Shown here piece after piece: positions 1 through 64,000 of a stretch of 64,000 nt of DNA. Within the stretch, counting starts at the first letter, position 1. Each line of letters opens with the position of its first letter. The stretch lies in NCBI GenBank assembly GCA_030153785.1, contig JASKLF010000001.1, forward strand, positions 128,001 through 192,000. The letters are read 5' to 3'. The notes under the pieces are model-generated. The model saw only the letters and a list, made by a program, of their open reading frames with translations. It had not been told where the DNA came from and did not search any database. Made by a program: the position numbers and the translations under genes. This DNA is from a bacterium (GTDB lineage: Bacteria; Synergistota; GBS-1).

Positions 1-388
1 TAGGAGAAACTATAACGATTTTATCGTCCTTTTTGGTTATAATAATACCAAGTCCACCATATTTCCCCTCCAATTGAATTTGTTCCTCTTTATACTCCTG
101 CGGATCTTCATACCTTGTATAAGGGTCTCCTAAAGCCTCCACCAAGCCCTTTAAAGCACCATATTTCAGTTTTTCAGGGTCAATCTTGTCTGGGTCCACA
201 TAGTAGTTTTTCAGTATGTTCCATAGCTGAACTATGCTACCTAAAAGATCCGTAGGCACGGCATTTTGTGGAAGGGGAACAGTAGTGACATTAGGAGCTG
301 TCGACGGCGTCTCTTGAGGGAAGGAAACCGAATTCAAAATAAGCAAAGAAAGTATCGCAAGCAGAAATACCCTATTTTTTAGTCTCAC
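1..388 (-). CDS. ctpA: S41 family C-terminal processing peptidase, 5' part (runs off window)
   Basis: Manual translation from GTG at 388: MRLKNRVFLLAILSLLIL...WNILKNYYVDPDKIDPEKLKYGALKGLVEALGDPYTRY...EGKYGGLGIIITKKDDKIVIVSP, the typical CtpA N-terminus leading into the PDZ domain. Not in the ORF track. Confidence 0.88.
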   Translation of the reverse strand, partial: MRLKNRVFLLAILSLLILNSVSFPQETPSTAPNVTTVPLPQNAVPTDLLGSIVQLWNILKNYYVDPDKIDPEKLKYGALKGLVEALGDPYTRYEDPQEYKEEQIQLEGKYGGLGIIITKKDDKIVIVSP

Positions 389-2114
389 GCTTTTCACTCC
401 CCTTCAAAAAATTTAAAGTTAATATCCAAAATAACTTATAAAGCTTCATGATCTTCTTCCATCTCCATGGCTCTTTTAAAGCCCTATACAACCATTCCAA
501 GCATAGTTTTCTATATATCAACGGAGCCCTTTTGACGTCTCCAGCCCAAACATCAAGGCTTCCCCCAACACCCATCATAATAGGAACCCCGAGCTTATCC
601 CTATTTTTGTAGATCCACTTTTCCTGTTTAGGAACACCCATGGCTACAAAAAGATAATCCGGTTTGGCCTGTCTTATTTTCTCTATCAGCTCTTTCTCTT
701 CAGCCTCATCGAAGTACCCATGATGAATCCCGACAATCTTTATTCCAGGAAAAGCAAGTTCTATATTCTTAGCTGCTCTTTCTGCCACTCCCCTTTTGCT
801 TCCAAGCAAGAAGACCTTTCTCCCATAGAAAGCTGCCCTCTCAAGTGAAGCATTCATAAGCTCGATACCGGGTAACCTCTCCCTAATAGGCTGACCCAGA
901 AGCTTAGAAATTATAACCACACCGATACCATCCGGAACTACCATATCAGCTTTTTCTAATATTTCCCTATATTCCCTGTCTTCCAAAGCTGTAAGAAGAG
1001 CAGGACTGTCAGGCGTAACTATTATATGACTAAAACCGTCCCTTAAAAAGGCTTCCATCCTACCCAAGGCATATTCAAGTGAGACATTATCTACTCTGAT
1101 TCCCAAAATATTCCTTCTCATTCCCAAATTGACCAAATGGGCCTTTCCACCTACAAATCTGACATAACCCTTGGCTAATACAAAAGCTCCCAGTAAAGAA
1201 AGCAAAACCAGCGAGGGTTTAGAATACTTAAATATCAAAACAGCACAAAAAGCAAAGTATAAGCTTAAAAGATTTATCAAAGCGGATATTTCTCTCTCTC
1301 CCAAGCCAAGAGAAATAAAGTATCTATACAAAGTTTTACTCCTCAAAACACCCGATGAAAGGGGATGGACATAACCAGAAACCAAAGCATAAGACATATT
1401 TACTATTGGAACAGCCAAAACAAGTATAGGGACAAGAAGTGTAAGAAACGCCGTTTTCTTAAGCACTCCAAGAATGGCCACAGATGCGAGTAAAAAACCT
1501 AACATTGTAGAAAGCTCATCCCCAAGTTGTTCATCTCCCTTAAACCAAAACAATGCCACACAGAACAAGAACACGAAGAGGGAGAGAGCAACCGCATCCC
1601 ATAACCCTTGATCCTGAATATATGCCACGATACAAAATACCAAAGAAGCTATAGAAGAAACCCCCAAAGCAGCTCCCCTTATTTCATCAAGAATTACTAT
1701 AGAATTAGAAACCACAGCAAACCATAAAATAGTTAGGGGGATAGACAAAGAGCTCAGATACCGATAGCCTCCGTCAGGTAGACTTAAGAAGTGAATGCGA
1801 ACACCACTATTAGCCAAATAAAGAGCTATACCACATAAAAATAATAGTCTTAAGCTTCTTAAGGTAGGATAAGCTTTCAGCACAAGCTCAACAAGAAAGA
1901 CAAGAACTCCTGAAAAGACCACGGGAGAAAGGTTCGGAAATCGAAAAACAAAAAGCAATGAGGAAGAAGTAAAAAGGAGGATGGAAAAAAGGGTTTTCAA
2001 GAACATAAATTTTTCCCTATCCTCTGAAGTCAAAGAACGACTACCGAACTTAGGAAGAACCGTAAATAGGAAAGACAAAGCAAAAATAAAAAGGACAAAG
2101 AGAATATACACCAT
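372..2114 (-). CDS. Fusion: MraY/TagO/WecA-like membrane domain + WecB/TagA/CpsF glycosyltransferase
   Basis: About 10 hydrophobic segments with a degenerate GT4 loop, followed by TagA motifs (VTPD, DGIGV, ERLPGIEL, GVPKQEKW, GVGGSLDV, LEWLYR). Confidence 0.8.
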   Translation of the reverse strand: MVYILFVLFIFALSFLFTVLPKFGSRSLTSEDREKFMFLKTLFSILLFTSSSLLFVFRFPNLSPVVFSGVLVFLVELVLKAYPTLRSLRLLFLCGIALYLANSGVRIHFLSLPDGGYRYLSSLSIPLTILWFAVVSNSIVILDEIRGAALGVSSIASLVFCIVAYIQDQGLWDAVALSLFVFLFCVALFWFKGDEQLGDELSTMLGFLLASVAILGVLKKTAFLTLLVPILVLAVPIVNMSYALVSGYVHPLSSGVLRSKTLYRYFISLGLGEREISALINLLSLYFAFCAVLIFKYSKPSLVLLSLLGAFVLAKGYVRFVGGKAHLVNLGMRRNILGIRVDNVSLEYALGRMEAFLRDGFSHIIVTPDSPALLTALEDREYREILEKADMVVPDGIGVVIISKLLGQPIRERLPGIELMNASLERAAFYGRKVFLLGSKRGVAERAAKNIELAFPGIKIVGIHHGYFDEAEEKELIEKIRQAKPDYLFVAMGVPKQEKWIYKNRDKLGVPIMMGVGGSLDVWAGDVKRAPLIYRKLCLEWLYRALKEPWRWKKIMKLYKLFWILTLNFLKGSEKRETKK

Positions 2115-2148
2115 TATTTATATCCCCCCTTGCGTGAACTCAAGCCTT

Positions 2149-2178
2149 ATTATAAGCTAATTATGGCTGTAGAGTCAA
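2149..2178 (-). promoter_or_regulatory. sigma70-type promoter for the tagA-fusion/ctpA operon
   Basis: TTGACT-18-TATAAT on the minus strand. Confidence 0.55.
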
Positions 2179-2201
2179 ATCCACAGGGGTGAAGATAAAC
2201 A

Positions 2202-4670
<2,469 letters not shown>

Positions 4671-4671
<1 letters not shown>

Positions 4672-5942
4672 CACCCCTTATATCTGAGACATATCATATG
4701 CCCCAGTTTCTCTGCCTTAGCCTTAAGATAATCCTCATTATAAGCATTAGGCTCAACCTCTATGGGAACCCTCTCCACCACTTTTAGGCCATATCCCTCA
4801 AGTCCTACTATCTTTCTTGGATTATTGGTTATAAGCCTTATGGTGGTGAGGCCTAAATCTGCAAGTATCTGGGCTCCTATACCATAATCCCTAAGGTCAG
4901 GAGGAAAGCCTAAAGCTATATTAGCATCTACAGTGTCGAAACCTTCCTCCTGAAGTTTATATGCTTTAAGCTTATTTATCAACCCTATTCCTCGCCCCTC
5001 TTGCCTCATGTAGAGCAAAACTCCCCTACCTTCCTCCTCTATCATCTGCATAGCCTTGTGGAGCTGATCACCACAGTCACACCTAAGAGAGTTAAAAACG
5101 TCACCAGTTAAGCATTCAGAGTGAACTCTCACAAGAACATTCTCCTTGCCAGCCACCTCTCCTTTGACCAAAGCTAAATGAAGAAGGTGATCATCATCTC
5201 TGTCTAAGATAGACCTATAGGCTATGGCTTTAAAGTGTCCCCATCTTGTGGGAAGGTCTACGCCGTCTACAACCCTTTCAACCAGCTTCTCTCTTTTAAA
5301 TCGATAGGCTATAAGATCTTTAATGGTGATTATCTTAAGCCCATGCCTTTTAGCAAATTCAAAAAGTTGGGGCAAGCGAGCCATCGTCCCATCATCGTTC
5401 ATTATCTCGCATATCACACCAGCGGGATATAAACCTGCAAGCCTCGCCAAATCAACGGCAGCTTCAGTATGACCAGCTCTTTTCAAAACTCCTCCCTCTC
5501 TCGCCATCAACAAAAATAGGTGACCCGGCCTTCTTAAGTCTTCTGGCTTAGTTTTGGGATCCAAAATCGTCTTAACCGTCAATGCCCTATCATAGGCCGA
5601 TATTCCCGTCGTAGTTCCATATTTAGCATCAACGGTCACAGTGAAAGCGGTCTCATGAGGATCCGTATTATCATTAACCATCAAAGGGATCTTCAACTCC
5701 TCAAGGCGTTCTCTTATAATTGGCATGCATATTAATCCCCTACCATATTTGGCCATAAAGTTTATAGCCTCTGGCGTAACCTTTTCGGCAGCCATCACCA
5801 GGTCTCCCTCATTTTCCCTATCTTCATCATCAACAACAATGATCATCTTTCCTTGGCGAATATCCTCTATAGCTTCTTCTATACTATTAAAGTTAAACTC
5901 GCTCATCCTTGAAAAATCACCTCTCTGATTAAACGAATCCAT
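4671..5942 (-). CDS. ribBA: Bifunctional DHBP synthase / GTP cyclohydrolase II (start may be ATG at 5906)
   Basis: [39 protein letters not shown]. Confidence 0.97.
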
Positions 5943-6567
5943 ATTTTTTCAAAAACTCCGTGGTTATACCTGCCTTTTCCTCTCTCTTCTCTCCCCTAAG
6001 CATTCTATGAATATACTTCCCCAATATATCGAACTCAAGATTAACCAAATCCCCCACCTTTCGATAACCAAGGTTGGTGACTCTTAATGTATGAGGAATC
6101 AAAGCAACCGAAAAGGAATTTCCCTCAACAGAAGCTATAGTCAAGCTAACTCCATCGATGGCTATCGAACCCTTGGGAACAACATATTCTGAAAATTCAT
6201 CAGGGATAGATAACCACATTCTCTGAGCCCCACTTTCAGGAACAAGCTGAGTAACCTTACCCATACAATCTACATGCCCCAAAACAAAGTGACCTTCCAG
6301 CCTGTCCCCTACCCTTAGGGGCCTTTCCAAGTTGACCTCGTCTCCGATCTTTAACAAAGAGAGATTTGTCCTCTCTAAGGTTTCCTTCATCACCTCTACG
6401 CTGAAAAGGCCTTTCTTAGAAAAGACAACGGTCAAACACGCACCATTGACAGCGATACTGGAGCCAATCTCCAACTGTGGAAGGCTCGAAGCTATTATTA
6501 GCCTCCAAACCCCTCTTTTCTCTATTTCTATAACTTTACCAGTGGTTTCAATAAGTCCCGTAAACAT
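5929..6567 (-). CDS. ribE: Riboflavin synthase alpha chain
   Basis: MFTGLIE N-terminus, [22 protein letters not shown]. Confidence 0.96.
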
Positions 6568-6585
6568 CTCTCCTCAGAGATTTTA

Positions 6586-7662
6586 TTATATCACATATCC
6601 TTCAAGCAAGACATCTTCACCAATCCTTCTTAAACTTAAATCCTTAATTTTTACAGAACTATCCAAAGAATCAACCTCAACTTCATCGAAGGGGCCGATA
6701 CCTTTACCAATTAGCTTTGGAGCCAGAAAATAAAAGAGCTTATCGGCTAACCTTCGCTTAATAAAAGAGGAAAATACGCCTCTACCGCCTTCGACTAAGA
6801 CGCTTGCTATGCCAAGCTCCCCCATCTTTTCCAACACACTCCTTAAATCCAAAAGGTTCCCCTCATATAAAGGCACCTCAATCAATTCGACCCCTAACCT
6901 TCTAAGCCTATTTAACTTTTCCTGAGATGCAAACTGGGAGTGAAAAACCATAACTTTACCCGCAGAGGAAAGGACCTTAGCATTTTCAGGAATCCTTAAG
7001 TAAGCATCAAGAATGACCCTTACAGGATTTCTTCCCTTAACAAGCCTCACGTTAAGCTCAGGGTCATCCGCCAGCACAGTACCTATGCCGACTAAAACGG
7101 CATCATAGAAAGCCCGAAGTTTGTGAACTAACCTTCTTGAGGGCAAAGAGGTTATCCACTTGGATTCGCCTTTCAAGGTAGCTATTTTCCCATCAAGAGT
7201 AGTAGCAACCTTTAAAGCAACAAAGGGTATCTTTTGGGTTATCCACTTAAAGAAAGCCTCGTTAAGTTTTTTCGCCTCCTTCTCAAGAACACCCACAGTT
7301 ACGCTAACACCCGATTCCCTTAAAAGCTTAACCCCCTTACCCGCAACAAGAGGATTAGGATCAAGCGTAGATATGACAACCCGCTTTATTCCAGCGCTTA
7401 CTATTCTTGGAGCACACGGAGGAGTCTTTCCAAAATGAGAGCAGGGCTCCAAGTTAACATATAAAGTGGCTCCCTTAGCGTCATCCCCTGCCTTATCCAA
7501 AGCAACAACCTCGGCGTGAGGTCCCCCATAATACTCATGGTATCCCTCGGCTATTATCTTTCCATCCTTAACCAATACCGCTCCAACCATAGGATTGGGA
7601 CTAACCTTTCCCGCCCCTCTTAGAGCCAACTTTAATGCTCTTCGCATAAAATATTCGTCCAA
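6586..7662 (-). CDS. ribD: Riboflavin biosynthesis deaminase/reductase (start corrected to TTG 7662 after GGAGG)
   Basis: PNPMVG, HAE, LEPCSHFGKTPPC, TLDGKIA, VEGG. Confidence 0.96.
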   Translation of the reverse strand: MDEYFMRRALKLALRGAGKVSPNPMVGAVLVKDGKIIAEGYHEYYGGPHAEVVALDKAGDDAKGATLYVNLEPCSHFGKTPPCAPRIVSAGIKRVVISTLDPNPLVAGKGVKLLRESGVSVTVGVLEKEAKKLNEAFFKWITQKIPFVALKVATTLDGKIATLKGESKWITSLPSRRLVHKLRAFYDAVLVGIGTVLADDPELNVRLVKGRNPVRVILDAYLRIPENAKVLSSAGKVMVFHSQFASQEKLNRLRRLGVELIEVPLYEGNLLDLRSVLEKMGELGIASVLVEGGRGVFSSFIKRRLADKLFYFLAPKLIGKGIGPFDEVEVDSLDSSVKIKDLSLRRIGEDVLLEGYVI

Positions 7663-7708
7663 AACCCCTGCACCTCCGCGAATAAATATATTATAATTAT
7701 ATGTTAAG

Positions 7709-8574
7709 ATGGGAGGACTATCATTAAAAAACAAAATCTTAACAAAAGTAAAAGACTTACCTACCTTACCTGAGGTCGCAACTAAAGTTATGGAAGTAGC
7801 TAATAACCCTCGTTCATCAGCCGCAGACATGGCAAAGGTAATCTCACAAGATCAAGCTCTAACAGCAAAAATCCTTAAGCTCGTAAACTCCGCTTACTAT
7901 GGATTTCCCAGAAAGATATCCACGGTAACACAGGCCATAGTAATTTTAGGTTTCAGGACAGTAAGGGATTTGGTTCTAAACATATCCATATCAGGGATGT
8001 TTAATTCCAAAAACGTTGGAGAACTTAGCGCTGAGGCATTATGGTTGCACAACTTAGGTGTAGCTGTAACAGCAAAAATATTGGCCAAAAGAATCGGTTA
8101 TGAACCCCTTGAAGAGGCCTTTACAGCAGGCCTTCTTCACGACTTGGGAAAGCTGGTTTTCATAAAGCTGTTTCCACGGGAATATGAAAAGATAGTAACG
8201 ATAGCCATAAACGGAAACAAGTGGATAAGGGATGTAGAAGAAAGCCTGCTTGAAGTAGACCACGCTCTAATTGGGAAGTGGGTGTCAGAAAACTGGAAAT
8301 TTCCTCCACAGCTTGTCCGCGCCATCCAATTACATCATCAACCTGAAATCGACAATGAGTATCCAGAGCTCACTTCTATAGTTCATGGCGCTGATGTCTT
8401 AACGAGAATCAAAAAATAGGAAGCGGTGGAGACAATCAGATACCTTCATTTAAAAAAGACGCATGGGTTTTACTTAAGCTTAGACCCCAGGATTTAAACG
8501 ATATATATGCAGAAATAGATAGGGAAATTAAAGAAGCAATATCTTTCTTGAAAATATTAAGGGGGAAGGAATAA
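7709..8574 (+). pseudogene. HDOD domain protein, frameshifted in the A6 run at 8411-8416 (real lesion or sequencing error)
   Basis: LPTLPEV, DQALTAKILKLVNS, GLLHDLGK, HALIG and HH motifs. The -1 frame continues IGSGGDNQIP...LRGKE* to a TAA at 8574, 2 nt before the next ATG. Confidence 0.75.
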
Positions 8575-8576
8575 AA

Positions 8577-10136
8577 ATGGAAGATATGGAAAGAAGATTA
8601 ACAGAGTTAAGGCAAGCCTATGAAGAGTTAGTTAGACTATACAGGTTAACGGAAGAGGTGGGGCTTGCCTCTTCCATAGAAAATATAAAGGAAACCTTAC
8701 TAAGGTATGTAGATAGACTTGCTCCATCAATAAACGAAAAATACTTGATTTTAGATAAAGATGTTCCTTCAGAAATCTCAAACAAGTGGCAAGAATGGGA
8801 AAAAGAGGGATTAATAGAATGGATAAAGGGTAGAGGCAAAACCACAATAATCCCTGAGGATGACCTAACATACGTTATTACTCCTCTCACCGTTCAAAGC
8901 AAAGTCATAGGAATGTTAGTGGTATCTACTTCGGCCTGTCTCGAGAACTTTAACCAACAGGTTTTAAACCTTCTCGACACAATAGCACACCAGTGTGCTG
9001 TGGGAATAGAAAACATACGATTACATAAAGAAATTGAGGATATGCGAAACTTTTTAGAAGACCTATTTAATCAGCTACCCCAAGGGATATTGGTAGTGGA
9101 GATGAACGGCAAAATCAAGAGCATTAACAGGAAATTGCTGGAACTATTGGGGACGGAGGAGAAAAGTCTCTCTAAGTATGTTGGAAAGCGCCTAAGAGAA
9201 GTTTTTCCTGATGTCTTTTCCCTAAAATTAGAGGAAATAATAACGGAAACCCTGATAAAGGGAAACATAGAGGAAGAGGAGTTCACTTACCAGAAAAATG
9301 AAAAGGAAGTCCCTTTTAGCATTAGCGCCACATTGTTTAAGCAGGAACAGGAACAAGGGATCATCCTAATCATAAGAGACATATCTGAAAGTAAGGAATT
9401 AGAAAAATTAAGAAGATTAGATAAGTTAAAGAGCGAATTTATATCCTCCGTAAGCCATGAACTTAAAACCCCTCTCACAGCAATTAAAGGATTTATTGAG
9501 CTCCTCCTCGATGATGAGGAAGCCTTACCATCGGAAAATGCAAGGATCTACCTAAACTTTATGAATGAAGAGATAAATAACCTAACTCAGCTTATAAACG
9601 AACTCCTCGACTTTTCGAAACTTGAAGCAAACCAGTTCCACATCGACATGCAACAAATCAATATAGGCGAGCTTATCGAAAAAGCTGTATCCATGTTTGA
9701 TAAAGAAGCCCGGGAAAAGGGCATAACCATTCACAGGGAAGTCAATGGTAACATCCCACCAATAAAGGGAGATAAAGGGAAGCTCCTTCATGTGCTCACA
9801 AATCTTATAGATAACGCTATAAAATACATAGGAACCGGAAGGAACATCTGGCTAAGAGTAGATCCTGACAATGGAAGAGGAGTAACAATATGTGTGGAAG
9901 ATGAAGGGATAGGCATTCCAAAAGAAAGCATACCCTATATATTCGACAAGTTCTACAGGGTAGAGAGCGACTACTCTCATAAAGTACGGGGACTGGGCCT
10001 TGGGCTGTCTATAGCAAAGCAATTTGTGGAAGCGCATAGAGGGAAAATATGGGTGGAGAGCGAACCCGGCAAAGGGTCAAAGTTTTTCATATACTTGCCA
10101 ACCTTTACCGAGGGGGAAGAGAGCTTAAATGGGTAA
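8577..10136 (+). CDS. Cytoplasmic GAF/PAS sensor histidine kinase
   Basis: H-box SHELKTPL, N-box NLIDNAIKY, DEGIG, FDKFYRV, GLGLGL. No TM segments. Confidence 0.93.
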   Translation: MEDMERRLTELRQAYEELVRLYRLTEEVGLASSIENIKETLLRYVDRLAPSINEKYLILDKDVPSEISNKWQEWEKEGLIEWIKGRGKTTIIPEDDLTYVITPLTVQSKVIGMLVVSTSACLENFNQQVLNLLDTIAHQCAVGIENIRLHKEIEDMRNFLEDLFNQLPQGILVVEMNGKIKSINRKLLELLGTEEKSLSKYVGKRLREVFPDVFSLKLEEIITETLIKGNIEEEEFTYQKNEKEVPFSISATLFKQEQEQGIILIIRDISESKELEKLRRLDKLKSEFISSVSHELKTPLTAIKGFIELLLDDEEALPSENARIYLNFMNEEINNLTQLINELLDFSKLEANQFHIDMQQINIGELIEKAVSMFDKEAREKGITIHREVNGNIPPIKGDKGKLLHVLTNLIDNAIKYIGTGRNIWLRVDPDNGRGVTICVEDEGIGIPKESIPYIFDKFYRVESDYSHKVRGLGLGLSIAKQFVEAHRGKIWVESEPGKGSKFFIYLPTFTEGEESLNG

Positions 10137-10959
10137 CCAGAAGGAAAAAATAATAGTAGCCGAGGACGATAGTAAGATTCAAATGGTTATAAAGGGAGCT
10201 CTTGAAAAAGAGGGATACGAGGTTCTAACCGCAAAAGACGGGATTGAAGCCATAAACATCCTTCAAGAGAATCCAGATACTGTGGCTATCGTAACTGACA
10301 TCGCAATGCCACGAATGACCGGACTAGAACTGCTTGAAGATATAAGAAAAAACGGACCTAATCCTGAAATTCCTGTACTCATGCTAAGCGCCCATCATAC
10401 AAAAGAAAACATATTAAAAGCAAAGGAACTTGGAATAAACGAATTCTTAGTCAAACCCTTTTCCCTAAAGGACCTTATAATCCGAGTAAATAGAATGCTG
10501 GGAAAAGAAATACCTCCGGACCCCCCTCACGCGACACAAGAAAATCAACAGCAAGAGGAAAAAAAACCGACGCCCAGTTTAAACAAGAAAATCCTCGCTA
10601 TTGACGATTCCAAGATTATCTTAAAAATAATAGAAAGTACTCTTACAAAGGCAGGGTTTCAAGTAATAACAGCGGAAAATGGAAAACAAGGCCTTCTTAA
10701 AGCGAAAGCCGAAAAACCAGACCTCATACTAACCGATATAATGATGCCCGAGATGGATGGCTTGACCTTCTGTGAAGAAATAAGAAAAGATCCAGCTTTC
10801 CAAAAAACACCAATAATAATAGTAAGCGCGAAAGGACAAAAGCAAGATGTCCTTGAAGCCTTAAAGAGAGGAGCTAACGGCTATATAGTAAAACCCTTTA
10901 GCTCAAAAGACCTGATCCTCAGAGTAAAAAGCATGCTTGGCTTAAAGAATTCTACTTAA
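10129..10959 (+). CDS. Response regulator with two tandem receiver domains and no output domain
   Basis: Two copies of (E/D)D..D-x-x-MP..SA..KPF joined by a Pro/Gln linker. Confidence 0.9.
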   Translation: MGNQKEKIIVAEDDSKIQMVIKGALEKEGYEVLTAKDGIEAINILQENPDTVAIVTDIAMPRMTGLELLEDIRKNGPNPEIPVLMLSAHHTKENILKAKELGINEFLVKPFSLKDLIIRVNRMLGKEIPPDPPHATQENQQQEEKKPTPSLNKKILAIDDSKIILKIIESTLTKAGFQVITAENGKQGLLKAKAEKPDLILTDIMMPEMDGLTFCEEIRKDPAFQKTPIIIVSAKGQKQDVLEALKRGANGYIVKPFSSKDLILRVKSMLGLKNST

Positions 10960-11590
10960 AGTCGCAGATTGATATTTCCAACCCCTTTAAGGCTTCAAGA
11001 AACTTGGGTTCATCGAGCTCATCAACTTTAACTACAACTCTTGCCTTTCCTTCATGAGGAGAAGGGTAAGTAGCAAGAGCAATTATGTTACCTCCATATC
11101 TCGCTATAAGTTGGGTTAGCTGAGCTAATACCCCTTTCTTATCGGGAAGCTCAAAAACAAACCTACGGCCATCCCGCCCAGCTCCAAGAAGTCTCAATAG
11201 GATTTTAAAGATGTCCGTCTCTGTGATTATTCCCACAAGGCCTCCATCACGCATAACGGGAAGCCCTCCTACCTTTCTATCTGCCATTATTTTAGCGGCC
11301 TCTTCTATAGGAATGTCTTCTGAAACAGTAACCACATCTTTAGTCATTATATCTTTAACTTGGAGCTTGCTTAAAAGATAACTTAGCTCCCATATATCAA
11401 GAGTTGTAGCCTTCGAGGGTGAGGCATAAAGTAGGTCCTTCTCTGTAACTATGCCAACAAGCTTGCCTTCTTCATTGACAACAGGCAACCTTCTAATACC
11501 TTTATCTCTTATCAACTTAAGAGCATCCTGAAAGGAGGTTTCCGGCTTGATGGTTATAGGATTAGGGGTCATCACATCTTTTACCAGCAA
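10952..11590 (-). CDS. acuB: CBS-pair + ACT domain protein (AcuB-like)
   Basis: Two CBS repeats (IRRLPVV, GIITETD) and a C-terminal ACT domain (DKKGVLAQL). Confidence 0.8.
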   Translation of the reverse strand: MLVKDVMTPNPITIKPETSFQDALKLIRDKGIRRLPVVNEEGKLVGIVTEKDLLYASPSKATTLDIWELSYLLSKLQVKDIMTKDVVTVSEDIPIEEAAKIMADRKVGGLPVMRDGGLVGIITETDIFKILLRLLGAGRDGRRFVFELPDKKGVLAQLTQLIARYGGNIIALATYPSPHEGKARVVVKVDELDEPKFLEALKGLEISICDFK

Positions 11591-11596
11591 GACCTA

Positions 11597-13132
11597 TCAC
11601 CTCCACTTAAGCTCTATATTCTCCTCTTGTGGGTATATTATCTTGTAAGAGAAGGTAACCTTCTTCTCCTCCCCTGGACTAAGCTTCAACCTCCATCTTA
11701 TTTGCCCCATACCCGTTTGCTCCGCTTCTTTAGGAGTAATCCTCCCCAGCTCAACCCTTATCCTCGAATCCATAGAGACGGGGAAAACATCCTCTAACAA
11801 AAGATCGATTTCTTCGCCGGTCAGATTTTTCACACCAATCTCATAAGCATACTCTCTAACGCTGGATTTATCTATTATTCCTTTAGCAGTTTCACCAAGC
11901 TTTGTCGCCTTTCTCTCAACCTCGATTCTCTCATCGCTACCGAAGCTGATCTTGTAAAGACCGTTACGGCTCATTCCCTCTATCTCTTCGCTACCTAAAA
12001 ATGTCTCCCCTACCCAAAACTCCGACTCGCCAGGCAGAAAATCAAAGGGAGAGACAAGTCTAAAGGATGCCATTCTGTAAACAGAAGTATCCAGATACGG
12101 TCTACAAAGATAAAAAATCTCATCAATGGGTAGCTCTCCCTTCCAAACTAAAACCCTTCGTTTTTCTCCCGTGGAAGGAAGAGAGGTTACTTGCTTTAAA
12201 TCTATTTTTACCCCCAGTTCCGTCTCTTTAAAAGAAACCCCCTTTTCCTCAAGCTGTGGCGGAGCCATACTAAACATTAACTTATCTACCCTTTCCCCCT
12301 TAAAGGCTTCCTTCTCAGATATGTCAACAAGCAAGCTCCGTTCCTCAGGTGGAGATAGGGAAACCCCTTCCCTAATGGAAGCCAATGTTACATGAGCTTC
12401 CTCCCAATCTCGACCGGTCTTTTGCCATAGATTAGCATAAGTCTCAACAACGAGTTTCTTCTCGGAAGGTCTTAGAACGAACTTGTAGGTGGGAAACCAT
12501 CCGGCTCGGGGGGAGTAATAAGAATAAAAAAGCTTCCCACCTTTCGTATTCCCACTTAACTTTAAATAAGCTACTATTTTTCTTCTTGAAGCAGGGGTAT
12601 CTATCTCCTTAAGCCTTTGCTTCAGTAAGGCAATCTTTTTATCCAACTCTCCTATTTTCTTATCCAGATCTTTTACTTCAGAAAAGTGCTTCTCTGTCCT
12701 ATCCTCGACCAGGCTTATCCAAGCATGGGCATCGCTCGGATTATCTATCTGAACCTTATCCATCAGACCCCTAAGAATCTCAAAAGATGCATCACTAATT
12801 TTCTTTTTTAGTAAAAGCTTCTCTTTCTCTTCCTCAAGCTTCCTTATTTCATCTTTCAACTCCTTTATAGCAGGAACCTCGTCATCGGAAAGATAAAGAT
12901 TCGTAAAAGATACGGAGTCAACATAAAATCCCTCTGAAGTCATCCTAAGACTTTTAACAGACACATCGTAAGGAAGCTCAAGCTTGTATTCTGAAGCTCC
13001 AGGTGGAATAACGACCTCTTCGCTCACCAAGACTCCATCTTGGTACAATTCAACTTTTAAGAGAGCATGAGCAAGATGAGGGAAAAGCAAAATCCCAAGA
13101 AGTAGTAACCAAATTGATATAAACTCCTTCAT
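11597..13132 (-). CDS. Secreted DUF4140/DUF4139 (MuiA-like) protein
   Basis: Signal peptide, coiled coil, AGWFPTY and WQKTGRDW motifs, WRLKLSPGEEK C-terminus. Confidence 0.75.
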   Translation of the reverse strand: MKEFISIWLLLLGILLFPHLAHALLKVELYQDGVLVSEEVVIPPGASEYKLELPYDVSVKSLRMTSEGFYVDSVSFTNLYLSDDEVPAIKELKDEIRKLEEEKEKLLLKKKISDASFEILRGLMDKVQIDNPSDAHAWISLVEDRTEKHFSEVKDLDKKIGELDKKIALLKQRLKEIDTPASRRKIVAYLKLSGNTKGGKLFYSYYSPRAGWFPTYKFVLRPSEKKLVVETYANLWQKTGRDWEEAHVTLASIREGVSLSPPEERSLLVDISEKEAFKGERVDKLMFSMAPPQLEEKGVSFKETELGVKIDLKQVTSLPSTGEKRRVLVWKGELPIDEIFYLCRPYLDTSVYRMASFRLVSPFDFLPGESEFWVGETFLGSEEIEGMSRNGLYKISFGSDERIEVERKATKLGETAKGIIDKSSVREYAYEIGVKNLTGEEIDLLLEDVFPVSMDSRIRVELGRITPKEAEQTGMGQIRWRLKLSPGEEKKVTFSYKIIYPQEENIELKWR

Positions 13133-13803
13133 CTTATCTCACTGCTCCTTACTAATTCCCCAGTTATCATATATATGACCTTCTCGGCCAAGTTAGTGGT
13201 ATGATCTCCAACCCTTTCAAGATGTCTTGCCACAAACATCAGCTGAACCCCTTGCTTTAAAGTTCTCCCAGGGTTTTCAAGCATAAGGAAGAAAAGCTCA
13301 CTAACTATTTGCCTTTCCAAATCATCAAGCATGTTATCCATCTTGCACACCTCATAGGCCTTTTCAACGCTTCTTTCCAGGAAAGCTTCTATGGCCATAT
13401 CCAGCATCTTCTGAGCATGCTCTGCCATTCTCGGAAGGTCAATTAAAGGTTTTACAAAAGGCTCTTTTCCTATGGCCAAAACTATGCGCGCTATATTAAC
13501 GGCCAAATCGCCAACCCTTTCTAAGTCAACTATCATCTTCATTATGGTAGTTATCGTTCTAAGATCACGCGCCAAAGGGTGCCTCCTTGCTATCACCTCA
13601 ACACAGGTTCTATCCAATTCTATGGTGAGGTCATCTAAAAAGTCGTCGCTATTTATTACCTCATTGGCGAGGTCTTGATCTTGATGCACTAAAGCCTTCA
13701 TCGCCTTAGACAACGCATCCTTAGAAAGAGAAGCAAGCCTGAGTAACTTCTCTTCCAAATCTCTTAAATCCTCTTCCAGACTTGCTCTTATATTAAGACC
13801 CAA
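13129..13803 (-). CDS. phoU: Phosphate signalling regulator PhoU
   Basis: PLARDLR, DLERVGD, LERVGDHTTNLAE. Confidence 0.95.
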   Translation of the reverse strand: MGLNIRASLEEDLRDLEEKLLRLASLSKDALSKAMKALVHQDQDLANEVINSDDFLDDLTIELDRTCVEVIARRHPLARDLRTITTIMKMIVDLERVGDLAVNIARIVLAIGKEPFVKPLIDLPRMAEHAQKMLDMAIEAFLERSVEKAYEVCKMDNMLDDLERQIVSELFFLMLENPGRTLKQGVQLMFVARHLERVGDHTTNLAEKVIYMITGELVRSSEIR

Positions 13804-13859
13804 ACTTTTTCACCTCCCACTATCATTTTACCCTACCACTTTCTATTTGAAAAGGGTTA

Positions 13860-13868
13860 TGGTATAAT
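13860..13868 (+). promoter_or_regulatory. Extended -10 promoter of tRNA-Leu
   Basis: TGGTATAAT ending 11 nt before the tRNA. Confidence 0.55.
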
Positions 13869-13879
13869 AAAAGCGTGGT

Positions 13880-13969
13880 GCCGAGATGGCGGAATTGGAA
13901 GACGCGCCGGACTCAAAATCCGGTGGGGTTGAAAGCCCCATGCGGGTTCGACTCCCGCTCTCGGCACCA
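13880..13969 (+). tRNA. tRNA-Leu(CAA)
   Basis: GCCGAGA/TCTCGGC acceptor stem, anticodon arm CCGGA-CTCAAAA-TCCGG, long variable arm, GGTTCGACT T-loop, encoded CCA. Confidence 0.96.
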
Positions 13970-13991
13970 TTTTTATTTCCTCCCAAACCTC

Positions 13992-15230
13992 CTATGAGCT
14001 AACTATCCTCTTAGCCTTCCCAGCCGTTCTTTCAATACTCCCAGGGGGAAGAAGCTTGAGGTCCACCGTGATGCCAAGCCTTGCTTTTAAAGCTCTGGAA
14101 ACTCTTTCCGTCAACTCCTCTATGCTTCCACTAAACCCGTTAGAAAGCTCGCACCTTACTTCAAGTCTCTTAAGGTGCTTCCTCTCACCAACCACAAGCT
14201 GATAGTTTAAGCTTAACTCATTGAAGCTTCCCAAAACAGACTCTATCTGCTTGGGGAAGACATTAACCCCACGAATTATAAGCATATCGTCGCTCCTTCC
14301 CTTTATTCTATCTATCCTGTAGCCGTAAACGCCACAAGGACACTCACCATTTACAAGCCTTGTGATGTCACGCGTCCTGTACCTTATCATTGGAGTACCT
14401 TCCCTGTTTAGCGTCGTTAAAACAAGCTCTCCTTCTTTCCCAAAGGGAAGCGGTTTTAGAGTCTCAGGGTCTATTACCTCAACTATGAAATACTCATCGT
14501 TAACATGAAGTCCGTTTTTATATTGACATTCCATAGCTACACCTGGACCCCATATCTCACTCAAACCGTATATATCAAGTGCCTTTATCCCCAAGCCCTC
14601 CTCTATCTGAGACCTCATCTCCTCGCTCCAAGGCTCGGCTCCCAAAATACCAAGACGAAGCTTTAATTCGTTTGGAGACACTCCCCTCTCAGCTAAAAAC
14701 TCAGCAAGATAAAGAGCATAGCTTGGGGTGCAAGCCAAAACGGTTGTTCCCAAGTCTTTCATCAATTCTACTTGCCTCTCTGTATTACCTCCCGATACGG
14801 GGATAACACAACATCCCAGCTTTTCCGCACCATAGTGAAGCCCCAAACCACCCGTGAAAAGGCCATAACCGTAAGCAACTTGAACTATATCATCTTCGTT
14901 AACACCTGCTACCTTAAGACACCATGCAACAAGGTTAGCCCATTTTTCTATATCCCCCTTTGTATAACTAACAACAGTAGGCTTACCCGTAGTACCCGAG
15001 GAACAGTGAACCCTAACTACACTCCTTAACTCAGGGGCAGTAGCACCCCAAGGGTATCCTCTTCTCAAATCGTCTTTAACCATGAAAGGAAGATATTGGA
15101 TATCTTCGAGGTTTCTTATATCCTCCGGTTTGATTCCAGCCTCGTCCATTCTCTCCCTATACCAGGGATAGCTCTCATAAGCTCTTCTCACGCTTTCCCT
15201 TAAAGCCGTTAATTTCTCCTGCATCACCAT
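13992..15230 (-). CDS. paaK: Phenylacetate--CoA ligase family protein
   Basis: SSGTTGKP, YGYGLFTGGLG, DIYGLSE, RYRTRD, GRSDDMLIIRGVNVFP, GKAKR. Confidence 0.93.
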   Translation of the reverse strand: MVMQEKLTALRESVRRAYESYPWYRERMDEAGIKPEDIRNLEDIQYLPFMVKDDLRRGYPWGATAPELRSVVRVHCSSGTTGKPTVVSYTKGDIEKWANLVAWCLKVAGVNEDDIVQVAYGYGLFTGGLGLHYGAEKLGCCVIPVSGGNTERQVELMKDLGTTVLACTPSYALYLAEFLAERGVSPNELKLRLGILGAEPWSEEMRSQIEEGLGIKALDIYGLSEIWGPGVAMECQYKNGLHVNDEYFIVEVIDPETLKPLPFGKEGELVLTTLNREGTPMIRYRTRDITRLVNGECPCGVYGYRIDRIKGRSDDMLIIRGVNVFPKQIESVLGSFNELSLNYQLVVGERKHLKRLEVRCELSNGFSGSIEELTERVSRALKARLGITVDLKLLPPGSIERTAGKAKRIVSS

Positions 15231-15250
15231 ACCTCCTTCTACGGATAAGA

Positions 15251-15301
15251 TAAAAACTAAGGGCCGGAGGCTCCTTTTTAAAAAGGAGCCTCCGGCCCTT
15301 A
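15251..15301 (-). terminator. Intrinsic terminator (attenuator) in the paaK leader
   Basis: Perfect 22-bp inverted repeat at 15258-15301 followed by GTTTTT, lying between the promoter and the paaK RBS. Confidence 0.85.
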
Positions 15302-15333
15302 ACTCTCAAAAACCGAGCTTCCCCCACCAGGGG

Positions 15334-15399
15334 TTAAACCGGAGACCCTAAGTAACTAAAGTAAAAAGCAAAGCTAAAAATAATACGACTCCCACCCAT
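15334..15399 (-). CDS. Phe/Tyr-rich leader peptide MGGSRIIFSFAFYFSYLGSPV (21 aa)
   Basis: ATG 15399 to TAA 15334; 4 Phe and 2 Tyr within 9 consecutive codons; its 3' end is complementary to the terminator arm. Confidence 0.8.
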   Translation of the reverse strand: MGGSRIIFSFAFYFSYLGSPV

Positions 15400-15410
15400 C
15401 TTAGTTTTAA

Positions 15411-15439
15411 AGTATACCATTTCAAACAAAGGGCGTCAA
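15411..15439 (-). promoter_or_regulatory. sigma70 promoter for leader-paaK
   Basis: TTGACG-17-TATACT with extended TG. Confidence 0.8.
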
Positions 15440-15443
15440 TACA

Positions 15444-16316
15444 TCAGGAAAGAATTTCTCCCCTCTCGTTTATCACAGCATTATCTAACACCCGTGCCAA
15501 CCCCACATAAACAGCCAAGGCGAGGAGGGTAGGTCCTTTAACTTCTTTAACGCTCTCTAAGGTTTCAGGGTCAACAAACTCTATGTAATCGATTCGCGTA
15601 TAAGGGTGAGAAAGTATGAGCTCCTCCAAATTCTCTTTAAGAATAGCGACATCTTTGACACCAGAAGATATTAGTTCCTTAGCCCTGAGAATAGCCCTAT
15701 AAAGAGAAAGAGCGGAATCCCTTTCTTCTGGAGAAAGATAAACATTTCGAGAACTCATCGCTAAACCATCAGGCTCTCTTACAGTAGGATGGCCAACAAT
15801 TTCAATATCGAGATTAAGATCCTTTACCATCCTCTTAATTACCAAAAACTGCTGATAATCCTTGAGGCCAAAGATACCAACATGAGGTTTAACTATGTTA
15901 AAAAGCTTCAGGACAACGGTAGCCACCCCGCGAAAAAGCCAGGGCCGTGAAATTCCACACAAGGGTTTCGGAAGCTTTTCCACTTCCACATAAGTCTGAA
16001 AACCTTGGGGATACATCTCTTCGGAGGAAGGAACAAATAGCACATCAACGCCAACATCTTCCGCCATTTTTTGATCTCTTTCCAAATCACGAGGATACCT
16101 GTAAAACCCCTCCTTCATGCCGAATTGAAGGGGGTTTACAAATATGCTCACAACCAATTTATCCCCAAGATTCTTACCCGCCTTCATTAAGGCAAGGTGA
16201 CCTTGATGAAAGTAGCCCATCGTTGGAACGAGAACTATCCTCTTACCTTCCTTACGAAAAGCTTCAGCAAGGGAAGACATCTCCTTAACCGATTGTACCA
16301 GTCTAATTTCACTCAT
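15444..16316 (-). CDS. panC: Pantoate--beta-alanine ligase (somewhat divergent)
   Basis: VPTMGYFHQGH, SIFVNPLQF, KDYQQ, GLAMSSRN, RVLDN. Confidence 0.88.
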   Translation of the reverse strand: MSEIRLVQSVKEMSSLAEAFRKEGKRIVLVPTMGYFHQGHLALMKAGKNLGDKLVVSIFVNPLQFGMKEGFYRYPRDLERDQKMAEDVGVDVLFVPSSEEMYPQGFQTYVEVEKLPKPLCGISRPWLFRGVATVVLKLFNIVKPHVGIFGLKDYQQFLVIKRMVKDLNLDIEIVGHPTVREPDGLAMSSRNVYLSPEERDSALSLYRAILRAKELISSGVKDVAILKENLEELILSHPYTRIDYIEFVDPETLESVKEVKGPTLLALAVYVGLARVLDNAVINERGEILS

Positions 16317-16358
16317 CGCAACCACTTCCTCTAAAGAGCTTTCTATAACTTTTTCTTA

Positions 16359-16387
16359 ATTGTAAAATAATCGAAAACAACCTTCAA
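16359..16387 (-). promoter_or_regulatory. sigma70 promoter for panC
   Basis: TTGAAG-17-TACAAT. Confidence 0.55.
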
Positions 16388-16425
16388 GGTCATTTCCAAA
16401 ACTTATTCATGCTTTCTAAGATTTC

Positions 16426-17976
16426 TCACGCACCCTTTAAATCCATCGAAACTTTCTCCATCTCTTTCTTAAAACATATATGCTTATGCCATGAATCAGA
16501 TGCACAAGGGTAATCCGATCTATAATGAGCTCCCCTGGATTCCCTTCTTTCTAAAGAAGCTTTAAGCAAAAGCTCCATAAGCTCGAAGATGGCTTTAAGC
16601 CTGAGCCATCTTCCCAAATCAGATGGGTTCCTTCTATCGAAGGCTTCTTTCAGATGATAGAGTTCTTCAAGTCCCTTTACTAACCCTTCACCGCTTCTCA
16701 CTATACCACCATACTCCCAAGCTATATATCCTAATCTCCTTTCTATGTCCACAAGGGTATCTTCACCACCCTTTGGAAAGCCAACATAATCAAAATTAAG
16801 GATAGCAAAATCAGCCTCTTTAGCATATAAAGAGGCCTCTCTTCCCGCAATAGGGCCAAAAACTGCGCATTCAGTCAATGCCATTCCTCCCACGCGGTCA
16901 GCTCCATGAACACCCCCTACACACTCACCACAAGCAAACAACCCCGGAACCCCCGTAAAGCATCTTTCATCTATCATAATTCCGCCCATCGTAAAATGAG
17001 CAACAGGCTTCACCTCAAGGTTATCTCTACCATACTTCTTTAAAATTCTGAACAAAAGGGGATTCAACTCCCTTATGGTTTCGTCACTTAAACCGGAAAG
17101 ATCCAAAAAGACTTTGTTTTGGAGAAATATCTCCCTAGCCAAGATATCTCGGGTTTCAAGCTCTGCCTTAGGATATTTATTCAAAAAATATTCTCCATTT
17201 TCATTCCTAAGCTTGGCACCATGAAAAAACAAAGATGCGTATATCCCTAACCATACGGGTTTCACAAGCCAGTAGGGATAAAACTGAACAAATTCCAAAT
17301 CCATAAGCCTCGCTCCCGCATCCAAGGCAAAAATTAAGCTCTCACCCGTAGTGTGAATGGAATTATCACTATAGGCGTAGACTCTGGCAAATCCTCCAGA
17401 GGCCAGAACCGTAGCCTTGGCCTTTACCAAGAAAAGCTCACCATTTTTAAAAAACAAACCTCCCCCAACTTCACCATCAGCACCCTTTACAAAACCTATG
17501 AAGTCAAAGCCTTCCATTAGGAAAATATCTTTAGAAAGTACAATTTTTCTCAACGGGGAAGTTAAATCCTTGCTTCTACCTTTCACGATCCTATAAAACC
17601 TCGAGCCGTTAGGACTAATTTTCCCAGCAGAAAGAGGAACCCCATAACTTTGAAGTTTCTTAACGGCATGAGAACCTTCATCAATAAGCTTTTCAAGTAG
17701 ATTCGGTTCGTTCAATCTCCCTCCCGCCTCGTAGATTTCAGATAGAAAGATCTCCCTTTCGCTTTCTTTTCCCTCAAAAACGAGAAGCATAGTCTGGGAA
17801 ATAACAGAAGAACCGGAAAGGCCGGCCTTCCCTCTGGTGAAAAGAGAAACGGAAACCCCTTCCCCCTCGGCTTCAATAGCGGCGAGCATCCCAGCCAATC
17901 CCCCACCTATAACCAAAACGTCGGTTTCCCATATCTCCCGAAGCCCCTCCAATCGATTCCCCTCCCTCGTTTGCAC
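16426..17976 (-). CDS. NadB/SdhA/FrdA-family FAD flavoprotein
   Basis: GGGLAG, ASGG, QFYP, AHFTMGG, HGADR, RESRGAHYRSDYP. No Fe-S partner gene adjacent. Confidence 0.8.
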   Translation of the reverse strand: MQTREGNRLEGLREIWETDVLVIGGGLAGMLAAIEAEGEGVSVSLFTRGKAGLSGSSVISQTMLLVFEGKESEREIFLSEIYEAGGRLNEPNLLEKLIDEGSHAVKKLQSYGVPLSAGKISPNGSRFYRIVKGRSKDLTSPLRKIVLSKDIFLMEGFDFIGFVKGADGEVGGGLFFKNGELFLVKAKATVLASGGFARVYAYSDNSIHTTGESLIFALDAGARLMDLEFVQFYPYWLVKPVWLGIYASLFFHGAKLRNENGEYFLNKYPKAELETRDILAREIFLQNKVFLDLSGLSDETIRELNPLLFRILKKYGRDNLEVKPVAHFTMGGIMIDERCFTGVPGLFACGECVGGVHGADRVGGMALTECAVFGPIAGREASLYAKEADFAILNFDYVGFPKGGEDTLVDIERRLGYIAWEYGGIVRSGEGLVKGLEELYHLKEAFDRRNPSDLGRWLRLKAIFELMELLLKASLERRESRGAHYRSDYPCASDSWHKHICFKKEMEKVSMDLKGA

Positions 17977-19177
17977 CTTTTAATCTCAAAAGGACCTCCT
18001 TATAAATATCCTTAAGGGCTTTAACCAACCTCTGGTCGAGTGGCATCCCCTCCATAATCTCTATAGCCTCCTCGGGAGAAAAGGCTGAACGATAGGGCCT
18101 GTCACTTATAAGGGCATCAAAGACATCGGCCACAGCTATCAACCTCGCCCCGAAGGGAATCTCCTCTCCCTTAAGACCTTCAGGATAACCGCTCCCATCC
18201 AACCTTTCATGATGATATTTGACAATTTCAGCAATCTCTTCAACACCGTTTATGTCAGAAAGTATCGTATACCCTATGAGAGGATGCTTCTTAATAGCCT
18301 CAAACTCCTCGGGAGTTAATTTCCCCTTCTTGTTAAGAATCTCGTTAGGTATACCGATTTTACCTATGTCATGAAGAAGAGCGGCTTCTCTTATAAGCTC
18401 CTTTTCCCTCTCGCTTAGCCCCAAACGGTTTGCCAGCAATAGAGAAATTAAAGCCACGTTTTTAGAGTGACCTTGAGTGTAAGGATCTTTCTCCTCCATT
18501 ATGAAGGATATCTTTTCTAAAAGCTTGATTTTCGTTAGCCTCTCACCATAAAGCCAGATTATCGATCTTACAAAAACAGCAGTAACAAACCCCAAAAACA
18601 CCGAAAACAAAATTTGAGAAAAACGCAAAAAGGGGATGTTGGAGATGAACCTGACTCCCAGCATTTCAAGGTTGCCTTGAGGGTCAGGAGTAAAATACTC
18701 GCTTATATTTAAAGCTTTAAGTAAACCAGAAAGATCCACTTCAACCCTCGCTACCTTATCCTCGATAACCCTCTTGCAAGCCGAATCCCAAACGTTGAAA
18801 TAAATAAAAATCTTATTCTCACTGCTCTTCATGAAGTAAAACCCATCCTTTTCTATACCCACAGGCCTATTTATAATCCGAGCTCCCCTTACATAGGGAA
18901 AATCCTCTTCCACATAGGCAAGATTCTCGTTTATGAAATCTTCGTCATGAGAAACTAAGGCCTCATAGAAATCGTCCCATTGAAAATAACCCGTAGATAT
19001 AGACCGAGCAAGCCCATCCAAAAAGACCGCTAAAACTTGGGAGCTTCTTTTGAACTCCGAGTGAAACCTCATCTTTTGAAGATTATAGAAGTACAAAAGG
19101 CTAACCACCGTCACACCCAAAAAGATTAGATAAAAGCACCATCTACACCCCTGGACTCTCAAAACCTTCCCAATCAA
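17873..19177 (-). CDS. Membrane-bound HD-GYP cyclic-dinucleotide phosphodiesterase with CHASE4-like sensor region
   Basis: Two TM segments, WDDFY motif, GHS, LHDIGK, HHERLDGSGYP, ADVFDAL, RPYR. Confidence 0.88.
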   Translation of the reverse strand: MIGKVLRVQGCRWCFYLIFLGVTVVSLLYFYNLQKMRFHSEFKRSSQVLAVFLDGLARSISTGYFQWDDFYEALVSHDEDFINENLAYVEEDFPYVRGARIINRPVGIEKDGFYFMKSSENKIFIYFNVWDSACKRVIEDKVARVEVDLSGLLKALNISEYFTPDPQGNLEMLGVRFISNIPFLRFSQILFSVFLGFVTAVFVRSIIWLYGERLTKIKLLEKISFIMEEKDPYTQGHSKNVALISLLLANRLGLSEREKELIREAALLHDIGKIGIPNEILNKKGKLTPEEFEAIKKHPLIGYTILSDINGVEEIAEIVKYHHERLDGSGYPEGLKGEEIPFGARLIAVADVFDALISDRPYRSAFSPEEAIEIMEGMPLDQRLVKALKDIYKEVLLRLKGANEGGESIGGASGDMGNRRFGYRWGIGWDARRY

Positions 19178-20154
19178 TGTAGCATCTCCCTCCTAACAAC
19201 ACCGCTTATGAAAACATCAACTACCTTAGGATCAAAATAGCTATCCGAAAGATTCTCCACCCTGAGGCACGCTTTCTCGGTAGAAGGCAAGAAGCCAAGT
19301 CTGCCAGAAAGCAAAGCATCGAAATAATTACAGAGAGCAACTATACGTGCCCCACCAGAAATCTCCCCTCTTTCCAAGCCCCGCGGATACCCAGTTCCAT
19401 CAAACCTTTCGTGATGCTGGTAAGCCACATGGGAAACACCTATAGAGAGGTTCCGTAAGCTTCTCAGCAGGCCGTATCCCAATATAGTGTGCATGACCGC
19501 CTTAAAGTCAACATCATCTCTCCCCCGGAAGGGGTCGAAGAAAAACTCCTCTAAGTCAAGGAAAAGCTTTCCTATATCGTGAAATAATGCCGCCACCCCG
19601 ATTTCCCATATGTTTCTCGTTTTATAACCAAGGCTGAATGCCGTGAACATAGACAAAACAGAAACGTTAAGCCAATGCTCCCAAAGCATCCCTCCATCCT
19701 CATAGTTAAAGCTTCCTAAACTTAAAAGCTTTCTATCTCCCCTGAGAATTTCTCCTAAAATCGCTAAAGTTACCCTCTTTCCCCGTTCAACTAAAAAGGT
19801 CATACCAAGCTTTTTGGACTGGAGCGCCTTGTCAACCCTTTTTAAGACCGATTCCTCGCCTTCTCCATCAAGAGGCTGAATATAGCTTTTGATGTTTCTT
19901 CTAAAATTCAAATAGATTTCTCTAATCTCCTTTAAAAAGGGGCTGGTAACCAACCCCGTTGATTTCTCGTAAACCTCCTTTTCTTCCTCATCATCGAAAA
20001 GAACAAGAAACGGCAAATTAAATTTCGCCAAACCCTCTATATGCTTCCTTTCAAGGTAAACTCCCCTTCTTAAAAGAGGATAACCATCAGGAGTATAAAT
20101 ACTTCTCCCCAGAATATCGCCCTCTTTTACCTCGCTAAATTTGACCACTCTCAA
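19174..20154 (-). CDS. HD-GYP domain protein (partly degenerate)
   Basis: FHDIGK, HTILGY, HHERFDGTGYPRGL; CNYFD in place of ADVFD. Confidence 0.8.
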   Translation of the reverse strand: MRVVKFSEVKEGDILGRSIYTPDGYPLLRRGVYLERKHIEGLAKFNLPFLVLFDDEEEKEVYEKSTGLVTSPFLKEIREIYLNFRRNIKSYIQPLDGEGEESVLKRVDKALQSKKLGMTFLVERGKRVTLAILGEILRGDRKLLSLGSFNYEDGGMLWEHWLNVSVLSMFTAFSLGYKTRNIWEIGVAALFHDIGKLFLDLEEFFFDPFRGRDDVDFKAVMHTILGYGLLRSLRNLSIGVSHVAYQHHERFDGTGYPRGLERGEISGGARIVALCNYFDALLSGRLGFLPSTEKACLRVENLSDSYFDPKVVDVFISGVVRREMLH

Positions 20155-20998
20155 GGAAACAAAGCACCTCTTTCACAGCATCTTCCACGGAAGGAGAAAA
20201 CCTCACGAAATCACATTTATTAGAATAAAACCTAATTCTTCTTTCCTCCATATCGTTTTGCGGAATTCCTATGGTAAACCTTCCTAAATAAACTGAGTAG
20301 GCAAAAGATAAACCACCGGAGGAAATAACAAAGGAGGAATATCTGTAAAGGGAAAAGGGATCCCTTAGCGACCTATAAAGCCTTATATTTGGAGGAAGCC
20401 TCTTACTGGAAAATAAAAAATAGTCTGAGTTTAGTGGACCAAAGAGAATATGAACATTTCCCCTTACTCTATAAGCCTCTTCAACGAAGAGGGACAAAAA
20501 TCTCTTCGTAAGACCTTTGGGGTCAGAACCACCGAAGGTCACCAATATATCTTTCCCTTCGGGAGGAACACCTTTCAGGCTTCTTATCTCTCGGGGAGGG
20601 TAAACATAATCCCAACCAGTTAGGACTTGCTTAGCTTTGGTCTCCAGCGGATTTACAGGAATGAAGTCGGGATAGACTAAAAGGTCAACCTCGAGGTTTC
20701 CTAAACTACCATCATTATCGAAAAGAACGGTGAAGCTACCTTTTTTCATAACAGAATTAACAACATCTGTGGCTTCGCTGCTATCGGGAAGATCTACAAT
20801 TATAACGGAAGCTCTTTCTAACCCAACGTTAAAAAGGGTTCTTATTTCTTCCCTCCAGAGATCTCGAGCTATATATACCAATCTGTATATATGTCCGAGT
20901 CCGCTTTCCTTAGAACCTTTACAAACTAAAGCAACTCTCTTATCTTTACCTATCTTCTGAGAAATAATAGACACAAGTCTGGTTTTTACGCAACTCAC
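20135..20998 (-). CDS. PseG/SpsG-like GT-B nucleotide-sugar hydrolase/glycosyltransferase
   Basis: GLGHIYR, LVTFGGSDP, ISSGGLS. Confidence 0.65.
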   Translation of the reverse strand: MSCVKTRLVSIISQKIGKDKRVALVCKGSKESGLGHIYRLVYIARDLWREEIRTLFNVGLERASVIIVDLPDSSEATDVVNSVMKKGSFTVLFDNDGSLGNLEVDLLVYPDFIPVNPLETKAKQVLTGWDYVYPPREIRSLKGVPPEGKDILVTFGGSDPKGLTKRFLSLFVEEAYRVRGNVHILFGPLNSDYFLFSSKRLPPNIRLYRSLRDPFSLYRYSSFVISSGGLSFAYSVYLGRFTIGIPQNDMEERRIRFYSNKCDFVRFSPSVEDAVKEVLCFLESGQI

Positions 20999-21615
20999 TA
21001 CGATCCCCTTTTTTCTTCCTTCATTCTCTTAAGAATTTCCCACTCGGGGTCCTTCCACAAGAATCCAACCTCGGGAAGCAAAGAGCCTATATATTTACTT
21101 GGCGTTTTAGAATAATCTTTTATCTCTCCACCCTTGACCTCATGAAATACGAGCTGGGCAATTCTCGTTCCGGGATAAAGGTAAAGTGGAGCCACTCCTA
21201 AATTTGCAAGCTCAAGAGTTATAACTCCTCTGTAACCCGGTGAAACGACGGTTGCCGTAGCCACAATAAGACCAAGCCTTCCCCAAGATGATCTTCCCTC
21301 AACATAGGCCATATATTTTTCACCCAATGCCACATATTCAAGGGTACTTGAAAGGGCAAAATCACCTGGGTGAAGCACAAGGGCTTGCCCCGGTTCGAGA
21401 AAGATTCTCTCTCCAATCATAGGTAAAAATGGAGCTTCCCCACTTAACGGGTCAAAAGCCCCCATAACTCTCTTTCTAAACAAAATAAAATCAAGACCCA
21501 ATCTTACATCTAAACTTCCCTTGCCAATCTGAACGCTTGAATCCAAAAGAGGTATTATCTTGATTTCACCGTTATCTATTGCTTTGATTATCTCCTGAGA
21601 AGGGATCACTGACAT
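20998..21615 (-). CDS. dcd: dCTP deaminase
   Basis: SLDVRLG, EGRSSWGRLGL, TLELAN, RIAQLVF. Confidence 0.9.
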   Translation of the reverse strand: MSVIPSQEIIKAIDNGEIKIIPLLDSSVQIGKGSLDVRLGLDFILFRKRVMGAFDPLSGEAPFLPMIGERIFLEPGQALVLHPGDFALSSTLEYVALGEKYMAYVEGRSSWGRLGLIVATATVVSPGYRGVITLELANLGVAPLYLYPGTRIAQLVFHEVKGGEIKDYSKTPSKYIGSLLPEVGFLWKDPEWEILKRMKEEKRGS

Positions 21616-22327
21616 TTTTGGCTTTTTGCCACTCCTTCCTGAAGGCTCTTAACTTCAATGTGGTCATGATAAGCTCATTGATGCTTTTCCTATCCATACC
21701 TTCTCTAACCAAGACCCAACCAGCGTTAAAAAGCACTGGAAGAGAAGAATCTATTGGAGGAAGAGAATCTCTCAATTGACAAACTGCATATTCCAAACCA
21801 TCCAAAACTGGAACAGCTATCTCCAGCTGTCCTTTTAACCTACTTTCAGCTTTCGAAAAAAGAACCTCAAGTAGAGAAAATTTATATGCATCACCGTATT
21901 TCCTAATAGCACTTTCATCTGAAGCTACGATATCCATTCCGCGCCACCTTAGGTACAGCCCATAAAAGAACGGGTAAAGAAGGGGCTCCTCCAGAATCCG
22001 TTCGGGAAGGAGGAGAAGGAAAAACTCCCGTGTAGGATAGTATGTGGGTATCCACCCATCGTATGTAGATACGATGGGCCTTAAACCGGTTTCCTCCTCC
22101 AGATAAGCCTTAAGAGCCCACGGAATATCCATCCGAGAACTCCTTAAAAGATACATAAAGAGACGTTCTAAAAGGAATACATCTCTTCCCTCAAGAGTTG
22201 GAGAAAGCTTTTGCTCCAAGAAGGTCAAAGCCTTTAAAATCTCCGGAGATAACCAGGGAAGCTTTTTAAAATTTTCTATTTCAGCACGAAGACGCTCTAG
22301 TTTATAAGCTAAAGGACTATACATCAC
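21572..22327 (-). CDS. Hypothetical protein coupled to dcd
   Basis: 251-aa ORF with an RBS, overlapping dcd by 44 nt. Confidence 0.7.
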   Translation of the reverse strand: MMYSPLAYKLERLRAEIENFKKLPWLSPEILKALTFLEQKLSPTLEGRDVFLLERLFMYLLRSSRMDIPWALKAYLEEETGLRPIVSTYDGWIPTYYPTREFFLLLLPERILEEPLLYPFFYGLYLRWRGMDIVASDESAIRKYGDAYKFSLLEVLFSKAESRLKGQLEIAVPVLDGLEYAVCQLRDSLPPIDSSLPVLFNAGWVLVREGMDRKSINELIMTTLKLRAFRKEWQKAKNVSDPFSGDNQSNR

Positions 22328-22336
22328 CTCGCTCCT

Positions 22337-22345
22337 ATTATAGCA
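22337..22345 (-). promoter_or_regulatory. Extended -10 promoter for the hypothetical-dcd operon
   Basis: TGCTATAAT just downstream of the tRNA terminator. Confidence 0.5.
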
Positions 22346-22351
22346 TAAAAT

Positions 22352-22386
22352 AAATTAAAGGGAGAAACCATAATGGTTTCTCCCTT
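22352..22386 (-). terminator. Terminator after tRNA-Ala
   Basis: 14-bp inverted repeat at 22358-22386 with a T-rich tail. Confidence 0.7.
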
Positions 22387-22398
22387 CATCATCAAAAC

Positions 22399-22473
22399 TG
22401 GTGGAGCTGACGGGAGTCGAACCCGTGACCTCTTCCATGCCAAGGAAGCGCGCTCCCACTGCGCCACAGCCCC
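22399..22473 (-). tRNA. tRNA-Ala(GGC)
   Basis: GGGGCTG/CAGCTCC acceptor stem with G3:U70, anticodon arm CTTCC-TTGGCAT-GGAAG, encoded CCA. Confidence 0.96.
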
Positions 22474-22485
22474 AAGCCATAGGAT

Positions 22486-22514
22486 ATTATAAAAGCATAA
22501 ACCAAAAATGTCAA
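22486..22514 (-). promoter_or_regulatory. Consensus sigma70 promoter of tRNA-Ala
   Basis: TTGACA-17-TATAAT. Confidence 0.85.
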
Positions 22515-22591
22515 GAAACAAAAGGAAAAAAAACAAAAAAGGATATCAAAAGAGAGACATAAAAATTTTAAACTTTCAGTCTCCGTCCTAC

Positions 22592-22620
22592 TTGACTTTA
22601 AAAAATTTTTTTGCTATCCT
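22592..22620 (+). promoter_or_regulatory. sigma70 promoter of the glpK operon
   Basis: TTGACT-17-TATCCT with extended TG. Confidence 0.65.
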
Positions 22621-22652
22621 TTTTGTGGATAAATCTAATAGGGAGCTTCCGC

Positions 22653-22707
22653 GTGGCGGAGAGGAGAGAAAGCCACATCTTCAGAGGGAAGATGTAGCTT
22701 TTTGTTT
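22653..22707 (+). promoter_or_regulatory. GlpP-type antitermination leader with terminator
   Basis: GTGGCGGAG..GAGAAAGCCACATCTTC..GAAGATGTAGCTTTTT; the motif recurs upstream of glpF. Confidence 0.75.
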
Positions 22708-22759
22708 AGGGACTCTGCAGTCCCTAAAGGTAGCAAAACTAAAAGGAGGTGCTACCTCT

Positions 22760-24271
22760 ATGAGTAAGTATGTATTGTCGTTGGATGAGGGGACAACCAG
22801 TGCAAGAGCAATCGTCTTCGACAAGGAAAGCAACATAGTAGGCGTAGGTCAGTATGAATTTACGCAATACTATCCTAAACCCGGATGGGTAGAGCACAAC
22901 CCCGAGGAAATTTGGCAAGCCCAAGTAAAAGCGTTTAAAACAGCACTGGAAAAAGCTAAAGCCAGCCCTCAAGATATCGCTGCAATCGGTATAACAAATC
23001 AAAGAGAAACAACGGTGTTATGGGAAAAAGATACTGGAAAACCTGTTTACAACGCTATAGTCTGGCAGTGTAGGAGAACCGCAGATATCGTTGATGACCT
23101 AAAAAAGAATTACTACGACCCCATTAAGGAAAAAACCGGGCTCGTTCCGGACTCATACTTCTCCGGTCCCAAGATTAAGTGGCTTCTTGATAATGTTCCC
23201 GGCCTAAGGGAAAGAGCTAAGAAGGGTGAAATCCTATTTGGAACCATCGATACATATTTAATATGGAGATTAAGCGGTGGTAAAGTCCACGTAATAGACT
23301 ATTCAAATGCCTCAAGAACCATGATTTTCAACATCAAAACCCTCGAATGGGACAAAGATATTCTTAAGGTCCTTGACATACCAGAGGCTATCTTACCGCA
23401 ACCAAAACCGTCAAGCGAAGTATATGGATACACCGATAAGGAGGTCTTCGGCGCGGAAGTTCCTATCTCCGGAGACGCTGGCGACCAGCAGGCAGCACTT
23501 TTCGGACAAGCCTGTTACAAACCGGGAATGGTTAAAAATACGTACGGAACTGGGTGTTTTGTATTGATGAACACGGGGGAAACTCCTTATAAATCTACCG
23601 GTTTAGTTACGACTATAGCGTGGGGTCTAAATGGAAAAGTTGAATACGCGCTTGAAGGAAGCATATTCATCACGGGAGCCGCAGTTCAGTGGCTTAGAGA
23701 TTCCCTCAAAATAATAGAGGTTTCGCCCGAAGTGGAACCTCTCGCGGCTTCTTTAGCTTCCAATGAAGGAGTTTACTTTGTACCCGCATTCGTTGGTCTT
23801 GGAGCACCCTACTGGGACCAGTATGCAAGGGGATTAATTATTGGTATTACAAGAGGTACAAGAAGAGCCCATTTAGCGAGGGCCGTTCTTGAAGCTATAG
23901 CATATCTCTCTAAAGATGCAATAGTGGAGATGGAAAAAGACAGCGGAATAAAAGTAGCAGAACTCAGAGTTGATGGAGGAGCGGTGAACAACAACTTCCT
24001 TATGCAATTCCAAGCCGATATCCTTGGAACAAACGTCGTAAGACCGGTTATCCAAGAAACAACCGCATTGGGAGCTGCATATCTTGCGGGTTTAGCCGTA
24101 GGCTATTGGTCAAGCCAGGATGAAATAGCAAACATGTGGAAGGTAGACAGAAAGTTTAATCCTCAGATGGACGAGACCACAAGAGAAAAACTATATGGTG
24201 CCTGGAAAGAAGCGGTAAATAGATCCTTAGGATGGGCTAAGGTTCTCAAAGACTTAGGATGGGAGGTGTAA
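22760..24271 (+). CDS. glpK: Glycerol kinase (start corrected to ATG 22760 after AGGAGG)
   Basis: [44 protein letters not shown]. Confidence 0.97.
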
Positions 24272-24284
24272 TTTCCCTTTACCA

Positions 24285-25823
24285 ATGACTCAACAGGGCA
24301 TACAAACCAAAAAGGTAGCAATAATAGGAGCAGGAATAGTAGGAGCAGCTATAGCCCGTGTATTAAGTAAATATGAAAACTTAGAGGTTCATATATTTGA
24401 AAGGAACGCGGATGTTGGCTGGGGAGCAAGCAAGGCAAATAGTGCAATCGTTCATCCAGGACATGAGGAAGACCCAGAAAAACATCCATTAAGGGCAAAA
24501 CTCTGTGCTAAAGGTAATAGGCTATGGCATATATGGTCAAAAGAACTTGAGGTTCCTACAAGATGGCCAGGAGAGTTGATGGTAGCCTTCGATGATGAAG
24601 AAATAGAAGTGGCAAGACATTATCTTGAGCTCGGAGAGAAAAATGGTGTCCCGGGAATAAGACTGGTATACGGCGAAGAATTGCGCGCCCTGGAGCCTAA
24701 CATAAATCCATCTGCGGTTGGGGCCTTGTGGGCCCCAACCGCAGGAGTAATGGCCCCATGGGAAGGAGTAATAGCACTGATCGAAAATGCTGTCGATAAC
24801 GGAGCTAAACTCCACACCGAAGTGGAAGTCAAGAAGGTCGTAACGGAGAGGGGGAGGGTTAAAGGAATAGATACCTCCGAAGGCTTCTTTGAGGCAGACA
24901 TAGTAATAAACGCGGCAGGACTTTACGCAGACAAGATTTCAAAGAGTGTAGGAATAGACTTTGATATAACACCCAGGAAAGGAGAATACTATCTCTTTGA
25001 GGATGATGCCTTCCCTAAGGTTACAAGAATAGTTCATCAAACTCCCACTCCCAAAACAAAAGGAGTTTACCTCTCTGTAACCATAGAGGGAAGCTTACTG
25101 ATTGGCCCCACGGCGGAAGACCTACCAAAGGAAGCGAAAGAAGATACTTCTACAACCAGAGAGGGATTAGACTTCGTATGGGAATGGGCAGGTAAACTTG
25201 TGGCAAGCCTACCGCCTAAAAATAGAGTAATGAAAACCTTTGCAGGTTTAAGGCCTGAACCCCCAGATGGGAAATGGATAATAGAAGCCTATGATAACCC
25301 CTTCGGGTTTATAAATGCGGCTGGAATGAGATCCCCAGCTTTAACCTCTGCGCCTGCTATAGCTGAATATATCGATAAGGAGCTCATTCAAGGAAAGCTG
25401 GGAATAAAACCTGTCGAAAAGAAATTCTGGAACCCTTACAGAAAGGGGATCAGGAGATTCAGGGAGTTAAGTGACGACGGTAAAAACGCCCTTATAAGCT
25501 TGAATCCCAAATATGGTAATGTCATCTGTATGTGCAAGGAAGTAACGGAAGCAGAAATAATAGAAGCCATTGAAAGGATGCAAAAAATAGGAATAAAAAC
25601 CATAACCTTAGACGGGATAAAGTTTAGAACTCTATCCATGTTTGGCTGGTGCCAAGGATCTTTCTGCAGGATAAGAGTTGCAAAAATAGTCTCAGAAAAG
25701 CTTGGTATTCCTGTTTGGGACGTTTCAATTAAGAGTAAAGAATTATCTTATGGCATAGGAAACGTAAAGACCTTCTTTACAGGCAGCAAGGGAGATGATG
25801 TCAATGCAAAACTCGAGATATGA
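24285..25823 (+). CDS. glpA: FAD-dependent glycerol-3-phosphate dehydrogenase subunit with C-terminal BFD-like [2Fe-2S] motif
   Basis: GAGIVG, SKANSAIVHPG, CMCKEVTE..GWCQGSFC; follows glpK. Confidence 0.8.
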   Translation: MTQQGIQTKKVAIIGAGIVGAAIARVLSKYENLEVHIFERNADVGWGASKANSAIVHPGHEEDPEKHPLRAKLCAKGNRLWHIWSKELEVPTRWPGELMVAFDDEEIEVARHYLELGEKNGVPGIRLVYGEELRALEPNINPSAVGALWAPTAGVMAPWEGVIALIENAVDNGAKLHTEVEVKKVVTERGRVKGIDTSEGFFEADIVINAAGLYADKISKSVGIDFDITPRKGEYYLFEDDAFPKVTRIVHQTPTPKTKGVYLSVTIEGSLLIGPTAEDLPKEAKEDTSTTREGLDFVWEWAGKLVASLPPKNRVMKTFAGLRPEPPDGKWIIEAYDNPFGFINAAGMRSPALTSAPAIAEYIDKELIQGKLGIKPVEKKFWNPYRKGIRRFRELSDDGKNALISLNPKYGNVICMCKEVTEAEIIEAIERMQKIGIKTITLDGIKFRTLSMFGWCQGSFCRIRVAKIVSEKLGIPVWDVSIKSKELSYGIGNVKTFFTGSKGDDVNAKLEI

Positions 25824-27057
25824 TGCGATTGTTATAGGAGGAGGCCCGGCGGGTTTAGCGGCAGCAATAAAGGCAAAAGAAGCCGGCTTAAAGGTTCTCC
25901 TCCTTGAAAACAGAGATGTTTGGGGAGGAATACCTCTTCAATGCGTCCATCCCGGATTTGGACTCCACTACTTTAAGGAAGACCTAACGGGAACCGAGTT
26001 TATTTACCGCTTCATAGATAAGTTCGAGAAGCTTGGAATAGAAGGGTATACAAATGCCCACCTTATCGAAATAGGCCTGATATCAGATATCGAAAAAGAG
26101 TTAAAGGTGGTAACACCGAAGGGTATTAAAAAACTCAAAACCACGAGCATAATCTATACCACAGGCGCAAGGGAAAGGCATCTTTATGAAATAGGTATAA
26201 CAGGTAACAGAGCTACGGGAATTTACACAGCGGGAGAAGCACAAACAATGATGGATATATACGGAATAATGCCGGGGAAGGAAATAGTAATAGTAGGCTC
26301 TGGAGATGTGGGGTTAATAATGGCAAGAAGATTTGCATTAGAAGGTGCGTTAGTTAAAGCCGTCATCGAAATAATGCCATTCCCAGGAGGGCTCACAAGA
26401 AACGTGGTTCAGTGTCTTCAAGATTTTGGGATACCGCTTTATCTGAGCCATGCTGTGACCAGGGTAGAGGGGACAAAGAGGGTTGAAAGGATCATTGTTT
26501 CTGAAGTAACGGAAGACCTAAAAATAAAAGAGGGAACGGAAAAAGAAATTAAATGCGATACCGTGGTAGTAGCAGCTGGCTTAGTCCCTTACATAAAGAT
26601 ATTAGAAAAAATAGGAGTAACCAAGGACGAAGCAACGAAAGGACCAATAGTCAATGAGTATCTTGAAACGAGCATACCAGGAGTTTTCACTGCAGGAAAC
26701 GCGCTAGTAATAAATGACCTGGTAGACCATGTGGTAGAACAGGGAGAAAAGGCAGCAGATGGGGCTTTAGGATTCGTAGAAAAAGGAGGAATACCCACAA
26801 AGAAATGGCGTAGAATACTGCGAGGTAAAAATGTGAGGCTGCTTATCCCGCATTATGTTAGCGGAGAAAAAGACGTAGTAGTTTATGCAAGGGTCTCCAA
26901 ACCACAAAGAAACGTGAAGGTTAGATTCCCCGAGATAGGTAAAGAAGTTAAGCTACCCGTGGTCAAACCAGCTGAAATGATAAGTATAAAGCTCAAGAAA
27001 GAGGAAATAGAGAAAGCTAAAGATAAGATAACGATGGAGGTAGTTTCAGATGAGTGA
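25795..27057 (+). CDS. NAD(P)/FAD-dependent oxidoreductase, G3P dehydrogenase partner
   Basis: GGGPAG, QCVHPGFG, GSGDVGLIMARR, TAGNAL. Confidence 0.82.
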   Translation: MMSMQNSRYDAIVIGGGPAGLAAAIKAKEAGLKVLLLENRDVWGGIPLQCVHPGFGLHYFKEDLTGTEFIYRFIDKFEKLGIEGYTNAHLIEIGLISDIEKELKVVTPKGIKKLKTTSIIYTTGARERHLYEIGITGNRATGIYTAGEAQTMMDIYGIMPGKEIVIVGSGDVGLIMARRFALEGALVKAVIEIMPFPGGLTRNVVQCLQDFGIPLYLSHAVTRVEGTKRVERIIVSEVTEDLKIKEGTEKEIKCDTVVVAAGLVPYIKILEKIGVTKDEATKGPIVNEYLETSIPGVFTAGNALVINDLVDHVVEQGEKAADGALGFVEKGGIPTKKWRRILRGKNVRLLIPHYVSGEKDVVVYARVSKPQRNVKVRFPEIGKEVKLPVVKPAEMISIKLKKEEIEKAKDKITMEVVSDE

Positions 27058-27433
27058 AATAAAAAAACACAATATAACATGCATCGTCTGCCCAATAGGA
27101 TGCGAAATGGAAGTGGAAACCAAAGGCGAAAATGGTGAAGTATTATCGATAAAAGGAAACAGATGCCCTAAGGGTAAAGACTACGCCATTCAGGAAGTAA
27201 CATCTCCCAAGAGGATAGTAATGAGCGTAGTAAATGTTAACGGGAGCATCTTTCCAACCGTATCCGTCAAAACAAATAAACCGGTTCCTAAAAAGTTAAT
27301 ACCCAAGGTGATGGAGGAGCTCTCAAGGATAGAACTTAACGCACCCATAGGGGTTGGGGATGTGATAATCAGGAACGTTGCCGGCACTGACGCAGACATA
27401 GTAGCGACGAGACCCGCACCGAGGTTACCCTAA
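27050..27433 (+). CDS. DUF1667 CxxC metal-binding protein
   Basis: TCIVCPIGC, GNRCPKG, VSVKT; usual third gene of this cassette. Confidence 0.85.
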   Translation: MSEIKKHNITCIVCPIGCEMEVETKGENGEVLSIKGNRCPKGKDYAIQEVTSPKRIVMSVVNVNGSIFPTVSVKTNKPVPKKLIPKVMEELSRIELNAPIGVGDVIIRNVAGTDADIVATRPAPRLP

Positions 27434-27481
27434 TAAAAGGGGCTCTCCTCTCACTCATGAGTGAGAGGAGAGCCCCTAAAA
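27434..27481. terminator. Probably bidirectional terminator between the convergent glycerol operons
   Basis: Perfect 20-bp inverted repeat at 27438-27477. Confidence 0.75.
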
Positions 27482-28030
27482 TTCTTCCTTTGTCCAAAGA
27501 TTTCTGGCACTGGTTGAAATTGCATCAACTATTTGAAGAAGTTTTTTGGCCTCCTGCCTCGTAGTTACGAGACCACCTGTAATAACGTTTATACCTAAAG
27601 CCTTAAACATCTTCCCAACCTTTAAAGAGGCGCAGCCGGGAAGAATCTCAACTATATCAACTCCATTTGATTTCACCTGATTGTAAGCCTTCTCCACAGC
27701 TTTAGAATCAAGAGCGAAAACCCTTAAAACAAAAGGCATACCGATTTTCTTAGCATAATGAAAATTAGAAAGTTTAACACTTATTAAACCATCAACGCCA
27801 ATAGACCTGAGAAACTCTATTGCCGCTTTACCTTCAGAAAGGCCCTCAACGAAATCCATATCTACAAAAACCCTCTTGCCAGCAGCATGACAGGCTTCAA
27901 CCTCACAAGGAAGCCTCGTTAAAGTGGACGTAAGAATAAAAACGGTATCCACGGGGATATATTCGGGGTCGGTAAACTCCCAAAGGGATGCTATTATCCC
28001 CTTTAACAAGGGACTTGCTATAACCCGCAT
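27476..28030 (-). CDS. glpP: Glycerol-3-phosphate-responsive antiterminator
   Basis: VDMDFVEGL, RVFALDS, VEILPG, TGGLV, AISTS..LW. Confidence 0.85.
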   Translation of the reverse strand: MRVIASPLLKGIIASLWEFTDPEYIPVDTVFILTSTLTRLPCEVEACHAAGKRVFVDMDFVEGLSEGKAAIEFLRSIGVDGLISVKLSNFHYAKKIGMPFVLRVFALDSKAVEKAYNQVKSNGVDIVEILPGCASLKVGKMFKALGINVITGGLVTTRQEAKKLLQIVDAISTSARNLWTKEEF

Positions 28031-30495
28031 CTTTTAACCACCAGCTCTCTTACCTCCTTAGCACTGCCTAACTTTAAAACCTCCTCCGCAAGAGACCTAA
28101 GCTCCTCATAGCTAAATCTTCTGACCATATCCTTCGCCTGTGGAATAAGTCTTGGATTCATGCTTAGTTCATCGACTCCCAAACCTATTAGAACAGGGAT
28201 CGCCTCCCTTTCGCCAGCCATTTCTCCACACACGCCTACCCACTTACCATGAGTATGGGCACCCTCTACCGTCATCTTGATTAACCTTAAAATAGAGGGG
28301 TCCAAGGAATCGAAAAGATAGTTTAGGTTTTTGTTTCCTCTATCGCATGCAAGGGTATACTGTGTGAGGTCATTCGTCCCGATGCTGAAGAAATCTACCT
28401 CCCTTCCCAAAACATCACTCATGATCGCCGCTGAAGGGATTTCAACCATTATACCCATTTCTACCTTATCAGAAAAGGCTACTCCCTTTCTCCTTAGCTC
28501 CTCCTTACACTCTTCAACTATCCCTTTAACCCACCTTATCTCTTCCACCGCAGCTACCATTGGAAGCATAAACTTAAGATTTCCTTTAACAGCTGCCCTA
28601 AGAATAGCTTTAATCTGGTTTTTAAGCAGGTCAGGATGGAGACGTTGTAACCTTATGGCCCTAACACCTAAAAATGGATTCTCCTCTTTCTCCATGGGGA
28701 TATAGGGTAAGGGCTTATCTCCACCAACATCAAGGGTTCTTATAACAACAAGCCTGTCTCCCATTATCTCCGCAACTTTTAAGTAAGCCATATATTGTTC
28801 TTCTTCTGAAGGCATTTCTGTTCTATCCACGTATAGAAATTCTGTTCTCAGAAGACCTATTCCCTCAGCACCATAATCAAGCGCTTCAGAAACGGTATCT
28901 AAATTCCCCACATTGGCTACAATTTCCACCCTACGCTTATCAAGCGTAAAGGCAAGCTCTTTCGCCTGGACGAGAAGTCTACTTTCCGCTTTCCTTCTTG
29001 CCTCCTCCTTGCTCTTAAAATCCTCAACGAGCTCTTGAGAAGGATTAACTATCAATTCTCCAGAAAAGCCATTTAGAGCGGCTACAGTTCCATCAGGCAA
29101 GCTGAGTATTCTCTCCCCCAAGCCAACGATTGAAGGGATTCCCCACATACGTGCAAGTATCGCTGCATGAGAAGTTGTGCCACCTCGAGCAGTTGCTATA
29201 CCTACCACAAGGTTTCTATCCAGAGAAGCAGTTTCCGAAGGTAAAAGCTCATCGGCCACCAAAATTACCTTCTCCTCGATTGAAATCCCTGATAAATCCT
29301 CTCCCGAAAGAATTCTTAAAACCCTGTTTCCGATATCCTTAAGATCAGAAGACCTTTCCTTCATTAAAGTCGTGCCCTGTTTTTCAAGCTGAGATGCCCA
29401 CTCCTCTACAACCTTAAGTACAGCTTCCCGAGAAGAGAACCCTTCTTTTATCAGAGATTCAATCTGAGAAATAAACTTGCTATCTTTCAATACCATGGCA
29501 TGAAAATCAAATATGGCCGCCACCTTCGGATCTCCATTCTTACTAACTTTTTCTTTGAGATCTTCTATCTCATTGATAGCCTTAGCTATCGCCTCTCTAA
29601 ACTTTTCAAGCTCCTCGTCAGAAGAAAACTTCTCACCGACTCCCTCCTTTACAGTCTTTCTTTTATATACCAAAATAGGAGCCACAACATAGCCCGGATA
29701 AACAGGTGTCCCCTTAAATATTCCCTCCCCAGAGAGGGCTTCACCTTCCTCTACTTCAGTGGAGGCCTTACCTTTTCCCTCCTCCAACTCGCCGAAACCA
29801 GATTCTACAAGCTCCTTTAAAGCTCTCAACGCCTCCTCAGCATCTTCCCCTTCGGCAATTATCCTAATCCATTCACCTTTTTCCGCCGTCCCGTTAACTG
29901 CCATATCCATGATGCTTTTGGCATCAGCAGGTGGCTTTTTTGAAGTAATATTTTGAACGGTTATTTTAGATTTAAATTGGGAAGCAACTTGAACAAACAA
30001 TGCTGCAGGACGTGCATGCAAACCAGAAGGATTTATAAGCTGAATCTCAACGCTTTTAACCCCCTCCTTTAAAGGAACCTCTTCAGGAGGGACTTCCTCT
30101 TCTTGGAGCTTCACCAAATTAACGCTTTCTGCCCTTTCCTTCACTTCCTCCAAAGATAGACCTTGGGCTGCAGCTGCCGCAGCAGCTACAGCCCCTTCAA
30201 CCAGCGGAGCGTTACACAGCTTTATTTTTTTTCTTTTTTCCTCGGGTAGGTTTTCCAAGCACATCTGAGTTGTCATTATGGCACTTCCCAAATCCATAAG
30301 TACCAAGACGCCGTCTTCCGTATAAGCCTCGTTTATAGCATTGTATATCCTCTCATAACTCGTTCCCAAGCTCCCATCGTCAAATCCACCAGCAGCCTTT
30401 ATAGGGACATCTTTACCTCCTGTCATTTGCTTGGCAAGCTCTACAACCCCTTCTGCCAATTTCTCACTGTGAGAAACGATTACAATCCCTACCAT
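28018..30495 (-). CDS. dhaM: DhaM-HPr-Enzyme I multidomain phosphotransferase
   Basis: EIIA-Man-like VSHS/DLGSA, HPr GLHARPAA, EI TSHAAILAR, GLLRTEF, SIGTNDL, CGEMAG. Confidence 0.92.
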   Translation of the reverse strand: MVGIVIVSHSEKLAEGVVELAKQMTGGKDVPIKAAGGFDDGSLGTSYERIYNAINEAYTEDGVLVLMDLGSAIMTTQMCLENLPEEKRKKIKLCNAPLVEGAVAAAAAAAQGLSLEEVKERAESVNLVKLQEEEVPPEEVPLKEGVKSVEIQLINPSGLHARPAALFVQVASQFKSKITVQNITSKKPPADAKSIMDMAVNGTAEKGEWIRIIAEGEDAEEALRALKELVESGFGELEEGKGKASTEVEEGEALSGEGIFKGTPVYPGYVVAPILVYKRKTVKEGVGEKFSSDEELEKFREAIAKAINEIEDLKEKVSKNGDPKVAAIFDFHAMVLKDSKFISQIESLIKEGFSSREAVLKVVEEWASQLEKQGTTLMKERSSDLKDIGNRVLRILSGEDLSGISIEEKVILVADELLPSETASLDRNLVVGIATARGGTTSHAAILARMWGIPSIVGLGERILSLPDGTVAALNGFSGELIVNPSQELVEDFKSKEEARRKAESRLLVQAKELAFTLDKRRVEIVANVGNLDTVSEALDYGAEGIGLLRTEFLYVDRTEMPSEEEQYMAYLKVAEIMGDRLVVIRTLDVGGDKPLPYIPMEKEENPFLGVRAIRLQRLHPDLLKNQIKAILRAAVKGNLKFMLPMVAAVEEIRWVKGIVEECKEELRRKGVAFSDKVEMGIMVEIPSAAIMSDVLGREVDFFSIGTNDLTQYTLACDRGNKNLNYLFDSLDPSILRLIKMTVEGAHTHGKWVGVCGEMAGEREAIPVLIGLGVDELSMNPRLIPQAKDMVRRFSYEELRSLAEEVLKLGSAKEVRELVVKRCGL

Positions 30496-30705
30496 CTATT
30501 CCTCCCTCTGCCTCATCCTATACAGAGACAACCAGAAACCAACCCACGCAATAGGGAAAAGCACCATGCTATACCACTTATTAACCACATAAAACATGTA
30601 TTCACTCCACACCAAAGGGACAACGAAAAGGATAATCGTTAACCACGTAGGCAATCTCCTTTTAGGCAATTTAATTTTAACCTCCCTTTTCCTCAACCAC
30701 ATCAA
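30496..30705 (-). CDS. Small two-TM membrane protein (start uncertain, possibly TTG 30669)
   Basis: Fills the dhaL-dhaM gap exactly; two hydrophobic segments. Confidence 0.5.
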   Translation of the reverse strand: MMWLRKREVKIKLPKRRLPTWLTIILFVVPLVWSEYMFYVVNKWYSMVLFPIAWVGFWLSLYRMRQREE

Positions 30706-31324
30706 GCATGGCCTTAAAAAGTAGATATGAAGAGGTAGCTCCAGGGTCCTGATGCCCTATGCTCCTCTCCCCCAAGTAGCTCGCTCTTCCCTTCGTCGCC
30801 TTCATAGGTATGGTATTTTTCATTCCCCGCTCAGCTGCCTCAACTGCAGATTGAAGCATCTCCTTAAGGGAAGCTCCCGCCCGGAGCTTCTCCTCAAAAG
30901 CTCTCAAAGCGGGAGCTATAGCATCTACCATCGTTTTTTCTCCCTCAGTAGCTTTACCACGAAGCTGAATCCCCTCCAAAGCAGCCTTCAATGCCTGATA
31001 AAGCTCCTCCGGTGCAATTTCCTCCTTCTTATCAAGAACCTTAGCCGCATACATAAAAGCTGTTCCATAAAGAGGACCTGCAGCTCCACCGACGGTCGAT
31101 ACCAAAGCCATCGAACAAGCTCTCAATATGGAACCTATATCCTTGTCTTTAACAGAATTTAAGGTTGACATTATCTTAGTGAAACCCCTATCCATATTGA
31201 TGCCGTGGTCAGCATCTCCTATAGCTGAATCGAGTTGAGTAAGGTAATCCCTATTTTGCTTTATAAGATCCGCAGCCTTTTCAAGAAATTTTATTACATC
31301 TTCCTTTGTAATCCCCATAATCAT
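30677..31324 (-). CDS. dhaL: Dihydroxyacetone kinase subunit L
   Basis: LDSAIGDADHG, GGAAGPLYG, KTMVD, GRASYLGERS, DPGA. Confidence 0.96.
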   Translation of the reverse strand: MIMGITKEDVIKFLEKAADLIKQNRDYLTQLDSAIGDADHGINMDRGFTKIMSTLNSVKDKDIGSILRACSMALVSTVGGAAGPLYGTAFMYAAKVLDKKEEIAPEELYQALKAALEGIQLRGKATEGEKTMVDAIAPALRAFEEKLRAGASLKEMLQSAVEAAERGMKNTIPMKATKGRASYLGERSIGHQDPGATSSYLLFKAMLDVVEEKGG

Positions 31325-31330
31325 CCCCCT

Positions 31331-32332
31331 TTAGATACCCCAGCGTAATCCAGGAGTCTTAACAGGCGCATCCCAAAGCTCCTTAAGCTCATCGTCAAGC
31401 TTAAGAAGCGTTATAGAAACTCCTTGCATTTCCAGGGAAGTTATGTACCTACCAATCAGCTTTCTCGCCACTTTTATTCCCTTTTGCTCGAGTATTTGAT
31501 GAAGCTTTCTATATACAATGTATAGTTCGATATCAGGGGTTCCTCCCATGCTATTCACGAAAGCTAAAACCTCGTCTCCTGCTTTAAAAGGCAGGTCTTC
31601 GATAACAGCTTGAGCAAGCATCTCTGTAATCTCGTCCGCACTCTTAATTTTCATCCTTTGGCGTCCAGGCTCACCGTGAATACCGATACCTATTTCCATC
31701 TCATCCTCTGCAAGCTCAAACGTAGGTTTACCTGCAGCGGGAACCGTACAAGGAGTTAAAGCCATACCCATGCTTCTACCCCAGCTATTTACCTTCTTGC
31801 AAAGCTCCGCAAGTCTCTTAAGATCGTAGCCCTTTTCAGCAGCGGCACCACAGATTTTTTCTGCCAACACGGTGGTTCCAACCCCACGCCTTCCCTGGGT
31901 ATATAAGCTATTCTCAACAGCTACATCATCATCTATTATAACACTTTCTACCTCTATTCCTTCGCCCTTTAACATATCAGCTGCCATCTCAAAGTTCATT
32001 ATATCACCGCTGTAATTTTTAACTATGAAGAGTATACCAGCTCCGCCATCGACCTTTTTCGCTGCCTCGTACATCTGGTCGGGAGTGGGAGAAGTAAAAA
32101 CCTCCCCCGGGCAAGCTGCGTCAAGCATACCGTAGCCAACAAATCCCACATGCATGGGCTCGTGTCCGCTACCCCCGCCAGATATTACCGCTACTTTACC
32201 TTTAACAGGCGCATCAGCACGGTATACAAAGTTAGGATTAAAGTTTACCTTAACAAGCTCCGGCCATGCCAAACCCAATCCCTCGAGAGATTCCTTAACA
32301 ACATCTTCCGGCTTATTAATTAATTTTTTCAT
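31331..32332 (-). CDS. dhaK: Dihydroxyacetone kinase subunit K
   Basis: [21 protein letters not shown]. Confidence 0.96.
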
Positions 32333-32335
32333 GGC

Positions 32336-33157
32336 TTACTCACTGCCTCCCTCTGCCTGCTGTTCAGGCTCAGGAAGATGAGGAGAAATGAAGATGTCAT
32401 ATAAGACTGCACCAAGAACTCCTCCAATAAGAGGCCCTATTATGGGGGCAACTAACCAGTAGGCACCATCAAATAACCCTTTAGTTCCAACGAGAGCGCC
32501 AAAAAGCCTCGGACCAAGGTCACGAGCAGGGTTTATCGCATAACCGCTTGGACCACCAAGATCAAGACCTATGACAGTAACCACGATGCCAACCATAAAG
32601 GGAGCAAGGTTAGCCTTTACACCAAGGTTTTTAGAGTCCGTGACGGCTAATACACCCAAAAGCAATACCATAGTCCCTATAATTTCCGCAATGGTAGCGT
32701 TACCCAACGAATAGCTACCCACAGCCTGAACCGCAGCTGCTCCTCCCCAGAAAGCTTTCTCAAAAACAGAACCGGGACCAGTACACCAAACATTGGGCAT
32801 ACCAGCAGCCTTAAGACCTTCATAGTAAACAAGGTATACACCTAAAGCACCAAAGAAGCCACCAAGAGTTTGAGCTATCCAGTAAGGAATAACCTTAGCC
32901 CATGAAAAACCTCTCTTCACAGCTAAGGCAAAGGTAACAGCGGGGTTAATATGAGCACCTGTAACTCCGCCAGCCACGTATACAGCTATTGCGACAGCGA
33001 ATCCCCATCCGAAAGCTATGGTATTCCAGTTATAGGCTGGCGAAGCAAGTCTTGGAGCAAGCCCTACGTTTGCCACGACGCCGTCACCAAGAAGGCAGAG
33101 AAGGAACGTCCCAAAAAACTCCGCTGCCAACTCCCCACCAAGCGTGGGTTTCTTCAT
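32336..33157 (-). CDS. glpF: Aquaglyceroporin (MIP family)
   Basis: HINPAVT and AINPARD motifs. Confidence 0.93.
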   Translation of the reverse strand: MKKPTLGGELAAEFFGTFLLCLLGDGVVANVGLAPRLASPAYNWNTIAFGWGFAVAIAVYVAGGVTGAHINPAVTFALAVKRGFSWAKVIPYWIAQTLGGFFGALGVYLVYYEGLKAAGMPNVWCTGPGSVFEKAFWGGAAAVQAVGSYSLGNATIAEIIGTMVLLLGVLAVTDSKNLGVKANLAPFMVGIVVTVIGLDLGGPSGYAINPARDLGPRLFGALVGTKGLFDGAYWLVAPIIGPLIGGVLGAVLYDIFISPHLPEPEQQAEGGSE

Positions 33158-33196
33158 TTTAATACCCCCCTTTTAATTAGATTTTATACTTTTATC

Positions 33197-33252
33197 TAAA
33201 TAGAAAGCCACGCCTCTTTCTCAGAAGTGTGGCTTTCTCCATCCTCTGCCAC
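33197..33252 (-). promoter_or_regulatory. GlpP-type antitermination leader with terminator upstream of glpF
   Basis: GTGGCAGAG..GAGAAAGCCACACTTC..GAGGCGTGGCTTTCTATTT. Confidence 0.75.
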
Positions 33253-33300
33253 CAAGTCCATATAACATTGTATAAATAAGATATTCCCTATCCATTCATA

Positions 33301-33329
33301 ATAATATCAGCAAAACAGAATAAAGTCAA
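33301..33329 (-). promoter_or_regulatory. sigma70 promoter of the glpF-dha-glpP operon
   Basis: TTGACT-17-TATTAT with extended TG. Confidence 0.65.
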
Positions 33330-33964
33330 GATGAACTTTTACACCCCTTCCTAAGTGGGCAAGGATAGCAATTAGGTTTATGGGGACGACAAAACTCTCT
33401 TCCTATGAGTATCAACAACTTATGAGCCCTTAACCTCTCCTCTGGTGGAAAAATACTCATTAGTTTCAATCTAACAAATTCATAGCTATCTTTTTGATTT
33501 GACAAACCAAATCTTTTTACAACTCTCTCAATATGCCTATCGATTGCAAATGTTTCATTATATCCAAGATGAAGAAGTATAACATCTGCAGTCTTTGGAC
33601 CTATACCATCAATACTCATTAAAGCTTTTCTTGGGTCCTCCTCACGAAGAACCTTTGTTAAATCTCCATCCCATAGCTCGGTAACTTTACGAGCAAGACT
33701 AAAGATAGCTTTGGCCTTGCTTTTCTTTAACCCTGAAAAGGAAATAGCCATCTCTAAATCTTCCATACTAAGCGAAAGGATTCTTTGAGGAGTAATTTCT
33801 CCAACCAACTTTTCTTTTAAGCAATTGAAAGCCTTAATAGCATTCATATCAGAAGTATTTTGCGAAAGAATAGTAGCCATAGCTATTTCAAAAGGATGAG
33901 AGGAAATCGAGCTTGAAAAAACCCCTTTTAAATCAAGCCCTTTAATAAGCTCTCTTAAGCTCAT
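33326..33964 (-). CDS. nth: Endonuclease III (HhH-GPD, 4Fe-4S)
   Basis: ILSQNT, GIGPKTA, IDRHI, C-x6-C-x2-C-x5-C. Confidence 0.85.
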   Translation of the reverse strand: MSLRELIKGLDLKGVFSSSISSHPFEIAMATILSQNTSDMNAIKAFNCLKEKLVGEITPQRILSLSMEDLEMAISFSGLKKSKAKAIFSLARKVTELWDGDLTKVLREEDPRKALMSIDGIGPKTADVILLHLGYNETFAIDRHIERVVKRFGLSNQKDSYEFVRLKLMSIFPPEERLRAHKLLILIGREFCRPHKPNCYPCPLRKGCKSSS

Positions 33965-35419
33965 GGTTCCTTGAAAGCACCCTTAACCGGAGCCATTATT
34001 TTCATGACTATACCTAAAGAAACCAAATCTTGAAAAAACGAAGTCATTCTAATAACACCAAAGTTCAAAAACTTTACAGCCGCAAACTTTAAGACAAAGA
34101 GAACCATCATAAGCGCTTAAAATCTCTCCGCTCTCGTCGGTTACTGCTATAACAGGATGACCATCTCCGAAATAAGTATTCCAATTAACCAAAGAATTGT
34201 TACCAGAATAAAGCTCTATGCCCGTTATAATCCCGTTTCCTTCAACTGTGAGTTTCAATTGAAGATCAGGTTTAAGATCTTTTTTTAACTCTTCAGAATT
34301 CGAAACATAGTCTTTTACGCCGATCCCCAAAACAGTACACTCTTTAACATTAAGTGGAAATCTATAAATTTCCTTTTTCTGAACAGGAAAACTTATCTTC
34401 CCACCGTTAGAAAGCCAGAGAATAGCCTCGAATAAAAAATCTTCACTTGGTATTGTTTCAGGAACCGAAACATAAAGATCGAAACCACTATCTCCACTTA
34501 CCGGAATATTTACGCTCCCCGAAGGGGAATTCAAAATCCTCCTTGATTTGTCCAAAACAGCTATACTTGGTACCCCATCACCAGGAATCGTATTCCATAA
34601 AATATTCTTCCCCTTACAGTATCCTCTTATCTCAATGGCAGTTATAGCAACTCCACTTCCCTCAAGTTCCATAAAGAATCTACCATCTCCATAACCATCA
34701 GGAGCGATAACCTCGGAAAGATCAACATGATCCTCATCTGAGATACCATAGAAAAGGATATTTTTAACTTTAAAGGCATGCCTTTCGGACAAAGCTGGCT
34801 TAAATTCCCAATTATAGAATTCTACACTTGATTGATACTCACCAACAGACTTAGCAAAGAAACCCACGTATTTCAGAAGACCTTCTCTAAGGTTAAGTTT
34901 ACCAAGAAACTGCTAACTCTCGTTTAAATCCTCTTTAAAATAAAAACCGTATTCATCTCCGCTCTTTTCTACTTTTAAAAGGCCATTTCTAACCTTAAAG
35001 AGAACTTCAAAAAGAGGAGTTAAACCACACCTTTTAGGGAGACTCCCCTCAAGGGTTAACTTATCTTCATCACTGAGGCCGAAAAGAAGATGATAACTTT
35101 TAGACTCGCCACCATCCCAAAGAATTAAGCCAAAAGAAGTACCAGGACGCCTCTCTTGTACCTTAAACCAAGATATAAATTCCCAATCCCCCAAGGGCGC
35201 TTTCCTAACTAAAAAAGGAGCTCCTTTCTTTGTTCTACCCTTTCGATAGCAAAGACTAATATCTTGATGTGGACTTGAATATAAAAACAAACGATTAGAG
35301 GAATAAAAGCGGTAAGCATCATTACCCTCTGGATCGCTCCAGATCCAATCAAGAGCTTTTGCTTGAAGACTATCAAAAAGGCACAAAACAAGAACAACAA
35401 TAAAAATCCTTTTCACCAT
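33961..35419 (-). pseudogene. Disrupted secreted protein (lectin/DUF1349-like N-domain + two tandem repeats)
   Basis: ORFs 34913-35437 and 34049-34867 are in one frame separated by a single TAG (ES*QFLG). A second TAG at 34049 is followed by a shifted tail ending in an ATGA overlap with nth. Confidence 0.65.
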
Positions 35420-35451
35420 GTCTATATCTTTTCGCAATTTAAATTATAACA

Positions 35452-35489
35452 TAAAAAGGGCATCCCCCTTCTTAGTAAGAGGAATGCCC
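35452..35489 (-). terminator. Terminator after gdh
   Basis: GGGCATTCC..GGGATGCCC followed by TTTTT. Confidence 0.7.
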
Positions 35490-35502
35490 ACAATATCAAA
35501 AT

Positions 35503-36774
35503 CTAAGGCCAAATACCCCTTACCTTAGTTGCTTCAGCAACCTTACCTATGGCTAAAACATATGCTGCAGTTCTCATATCTATGTTATACTTCCTGTGAA
35601 CTTCATACACAGCAAGGAAAGCATTAGTCATCATTCTATCAAGCTCTTCGTAAATTTTCTGAATAGGCCAATAATGCCCAGTCCTATTCTGGATCCACTC
35701 AAAATAAGAAACAGTAACTCCCCCCGCATTAGTTAAAATATCAGGCAAGCAAATAACACCTTTATCAAAAAGTATCTTATCTGCCTCAGGAGTAACTGGA
35801 CCATTAGCCAGTTCGGAAATGAGCTTAGCTTTAATCCTTGGGGCATTCTCTTCTGTAATTACATTCTCAATAGCGGCTGGGACCAATATATCTACATTAA
35901 GTTCCAAAAGCTCCTCATTACTTATCTTATCACCATCAGGATAATTAGCAACAGTTCCAGTTTCATTAAGAACCTTTAAAAGTTTATCATGATCAAACCC
36001 GTTAGGATTGTATACTCCCCCTCCTATATCACTAACAGCTATAACCTTAAGCCCTAACAATTCCTTGTAGAGTTTATGAGCGAAGGAGCCTACATTACCA
36101 AACCCTTGGATAGCACATGTAGCTCCTTCCTTTATACCGAAAACCTTCATTGCCTCTCTCGTAACATAGGCGCCCCCTCTTGAGGTTGCATCCTTCCTAC
36201 CCTCGGATCCTCCAAGAACCATAGGTTTACCTGTGTAAACGCCAGGCTCACTCCAACCCTTCACTTTCTCGTATGTATCTAAGAACCATGCCATTATCTG
36301 AGGATTTGTATTGACATCAGGTGCAGGAATATCATAATCAACACCCACAAAACGGGACACCGCAAGGGCATAAGCTCTACTTAACCTCTCAAGCTCTCCC
36401 TGAGACATCTCCTTAGGGTTACAAGCTATTCCGCCTTTTCCCCCACCATAAGGTAAGCCAACAACGGCACATTTCCAAGTCATCAAAACAGAGAGAGCCA
36501 TCACATCATCAAGGGTTACTTGTGGATGATAACGAACACCACCTTTATACGGACCTAAAGCGTTATTATGGTGAGAACGATAAGCGCTGAAGACTTTTAC
36601 TTTCCCGTCATCCATTCTAACAGAAAGATGCATAATGAGGGTTTCCTTAGGATACTTAAGCACCTCAAATAAATCATCTTCAACATTGGGAAGGTACGGT
36701 CTTGCCACTTCCATCTGCTTAATAACATTCTCAAATAAGCTAACCTTATGTTCACACATCCCCCCCACCTCCAT
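35503..36774 (-). CDS. gdhA: Glutamate dehydrogenase (start may be 36759)
   Basis: GPYKGGVRY, GGGKGG, PAPDVNT, GFGNVG, NAGGVTVSYFEW. Confidence 0.95.
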   Translation of the reverse strand: MEVGGMCEHKVSLFENVIKQMEVARPYLPNVEDDLFEVLKYPKETLIMHLSVRMDDGKVKVFSAYRSHHNNALGPYKGGVRYHPQVTLDDVMALSVLMTWKCAVVGLPYGGGKGGIACNPKEMSQGELERLSRAYALAVSRFVGVDYDIPAPDVNTNPQIMAWFLDTYEKVKGWSEPGVYTGKPMVLGGSEGRKDATSRGGAYVTREAMKVFGIKEGATCAIQGFGNVGSFAHKLYKELLGLKVIAVSDIGGGVYNPNGFDHDKLLKVLNETGTVANYPDGDKISNEELLELNVDILVPAAIENVITEENAPRIKAKLISELANGPVTPEADKILFDKGVICLPDILTNAGGVTVSYFEWIQNRTGHYWPIQKIYEELDRMMTNAFLAVYEVHRKYNIDMRTAAYVLAIGKVAEATKVRGIWP

Positions 36775-36803
36775 ATAGCCCTCCTCTTCTTTTTCTCACC
36801 TTA

Positions 36804-37355
36804 CTAATCAACCGCCGCCCTACCTATTTCATATCCTATATTAAAAGCTCTAAGATTCTTATCCTCCGTACCTTGAGGTACCCTTGCAAGTATGGCTTTC
36901 TCAAAGGACTCCTTTTTAACTAAGCCCTCTATCAGAGCACATAGCACTCCTAAGGCTATTATATTGGCAAAAAGAGGAGTCCCAAAAGTATCCACACTTG
37001 TTTTTACTATTGGAAGATGTAAAAGCTTACCTTTGATTTGGGGTATCCTTTTAACAAAGAAATCATCAACTATAAGTATACCGCCTTCTTTTAAATCAAT
37101 ACTATGCTTATCAGCCGCTTCTTGGGTTAAAGCTACAACTATATCTGGAGATGTAACTTTGGGATAATCTATCTCCACATCACTTATAACTACTTCAGAC
37201 TTGCTGGCTCCACCCCTTGCCTCAGGTCCATATGACTGAGTCTGAACTGCTCGTTTCCCCTCATAAATAGCCGCAGCCTCTCCAAGGATTATTCCTGCAA
37301 GAATTACCCCCTGCCCTCCAGCCCCCGAGAATCTAACTTCAAAACGCTCTATCAT
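36804..37355 (-). CDS. korC: 2-oxoacid:ferredoxin oxidoreductase gamma subunit
   Basis: GAGGQG, SYGPEARGG. Confidence 0.88.
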   Translation of the reverse strand: MIERFEVRFSGAGGQGVILAGIILGEAAAIYEGKRAVQTQSYGPEARGGASKSEVVISDVEIDYPKVTSPDIVVALTQEAADKHSIDLKEGGILIVDDFFVKRIPQIKGKLLHLPIVKTSVDTFGTPLFANIIALGVLCALIEGLVKKESFEKAILARVPQGTEDKNLRAFNIGYEIGRAAVD

Positions 37356-38182
37356 TTGGACATTCCCTCCCCAATAGCTGCCTTGCACAAGCTATGATAA
37401 AGCTCTGTATACTCTATCATCTCCTTATCCGCAAACTCTCCGATAACTATTTTACCCTCTAATTCTTCATCTGACATCTCCTTAGCTTTAGAAAGAGGGA
37501 CACTATTATTCTTCAACCATTCCATCATTTCAACAGCTCCCCTGAGTCTATTTCTCCTTCCGAACTGGGTAGGACAGGTAGAGATAATCTCCACAAAGGA
37601 AAACCCTCTCTTTTGCAAAGCCTTCTTTATAAAGCTTTCCATCTGGGATATATGGAAAACCGTAGCCCTCGCCACATAAACAGCACCAGCGGCAACAGCA
37701 AGATTACACAAATCAAATTGACGTTCTATAAAACCATAGGGAGCCGTTGAGCCTCTAGCTCCATGAGGGGTAGTTGGAGAAGCCTGCCCGCCAGTCATCC
37801 CATAAATATAGTTATTCAACACTATTGCTGTAATATCTATGTTTCGTCTCGCAGCATGAATAAAGTGATTTCCACCTATAGCTGCACAATCGCCGTCTCC
37901 CATAACCGTTACCACTCTCAAATGAGGCTTAGCAAGCTTAATACCAGTTGCAAAAGCAAGTGCCCTACCATGCGTAGTATGAAGGGTATTAGCGTTAATA
38001 TAACCTGGAATCCTGGAGGAACATCCTATTCCAGAAACTACCATAACCTCTTCCGGGTTATATCCCAGAGCGTCAAAGGCTCGTATAAGAGCATGAAAGG
38101 CTATACCATGCCCACAACCCGCACAGAATATATGAGGGAAAAGCCCCAATCTTAAAAATCGAGCAATATTCTCACGGGGCAT
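37352..38182 (-). CDS. korB: 2-oxoacid:ferredoxin oxidoreductase beta subunit
   Basis: CAGCG, SGIGCS, GDGD TPP motif, YGMTGGQ. Confidence 0.9.
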   Translation of the reverse strand: MPRENIARFLRLGLFPHIFCAGCGHGIAFHALIRAFDALGYNPEEVMVVSGIGCSSRIPGYINANTLHTTHGRALAFATGIKLAKPHLRVVTVMGDGDCAAIGGNHFIHAARRNIDITAIVLNNYIYGMTGGQASPTTPHGARGSTAPYGFIERQFDLCNLAVAAGAVYVARATVFHISQMESFIKKALQKRGFSFVEIISTCPTQFGRRNRLRGAVEMMEWLKNNSVPLSKAKEMSDEELEGKIVIGEFADKEMIEYTELYHSLCKAAIGEGMSK

Positions 38183-38183
38183 C

Positions 38184-39317
38184 TCAGGCAACCTCCTTTA
38201 CCTTCTCTAAAATTTGTTCGGGCGTAATTATTTCAGTGTCAAGTCTAATCAAGCTGTGAACCTCACATCTACCACCAACAACTCTCTCAACTTCTCTAAC
38301 CATGAGCCCAGGGTTCATTTCAGGCACTATAATTGCCTTTACCTTCGAAGCTATCTTTTTCAAAGGTTCCTCCGGAAAGGGCCACAGTATAACAGGCCTA
38401 AACAGTCCAACCTTATAACCCAATTTGCGCGCTTCTCTTAAAGCGCCCATAGCAGACCTTGCAACACAACCAAAAGCTACTATGACAACCTCTGCATCTT
38501 CAAGTTCAAAGCTGGAGAATTTAACTAAAAGATCCTTCCCTTTTTCAAACTTCCTCAATAATCGTAAGTTCAAAGCCTCTATTTCCTTAGGGTCATTGGT
38601 CGGAAGTCCGTATTCATTATGAACGAGCCCTGTAACGTGAAAGCAATAACCTTCTCCGTATGCAGCCATCGGCGGGATATCGTCCTCGGGATCTGCTTCA
38701 TAAGGCTTATAGTTCAAGGGAGAAGCTTTTGGCCTCTTTCTGTTATAGATTTTTACCTCACTATCCTCTGGGAGTTCGATTCTCTCCCTCATGTGGCCAA
38801 CGACTTCATCGCTTAGAAGAACCACAGGGGTTCTAAAGCGCTCTGCAAGGTTAAAGGCTTCTATAGTAAGCTCAAAACATTCCTTCACGGAAGATGGAGA
38901 GAGAACAACAAGAGGAAATCCGCCATGGGTTCCCCATCTTGCCTGCATGAAATCTCCTTGAAAAGGCTTCGTAGGGGTACCTGTAGAGGGACCTCCCCTC
39001 TGAACATCAACTATAACAACTGGAACTTCAGCCATTATAGCAAAGCCTATGTTTTCCTGCTTCAAAGAAAACCCTGGTCCACTTGTAGCAGTCATACTTT
39101 TCAATCCCGCCAGGGATGCACCGATAGCCGCTGCAATACTCCCTATCTCATCTTCCATTTGTATAAAAATGCCCCCCACCTTGGGGAGCTCAGCGGAAAG
39201 TATTTCTGCTATCTCAGATGAAGGTGTTATAGGATAACCTGCGTAAAACTTAACACCAGCCATTATAGCCCCCATAGCGACTGCACGATTACCCTGCCAA
39301 AAAACAACCCTACCCAA
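38184..39317 (-). CDS. korA: 2-oxoacid:ferredoxin oxidoreductase alpha subunit
   Basis: YPITPSSE, EDEI, TSGPG, QRGGPSTG. Confidence 0.9.
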   Translation of the reverse strand: MGRVVFWQGNRAVAMGAIMAGVKFYAGYPITPSSEIAEILSAELPKVGGIFIQMEDEIGSIAAAIGASLAGLKSMTATSGPGFSLKQENIGFAIMAEVPVVIVDVQRGGPSTGTPTKPFQGDFMQARWGTHGGFPLVVLSPSSVKECFELTIEAFNLAERFRTPVVLLSDEVVGHMRERIELPEDSEVKIYNRKRPKASPLNYKPYEADPEDDIPPMAAYGEGYCFHVTGLVHNEYGLPTNDPKEIEALNLRLLRKFEKGKDLLVKFSSFELEDAEVVIVAFGCVARSAMGALREARKLGYKVGLFRPVILWPFPEEPLKKIASKVKAIIVPEMNPGLMVREVERVVGGRCEVHSLIRLDTEIITPEQILEKVKEVA

Positions 39318-39519
39318 CCCTCTCCGCCTCCTCAACAATTATGGCAAAATCGGGACAGTAATTTTCACATCTCCTACAACCTATACAGTTTTCCTGATAT
39401 TTAACCTCCGCCTTTAATCTCTCTCCCATAACAAGCACATTTTTGGGGCAAAAGGCTACACACAGACCACACCCCTTACACCATTTCTCATTTATCACAA
39501 CCTTATATTGCCCCGCCAC
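39310..39519 (-). CDS. korD: 2x[4Fe-4S] ferredoxin (delta subunit)
   Basis: CKGCGLCVAFCP and CIGCRRCENYCP. Confidence 0.88.
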   Translation of the reverse strand: MAGQYKVVINEKWCKGCGLCVAFCPKNVLVMGERLKAEVKYQENCIGCRRCENYCPDFAIIVEEAERVG

Positions 39520-39568
39520 TCCCTATGACCCCCCTCTTGTCCTAACATTTGTTGCTTCTGTACTTTAC

Positions 39569-39597
39569 ATTATATACTTTCATGATAAAAGATTCAA
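39569..39597 (-). promoter_or_regulatory. sigma70 promoter of the kor-gdh operon
   Basis: TTGAAT-17-TATAAT. Confidence 0.7.
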
Positions 39598-39611
39598 CCC
39601 GAAAAACAAAA

Positions 39612-39650
39612 ATAAAAGGGGAACCTTTTAAAAGGTTCCCCCCCTTTTAT
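39612..39650 (-). terminator. Terminator after the Gld-like operon
   Basis: GGGGAACCTTTTAAAAGGTTCCCC palindrome followed by TTTTATTTTT. Confidence 0.75.
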
Positions 39651-39676
39651 CAATAGCATACCCCAAATAGCAAGGT

Positions 39677-40963
39677 TTACTTTTTAATAAAGCTCGGTAA
39701 AAGCTCCTCTAAAGGTTTGTCCAACTTATAAACGATAGGATAATCTAAATCTTTAACCCACCCATTTTCGATACCCTCGTAATACTCTACCCTAACCTTT
39801 TTAAGAGCATCTTCCGCAGTAACTTTAAAGACAAGTTTAGCATCGGAAGGAATTTCTCCCTTGTAAATAGCCTTATCAGCTTCCACATCACAAAGCTCCC
39901 TTGCCAATTTGTCAGCATTCTCTACCCCTGTCCACTTTCCATTTTCCTCTTTCAAAGAAATTTTCTCGCCATCAGGGTATTCAACTACTATAGAGCTTAG
40001 AGTATAGTAGCTTCCCCTTAATGGACGCTTATCAAGCAAATCATCTATTGACCTCACCCTCAAGGTTCTCGGGACATATTTTCCAAACTTATATACACTT
40101 ATACCACCCTTGACCATTCCCCAAAGGCTTCTTCCATCCTCTGACCACGAATAAAGAATCTCGTATTCCTTTCCATCCTTAGTTTTAAGCTTCACAATTA
40201 ACTGAGGAGAATCCAAACCATATTCTTTCAAATCCTTAGGGTGATCTATTATGTCTTCGGCCTTACTCTCCACTATATCCCACAAAATATCTGTAACTTT
40301 GTCCTGGCTTACAGGTATGGTCACAGGGGACAGAATTTCCCAGATATCGTTTTCGGTCCTCCTGAAAGAATATTCTCGAGAGGGTCTAACATAAGACAAA
40401 GTGAAACTCTCCACAGCTAAGGTATTTTCTGGAATCATGTCCTTTTTTCTAAGAGAGTAAAGATCTTGAGAAAGCTGCTTGTATATGTATGAGCTAACAA
40501 GGTATATAGCTTTATCTCCTTCAACCATGAGATACCTTTCTGAGGTAATGGGATTCTCCTTACCGAAAAGAAGGGTTAGTTTTTCTCCCTTCTTATTTTC
40601 CAACTCAAAGACTATTTCGGGTTTATCCAAACCATACTCCTTCGGATCTCCAGAATCAGCAACTTTATCTTTTTTAGCATCCTCAATAGAAGAGAAAATG
40701 AGAGTAATGGTAAAATCATCTGCAAGGGTTTCAACGGGAGAAACTATTTTCCAGGAATCCTTATTCAAGCGCACTATTCGGGCATCGAGCTTCTTGGAAT
40801 CCACCCTTAGCTCAATAGCTGATATATCCTCTGTAGCCCAAGGAATAAGCTTAGACTCTTCTTTTTTTCTCAACTCTGAGGGAAGGTCTATAACAAATAT
40901 GTAAAACAACAAGGAAGCGAGAATAAGCGACAGAACAAGCGTGCTCTTTTTCGCCCTCATCAC
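39677..40963 (-). CDS. DUF4340 domain protein
   Basis: N-terminal anchor, repeated EYGLDxP motif, Gld-like context. Confidence 0.75.
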   Translation of the reverse strand: MMRAKKSTLVLSLILASLLFYIFVIDLPSELRKKEESKLIPWATEDISAIELRVDSKKLDARIVRLNKDSWKIVSPVETLADDFTITLIFSSIEDAKKDKVADSGDPKEYGLDKPEIVFELENKKGEKLTLLFGKENPITSERYLMVEGDKAIYLVSSYIYKQLSQDLYSLRKKDMIPENTLAVESFTLSYVRPSREYSFRRTENDIWEILSPVTIPVSQDKVTDILWDIVESKAEDIIDHPKDLKEYGLDSPQLIVKLKTKDGKEYEILYSWSEDGRSLWGMVKGGISVYKFGKYVPRTLRVRSIDDLLDKRPLRGSYYTLSSIVVEYPDGEKISLKEENGKWTGVENADKLARELCDVEADKAIYKGEIPSDAKLVFKVTAEDALKKVRVEYYEGIENGWVKDLDYPIVYKLDKPLEELLPSFIKK

Positions 40964-42270
40964 AATCTCCTCCTTCTAACCCAAGCTACTCCACCAAGAA
41001 GGAACATGATACCTGGAACAATAACAAGCGAAAGCCACAAGCTTAAATTGCCAAGCCAAGATGGAATCATAAAAGCAGTATATTTCCCTTTAGTAATAGG
41101 GATATCAACCAGCTTCATCTCCTTAGCGAGATAGAAGATAAATTTCTGCGCAAGATCACCATTTCCAGATATCCTAAAGTTAGCGTTTCTCAGAAAATCA
41201 CTGTCTCCTATTAAAATAGCTTCTCCCTCTCTTTGTCTATCCTTAACCAGAAAAGCTAAAGTTAGTGGACCTTTGAGATCTTTCCCCTCGTCAAATTGGA
41301 CAACTGTAGTATCAGGCTTTATATCCATTTCAAGCCAGCTTGCATCTCCCGTCTCAAGAAGCTTCTCCTCATCAAGCTTTCCCTTCTCTTTGGCCAAAGC
41401 AGTGGCAACGGGAAAGGCCGTAGCAAGACTAAATTCGGATAACACCTGTGTATAAGGATACTTGACAATGACGGGAGTTAAAGCGTTCGCACCAAAGGCC
41501 TTAGCCATTGGATCAACTATAACGCCATCATAAACGAAAACCTCGAAATTTCTCAAGCACCAAGTCTTCCACACCTGTGGGGAATCATATTCTAAAGCGA
41601 GGAAAATTCTGCCACCATTTTCGAAATATTCGGTTAGAATGTTTAATTCGGAAGGCAACGGCTCCCTTTTAGGACCTATGATAACTACGCACAAGGCATC
41701 AGGGGGGACCTTACTTACAGAAAGCAGGTTTAAAACCTTGGGTGTAAATCCTTTACCCTTCAAAGCGTCTCTTAAAGCAGTTATACCCTGATCAGATGCA
41801 TCATCTAAAAGGGGCTCCCCGTGCCCCGTAACAAAGTAGATCACTTTCTCTCCTATCATTTGAACCTTTATTATAGCATTTGTTATATTTTCCTCATCAA
41901 AATAGTCTACCTTAACCTGTCTATCTCCCTGGACGACTACTACCTGTCCATAAAAGTCTACACCATACTTCTTAGCCTCAAGGGGGCGTTTACTTGCATC
42001 GATTATAAAATACTCTATCTTAGGGCAATAATACTTGTAAGTATCAAGCAAGGCCTTATACCTATCCACATCATCTCTTGCGGGAAAAGCATAAATTTCT
42101 ATCTTATCCTTTACCTCTTGAAGAACCTCTATAGTTTTCTGATCTAAAGTGTTTTCTCTCCACGCCGTAAGATCCCACCTATAATAGTGCTTGTCAACTA
42201 TATAGTTTAAGGCTACAAATATGCAAAAAAGCAAGATGAAATTAATTATCAAGGTTCTTTTTTCGGTCAT
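40960..42270 (-). CDS. GldG-like ABC transporter auxiliary protein
   Basis: RWDLT, YFVTGHGE, IGDSDF, GNGDL, C-terminal TM + RRRR. Confidence 0.8.
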   Translation of the reverse strand: MTEKRTLIINFILLFCIFVALNYIVDKHYYRWDLTAWRENTLDQKTIEVLQEVKDKIEIYAFPARDDVDRYKALLDTYKYYCPKIEYFIIDASKRPLEAKKYGVDFYGQVVVVQGDRQVKVDYFDEENITNAIIKVQMIGEKVIYFVTGHGEPLLDDASDQGITALRDALKGKGFTPKVLNLLSVSKVPPDALCVVIIGPKREPLPSELNILTEYFENGGRIFLALEYDSPQVWKTWCLRNFEVFVYDGVIVDPMAKAFGANALTPVIVKYPYTQVLSEFSLATAFPVATALAKEKGKLDEEKLLETGDASWLEMDIKPDTTVVQFDEGKDLKGPLTLAFLVKDRQREGEAILIGDSDFLRNANFRISGNGDLAQKFIFYLAKEMKLVDIPITKGKYTAFMIPSWLGNLSLWLSLVIVPGIMFLLGGVAWVRRRRL

Positions 42271-43031
42271 TACTTCCACCTCCTTGAGGCAAGAGAAATA
42301 ACGGAAAGATAGAGAAATAGCACAGTTAAGCTAATGAAGAAAACCACATTTCTTAAGTCTATAACTCCCTCTGAAAAGGCTCTTACCCTATTAAACAGAG
42401 CAAGCCTCCATAAAATCTCACCCAATATAGGGTAACTCGTTCCTATGTTGGAAGCAGCCCAATTCACAAACCAAAGAAGTATTAAAAGAGCAAAAGCAAG
42501 CATTGAAGCTGTAGCCTGCCTTTTAGTCAATGAAGCAGTAAAAATCCCTGCAGAGAAGAAAGCAGCACCTGCAAGAAGCATACCTACATATCCTGAAACG
42601 ATGAGTCCCACATCAAGCTCCCCCGCTTTACTTAACGTTATAGGGATATAAAGGAGAATAGCCAGAGCAACACAATAAATGAAGTACGAAGAGAGGAATT
42701 TGCCCATAACAATCTGAAACTCAGTTATGGGAGAGGTTAAAAGGAGTTCAAAGGTGCCTGCAGATTCTTCTTCGGGAAAGCTTCTCATTGTTAATACTGG
42801 AACGAGGAATATAAGTAAAAATAGCACGTTCTGAAAAATGGGGTAAAGGATAAACTTGGTAGAGTTAATGCCATATCCTCCCCACCTTGTAACTTGAAGT
42901 ATATAATAAGCAAGGACATTAATATAAAAATAGCCCACGACTAATAGAAATGCTCCCACCACAGTATAAGCCAAGGGGGAAAGAAGATAAATCTTAAGGT
43001 CTTTTCTAAACATGGAAAATATCTTACCCAT
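42270..43031 (-). CDS. ABC-2 permease (GldF-like)
   Basis: TMRSFPEE..GTFELLLTSP, GKFL. Confidence 0.85.
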   Translation of the reverse strand: MGKIFSMFRKDLKIYLLSPLAYTVVGAFLLVVGYFYINVLAYYILQVTRWGGYGINSTKFILYPIFQNVLFLLIFLVPVLTMRSFPEEESAGTFELLLTSPITEFQIVMGKFLSSYFIYCVALAILLYIPITLSKAGELDVGLIVSGYVGMLLAGAAFFSAGIFTASLTKRQATASMLAFALLILLWFVNWAASNIGTSYPILGEILWRLALFNRVRAFSEGVIDLRNVVFFISLTVLFLYLSVISLASRRWK

Positions 43032-43962
43032 CTTTCCCCGCCTCCTCTTCAGTCACAAGCTGTAGGAAAACTTCCTCTAATGTCATGCTCACAGGTTTAA
43101 GCTCAAGTAAACCCGCACCGAGATTAACTACAACTCTCGCTATATCCTCTCTCAAGTCAAGGCTCTGTGGATATTCCACAAGAATGGTATCATCCTTAGA
43201 TGGTGTAACGCTCAAAACGCTGGGAAGTTTAGAAAGTTCTTCAGAAACCTTATCCTTATAGCGAGCAACCCTAACTTCAACCTTTTTAGATGGCCTCAGT
43301 TTAGCTTCCAATCCTTCAAGCGTGTCCTCCGCTGCTATTCTCCCGTTACTTATTATTATTACCCTATCACAAGTAGCGGTAACTTCAGGAAGAATGTGAG
43401 TAGAAAGTATAACCGTGTGCTTGCCTCTTAAGGACTTTATCAAAGACCTAATCTCAACTATTTGAACAGCATCAAGCCCACTTGTGGGTTCGTCAAGTAT
43501 AAGCAAATCTGGGTCGGATATAAGGGCTTGAGCAAGAGCAACTCTTTGCCTGTAACCGCGAGAAAGGTTACCAATGAGCCTTCCGTAAACATTTTTAAGC
43601 CCACAATACTCCACAACTTCAGAAAGCCTCTCTTTCCTTTTATTTCTCGGGACATCTTTTATCTCCATAACGAACTTCAGGTACTCCTTAACGGTAAGCT
43701 CCCTATAAAGGGGGGGATTCTCTGGAAGGTACCCTATCCTTCTTTTAACCTCAAGGGGATTTTCGGCCACATCATACCCGGCTACCTTTACCTTCCCTAC
43801 CGACGGAGGAAGATAGCCGGTGATTATCCTCATTGTTGTAGTCTTACCCGCTCCATTGGGACCAAGAAAGCCTAAAATCTCCCCCTCTTTTACCGTAAAA
43901 TTTACATCACGAAGAACCCATCTTCCATGGAACTCTTTTCCCAAGTCTTGAACCTCGACCAA
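43024..43962 (-). CDS. ABC transporter ATP-binding protein (GldA-like)
   Basis: GPNGAGKTT, LSRGYRQR, ILDEPT, STH. Confidence 0.92.
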   Translation of the reverse strand: MVEVQDLGKEFHGRWVLRDVNFTVKEGEILGFLGPNGAGKTTTMRIITGYLPPSVGKVKVAGYDVAENPLEVKRRIGYLPENPPLYRELTVKEYLKFVMEIKDVPRNKRKERLSEVVEYCGLKNVYGRLIGNLSRGYRQRVALAQALISDPDLLILDEPTSGLDAVQIVEIRSLIKSLRGKHTVILSTHILPEVTATCDRVIIISNGRIAAEDTLEGLEAKLRPSKKVEVRVARYKDKVSEELSKLPSVLSVTPSKDDTILVEYPQSLDLREDIARVVVNLGAGLLELKPVSMTLEEVFLQLVTEEEAGKDG

Positions 43963-43970
43963 GGTTCAAA

Positions 43971-44462
43971 TCACCCCCTCTTGTATTTGGTCACCTCTCT
44001 CAAAAACTTCTTCCTTTTCTCTATATCTTCCGGACCTTCAACCCCTTTACTTGAGAAACCATCCACCACTCCTATTATCCCTCTGCCTTGATCCGTTTGT
44101 GCAATTATCACCTGCAAAGGGTTAGCAGTAGCGGTAAAAATTCTGCAAACCTCTTGACAACCTTTAATAGCGTTAAGAACATTTATAGGATAGCCTTCCT
44201 TAATCAAAACCACAAAAGCATGTCCCGCACTTAACCTTTGAGCGTTCTCTATTGCAACTTTGATAAGCTCCTCGTCATTTCCATCATACCTGATGAGACA
44301 TGGCCCTGAAGCTTCACAAAAAGCAATACCAAATTTAAGATAGGGAGAACTCGTCACCAAAATTTCATAAAGGTCCTCAACCGTCTTTATGAAGTGACTA
44401 TGCCCGACAATAATGTTACACCCCTCAGGTATCTCCATCTTAACAACTTCAAGGTTTACCAA
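43971..44462 (-). CDS. Adenosine-specific kinase family (DUF355) protein
   Basis: [24 protein letters not shown]; start set at TTG 44462 after the RBS. Confidence 0.8.
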
Positions 44463-44475
44463 CGAACTCACCCCC

Positions 44476-45576
44476 CTAACAAATTCTACTGGCAATCTCC
44501 TCTGCCATCCTCAACGTGGAAACCGCTTTACTTTCATCCTCTCCTTTATCTCTTAATATATCATAGGTAACATATTTACCCTCTTCCAACACAGATATTA
44601 CCGCTTTCTCTAATCTTGCCGAATAATCATCAAGCCCAAGATAATCAAGCAGCATCTTAGCTGCCATTATCATGGCCGTTGGATTAACTTTATATTGCCC
44701 TGCATATTTTGGAGCGGAACCATGAGCCGGCTCAAATAAGGCATAATTATCTCCTATGTTCCCGGAAGCCACAACGCCCATGCCTCCAACAAGCTGAGCA
44801 CACTCATCAGAGATTATATCTCCAAACATGTTGGTAGTAACTATTACGTCGTAAGCACTGGGATTCTTAATAAGCCACATAGCTGTTGCGTCGATATTCT
44901 CAACATTCCACTCTATTTCAGGATACTCCTTAGCTACTGTCTCCGCTACTTCCAGAAACAAACCACCTGTCGCCCTTATCACGTTAGCCTTTTCTACCAC
45001 GGTAACTCTTTTTCTTCCTTTCTCCCTCGCAAAGCTAAAAGCAGCCCTTATTATCCTTTCACAACCCTCCCAAGAGAAAACTCTCAAACTTCCAGCCACA
45101 TCTCTCCTGCCTTTAAATCTCTCTAAGTTAGGATGTAAAGAGTAAAGCTCCTGAGGTAAAGGCCTCCACTCAACGCCTGCGTAAAGATCCTCCGTATTTT
45201 CCCTAAAAAGAACTATATCGATGTCAGGCTTATGAGATGGAACGCCAGGTAGCGATTTAAAAGGCCTTAGGTTTATATAAAGATCGAATCTTTGCCTTAT
45301 CTGAATTATCGCAGACCTAAAACCCTTAACGCCAGGCCTACTCGTTATCGCCCCGAACAAAGCGGCATCGCTTTCCTCCAAGGCTTCCCATGTTTCAGGA
45401 GGAACTGTGTCACCATACTTTTCCCACATGCACCAACCTGCATCTGCCCTAATCCAATCTATAGGAGGATTAAGCTTTTCCATAACTATCATACAGGCTT
45501 CCATAACATCGTTACCTGAATCATCTCCAGGAATATAAACTACCTTATATCTTTCCTTTTTCTGTGGAACTCTCAT
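44476..45576 (-). CDS. Isocitrate/isopropylmalate/homoisocitrate dehydrogenase family protein
   Basis: [34 protein letters not shown]. Confidence 0.88.
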
Positions 45577-45614
45577 CGAGAATATCCCTCCATTTCTTAG
45601 GTTTTCCTCTATGG

Positions 45615-45640
45615 ATTATATCACAGAACTATGATATAAT
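45615..45640. promoter_or_regulatory. Back-to-back extended -10 promoters (dehydrogenase operon / rpmB)
   Basis: TGATATAAT on both strands (45623-45615 minus, 45632-45640 plus). Confidence 0.6.
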
Positions 45641-45663
45641 TTCTTTCTCGGGAGGTGGAATAA

Positions 45664-45855
45664 ATGGCAAGAACGTGCGAAGTATGCGGCAAAAAACCCG
45701 TAACCGGATTTAAGGTAAGTCACTCCAACAGACATTCAAAAAGAAGACGGCTTCCAAATCTTCAGGAAGTCAAAGCAATAATAGGAGGAGAGGTAAAAAG
45801 GATAAAGGTTTGCGCTCGCTGTCTTAAAAGCGGTAAAGTGACAAGAGCTATGTAA
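45664..45855 (+). CDS. rpmB: 50S ribosomal protein L28 (Zn-binding type)
   Basis: [25 protein letters not shown]. Confidence 0.96.
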
Positions 45856-47059
45856 TTGCCACAACTAATGCTACTGCGAGCACAGCAAGAACCACGGGCA
45901 AAAGCTCAAGGTAGACCTCTTTCCAGGTCGTTTTATAATATTCCTTTGTCGTAATAAGGCACAAATGAAAAGGAGAAAGCAGGTGGCCACTATAACCGCT
46001 TACAAAGCTCCAGGCTACCAACTTTAAATTCACTGGGTCACCCATCAAAGGAGCTAAAAGCGGGAAGGTCAGGGCCACCGCTGCTGTACTTATCCCCGTC
46101 ATAAACGATATGAGGAAGGGGAAGAAGAAGAGAGAAAAAAGGTTAGGAACATTAGCAGCCTGAAGCAAATTAGGAACTATATGGACAGCATTACTCACTT
46201 TAAGCATTCCCTGAAAACAAAAAATGGCAAAGACCATAGCTATAAGGTTAAAATCAACGGATGATTTAAAGATATTGCTTACCTCCCTAAAACTAAGTCG
46301 CTTATTCAATACCTCTCCAACTGCAGCTATCAAGAGCAAAACAACAAGGTTTATCTTAAAGGCTAAAAATCCCACCAGAACGAAAATTACGGTCCACATG
46401 GTAAAAAGCAAATCTAACGTTTTCCTAAAGCTAAGCGAAAAATTATTTCTATCCTTTGGTTTGCGAAATCTAAACCAGCTTGATAGAAAGCCGAAAACCA
46501 TGGCCAAGAAGACTATATACCATTGATATGAAACAATGGCAGTTATGGAAACTCCCAATGTGGCAGCTTCAAATATGACAGAAGGATAAAGGGGAAGAGA
46601 ATATTCCCAGATATGCCTAAACCAGTAGTTGATAAAATGCTTTAAAGAAGGCTTTGCCCCAAGCTGGTTTCCAATCTCATCGGTTAAGGAAGCGGTAAAA
46701 AGAGCCCCCGCAGGCATGGGAAGAAACCCAACTATCATGGGGGGGAAAAAGATGACCATCCTCAAATCACCGAGAATGGCCCAGAGCTTATCAACCATCC
46801 TCTGTAAAGTACCCGTATCCTTAAGAAGTCCATTAAGAAACAGAACTAAAATTATTATGGCCAGAACCTCCCAAACATAATTATCGGTTAAAGTCATTAA
46901 AATTGCCTTACCAAAGCCTAAAAATCCCACATTAAAGAGGATACCCAACAGGAAAAATCCTATTAACATGGTTAAAGCTAAATTTACCCTTCTAAAAAGC
47001 AAGACTATCAGCGTAACTAAAACGGCAAATAGCTTTAATCCATCCAGCATATCAAGCAC
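45848..47059 (-). CDS. DUF401 family membrane protein
   Basis: [25 protein letters not shown]. Confidence 0.8.
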
Positions 47060-47062
47060 CTC

Positions 47063-48649
47063 CTATAGACCACCTAACTTAGACGATAGTGCTTCATAAA
47101 ATTCTTTTACTAAAATGTCAGGCTCAACAATATTTGCCTCTATCCTATCCAGCACCTCCTCCATAGAGGCAGTAAAGCTGGGAGAAAGAAGCTCCTCCCC
47201 CAAAAGCTCCTCAAGAAAGGAGCAAATCCTTATCCCAAGCTCGGTAGGGATAAGAAACTTCTTCCTTTTCTCCACATAACCCCTCTTGACCAAAGTAGAG
47301 ATTATTGTAGCATAAGTTGATGGTCTTCCCACACCCTTTTTCTCAAGCTCCCTAACCAAAGTAGATTCAGTATAACGAGGGGGAGGGCTAGTTTTTCTCC
47401 TTGCGACTGATACATCCAAAACTTTAAATTCCCTTCCTTGAAGCTCGGGAATAGACTCCTTTTCCTTTCTTTTAAGAACTTTCGTCCAACCATCGAAAAG
47501 AACCTTTTCGCCAAAGCTCACAAAAAGCTTGTTTTCCCAGCTGAAAATAGCTCTTCGCTTAAGTATTTTCGCATCAGCCATCTGAGAAGCAACAAAATGT
47601 CTCCAAATCAAGTCATACAAGGGAGATATACCCATCAAATTGAGATCTGTAGGCCTAATTGCCTCATGGGCTCCTTCTTTATCAAAACTCCTCAACTTAA
47701 CGTAGGCTTTTCCAAAGGCACCACAAATAAAAGAAGCAGCCATCTTCAAAGCCTTGTTACTTATAAAAAGAGAGTCAGTTCTATGATAAGTTATATATCC
47801 AAGCTCGAAAAGCTTCTGAGCCTCCCTCATAGTCGCGGATGAGGAAAGCCCAAGCAATGAAGATGCCTTTTGAATCATAGTTGCGGTCTTCAACGGAGGA
47901 AGAGGAGGTAACAAGACCTCTTGGTCCTCAAGAGATGAAAGTCTCAAAAACTCCCCTTTAAGGCTCTCCCTAAGCTTGAAAGCCTCTTTCTTAGATAGCT
48001 TAAGTGGGATGTCTTCCTTAACATCCCAAAGCTTTGCCTCCAAAAGGTTTTCTCCAGCCTCAAGCTTCACTTTAAGCTCATACCACTCTTGAGGAACAAA
48101 TTTCTCTCTTTCTCTTTCTCTATCGATTATCATCTTTAAGGCGCATGACTGAACTCGACCCGCCGAAAGGCTCTTTCTCTTTAGCGATTTCCACAATACA
48201 GGAGACACAAGATAGCCATAAAGTCTATCGAGCACTCTTCTCGCTACGGCGGAGTTAACCTTTGGAACATCTATATCCCGAGGATTAGCTAAAGCCTCCC
48301 TCACCGCTTCCGGTGTGATTTCGTGAAACTCTATCCTTTTAGCAGAAATCCCCTTTCCTTTAAGGAAATTCCATATATCAAAGGCTATTCTCTCTCCCTC
48401 TCTGTCCGGGTCAGTGGCTATAAGAAAGATAGCTCTATGTGAAGCTATCTTCTCTAACAGCTTTTTCTTGCCCTTCAAAAAAACCCATTTAGGAGAAAAA
48501 GTATTAAGATCCACCCCCAGCTCCTCTGAGGGTAAATCCCTAACATGCCCCCGTGTCGCCTTTACACTATATCCTTTTCCTAAAAACCTTTTAATGGTCT
48601 TCGCTTTCGTCGGAGACTCAACGAGTATCAGGAAGAGTTGATCCTGCAT
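47063..48649 (-). CDS. topA: Type IA DNA topoisomerase, compact, no C-terminal Zn ribbons
   Basis: VESPTKAKTI, ATDPDREGE, SAGRVQS, ITYHRTDS, AHEAIRPT, GRPSTY. Confidence 0.88.
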   Translation of the reverse strand: MQDQLFLILVESPTKAKTIKRFLGKGYSVKATRGHVRDLPSEELGVDLNTFSPKWVFLKGKKKLLEKIASHRAIFLIATDPDREGERIAFDIWNFLKGKGISAKRIEFHEITPEAVREALANPRDIDVPKVNSAVARRVLDRLYGYLVSPVLWKSLKRKSLSAGRVQSCALKMIIDREREREKFVPQEWYELKVKLEAGENLLEAKLWDVKEDIPLKLSKKEAFKLRESLKGEFLRLSSLEDQEVLLPPLPPLKTATMIQKASSLLGLSSSATMREAQKLFELGYITYHRTDSLFISNKALKMAASFICGAFGKAYVKLRSFDKEGAHEAIRPTDLNLMGISPLYDLIWRHFVASQMADAKILKRRAIFSWENKLFVSFGEKVLFDGWTKVLKRKEKESIPELQGREFKVLDVSVARRKTSPPPRYTESTLVRELEKKGVGRPSTYATIISTLVKRGYVEKRKKFLIPTELGIRICSFLEELLGEELLSPSFTASMEEVLDRIEANIVEPDILVKEFYEALSSKLGGL

Positions 48650-49805
48650 AAGGCATCACTAAGACTGAAGCACCAGAACCACACTCGGCCAAAGCCCTGC
48701 TAAAGGCAGCTTTAGGGTCCCTAAATAATTCAAAAAATGTAGAGGCAAATCCATCGGGTAGGGTATTAGAAACCAGGTATATCCTTGCCTTCTTCCTAAT
48801 CAACGCTATCCTCATCACCTTATGAGGCCCCAGTTGAAAGCCTTCTCTCTTAAGTCTTTCTATAGGCTCATCCGAGGTCCTCGCCGAAAGTAACCAGCTT
48901 TCCATCTTCTCATGACCAACGCCCTCAGGACACTCCGCAAGAAGTATGATTATCCCGCCTTCTTTTACAGCCAAAGCGGCATTTTCAAGAGCCTTATGGG
49001 CCTGATAGAAGTTTATGTCTTTAGGAAAACCTCCACAGGAAGCTACAACTATATCCACAGGGTCAACCTTAACCTTATACATACTATCAACGAGAAGCGC
49101 TCCTTCCCGATGAGCATCTATCAAGTCCCCAGAGAAAATACCCACCACCTCTTTCTTTGCATTTAGAACAACGTTAAAAAGATATACCTTCTCCCTCAAG
49201 AGGGAACCCGCTTCATCTATATCTTTTCTAACAGCTCCATCCAGCGAACCAGGAACAGAAGAAGGGTCAAGCATTAAACTATGATTTTGAGAAATGGTTT
49301 TGTGGGAACAAACACCCGGAAGTATAGCTTTGGCTCCACCAGTATACCCTGCGAAATAATGATACTCTATATTCCCAGTAGCTATTATGAGATCGGCGTT
49401 CAGAACATCTTCTAAAACTTCGACTTCCGTGCCATAACTGGTCTTGCCTACAAAACCGCACCTGTTCATATCGTGATTTATGTAAGGGTAATCTCCTCCC
49501 AAAAGCTCACGCGCCTCCTCAGGGGTTTGCTCTCGATGTGTACCTAAGCCAAAAACAGCAAAAGCTTCTTTACCCTTTAGCCGTCTCCATATATTACAAA
49601 AAAAGAGCCTAGTAGGAACAGGCCTTGTCACATCGCTAACGAGAACAGAAACTTTTTTAACCCCCTTAAGCCTTTCCTCCAACGAGGAGAGAGATTTTTC
49701 TATATTCTCAGTCAAATTTTCTAAAGAAGGGAGTTCCCTCGGCAAAAGCACTTCATAATCATCTAAGGGAAGTTCAACGCTTCCCTTCCCCAGTCTTAGC
49801 TCCAC
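48618..49805 (-). CDS. larA: Nickel-pincer lactate racemase family protein
   Basis: SDVTRP, GLGTHR, HYFAGYTGGAK, KDINFYQAHK. Confidence 0.85.
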   Translation of the reverse strand: MELRLGKGSVELPLDDYEVLLPRELPSLENLTENIEKSLSSLEERLKGVKKVSVLVSDVTRPVPTRLFFCNIWRRLKGKEAFAVFGLGTHREQTPEEARELLGGDYPYINHDMNRCGFVGKTSYGTEVEVLEDVLNADLIIATGNIEYHYFAGYTGGAKAILPGVCSHKTISQNHSLMLDPSSVPGSLDGAVRKDIDEAGSLLREKVYLFNVVLNAKKEVVGIFSGDLIDAHREGALLVDSMYKVKVDPVDIVVASCGGFPKDINFYQAHKALENAALAVKEGGIIILLAECPEGVGHEKMESWLLSARTSDEPIERLKREGFQLGPHKVMRIALIRKKARIYLVSNTLPDGFASTFFELFRDPKAAFSRALAECGSGASVLVMPYAGSTLPDTR

Positions 49806-50082
49806 CTTTTTCCCCTCCTCCTCTAAAATAGAATATTTTCTCCCCAGGCTTCGCCATCCTAAGCTCCTCTCTAACTATCTTTTCCAGCAAAAATCCATCC
49901 TCGGCCAACTTGATTTTCTTTCTGAGAAGTTTGTTCTCGGCCTCAAGCTCGGCTATCCTTACCCTCAAAAGATAGGCTCGTTGATTAAAAAGTATCATCT
50001 TTCTAATTTCCCTGAAAACCGATATGAGGGTAAGAGACATAACAAACACGACGATGGCATAAAACAACCATTTCCTTATCAA
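49774..50082 (-). CDS. Septum formation initiator (FtsB/DivIC family)
   Basis: TM + coiled coil + EKIVREELRMAKPGE. Confidence 0.8.
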   Translation of the reverse strand: MIRKWLFYAIVVFVMSLTLISVFREIRKMILFNQRAYLLRVRIAELEAENKLLRKKIKLAEDGFLLEKIVREELRMAKPGEKIFYFRGGGEKGGAKTGEGKR

Positions 50083-50091
50083 TTGCTTTTA

Positions 50092-51774
50092 TCACATCCT
50101 CTCGGGTGCCGAAACACCAATAAGCGAGAGGAAATTTCTTATAACTATGCTAACAGCCTTAGACAAGGCCAATCTCGCATTTCTCAATTCCGGTGAAGCT
50201 GAAAGTATGGGATGCTTATTATAAAAAGAGTGAAAAGCTGAAGCCAACCTCTGTAAATAATGGGGGATCCTATGAGGGGCAAATTCCCTAACTGCGATGG
50301 AAAGTTCCCCTTCCGCCTCCGATAACACCTTTAACAGCTCAAACTCCTCTTGCTCCACAAGAGGTTCCAACGAAACGCTTGACAGGTCTGGAATAGATAT
50401 ACCTCGTTCCTTAGCCTGTTCAAAGAGAGAACATATTCTAGCATGAGCATATTGAACATAGTAAACGGGGTTTTCTTCCGACTGTCTTTTTGCAACCTCA
50501 AGGTCAAATTCCAAGTGACTGTCGCATTTCCTCGTCAGAAACATGTATCTTGCTGCATCTTTCCCTACCTCTTCTACTACTTCAGCAAGGGTTATAAATT
50601 CCCCCGCTCTCGTAGACATGGAAACAGGTTTTCCTCCACGAAGCAAGGTAACAAACTGTATCAAGAGTATCTGGAGGCTTTCTGGATCCTTATCAAGAGC
50701 CTGAACAGCAGCTTTCATCCTCGGTATATAACCATGATGATCAGCACCCCATATATCTATTACAATGTCGAAACCCCTTTCATACTTGTTTCTATGATAG
50801 GCTATATCAGAAGCAAGGTAGGTTGGAACCCCATTGGACCTCACCACTACCCTGTCCTTTTCATCCCCAAACATGCTGGATTTAAACCAAAGAGCCCCAT
50901 CCTTTTCATAAATAAACCCTTTTTCCTTAAGATAGGCGATCGTCTTTTCAACCTCGCTTCTTTCATACAAGGATTTTTCGCTAAACCAGAGGTCAAACTT
51001 AACTCCAAAGTTTTCAAGGTCTTTCTTAATTCCATCTAAAATCCTCTCACCTGCATAACTCCTGAAATAGGGCAAGCTTTCCTCCTTCGGGACAGTGAGC
51101 CATTTCTCTCCATCCTTATTTATTATTTCCCTCGCAATGTCGTATATATATTCCCCCTTATAACCATCCTCAGGGAAAGGTGCCTCTTCAGGTTTACCCA
51201 AAAGTTCAAAATACCTCGACCTAACAGATTCTCCAAGCATATCCATCTGAAGACCAGCATCGTTTATGTAATACTCCCTTTCAACCTCGTATCCTCCAAA
51301 CTCTAAAATGGAAGCTAAAGAATCCCCCACCGCAGCTCCTCTACCATGCCCTACATGAAGCGGCCCCGTAGGATTTGCGCTGACAAACTCTACTTGCACC
51401 CTTTTCCCCGCACCTATGTTTAACCTACCAAAGTCTTTATCTTTCCTTAAAATTTCTCTAACGACTTCTCTAAACCAATTAAGGTTAAATCGAAAATTAA
51501 TAAAACCAGGACCCGCAATTTCAATACCCTCAAGAATGTTCTCCGGTATCTTTAGCCCCTGACATATCTTCTCTGCAAGCACCCTGGGATTAGCTTTAAA
51601 AAGCGATGCCAATCTAAGAGCAATATTAGTAGCCCAGTCACCAAATTCCGGATTTCTGGGCTTTTCAAGTTCAGGGTCGGGTAAAAGTTTTGAATCCCAC
51701 CCCATCTCACCAGCCAAAGATAACACCGCTTCCCTTAAAGCATCAATGATAATCTGTTTCGCTTTTTCCTCCAT
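50092..51774 (-). CDS. argS: Arginine--tRNA ligase (start corrected to 51774)
   Basis: SANPTGPLHVGH, GADHHGY, MSTRAG, YVQYAHAR. Confidence 0.97.
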   Translation of the reverse strand: MEEKAKQIIIDALREAVLSLAGEMGWDSKLLPDPELEKPRNPEFGDWATNIALRLASLFKANPRVLAEKICQGLKIPENILEGIEIAGPGFINFRFNLNWFREVVREILRKDKDFGRLNIGAGKRVQVEFVSANPTGPLHVGHGRGAAVGDSLASILEFGGYEVEREYYINDAGLQMDMLGESVRSRYFELLGKPEEAPFPEDGYKGEYIYDIAREIINKDGEKWLTVPKEESLPYFRSYAGERILDGIKKDLENFGVKFDLWFSEKSLYERSEVEKTIAYLKEKGFIYEKDGALWFKSSMFGDEKDRVVVRSNGVPTYLASDIAYHRNKYERGFDIVIDIWGADHHGYIPRMKAAVQALDKDPESLQILLIQFVTLLRGGKPVSMSTRAGEFITLAEVVEEVGKDAARYMFLTRKCDSHLEFDLEVAKRQSEENPVYYVQYAHARICSLFEQAKERGISIPDLSSVSLEPLVEQEEFELLKVLSEAEGELSIAVREFAPHRIPHYLQRLASAFHSFYNKHPILSASPELRNARLALSKAVSIVIRNFLSLIGVSAPERM

Positions 51775-51778
51775 GACC

Positions 51779-53431
51779 TCACCTCCTCTCAAAGAGAAGC
51801 TGGGTGCGTACATAATCTTCCAGCATCACGATAGCTTTTCTCAATGCAACCCACTCTTCCGGGGAAAGATACTTCTTCTTGAGGCGAAAAGAATAACTAA
51901 GCTTTATCGTATTTCCCCTTCCCTCATAAAACCTTGAGGAAACAGAAAAAGCCTCCTCCTCTCTTGAAAAAGGCAAAGGCAAGGATACGACTCTCCATCG
52001 TCTTGGATATTTTAAGGTAATGGTGTGCTCAAATTTCCTTAAAAACTTTAAATCTATAGCTTCTTTCCTCTCCAAGGGCAAACCTAAGAACTCCAATGGA
52101 AAACTAAGGGACGGCAAACTTACAGCAATCCTCTTGCCAAAGCTATCCACATAAAGCTTGCTTTTGCCTTTAATTTCCTCAATGGAAATGGACCCTTTGT
52201 CCCCAAACCTAAGGTCCGTCACTCCATCAAGTTCAGAAAATCTCCTAATGTAGTTAGATAACCAGCCTTTTGAAATTACCTTCACACTGAAATCATAATC
52301 GCCTGTCTCAGAAAGATCTATAGACATATTTGCCTCTTCAGAGGAGAAAGATTCAGCAAGTATAGGAACGCTAACAAACTTAGCCTTGTTAAAAGAAAAG
52401 ATTATACCCTTGCTCCCTTGAAAATCAGGATGTATATAGCCTGGTGGTAAACCCAAGGCGTAAGGGTCAAGCCAGTAAGTTTTATCCTCAATTACCACTC
52501 TTATCAATGGATGACTTAAAAGGGAAGGAACGGGATACTTTTCATTTAAGGGCCATCGAGAAACCCAAACCATCTCGGGAGAAAGACCCACCTTTCGGAG
52601 AACGGAATAGATGAAATAAGAAAGATCAGAAGGGGTTACCTCCTTCCGATTCCAAATCCTCTCTAATGGAGAAAAAGCATATCCTTGATCGGCGAAACTC
52701 CATCCTTCCATAACTTTCTTTTCCGATAAAATTTTCCAAAGGAGTTCAAGCTTATCCCCTTTAGTAACTACCTTAGATAACTTTTCTTCAATCTCTTTCA
52801 AGGAAAACGCTTCCTCCCTAACTGCAAAGAGAGGAAAAGCCATGTTCCATGAAGATAAGGAAGTTATAAGAAGCGGTTCTCGCGGAGGAGAAAACGGTTC
52901 CGAAGCCGGTATTTCCCCTTTCTCAAAGGCTCCCTTCAAAAAGTTTTCGTTCGAAGAAAAACCACCTGCCGAGAAGATCTCCCATCTAACTTTATTCATC
53001 TCCATCCTATCGGGGTAAGGAAAGTAAAACCAAAAATAGGGAGGAAGGGCTCCTTTTTCCCCCAACCTAAAGGAAAGCTCTATTATATCGCCTGACCTAA
53101 CCCCCTCAAGGGAGGCCCTCTTTTCTATCAAGCTACCATAATCTTTAACATCCAAAGCTAATAGCTCAACTCTACCATCACTTCTTTTCAATCTAATCCG
53201 TTCAACTACCAAATTAGCCACTTCAGGGTTGTATCTCCAAACAATGGACTTAGAGAGACTAGAAGGATCCTCAACCTTTATCAATGCTTTGCTTTCCCAT
53301 ATAGTGTTACCCTTTACATCGACCCTGAGAGTATTTAAAGAAAATATATACGAATTAACCGCAAAGGAAACGGAAACAATACCCCATAAAATAAGGGCAC
53401 TAACTACAAAGACTAAAAAAATCCTCTTCAT
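51779..53431 (-). CDS. Secreted DUF3857/transglutaminase-like protein
   Basis: Signal peptide, GVRSGDIIE, SH..YWLDP core, DUF3858-like C-terminus. Confidence 0.55.
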   Translation of the reverse strand: MKRIFLVFVVSALILWGIVSVSFAVNSYIFSLNTLRVDVKGNTIWESKALIKVEDPSSLSKSIVWRYNPEVANLVVERIRLKRSDGRVELLALDVKDYGSLIEKRASLEGVRSGDIIELSFRLGEKGALPPYFWFYFPYPDRMEMNKVRWEIFSAGGFSSNENFLKGAFEKGEIPASEPFSPPREPLLITSLSSWNMAFPLFAVREEAFSLKEIEEKLSKVVTKGDKLELLWKILSEKKVMEGWSFADQGYAFSPLERIWNRKEVTPSDLSYFIYSVLRKVGLSPEMVWVSRWPLNEKYPVPSLLSHPLIRVVIEDKTYWLDPYALGLPPGYIHPDFQGSKGIIFSFNKAKFVSVPILAESFSSEEANMSIDLSETGDYDFSVKVISKGWLSNYIRRFSELDGVTDLRFGDKGSISIEEIKGKSKLYVDSFGKRIAVSLPSLSFPLEFLGLPLERKEAIDLKFLRKFEHTITLKYPRRWRVVSLPLPFSREEEAFSVSSRFYEGRGNTIKLSYSFRLKKKYLSPEEWVALRKAIVMLEDYVRTQLLFERR

Positions 53432-53435
53432 TTTA

Positions 53436-55997
53436 TCAGCCCTTTCTTCTCCTCTTCTTTTTCTTAGGTAAAGAAGCGGGAAGGTGGTCTCTAAAAACCC
53501 TTCTCTGTCTTTCTTGCGCAGGTGCTATCTCCACTCTAAAGAGATAGACAACAATTTCCTCCTTAATTCTGGCAATAAGTTCTTTAAATAGCTCAAAGGC
53601 TTCAAACTGATATTCCACAAGAGGATCTTTTTGTCCATAAGCTCTTAAGCTTATACCTTGACGAAGATGATCCAAGGATAAAAGATGCTCCTTCCATCTT
53701 GAGTCGATAACATGAAGCATTACAAGCTTCTCTAACTGTCTCATAGCTTCATGCCCAATTCTCTTCTCCTTCTCCTCATAAAACTCACGAACTTTTCTAA
53801 GAATCTTTTCCTTTATCTCTTCTCGACTACTTTCATAAACTTCCTCCTCGCTTAAATCAACAGTGAATGGAAACAAGGATTTTAACCTATGGATAAAGGC
53901 TTCTGCATCTCTCTCCTCTGGGCGCACCTCTTCTCCCACATAAGCATCAAAGAAGAGGTCCACTAAATCTTCTACCATCTTAAAGAGATGTTCTTTTAGA
54001 CTTTCAGCTTCAAGAACATACCTTCTTTCCTTATAAACCACTTCTCTCTGTCTATTCATAACATCGTCATAAGCCAATAAGTACTTTCTCGCCTCAAAGT
54101 GCATGCTCTCCACTTTCTTTTGAGCAGACTCTATTGCCTTAGTTAACCAAGGGTGCTCTATAGCCTCCCCTTCCTTCATGCCAAGCTTTTCCATTAAGGA
54201 AGATATCTTCTCAGAACCAAAAAGCCTAAGAAGATCATCCTCCAAAGACAGGTAAAATCGTGATGAGCCTGGATCCCCTTGCCTACCAGCTCTTCCTCTT
54301 AGCTGATTATCTATTCTTCTCGCTTCATGTCTCTCCGTGCCAATTATATGAAGTCCTCCAAGCTCCACTACCTTTTTATGCTCCTCATCTGTAATCTTCT
54401 TCCATTTTTCATATACCTTCTTCCACTCCTCGGGAGAAACCTCCTGAGGGTCTTTCCCCAGTTTCCTAAGCTCTTCCTTAGCAAGAAATTCAGGGTTGCC
54501 TCCCAATAGAATGTCTGTCCCCCTTCCAGCCATATTAGTAGCGATAGTGACCGCACCAAGCCTACCTGCCTGAGCAACTATTTGGGCTTCCCTTTCATGA
54601 TACTTAGCATTAAGAACTTGATGTGGTATCTTACGAACCTTAAGAAGCTTGGATAACCTTTCCGATTTTTCTATTGAGGTTGTCCCAACGAGAACGGGTC
54701 TACCTATCTTATAAAGCTCTTCTATCTCATCAGCAACCGCATTAAACTTCTCCCTCTCCGTTCTATAAATCACATCGGGATAGTCTATCCTAATCATCGG
54801 CTTATGAGTCGGAATAACAACCACATCAAGTCCATATATTTCCTTAAACTCCTCGGCCTCGGTTGCTGCCGTCCCAGTCATACCAGCAAGCTTCTCATAC
54901 ATCCTAAAATAGTTCTGGATGGTTATGGTAGCGAGAGTTTGCGTTTCACTCCTCACCCTTAGCCCCTCTTTAGCCTCTATAGCCTGATGAAGCCCGTCAC
55001 TATATCTTCTCCCAAACATCAACCTACCCGTAAATTCATCAACTATTATAACTTCTCCATCCTTGACGACATAATCCACATCTCTTTTAAACAAATAGTG
55101 AGCCCTTAAAGCCTGAATAAGCTTATGGGCCAGCTCGCTATTTAAATCGTCATATAAGCTTTTGACCCCAAGAAGCTTCTCGGCCTTTTCTATTCCTTTC
55201 TCCGTTAAAACTACATTTCTCTCCTTTTCGTTAACCTCAAAGTCCTCTCCCATCTTTAAAAACTTTACTATATTATTAACCCTATAGTAAACGCTTGGGT
55301 CATCTTCTGATGGACCGGATATTATCAAAGGAGTCCTTGCCTCGTCTATGAGAATACAGTCAACCTCATCAACTATGGCATAGTAATGACCCCGCTGAAC
55401 CACATCCTCTAAGGAATAAGCCATATTATCTCTCAAATAGTCAAATCCAAACTCGCTATTCGTTCCGTAAGTAATATCAGCTTGATAAGCTTTCTTCCTC
55501 TCATCGAAAGGCATACCGTTATAGAGATATGCCACGCTAAGGCCCAAAAATCTATAAATGGGACCCATCCATTCGGTGTCTCTTTTAGCAAGATAATCGT
55601 TAACAGTTACTACATGAACCCCCTTACCCAAAAGGGCATTAAGATAAACAGGGAGAGTGGCAACGAGCGTCTTTCCCTCTCCCGTTTTCATCTCCGCTAT
55701 TTTCCCCTCATGTAAAACTATTCCACCCATAAGCTGAACATCGAAATGTCGTAAACCTATAGTCCTCTTAGCAACCTCCCTAACTACCGCAAAGGCCTCT
55801 ATTAAAATATCGTCAAGGGTTGCCCCTCGCGACAATCTCTCCTTAAATTCCACGGTTTTAGAAGCAAGCTCTTCGTCAGAAAGGTTTTCCATCTCCGGCT
55901 CGAGCTCATTTATTCTCGCAACTATTTTGCTTAACCTTTTAAGCTCTCTTTCGTTGGGATCAAGACCTAGAACCTTTTTAATTACCCCTATAACCAA
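53436..55997 (-). CDS. secA: Preprotein translocase SecA
   Basis: [39 protein letters not shown]. Confidence 0.98.
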
Positions 55998-55999
55998 GC

Positions 56000-56638
56000 C
56001 TAAAGCGCCTCCTCCATGAAACCATTAAAATAGTGAAGATGGCATGTATCGTTAAGCTTTCTCAAGCAAAAACCTCTATCCCCGCTAAGGCTTTCCAGAA
56101 CAGAAAGGGATGCATTATCCTGCCTAAACTTCCAATAACAAGATAAGGGAAGACCAAGGAGGCGGCATATGATAACCTTGTTGACACCCCCATGTCCTAC
56201 TATTAACACCGTTCGGTCATTATAGTTACTAACAAGAAAATCCAAAAACGGGCTTACCCTGCTTAAAACCATAGATAAAGTTTCACCAGATGGAATAATG
56301 GTTTTCTCTGGAGCTCTCCTCCATTCTTCAAATAACCCAGGATACCTATCTTTAACCTCCTCCACGAGCAAACCTTCCCACTCTCCAAAGTGGATCTCCC
56401 TGAGCTCTTCCCTGACGAATATAGGAGCTCTCGTTTTTAAGCTAATCATCTTTGCCGTATCAAGGGCTCTCCTTAACGGGCTTGAAAAAATTAGGTCCAC
56501 CTTTTTAGTAGAGAGAAACTCTCCAAGTAGATACGCCTGACGCAGTCCCCTATCATTTAGAGGTATATCCATTTTGCCTTGATATTTACCTTCTCGGTTC
56601 CAATCCGTCTCACCGTGTCTAACTATCATCAACTTCAT
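56000..56638 (-). CDS. Histidine phosphatase family protein (putative phosphoserine phosphatase)
   Basis: RHGET, SSPLRRA, GHGG; coupled to serA. Confidence 0.85.
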
Positions 56639-58218
56639 AGGGATATGAAATCCACCCTCTCAAAACCTTCTATAGTTTTTATCTTATCCAAAACTTCGGG
56701 AGGAACAGGCTCATCAACGCACAGCGTCATAACCGCTTCGCCCCTTATCTCTTTCCTCCCCACATACATGTTGGCAATATTTATGTTGTTCTCTCCGAGT
56801 ATGCTTCCTATCTTCCCTATCATTCCCGGCCTATCGTGATGCCTTGTAAGAATTATGTTACCCTTCGGCTCCACATCCACTCTAAAGCCATCTATTTCTA
56901 CTATTTTGGGTATATTTCTGCCTACTAACGTCCCTGCCATTTCATAATACTCCTTCCCCACCTTAACTTCAACCCTGACTAAGTTTGTAAATTCTCCCTC
57001 TCTTTCCTCTATCGATTCTGTAACCGTTATTCCCCTCTCTTTCGCCATGCAAACCGCATTTATGTAGTTAACAGGCTCACCCAAAACAGGATCAAGTATG
57101 CCCTTAACGAAGGCCGCGGTTATGAGCGAATAGGGCAACTCCACAACATCTCCTATATAGGTCAATCTTATCTCATCGACAGGTCTCCTTATCCACTGGC
57201 CCATAAACTGTCCCATCTTTTCAGAAAGATAAAGATAGGGCTTAAGATAGGCGTAAAGCTCTGGCGGCATAGAAGGCATATTTATGGAAGATCTTACAGG
57301 GCCACCCTGTAAAGCCATCCAAATTTCTTCCACCACTTCAATGGCAACTTTATGCTGAGCCTCATAAGTCGCTGAACCAAGGTGAGGTGTGGCTATAACC
57401 TGAGGCAACTTAGCTAAAGACCAATCAGTCGGAGGTTCAGTTTCATGAACATCTAAAGCGGCACCAGCTATATGACCGTCAACTATGGCCTTATAAAGAG
57501 CACTACCCTTGATTACCTTACCTCTAGAACAGTTGATTATAAAGGCTCCCTTTTTCATCATCCTAAGTTCTCTTTCAGCTATCATATATCTTGTTTCTTC
57601 AGTAAGCGGAACGTGAAGCGTTAATATGTCAACTTGGGGGAGAAGGTCTTCCAAGGAAGGAAGAAGCTTCACATTATATTTCTCCACGTCCTCCTGCCTT
57701 ATGTAAGGATCGTATCCTAAAATTTGCATGCCGAAAGCATTGGCTCTTATGGCAACTTGTCTACCTATCCTCCCCACCCCTATAATTCCTAAAACCTTGC
57801 CGTATAACTCTGTCCCCAAAAGCTCTCTTTTTCTCCATTGTTCCTTCTTCATGTAAGAGTCAGCCAACGGAATTTTTCTCAAAAGAGCAAGCATGAGCCC
57901 CATAGTAAGCTCTGCTGTAGAAATCATATAACCATAGGGAGCATTAAGCACCAAAACCCCATACCTTGTAGCCGCATCAGTATCTATATTGTCAAATCCT
58001 ACCCCAGCTCTACCAACAACCTTAAGCCTTGGAACGCCACGAGCTATAACCTCTTCTGTCACCTTAGTATTAGTCCTGACTATGAGAGCATCAAACTCGC
58101 CAACTCTCTCTAACAGCTCCTCATAGCTTGGACGACTATATTCAACCTCCGCTCCCCTTCCCCTAAGCCATTCAAGTCCAATCTCGTCAAGATCCTCAGT
58201 CACCCATATCCTATACAC
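56635..58218 (-). CDS. serA: D-3-phosphoglycerate dehydrogenase (type I, ASB+ACT)
   Basis: RAGVGFDNID, GVGRIG, TPHLGSAT, HHDRPGMIG. Confidence 0.95.
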   Translation of the reverse strand: MYRIWVTEDLDEIGLEWLRGRGAEVEYSRPSYEELLERVGEFDALIVRTNTKVTEEVIARGVPRLKVVGRAGVGFDNIDTDAATRYGVLVLNAPYGYMISTAELTMGLMLALLRKIPLADSYMKKEQWRKRELLGTELYGKVLGIIGVGRIGRQVAIRANAFGMQILGYDPYIRQEDVEKYNVKLLPSLEDLLPQVDILTLHVPLTEETRYMIAERELRMMKKGAFIINCSRGKVIKGSALYKAIVDGHIAGAALDVHETEPPTDWSLAKLPQVIATPHLGSATYEAQHKVAIEVVEEIWMALQGGPVRSSINMPSMPPELYAYLKPYLYLSEKMGQFMGQWIRRPVDEIRLTYIGDVVELPYSLITAAFVKGILDPVLGEPVNYINAVCMAKERGITVTESIEEREGEFTNLVRVEVKVGKEYYEMAGTLVGRNIPKIVEIDGFRVDVEPKGNIILTRHHDRPGMIGKIGSILGENNINIANMYVGRKEIRGEAVMTLCVDEPVPPEVLDKIKTIEGFERVDFISL

Positions 58219-59296
58219 TCTCTATTACCTCCTTCAAAGCATTTAAAAAGATTACTATATCGTTTTTACTAACATTGCCCATATGAGCAACCCTAAAAAC
58301 CTTATCTTTAAGAGGCCCCATACCACCAGCAACTATGACTCCTTTACTTTCAAGGGCCTTCTTTATCTTAGAAGGTGACATTCCTTGTGGAACTTTAACA
58401 GCAGTAACGGTAGGAGAGGCAAATTCCTCCTTAGGAAGGATATCCATTCCCATCGCTCTTAAACCTTCTCTCAAAAATCGAGCAAGTTCTCTGTGTCTAT
58501 CCCAAGAGTTCTCGAGTCCCTCCTCAAGAAGAAGGGTTAAAGCCCTATCAAGGGCATAAAGTATGCTTATAGCCGGAGTATAGGGAGTCTGGCTTGGAGA
58601 CTTATTAAGAAATTCATCTGCAAGCTTGATATCCCAATAGTAACTGGAAGACGTCAAAGTTAAAGCTTTATTGAAGGCTCTCTCGCCTAAGGCAACCAAA
58701 GCTAAACCGGGTGGGGACATCAAAGCCTTTTGAGAGGCCGTCATAACAGCATCCAAACCCCACCTGTCCATCTTTAAAGGAGCTCCCCCAAGAGAGCTTA
58801 CCGCGTCAACACATATCAGGGTATCGGGGGAAAGACTCCTGATAAGCGAAACCGCCTCCTCAAGAGGATTTAATACTCCCGTAGAAGTCTCGTTATGCGT
58901 CAATAACACCCCAGCATACCTCTTGCTTTTAACCTTCTCCTCCAACAAATTAAGATCCCAAGGTTCACCATAAGGAAATTGTAGAACATCCACATTTAAG
59001 TTTTTCCTCTGAGCTATTTCCGCCCATCTCTCTGCGAAAGAACCATTAGAAAGAGACAATATCTCCTCTCCCGCGGAGAAAAGATTAGAAACCGCACATT
59101 CAAGAGCTCCCGTGCCAGTTCCTGGAAATATATAAACGGGTCTTGAAGTCATAAAAACCCTCTTAAGTTTAAACTGAAGTCTATCCAACAACTCGCCGAA
59201 AGCATGTCCCCTATGGTCTATCATGTCTTTAAACATGGAAGCTCTAACTTCTTCGGGAAGAGGAGTAGGCCCAGGAATAAGAAGCACCTCTTTCAT
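58211..59296 (-). CDS. Class V PLP aminotransferase (AGAT/SgaA-like; putative phosphoserine aminotransferase)
   Basis: IPGPT, HNETSTG, DAVSS, SQKAL, RVAHMG. Confidence 0.88.
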   Translation of the reverse strand: MKEVLLIPGPTPLPEEVRASMFKDMIDHRGHAFGELLDRLQFKLKRVFMTSRPVYIFPGTGTGALECAVSNLFSAGEEILSLSNGSFAERWAEIAQRKNLNVDVLQFPYGEPWDLNLLEEKVKSKRYAGVLLTHNETSTGVLNPLEEAVSLIRSLSPDTLICVDAVSSLGGAPLKMDRWGLDAVMTASQKALMSPPGLALVALGERAFNKALTLTSSSYYWDIKLADEFLNKSPSQTPYTPAISILYALDRALTLLLEEGLENSWDRHRELARFLREGLRAMGMDILPKEEFASPTVTAVKVPQGMSPSKIKKALESKGVIVAGGMGPLKDKVFRVAHMGNVSKNDIVIFLNALKEVIESV

Positions 59297-59307
59297 CGCT
59301 ACACCTC

Positions 59308-59835
59308 CTAAAGAGCAGGTTCTATTAAACCGTAATTTCCATCTTTTCTTCTATAAACCACATTAACCTGATTAGTTTCCGCATTTAAAAACACAAAGAA
59401 ATCGTGACCTAAAAGATCCATCTGCATTATAGCTTCTTCAGGAAACATGGGTTTAAGCTGAAATCTTTTAACTTTAACTATCTTGGGTTCCTCTTCAGGA
59501 TGTTCCTCTAAAAGAGGAGCAACCTCCTCATGGGGAATATTGACTTTGTATTTCCTCGAAAGTCTATCTTTAAACCTCCTCAACTGCTTTTCTATCTTGT
59601 CAATAGCAAAATCCAAAGCTGCCTGAAAATTTTCTGCTCTCTCTACCCCTCTAAGGATAACTCCATTTGCATCAAGAGTTATTTCTACCTGAGGAGCATT
59701 CCCCTCCATCTCAAAAACAACACTGGCATCAAGAATCCTGTCAAAATAGCGAGTCATCTTAGAAAGTTTCTTTTCCGCATACTCCTTGAGGAAATCCGTA
59801 ACATCCACACCTCTTCCAGTTATTCTGACCTGCAT
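59308..59835 (-). CDS. hpf: Long hibernation-promoting factor
   Basis: S30AE N-domain + KPMFPEEAIMQMDLLGHDFF..YRRKDGNYGLIEP. Confidence 0.94.
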   Translation of the reverse strand: MQVRITGRGVDVTDFLKEYAEKKLSKMTRYFDRILDASVVFEMEGNAPQVEITLDANGVILRGVERAENFQAALDFAIDKIEKQLRRFKDRLSRKYKVNIPHEEVAPLLEEHPEEEPKIVKVKRFQLKPMFPEEAIMQMDLLGHDFFVFLNAETNQVNVVYRRKDGNYGLIEPAL

Positions 59836-59919
59836 TTAAATTCCCTCCTTCCAGCTTCAGGAGACCTTCCAAAAGTTTATATGATAGTATACCATAAAAG
59901 GGCAATTATTTTGAAGTCT

Positions 59920-59948
59920 TTGCTCAAAATTGTCTCCCATGGTAAGAT
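59920..59948 (+). promoter_or_regulatory. sigma70 promoter of the lysO pair
   Basis: TTGCTC-17-TAAGAT with extended TG. Confidence 0.5.
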
Positions 59949-59985
59949 AATGTAGACTCACTTATAAACTTGGAGGTGAAGTCCG

Positions 59986-60255
59986 ATGGACATAGCCTTA
60001 TTTGCATCAATGCTACTTTTAGGAATGCTGATAGGCAAGAAAAACTTAGCTCCAAAATGGTTAATAAGAAATTCCGATAAAGCTTTGACTATCACCATCT
60101 ATGTACTTATCTTCCTGATAGGCCTCGAGATAGGTTCTTATAAAGAGATTTTGTCTAACTTAGGAAACATAGGAATAAAAGCTGTTCTTATAGCCTTTTT
60201 TTCAACTACCCTAAGCGCATATCTAACTAAGGTATTAAGCGAAAGGAGGTTTTGA
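59986..60255 (+). CDS. LysO family transporter, small subunit
   Basis: LIFLIGLEIG motif, 3 TM segments. Confidence 0.72.
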   Translation: MDIALFASMLLLGMLIGKKNLAPKWLIRNSDKALTITIYVLIFLIGLEIGSYKEILSNLGNIGIKAVLIAFFSTTLSAYLTKVLSERRF

Positions 60256-60256
60256 A

Positions 60257-60874
60257 TTGAACTTTAAACCTCTACTGATACTTTTCATGGGGATAGCCAT
60301 AGGATACCTGAACCCTTTCCAGGAAAACATGAACGAGTTAAATTCTACAGCTATAAAGTTAGCTCTTCTATGCCTATTCTTAACGATAGGAGTCGACATG
60401 GGGAAAGACCCCAAACTATGGGATAGCATAAAGCTCTTAAAAAGAGAAACGTTCATGATAGCTTCGGCAGGATTGTTAGGAAGTCTATTAGGGGGAGCAA
60501 TAGCCTCTCTGCTCTCCAATACCCCCCTTTCTACCAGCCTGGCATCAGCAGCTGGAAGCGGATATTACAGCATTACAACGCTCATGCTAAAAGAAGTTGG
60601 AGGAGCAGAACAAGCCCTCATCGGCTTTATATCTAACCTCATAAGAGAACTACTGGTAATAGTAGGTATGCCTCTAATCGTTAAAATCTTTGGAAGAGCA
60701 GGTGCAGTTGCAGCTGCAGGGGCAACCGCAATGGATACCTCTTTACCATTTGTAATAAAGAGTGCCGGCAAAGAGATAGGTATACTTTCTTTTGCCTCAG
60801 GCGTGGTAATCTCCATCCTCGTCCCCTTTTTGGTCCCAACAATATACAGGATTTTATCAAATTTGGGCTGGTGA
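60257..60874 (+). CDS. Lysine exporter LysO family protein
   Basis: GSGYYS, SNLIRELL, GATAMDTSLP. Confidence 0.85.
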   Translation: MNFKPLLILFMGIAIGYLNPFQENMNELNSTAIKLALLCLFLTIGVDMGKDPKLWDSIKLLKRETFMIASAGLLGSLLGGAIASLLSNTPLSTSLASAAGSGYYSITTLMLKEVGGAEQALIGFISNLIRELLVIVGMPLIVKIFGRAGAVAAAGATAMDTSLPFVIKSAGKEIGILSFASGVVISILVPFLVPTIYRILSNLGW

Positions 60875-60920
60875 ACTAACAAAAACTCCTGCTATCCATC
60901 TTAATCTCGCTTTCTCTTTA

Positions 60921-60949
60921 TTGACCGACTGGTCAGCCTATGGTAATAT
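60921..60949 (+). promoter_or_regulatory. Promoter with overlapping TetR-type operator
   Basis: TTGACC-17-TAATAT; palindrome TGACC-GACT-GGTCA at 60922-60935. Confidence 0.7.
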
Positions 60950-60980
60950 TGCTCAAGCAACATGTCAACCTGAAAGGGGT

Positions 60981-61640
60981 GTGATAAAAATTACGAAAAG
61001 AAAAGGTACAAGTAAAAAAGATTTAACCAGAGAAAAAATTCTGAACGCCGCATTGGAATGTTTCGCCGAAAAGGGTTATAAGGAAACGACTGTAGATGAG
61101 ATAGCAAAAAGAGCCAACGTAAGCAAGGGTAATATTTATTGGCATTTTAAAAGCAAGCTTGAAATATTTAGGGAGGTCATAAAAGAGGAGGCAAAAAAAA
61201 TCCACAAGATCATAGAGGAAGAAGAAAACGACTCTCTCCCTTTAAATGAACTTTGGAAAAGAAAGACTGAGAAGGCTTTCGCAATCGTTAAAAAGCTTGA
61301 AAAACAGTTCAAGGTTTTCTATGAAGTAGCCTTTAGGGCGTGGAAAGCGGAAGAATCTAAGAATTTCTTTTTCGAAATAGAAAAGGAAAATATGGATAAA
61401 CATACAAAAATTCTCCAAAGAGAGCTTCAGGCAAGAAATCTAAAACTATCAAAAGATGATATCGAAAAAATCGCTAAGCTCCAAACCCTTTTCCATCAAG
61501 CCATCGCATTTAGAATATTAATATTTCAGGAAGATAATGAATCTTGGAAGGAACTAAAAGAACTGATATTCCTATTTATCGATATCCTATCCTTTTATAT
61601 CGTTAAAAGGGGTGAGAAAGTTGAAGAGGGAACGGCATAG
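60981..61640 (+). CDS. TetR/AcrR family regulator (start probably GTG 60981)
   Basis: ILNAALECFAEKGYKETTVDEIAKRANVSKGNIYWHFKSK HTH. Confidence 0.9.
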   Translation: MIKITKRKGTSKKDLTREKILNAALECFAEKGYKETTVDEIAKRANVSKGNIYWHFKSKLEIFREVIKEEAKKIHKIIEEEENDSLPLNELWKRKTEKAFAIVKKLEKQFKVFYEVAFRAWKAEESKNFFFEIEKENMDKHTKILQRELQARNLKLSKDDIEKIAKLQTLFHQAIAFRILIFQEDNESWKELKELIFLFIDILSFYIVKRGEKVEEGTA

Positions 61641-62961
61641 CATAATAATACTCGTCTTAAGCGTAATCGTCCTTTTCTGCACATTACAGCCATCGATCGC
61701 TCATGGAAAGACGGTAACTCTTGAAGAGGCTATAAAAATAGCTATTCAAAACAATCCTGCGATAAAGGAAGCAGAAGCTAAGGTAAGACAAGCAGGGGGC
61801 GACCTTCAAACCGCTAAAGCAGGCCTCGTTCCAAAGCTAAGGTTAGAATCTTCCTATGTGAGGATAAACGAGGAAAGGGCTATCCCCGTAATGGCCTTTC
61901 AAAATGGAACTCCGGTAGAACTCTTCTCGATACCGCTGGCCCTTGAAGACACCTTTTCACTGGCGGTTAAACTTGAATGGCTTATATGGGGGGGAGGAAA
62001 AGTAAGAGCTACAATTAAAGCCTTAGAACACGGCCTAAGGGTAGCCCAAGCGAATCTCGAAGCAACAAAGAATAATGTAATTCACGAAACGGAAAAAGCC
62101 TACTACTCCGTCCTTAAAGCCAAAGCATATATGAAATTAATGGAAGACATGGTAAACCTTCTTGAAGCCCACCAGAATAGGGTTAAAAAGCTTTATGAAA
62201 GAGGAATGGTTCCAAAATCAGACCTCCTCAGAATTGGGGTTGAACTTTCAAATACCAGATTATCCTATTTTAAAGCCCAAAACGCTTTCAAGCTGGCAAA
62301 GGCATCTTTAAAAACAACCTTGGGAATAGAAGAAGAGTTAGAACCAGAAGAGATTTCCTTTAAACCCAAATTCGAGCTCCAAGATTTAAGCTTTTATCTC
62401 CAAATAGCTAAAAATAAACGTGCAGAGCTTCTCGCCATCCAAAGAGCCGTAGCGCAAGCCGAAAGCTATATAAAAGCAGCCACAGGGAACTTAAAACCAA
62501 GCTATATCTTCTCTGCAAAGTATGAAAAGACGGACTCGAGCTTCCCCCCGCAAGAGGAAAACTGGAATATCGCTTTAGCAATACAATGGAACTTATTTGA
62601 CGGAGGAGAAGCAAAGGGCAATATAGAAAAAGCAAAGGGGATAAAAGATGAACTTTTAGCTACATACAAAAAGGTGGAGGACAATATATCTTTGGGGGTT
62701 GAGAACGCCTATCTTAACCTGAGGTCTGCTCTTGAAAGATTGGAGGTTGCGGAAAAGGAAGTGGAAAGTGCAAAGGTGGATTACGAAATGATGCTTAAAA
62801 GATATAATGCACAGGTTGCATCAATAATAGACGTTCTGGATGCCCAAACGGCATTAAAGGAAGCCAGAACACATCTTATAGATGCCCTGTACGATGTTTG
62901 GATATCTTGGTCAGACTTAAGATATAACTGTGGATACGAGGTGATGAAATATGAGAAGTAA
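61621..62961 (+). CDS. TolC family outer-membrane efflux protein
   Basis: Signal peptide, TLEEAIKIAIQNNP, WNLFDGG, DVLDAQ. Confidence 0.88.
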   Translation: MKRERHSIIILVLSVIVLFCTLQPSIAHGKTVTLEEAIKIAIQNNPAIKEAEAKVRQAGGDLQTAKAGLVPKLRLESSYVRINEERAIPVMAFQNGTPVELFSIPLALEDTFSLAVKLEWLIWGGGKVRATIKALEHGLRVAQANLEATKNNVIHETEKAYYSVLKAKAYMKLMEDMVNLLEAHQNRVKKLYERGMVPKSDLLRIGVELSNTRLSYFKAQNAFKLAKASLKTTLGIEEELEPEEISFKPKFELQDLSFYLQIAKNKRAELLAIQRAVAQAESYIKAATGNLKPSYIFSAKYEKTDSSFPPQEENWNIALAIQWNLFDGGEAKGNIEKAKGIKDELLATYKKVEDNISLGVENAYLNLRSALERLEVAEKEVESAKVDYEMMLKRYNAQVASIIDVLDAQTALKEARTHLIDALYDVWISWSDLRYNCGYEVMKYEK

Positions 62962-64000
62962 GAAATTGCTTGCTTTCCTTATCTTCCTTATTTTCATCCT
63001 TTCTTTCGCAGGTCTCATAGCCTTTAGAGCCCATGAAAAAGCTCTAAAGCAAAAGGTATCCGCTCAAGAAGAAAAGGCCATCCCTGTTGAAGCCTTTAGA
63101 GTTTCATACACCAAAATGAAAAGTTCAATCACCATCACGGGAACGATTTCAGCCTATGAAGATGTAGATATCTTTCCAAGGGTAAGCGGAAGTAAGGTAA
63201 TAAAGATCTACAAGGAAGTGGGAGATTTCGTTAAAAGTGGAGAAGTCTTAGCTGATCTTGATACCGAAATGATAGATGTTCAGCTTAAGCAAGCTTATGC
63301 TTCTAAAGAGTCAGCGAAAGCGGCAATAAAGCAAGCAGAAATAAGGGTTGCAACATTGAGAAAAGACTACGAAAGAATAAAGAAACTATACGAAGAGGAG
63401 GTTGTCCCTAAACAGCAGCTCGACCAAATCGAAGGTGAGTATCTTATCGCCAGAGCGGGATTAGAAGCAGCAAAGAAAAAGCTTGAAGAAGTAGAAGCCT
63501 TGATAAAACAGCTTGAACTAACCAAAAGCTATCACCGCATCTTGGCACCTGTATCTGGTGTAGTATCGGAAAGAAAGATAGAAGTAGGGGAAATCGTAAG
63601 CGTCACTTCTCCCATATTCAGAATAAGTAAAATCTCAGAGCTTAAGGTAAAAGGTTCGGTGCCAGAAAACTATTTTTACGGGGTCAAAATTGGAATGAAG
63701 GCCGAGGTACTGGTAGATATCTACCCTGAAAAGCATTTCTTGGGAGAAGTTCGACTTCTTTCACCCACCGTAGACCCTAAAACGAGAACCGGGGAAATAG
63801 AAGTAAAGATAAACAATCAAGATTTGCTACTTAAACCTGGCATGTTCGCAAGAATAAAGTTAGATCTTCAAGAAAGAGAGGTCTTGTTTGTTCCACAACA
63901 GGCCTTAAGGAGATTCGAAGGAACGGGAAGATACTATGTATTTGTGGTAGATGAAAATAGAAGAGCAAGGATAAGGGAAATCACCATTGGAGATAGAAGC
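62951..64000 (+). CDS. RND efflux membrane-fusion protein (partial, runs off window)
   Basis: Manual translation: MRSKKLLAFLIFLIF...IFPRVSG..GDFVKSGEVLA...APVSGVV...VDPKTRT...LKPGMF. Not in the ORF track. Confidence 0.88.
   Translation, partial: MRSKKLLAFLIFLIFILSFAGLIAFRAHEKALKQKVSAQEEKAIPVEAFRVSYTKMKSSITITGTISAYEDVDIFPRVSGSKVIKIYKEVGDFVKSGEVLADLDTEMIDVQLKQAYASKESAKAAIKQAEIRVATLRKDYERIKKLYEEEVVPKQQLDQIEGEYLIARAGLEAAKKKLEEVEALIKQLELTKSYHRILAPVSGVVSERKIEVGEIVSVTSPIFRISKISELKVKGSVPENYFYGVKIGMKAEVLVDIYPEKHFLGEVRLLSPTVDPKTRTGEIEVKINNQDLLLKPGMFARIKLDLQEREVLFVPQQALRRFEGTGRYYVFVVDENRRARIREITIGDRS

Follow-up and report, generated by a model that had tools for sequence, protein, structure and literature searches.

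The amino-acid attenuators of enterobacteria (trpL, pheL, pheM, hisL and ilvL) combine a short ORF rich in cognate codons, an antiterminator overlapping the end of this ORF and an intrinsic terminator, and are switched on by starvation. The trp and his attenuators also possess a protector hairpin, which not all attenuators do. In methanococci, an aryl-acid route runs via IOR. Such a route to aromatic amino acids is stated for Methanothermobacter and proposed for Bacteroides, where an AMP-forming ligase encoded beside IOR is an arylacetate-CoA ligase with a proposed biosynthetic role, and the in vivo direction of IOR-type enzymes is still argued from gene neighbourhood (PMC13285125, in the sections considered here). 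The RNA motif PBC-10 was described from 53-58 examples in Synergistetes, located mostly before ilvH and phenylacetate-CoA ligase genes and also before amino-acid transporter genes (PMC6429828, Stav 2019). The parts of that paper considered here report a terminator, alternative structures, a palindrome near the origin of P1 and several copies per genome; the founding region is placed by its table just before a phenylacetate-CoA ligase gene, and Thermovirga lienii was among the genomes scanned. Its authors cautiously proposed the binding of a protein dimer, allowed for another mechanism and called the ligase catabolic. The same source lists F-Y-F attenuator candidates, namely uORF-12 and uORF-13 (Bacillota) and aroR (Corynebacterium) (PMC6429828).

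The locus described here lies within a window of 64,000 nucleotides (contig JASKLF010000001.1, positions 128,001 to 192,000) from a member of the Synergistota. The leader of its PaaK-like ligase gene (Table 1) is real and conserved and, with a probability of about 0.85, a Phe-sensing, ribosome-dependent transcription attenuator.

Table 1. Features of the ligase leader and its surroundings in the window
Feature	Position	Strand	Basis or remark
Sigma-70-type promoter TTGACG-17-TATACT with TG extension	15411..15439	-	sequence; 10/12 consensus
Leader ORF, 21 codons, no Shine-Dalgarno	15334..15399	-	homologous ORFs before 71/90 sampled ligases
Sensor codons F8-S-F10-A-F12-Y13-F14	15358..15378	-	F-x-F-Y-F kept in 3/3 orthologues of the window copy
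Antiterminator 5' strand, within codons 18-21	15337..15348	-	partner 15297-15286
Two small hairpins inside the antiterminator helix (15333-15322, 15319-15301)	15301..15333	-	predicted fold only
Intrinsic terminator, stem of at least 20 pairs and U-rich tail	15252..15303	-	stem 15303-15256
Ribosome-binding site of the ligase gene, AGAAGGAGG	15232..15240	-	sequence
PaaK-like AMP-forming aryl-acid CoA ligase, Gly128/Ala166/Ile220 'Phe-type'	13992..15224	-	profile and structure matches

The promoter was found exactly as a sequence-only reading of this DNA had given it, with TTGACG at 15439-15434, a 17-nt spacer and TATACT at 15416-15411. The consensus match alone is weak, the scan yielding two promoter-like sites vs 1.5 in shuffled sequences; a TTGAC + TAnnnT box lies 10-14 nt upstream of the leader ATG in 6/6 same-family leaders, and this spacing is kept also at same-family loci lacking panC upstream. 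Confirmed likewise was the leader ORF lacking a Shine-Dalgarno sequence, which starts ∼5 nt downstream of the predicted transcription start and is translated as MGGSRIIFSFAFYFSYLGSPV, followed by a stop codon. No Shine-Dalgarno precedes any of the 6/6 leaders of the window's family, which we assume to be translated nonetheless; a strong one is present in 55/65 leaders outside this family. Judged from the sequence, the ligase start codon is most likely ATG 15224, because ATG 15230 is only 1 nt away from GGAGG. The ligase gene is probably transcribed alone and apparently monocistronic, since the upstream gene on the same strand is panC, ending at 15444, and a convergent tRNA-Leu gene (13880-13969) lies beyond. 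Independent public sequencing runs (four compared, all of them contigs and three probably of DNA) span the leader with zero differences, and it is therefore not an assembly error. Among 49 uORF-plus-terminator candidates found genome-wide, only three contain at least six F/Y codons within nine (the window leader, that of a second ligase on C7 and one before a TRAP transporter operon on C4), so the window leader is more than a chance occurrence.

Twelve contiguous pairs had been claimed between 15348-15337 and 15297-15286; both sequences are as quoted, and duplexfold pairs 11 of the 12 positions, at -19.7 kcal/mol. The terminator, whose 5' arm is the antiterminator partner, was also recovered, its stem alone folding at -41.5 kcal/mol. 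The fold of the whole window leader has z = -4.7, with 0/200 shuffles equally good. Folding with a ribosome mask, a check that the sequence-only reading had suggested, discriminated between the aromatic codons: the antiterminator is lost with the ribosome stalled at Y16 but retained with it at F8-F14, and the working sensor is therefore F-S-F-A-F-Y-F. The four Phe and two Tyr codons counted earlier within nine codons are all present, but the sensing cluster ends at F14 and Tyr16 is outside it. The antiterminator starts 9 nt past F14, an offset shared by both orthologues, in which leader position 16 is occupied by Cys or Trp. In our model the window copy would thus be mainly Phe-sensing. Of the Phe/Tyr sensing originally put forward, the Phe part stands, but Tyr would fall mainly to the leader of the paralogous second ligase, although Y13 may contribute a weaker Tyr response. 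The F/Y cluster, ORF, antiterminator and terminator, sought in the orthologous leaders, were all found to be kept.

In equilibrium folding the full terminator always outcompetes the antiterminator once it is transcribed, and the switch must therefore be kinetic. The trp/phe/his layout attributed to the locus holds as regards ORF, antiterminator and terminator, but no default-off protector state appears at equilibrium. Leader RNA that is not translated is predicted to adopt the antiterminator instead of the terminator. The default state would thus be on, and termination would become possible only when a ribosome translates the ORF to its end. With no protector state in equilibrium folding, mutation of the ATG should therefore yield read-through.

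The proposed mechanism comprises three steps. The first, a series of promoter, leader ORF, antiterminator and terminator, appears directly in the sequence. In the second, taken from folding predictions, a ribosome waiting at F8-F14 would free 15348-15337 for pairing with the 5' arm of the terminator, whereas one advancing to codons 18-22 would cover this strand and allow the terminator to form; scarcity of charged tRNA-Phe would switch the aryl-CoA ligase on, and the specificity of the scaffold, a module distributed across the phylum, would be set by the codons located 6-9 nt before the antiterminator. In the third, which we infer, the ligase would convert phenylacetate to its CoA ester, IorAB would carboxylate this reductively to phenylpyruvate, and an aminotransferase would yield Phe. 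The second ligase, with its Tyr-rich leader, would serve the same route for 4-hydroxyphenylacetate.

Of 201 genomes of the phylum (probably Synergistota), 122 yielded a ligase match with an E value of at most 1e-100. The named loci closest in identity come from 'bacterium GBS-1', which GTDB places in this phylum, and the matches include a Synergistaceae MAG. The upstream regions of 99 distinct ligases were examined; this is not a random sample, being drawn from 30 loci, 60 regions mostly from the best of 150 matches listed, and 20 further regions. Four automatic ORF calls (L023, L063, L089, L095) were discarded as spurious and five leader starts were set by hand. A leader ORF with a terminator precedes 73/99 of these ligases (71/90 of the Phe/Tyr type and 2/9 of the Trp type). 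The 19/90 leaderless Phe/Tyr-type ligases include seven from one genus with the ligase inside an iorAB operon, one cut by a contig end and one with an insertion. At L073, the site before the first ligase that holds the leader in relatives is taken up by an insertion, which we take to resemble the end of a group II intron.

The antiterminator starts 6-9 nt past the last aromatic codon in 59/71 leaders, the 12 others including two automatic misassignments and the window itself, for which the script anchored on Y16. This distance roughly equals the stretch of mRNA covered by a ribosome downstream of its A site. The duplex between a leader's own antiterminator and terminator averages -19.9 kcal/mol, vs -14.0 in shuffles and -16.0 with the terminators of other leaders. 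It is better than the cross mean in 60/71 leaders, and only 37/71 duplexes are significantly more stable than shuffled versions of themselves (p ≤ 0.05). Once the register is optimised, core pairs exchange between G-C, G-U and A-U, and between C-G and U-A; on the unfitted alignment covariation is modest (87.8% paired; score 0.225 vs 0.189 in shuffles, 13/500), and a one-column slide of the alignment scores higher (0.259). When transcripts were folded as far as the terminator loop, the antiterminator formed in 71/71 with a ribosome at the last aromatic codon and, at equilibrium, in 65/71 with no ribosome; with a ribosome at the stop codon it is masked by construction.

Rfam returned nothing at threshold for the window except two tRNAs, with nothing relevant below threshold, and nothing for 20 homologous loci; the window leader did not score at or near threshold for Phe_leader (RF01859), T-box (RF00230) or riboswitches. 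At 78 named loci outside the phylum, no such leader was found by ORF scan, nor by further scans (Rfam, n = 20; leader/TRAP-repeat scan, n = 46; RNA model on a subset), which is a weak test, as these are mostly Bacillota iorAB-ligase operons with a Trp-type motif, i.e. mostly another ligase clade.

An RNA model (R1) was built from 41 leaders. It has no notion of reading frame and is mainly a sequence model, because the RNAalifold consensus caught only 8 pairs. R1 matches occur in 57/121 genomes. Among 61 matches examined away from known ligase loci, all but one show an ORF that extends into the motif, and these 60 ORFs are rich in aromatic (23, one ambiguous), Ile/Leu/Val (ILV; 24), Ile (11) or Met/Cys (2) codons. 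The gene for the acetolactate synthase small subunit (ilvN) lies downstream of 14/24 ILV leaders (eight were scanned, giving seven clear calls and one with the ACT domain only, and the rest were called by near-identical N-termini). The window genome itself carries an ILV-rich leader on this scaffold before ilvN-ilvB-ilvC-leuA (L211, G000:C1:11324-11456, -). Of the 11 Ile leaders, three precede threonine dehydratase and seven the gamma subunit of a 2-oxoacid:ferredoxin oxidoreductase. One leader with Tyr codons is followed by tyrS, one with Phe/Tyr codons by aroB and one with Met/Cys codons by the gene of a MetQ-like protein. Known biosynthetic genes behind leaders with cognate codons thus serve as internal controls for the 'on when starved' logic.

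Aromatic leaders were also detected before sodium:solute symporters and unassigned membrane proteins, and several ILV matches are not followed by any obvious cognate gene (L201, L203, L209, L214, L223, L231); the first four, all within one family, are possibly orphaned. A single 22 kb contig carries an ILV leader before ilvN on each strand (L224, L225); the two are identical and reflect either a duplication or an assembly artefact. Runs of five to six Ile codons stand before four-subunit 2-oxoacid:ferredoxin oxidoreductase operons at L207, L215, L221, L243, L247, L248 and L251, which suggests that isoleucine is made there from 2-methylbutyrate by reductive carboxylation. In the window genome, a dctPQM TRAP transporter operon, a candidate importer of 4-hydroxyphenylacetate, lies behind a terminator and a leader containing nine Tyr codons (L092, G000:C4:101623-101733, +); R1 does not match this leader, which is perhaps built on another scaffold.

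The window ligase scores 510 bits against TIGR02155, below the cut-off of 646, and its nearest solved structures are the phenylacetate-CoA ligases 4r1l, 2y27 and 2y4o (E about 1e-118 to 1e-121). The second ligase of this genome is 73% identical to it, carries Ser128/Thr166/Cys220 and is preceded by a Tyr-rich leader (L002, L094; G000:C7:154953-155021, -). Across the sample, at least two Tyr codons occur in the leaders of 33/33 Ala/Ser-128 ligases and of 2/38 Gly-128 ligases, one of them the window's, residue 128 having been picked after the data were seen. It lies within a stretch that we take to be the PaaK1 pocket. Ala/Ser-128 ligases fall into three separate clades; a single clade was rejected with p-AU 1e-67, for a group named after the data were seen and on a quick tree. 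The substitutions G128A/S, A166T and I220C/S accompany Tyr-rich leaders in all three clades. A Gly/Phe ligase on a long branch inside the largest Tyr clade (L064) is an apparent reversal, in which A166T and I220C/S revert. All four independent pairs (4/4) change in the same direction, too few for significance (p = 0.125), and tandem paralogues in one genus have F-S-F vs Y-S-Y leaders. Many Ala-128 leaders also contain Phe codons, and the sole ligase of one genome (G002) appears to be Gly-128 with a mixed F/Y, Tyr-rich leader (L250 and L005, joined via a 21-nt contig overlap); specificity is therefore probably graded.

In a third ligase clade, two members are preceded by W-W-W leaders whose scaffold is a different one. 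At L098 and L099, W-W-W leader ORFs and hairpins flanked by GAGCC repeats were observed before ligases of this clade (motif GLWTAG), and these leaders are candidates for the control of an indoleacetate-CoA ligase. At L100-L103, spaced NAG repeats and a terminator resembling a TRAP (MtrB) site precede iorA-iorB-ligase (Trp type); the TRAP-repeat score is significant in 3/4 by the loose version and in none by the strict one. The mtrB gene is present in 5/5 genomes tested, including that of the window.

That the window leader RNA is the PBC-10 motif is very likely, judging by phylum, targets and features as described and not by sequence. The loci analysed here share with PBC-10 the Synergistetes, the ilvH, phenylacetate-CoA ligase and amino-acid transporter targets, several copies per genome, a terminator, alternative pairing and a GGG-W-CCC core, which would correspond to the palindrome reported at the base of P1. 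The sequence-only reading, which was not aware of a characterised attenuator of this type, thus needs amending as regards the RNA, although its mechanism had been left open (PMC6429828, in part). We lean, by a narrow measure, towards a broader reading in which PBC-10 serves the whole phylum as an attenuator programmed by codons. Its sensor codons would have co-evolved with enzyme specificity at each ligase shift, and its leaders would read out both substrate and direction of unstudied enzymes and reveal acid-salvage anabolism. At each ligase duplication and shift from phenylacetate to 4-hydroxyphenylacetate (three origins and one reversal), the leader would have exchanged Phe for Tyr codons. 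The general scheme would turn phenylacetate into Phe, hydroxyphenylacetate into Tyr, indoleacetate into Trp and, via the Ile-leader 2-oxoacid:ferredoxin oxidoreductase, 2-methylbutyrate into Ile.

Given the attenuator, it is quite likely that the ligase is anabolic and serves Phe synthesis and not phenylacetate degradation. AMP-forming ligases favour thioester formation. The iorAB genes, for which a search elsewhere in the genome had been advised, are present: IorA is above cut-off in the window genome, iorB adjoins it, and the pair has no leader and is unlinked to the ligase. PaaA/C (PF05138) was not found in 5/5 genomes tested, and a search for an ADP-forming acyl-CoA synthetase was negative for the window genome and two relatives but positive for two others. 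Chorismate synthase was not found in 23/45 ligase-bearing genomes vs 3/16 without the ligase (related genomes not being independent), and is kept in 22/45 of the former. Two genomes that each consist of one contig and carry the leader, the ligase and IorA show no aroC, pheA, tyrA or aroA above cut-off. In the assembly of the window genome (95.7% complete), an aroA-like gene of two relatives is cleanly absent within a contig (G000:C13 near 137200), and the main aro cluster is absent together with its whole neighbourhood, a third ligase included; pheA and tyrA are present. In five families, iorAB is located downstream of a gene for a YbgC-type acyl-CoA thioesterase (L093, L106-L111), an enzyme that might liberate aryl acids if the pathway ran fermentatively.

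An attenuator that is real but controls a ligase scavenging or detoxifying aryl acids, or feeding some other pathway under amino-acid starvation, is unlikely, though it has the most to be said for it among the alternatives. IorA, best known as a fermentative enzyme, occurs in 59/61 genomes, ligase-bearing or not; the iorAB of this genome lacks a leader and follows the acyl-CoA thioesterase gene; shikimate genes are kept in close relatives; and the ligase is below the PaaK cut-off. On the other hand, the scaffold obeys a starvation logic before ilvN, ilvA-like, aroB and tyrS genes, Phe, Tyr and Trp leaders precede three ligase types, no epoxidase was found (five genomes), and the benzoyl-CoA reductase/dehydratase family gives only weak partial matches in the window genome. 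A simple terminator of the panC transcript next to a chance U-rich ORF deserves almost no credence, even though panC, encoded by this strand, ends at 15444 and U-rich DNA reads as Phe: a promoter precedes the terminator, the ligase ribosome-binding site follows it directly, loci that lack panC upstream retain the element, and at least two aromatic codons occur in the other two frames of only 9/71 and 11/71 leaders, frame 0 having been the frame picked in choosing the leaders.

The nucleotide-level conservation of the antiterminator core, which is nearly palindromic, and the missing Shine-Dalgarno in the window's family would suit the proposed protein-binding element (PMC6429828, in part), in which a dimer on palindromic GGG-W-CCC blocks the terminator and the ORF is incidental. 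We consider this improbable, as a single protein cannot account for codon runs that differ according to the gene that follows, 55/65 leaders outside the window's family have a strong Shine-Dalgarno, and the core is conserved because it pairs with the terminator arm. It is very improbable that the leader is a ligand-sensing arrest peptide, whose G-[AV]-G-P or G-S-P past the aromatic run stalls the ribosome on an aromatic compound. The first motif recalls the SecM arrest motif RAGP, and Gly at +4 (60/71) and Pro at +5 (56/71) are common, but the third positions are fixed for every residue (Ala GCG 29/30, Val GTG 24/24, Thr ACG 7/7, Pro only CCC/CCT), Gly is sometimes replaced by Asp and Pro by Ser, and L030 carries the motif downstream of its stop and in another frame; the constraint is therefore on the RNA. 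A SecM/TnaC-type arrest leader was rejected, there being no peptide-level conservation with free synonymous positions.

The attenuation mechanism itself is classical and found in textbooks. The new points are that a leader peptide explains PBC-10, that a whole family differs by swapped codons, and that sensor codons repeatedly agree with ligase residues. No publication describing a leader-peptide attenuator before paaK was found (subscription papers lay outside the coverage), and the leader analysed here is not described in the parts considered of PMC8632094, PMC9413887, PMC4498308, PMC8388817, PMC5817080, PMC11497795 and PMC13186573. If true, the attenuator reading would settle how an orphan RNA motif from the literature works, and would move a gene widely annotated as 'catabolic' to biosynthesis in anaerobes, many of them without chorismate synthase. 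Because each gene comes with its own sensor codons, substrates could be predicted from the leaders for ligase paralogues (with the three named residues), transporters and ferredoxin oxidoreductases. The leaders would also predict the in vivo direction of IOR-type enzymes.

Compared with known systems, the window leader resembles trpL, pheL, pheM, hisL and ilvL in its cognate-codon ORF, its antiterminator overlapping the ORF end and its intrinsic terminator. The ORF is conserved, the terminator lies between leader and gene, and by folding and spacing the antiterminator is exclusive with the terminator and free when a ribosome occupies the sensor codons; a protector hairpin giving termination without translation does not appear in equilibrium folding. 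Unlike the enterobacterial attenuators, it has no Rfam match, a predicted default of antitermination, an aryl-acid CoA ligase as target, one scaffold carrying Phe, Tyr, Ile, ILV or Met/Cys codons, and no Shine-Dalgarno in its family. The F-Y-F candidates uORF-12, uORF-13 and aroR also have a Phe/Tyr-rich ORF before a terminator but, compared by their description in part of the source, occur in other phyla and target shikimate genes and amino-acid transporters. The closest solved structures belong to PaaK of the aerobic paa pathway, PaaK1/PaaK2 of Burkholderia cenocepacia and the Bacteroides thetaiotaomicron ligase 4r1l; unlike paa-pathway PaaK, the window ligase is below the TIGR02155 cut-off, with no paaA/C found and no paa operon. 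As in the methanogen IOR route, a putative AMP-forming arylacetate-CoA ligase would be combined with IorAB, whereas here the ligase and iorAB are unlinked and the ligase is duplicated into Phe and Tyr types, each with its own attenuator. In contrast to the protein binding put forward for PBC-10, in a paper whose sections considered here mention no leader ORF for the motif, a leader ORF with cognate codons would here explain it.
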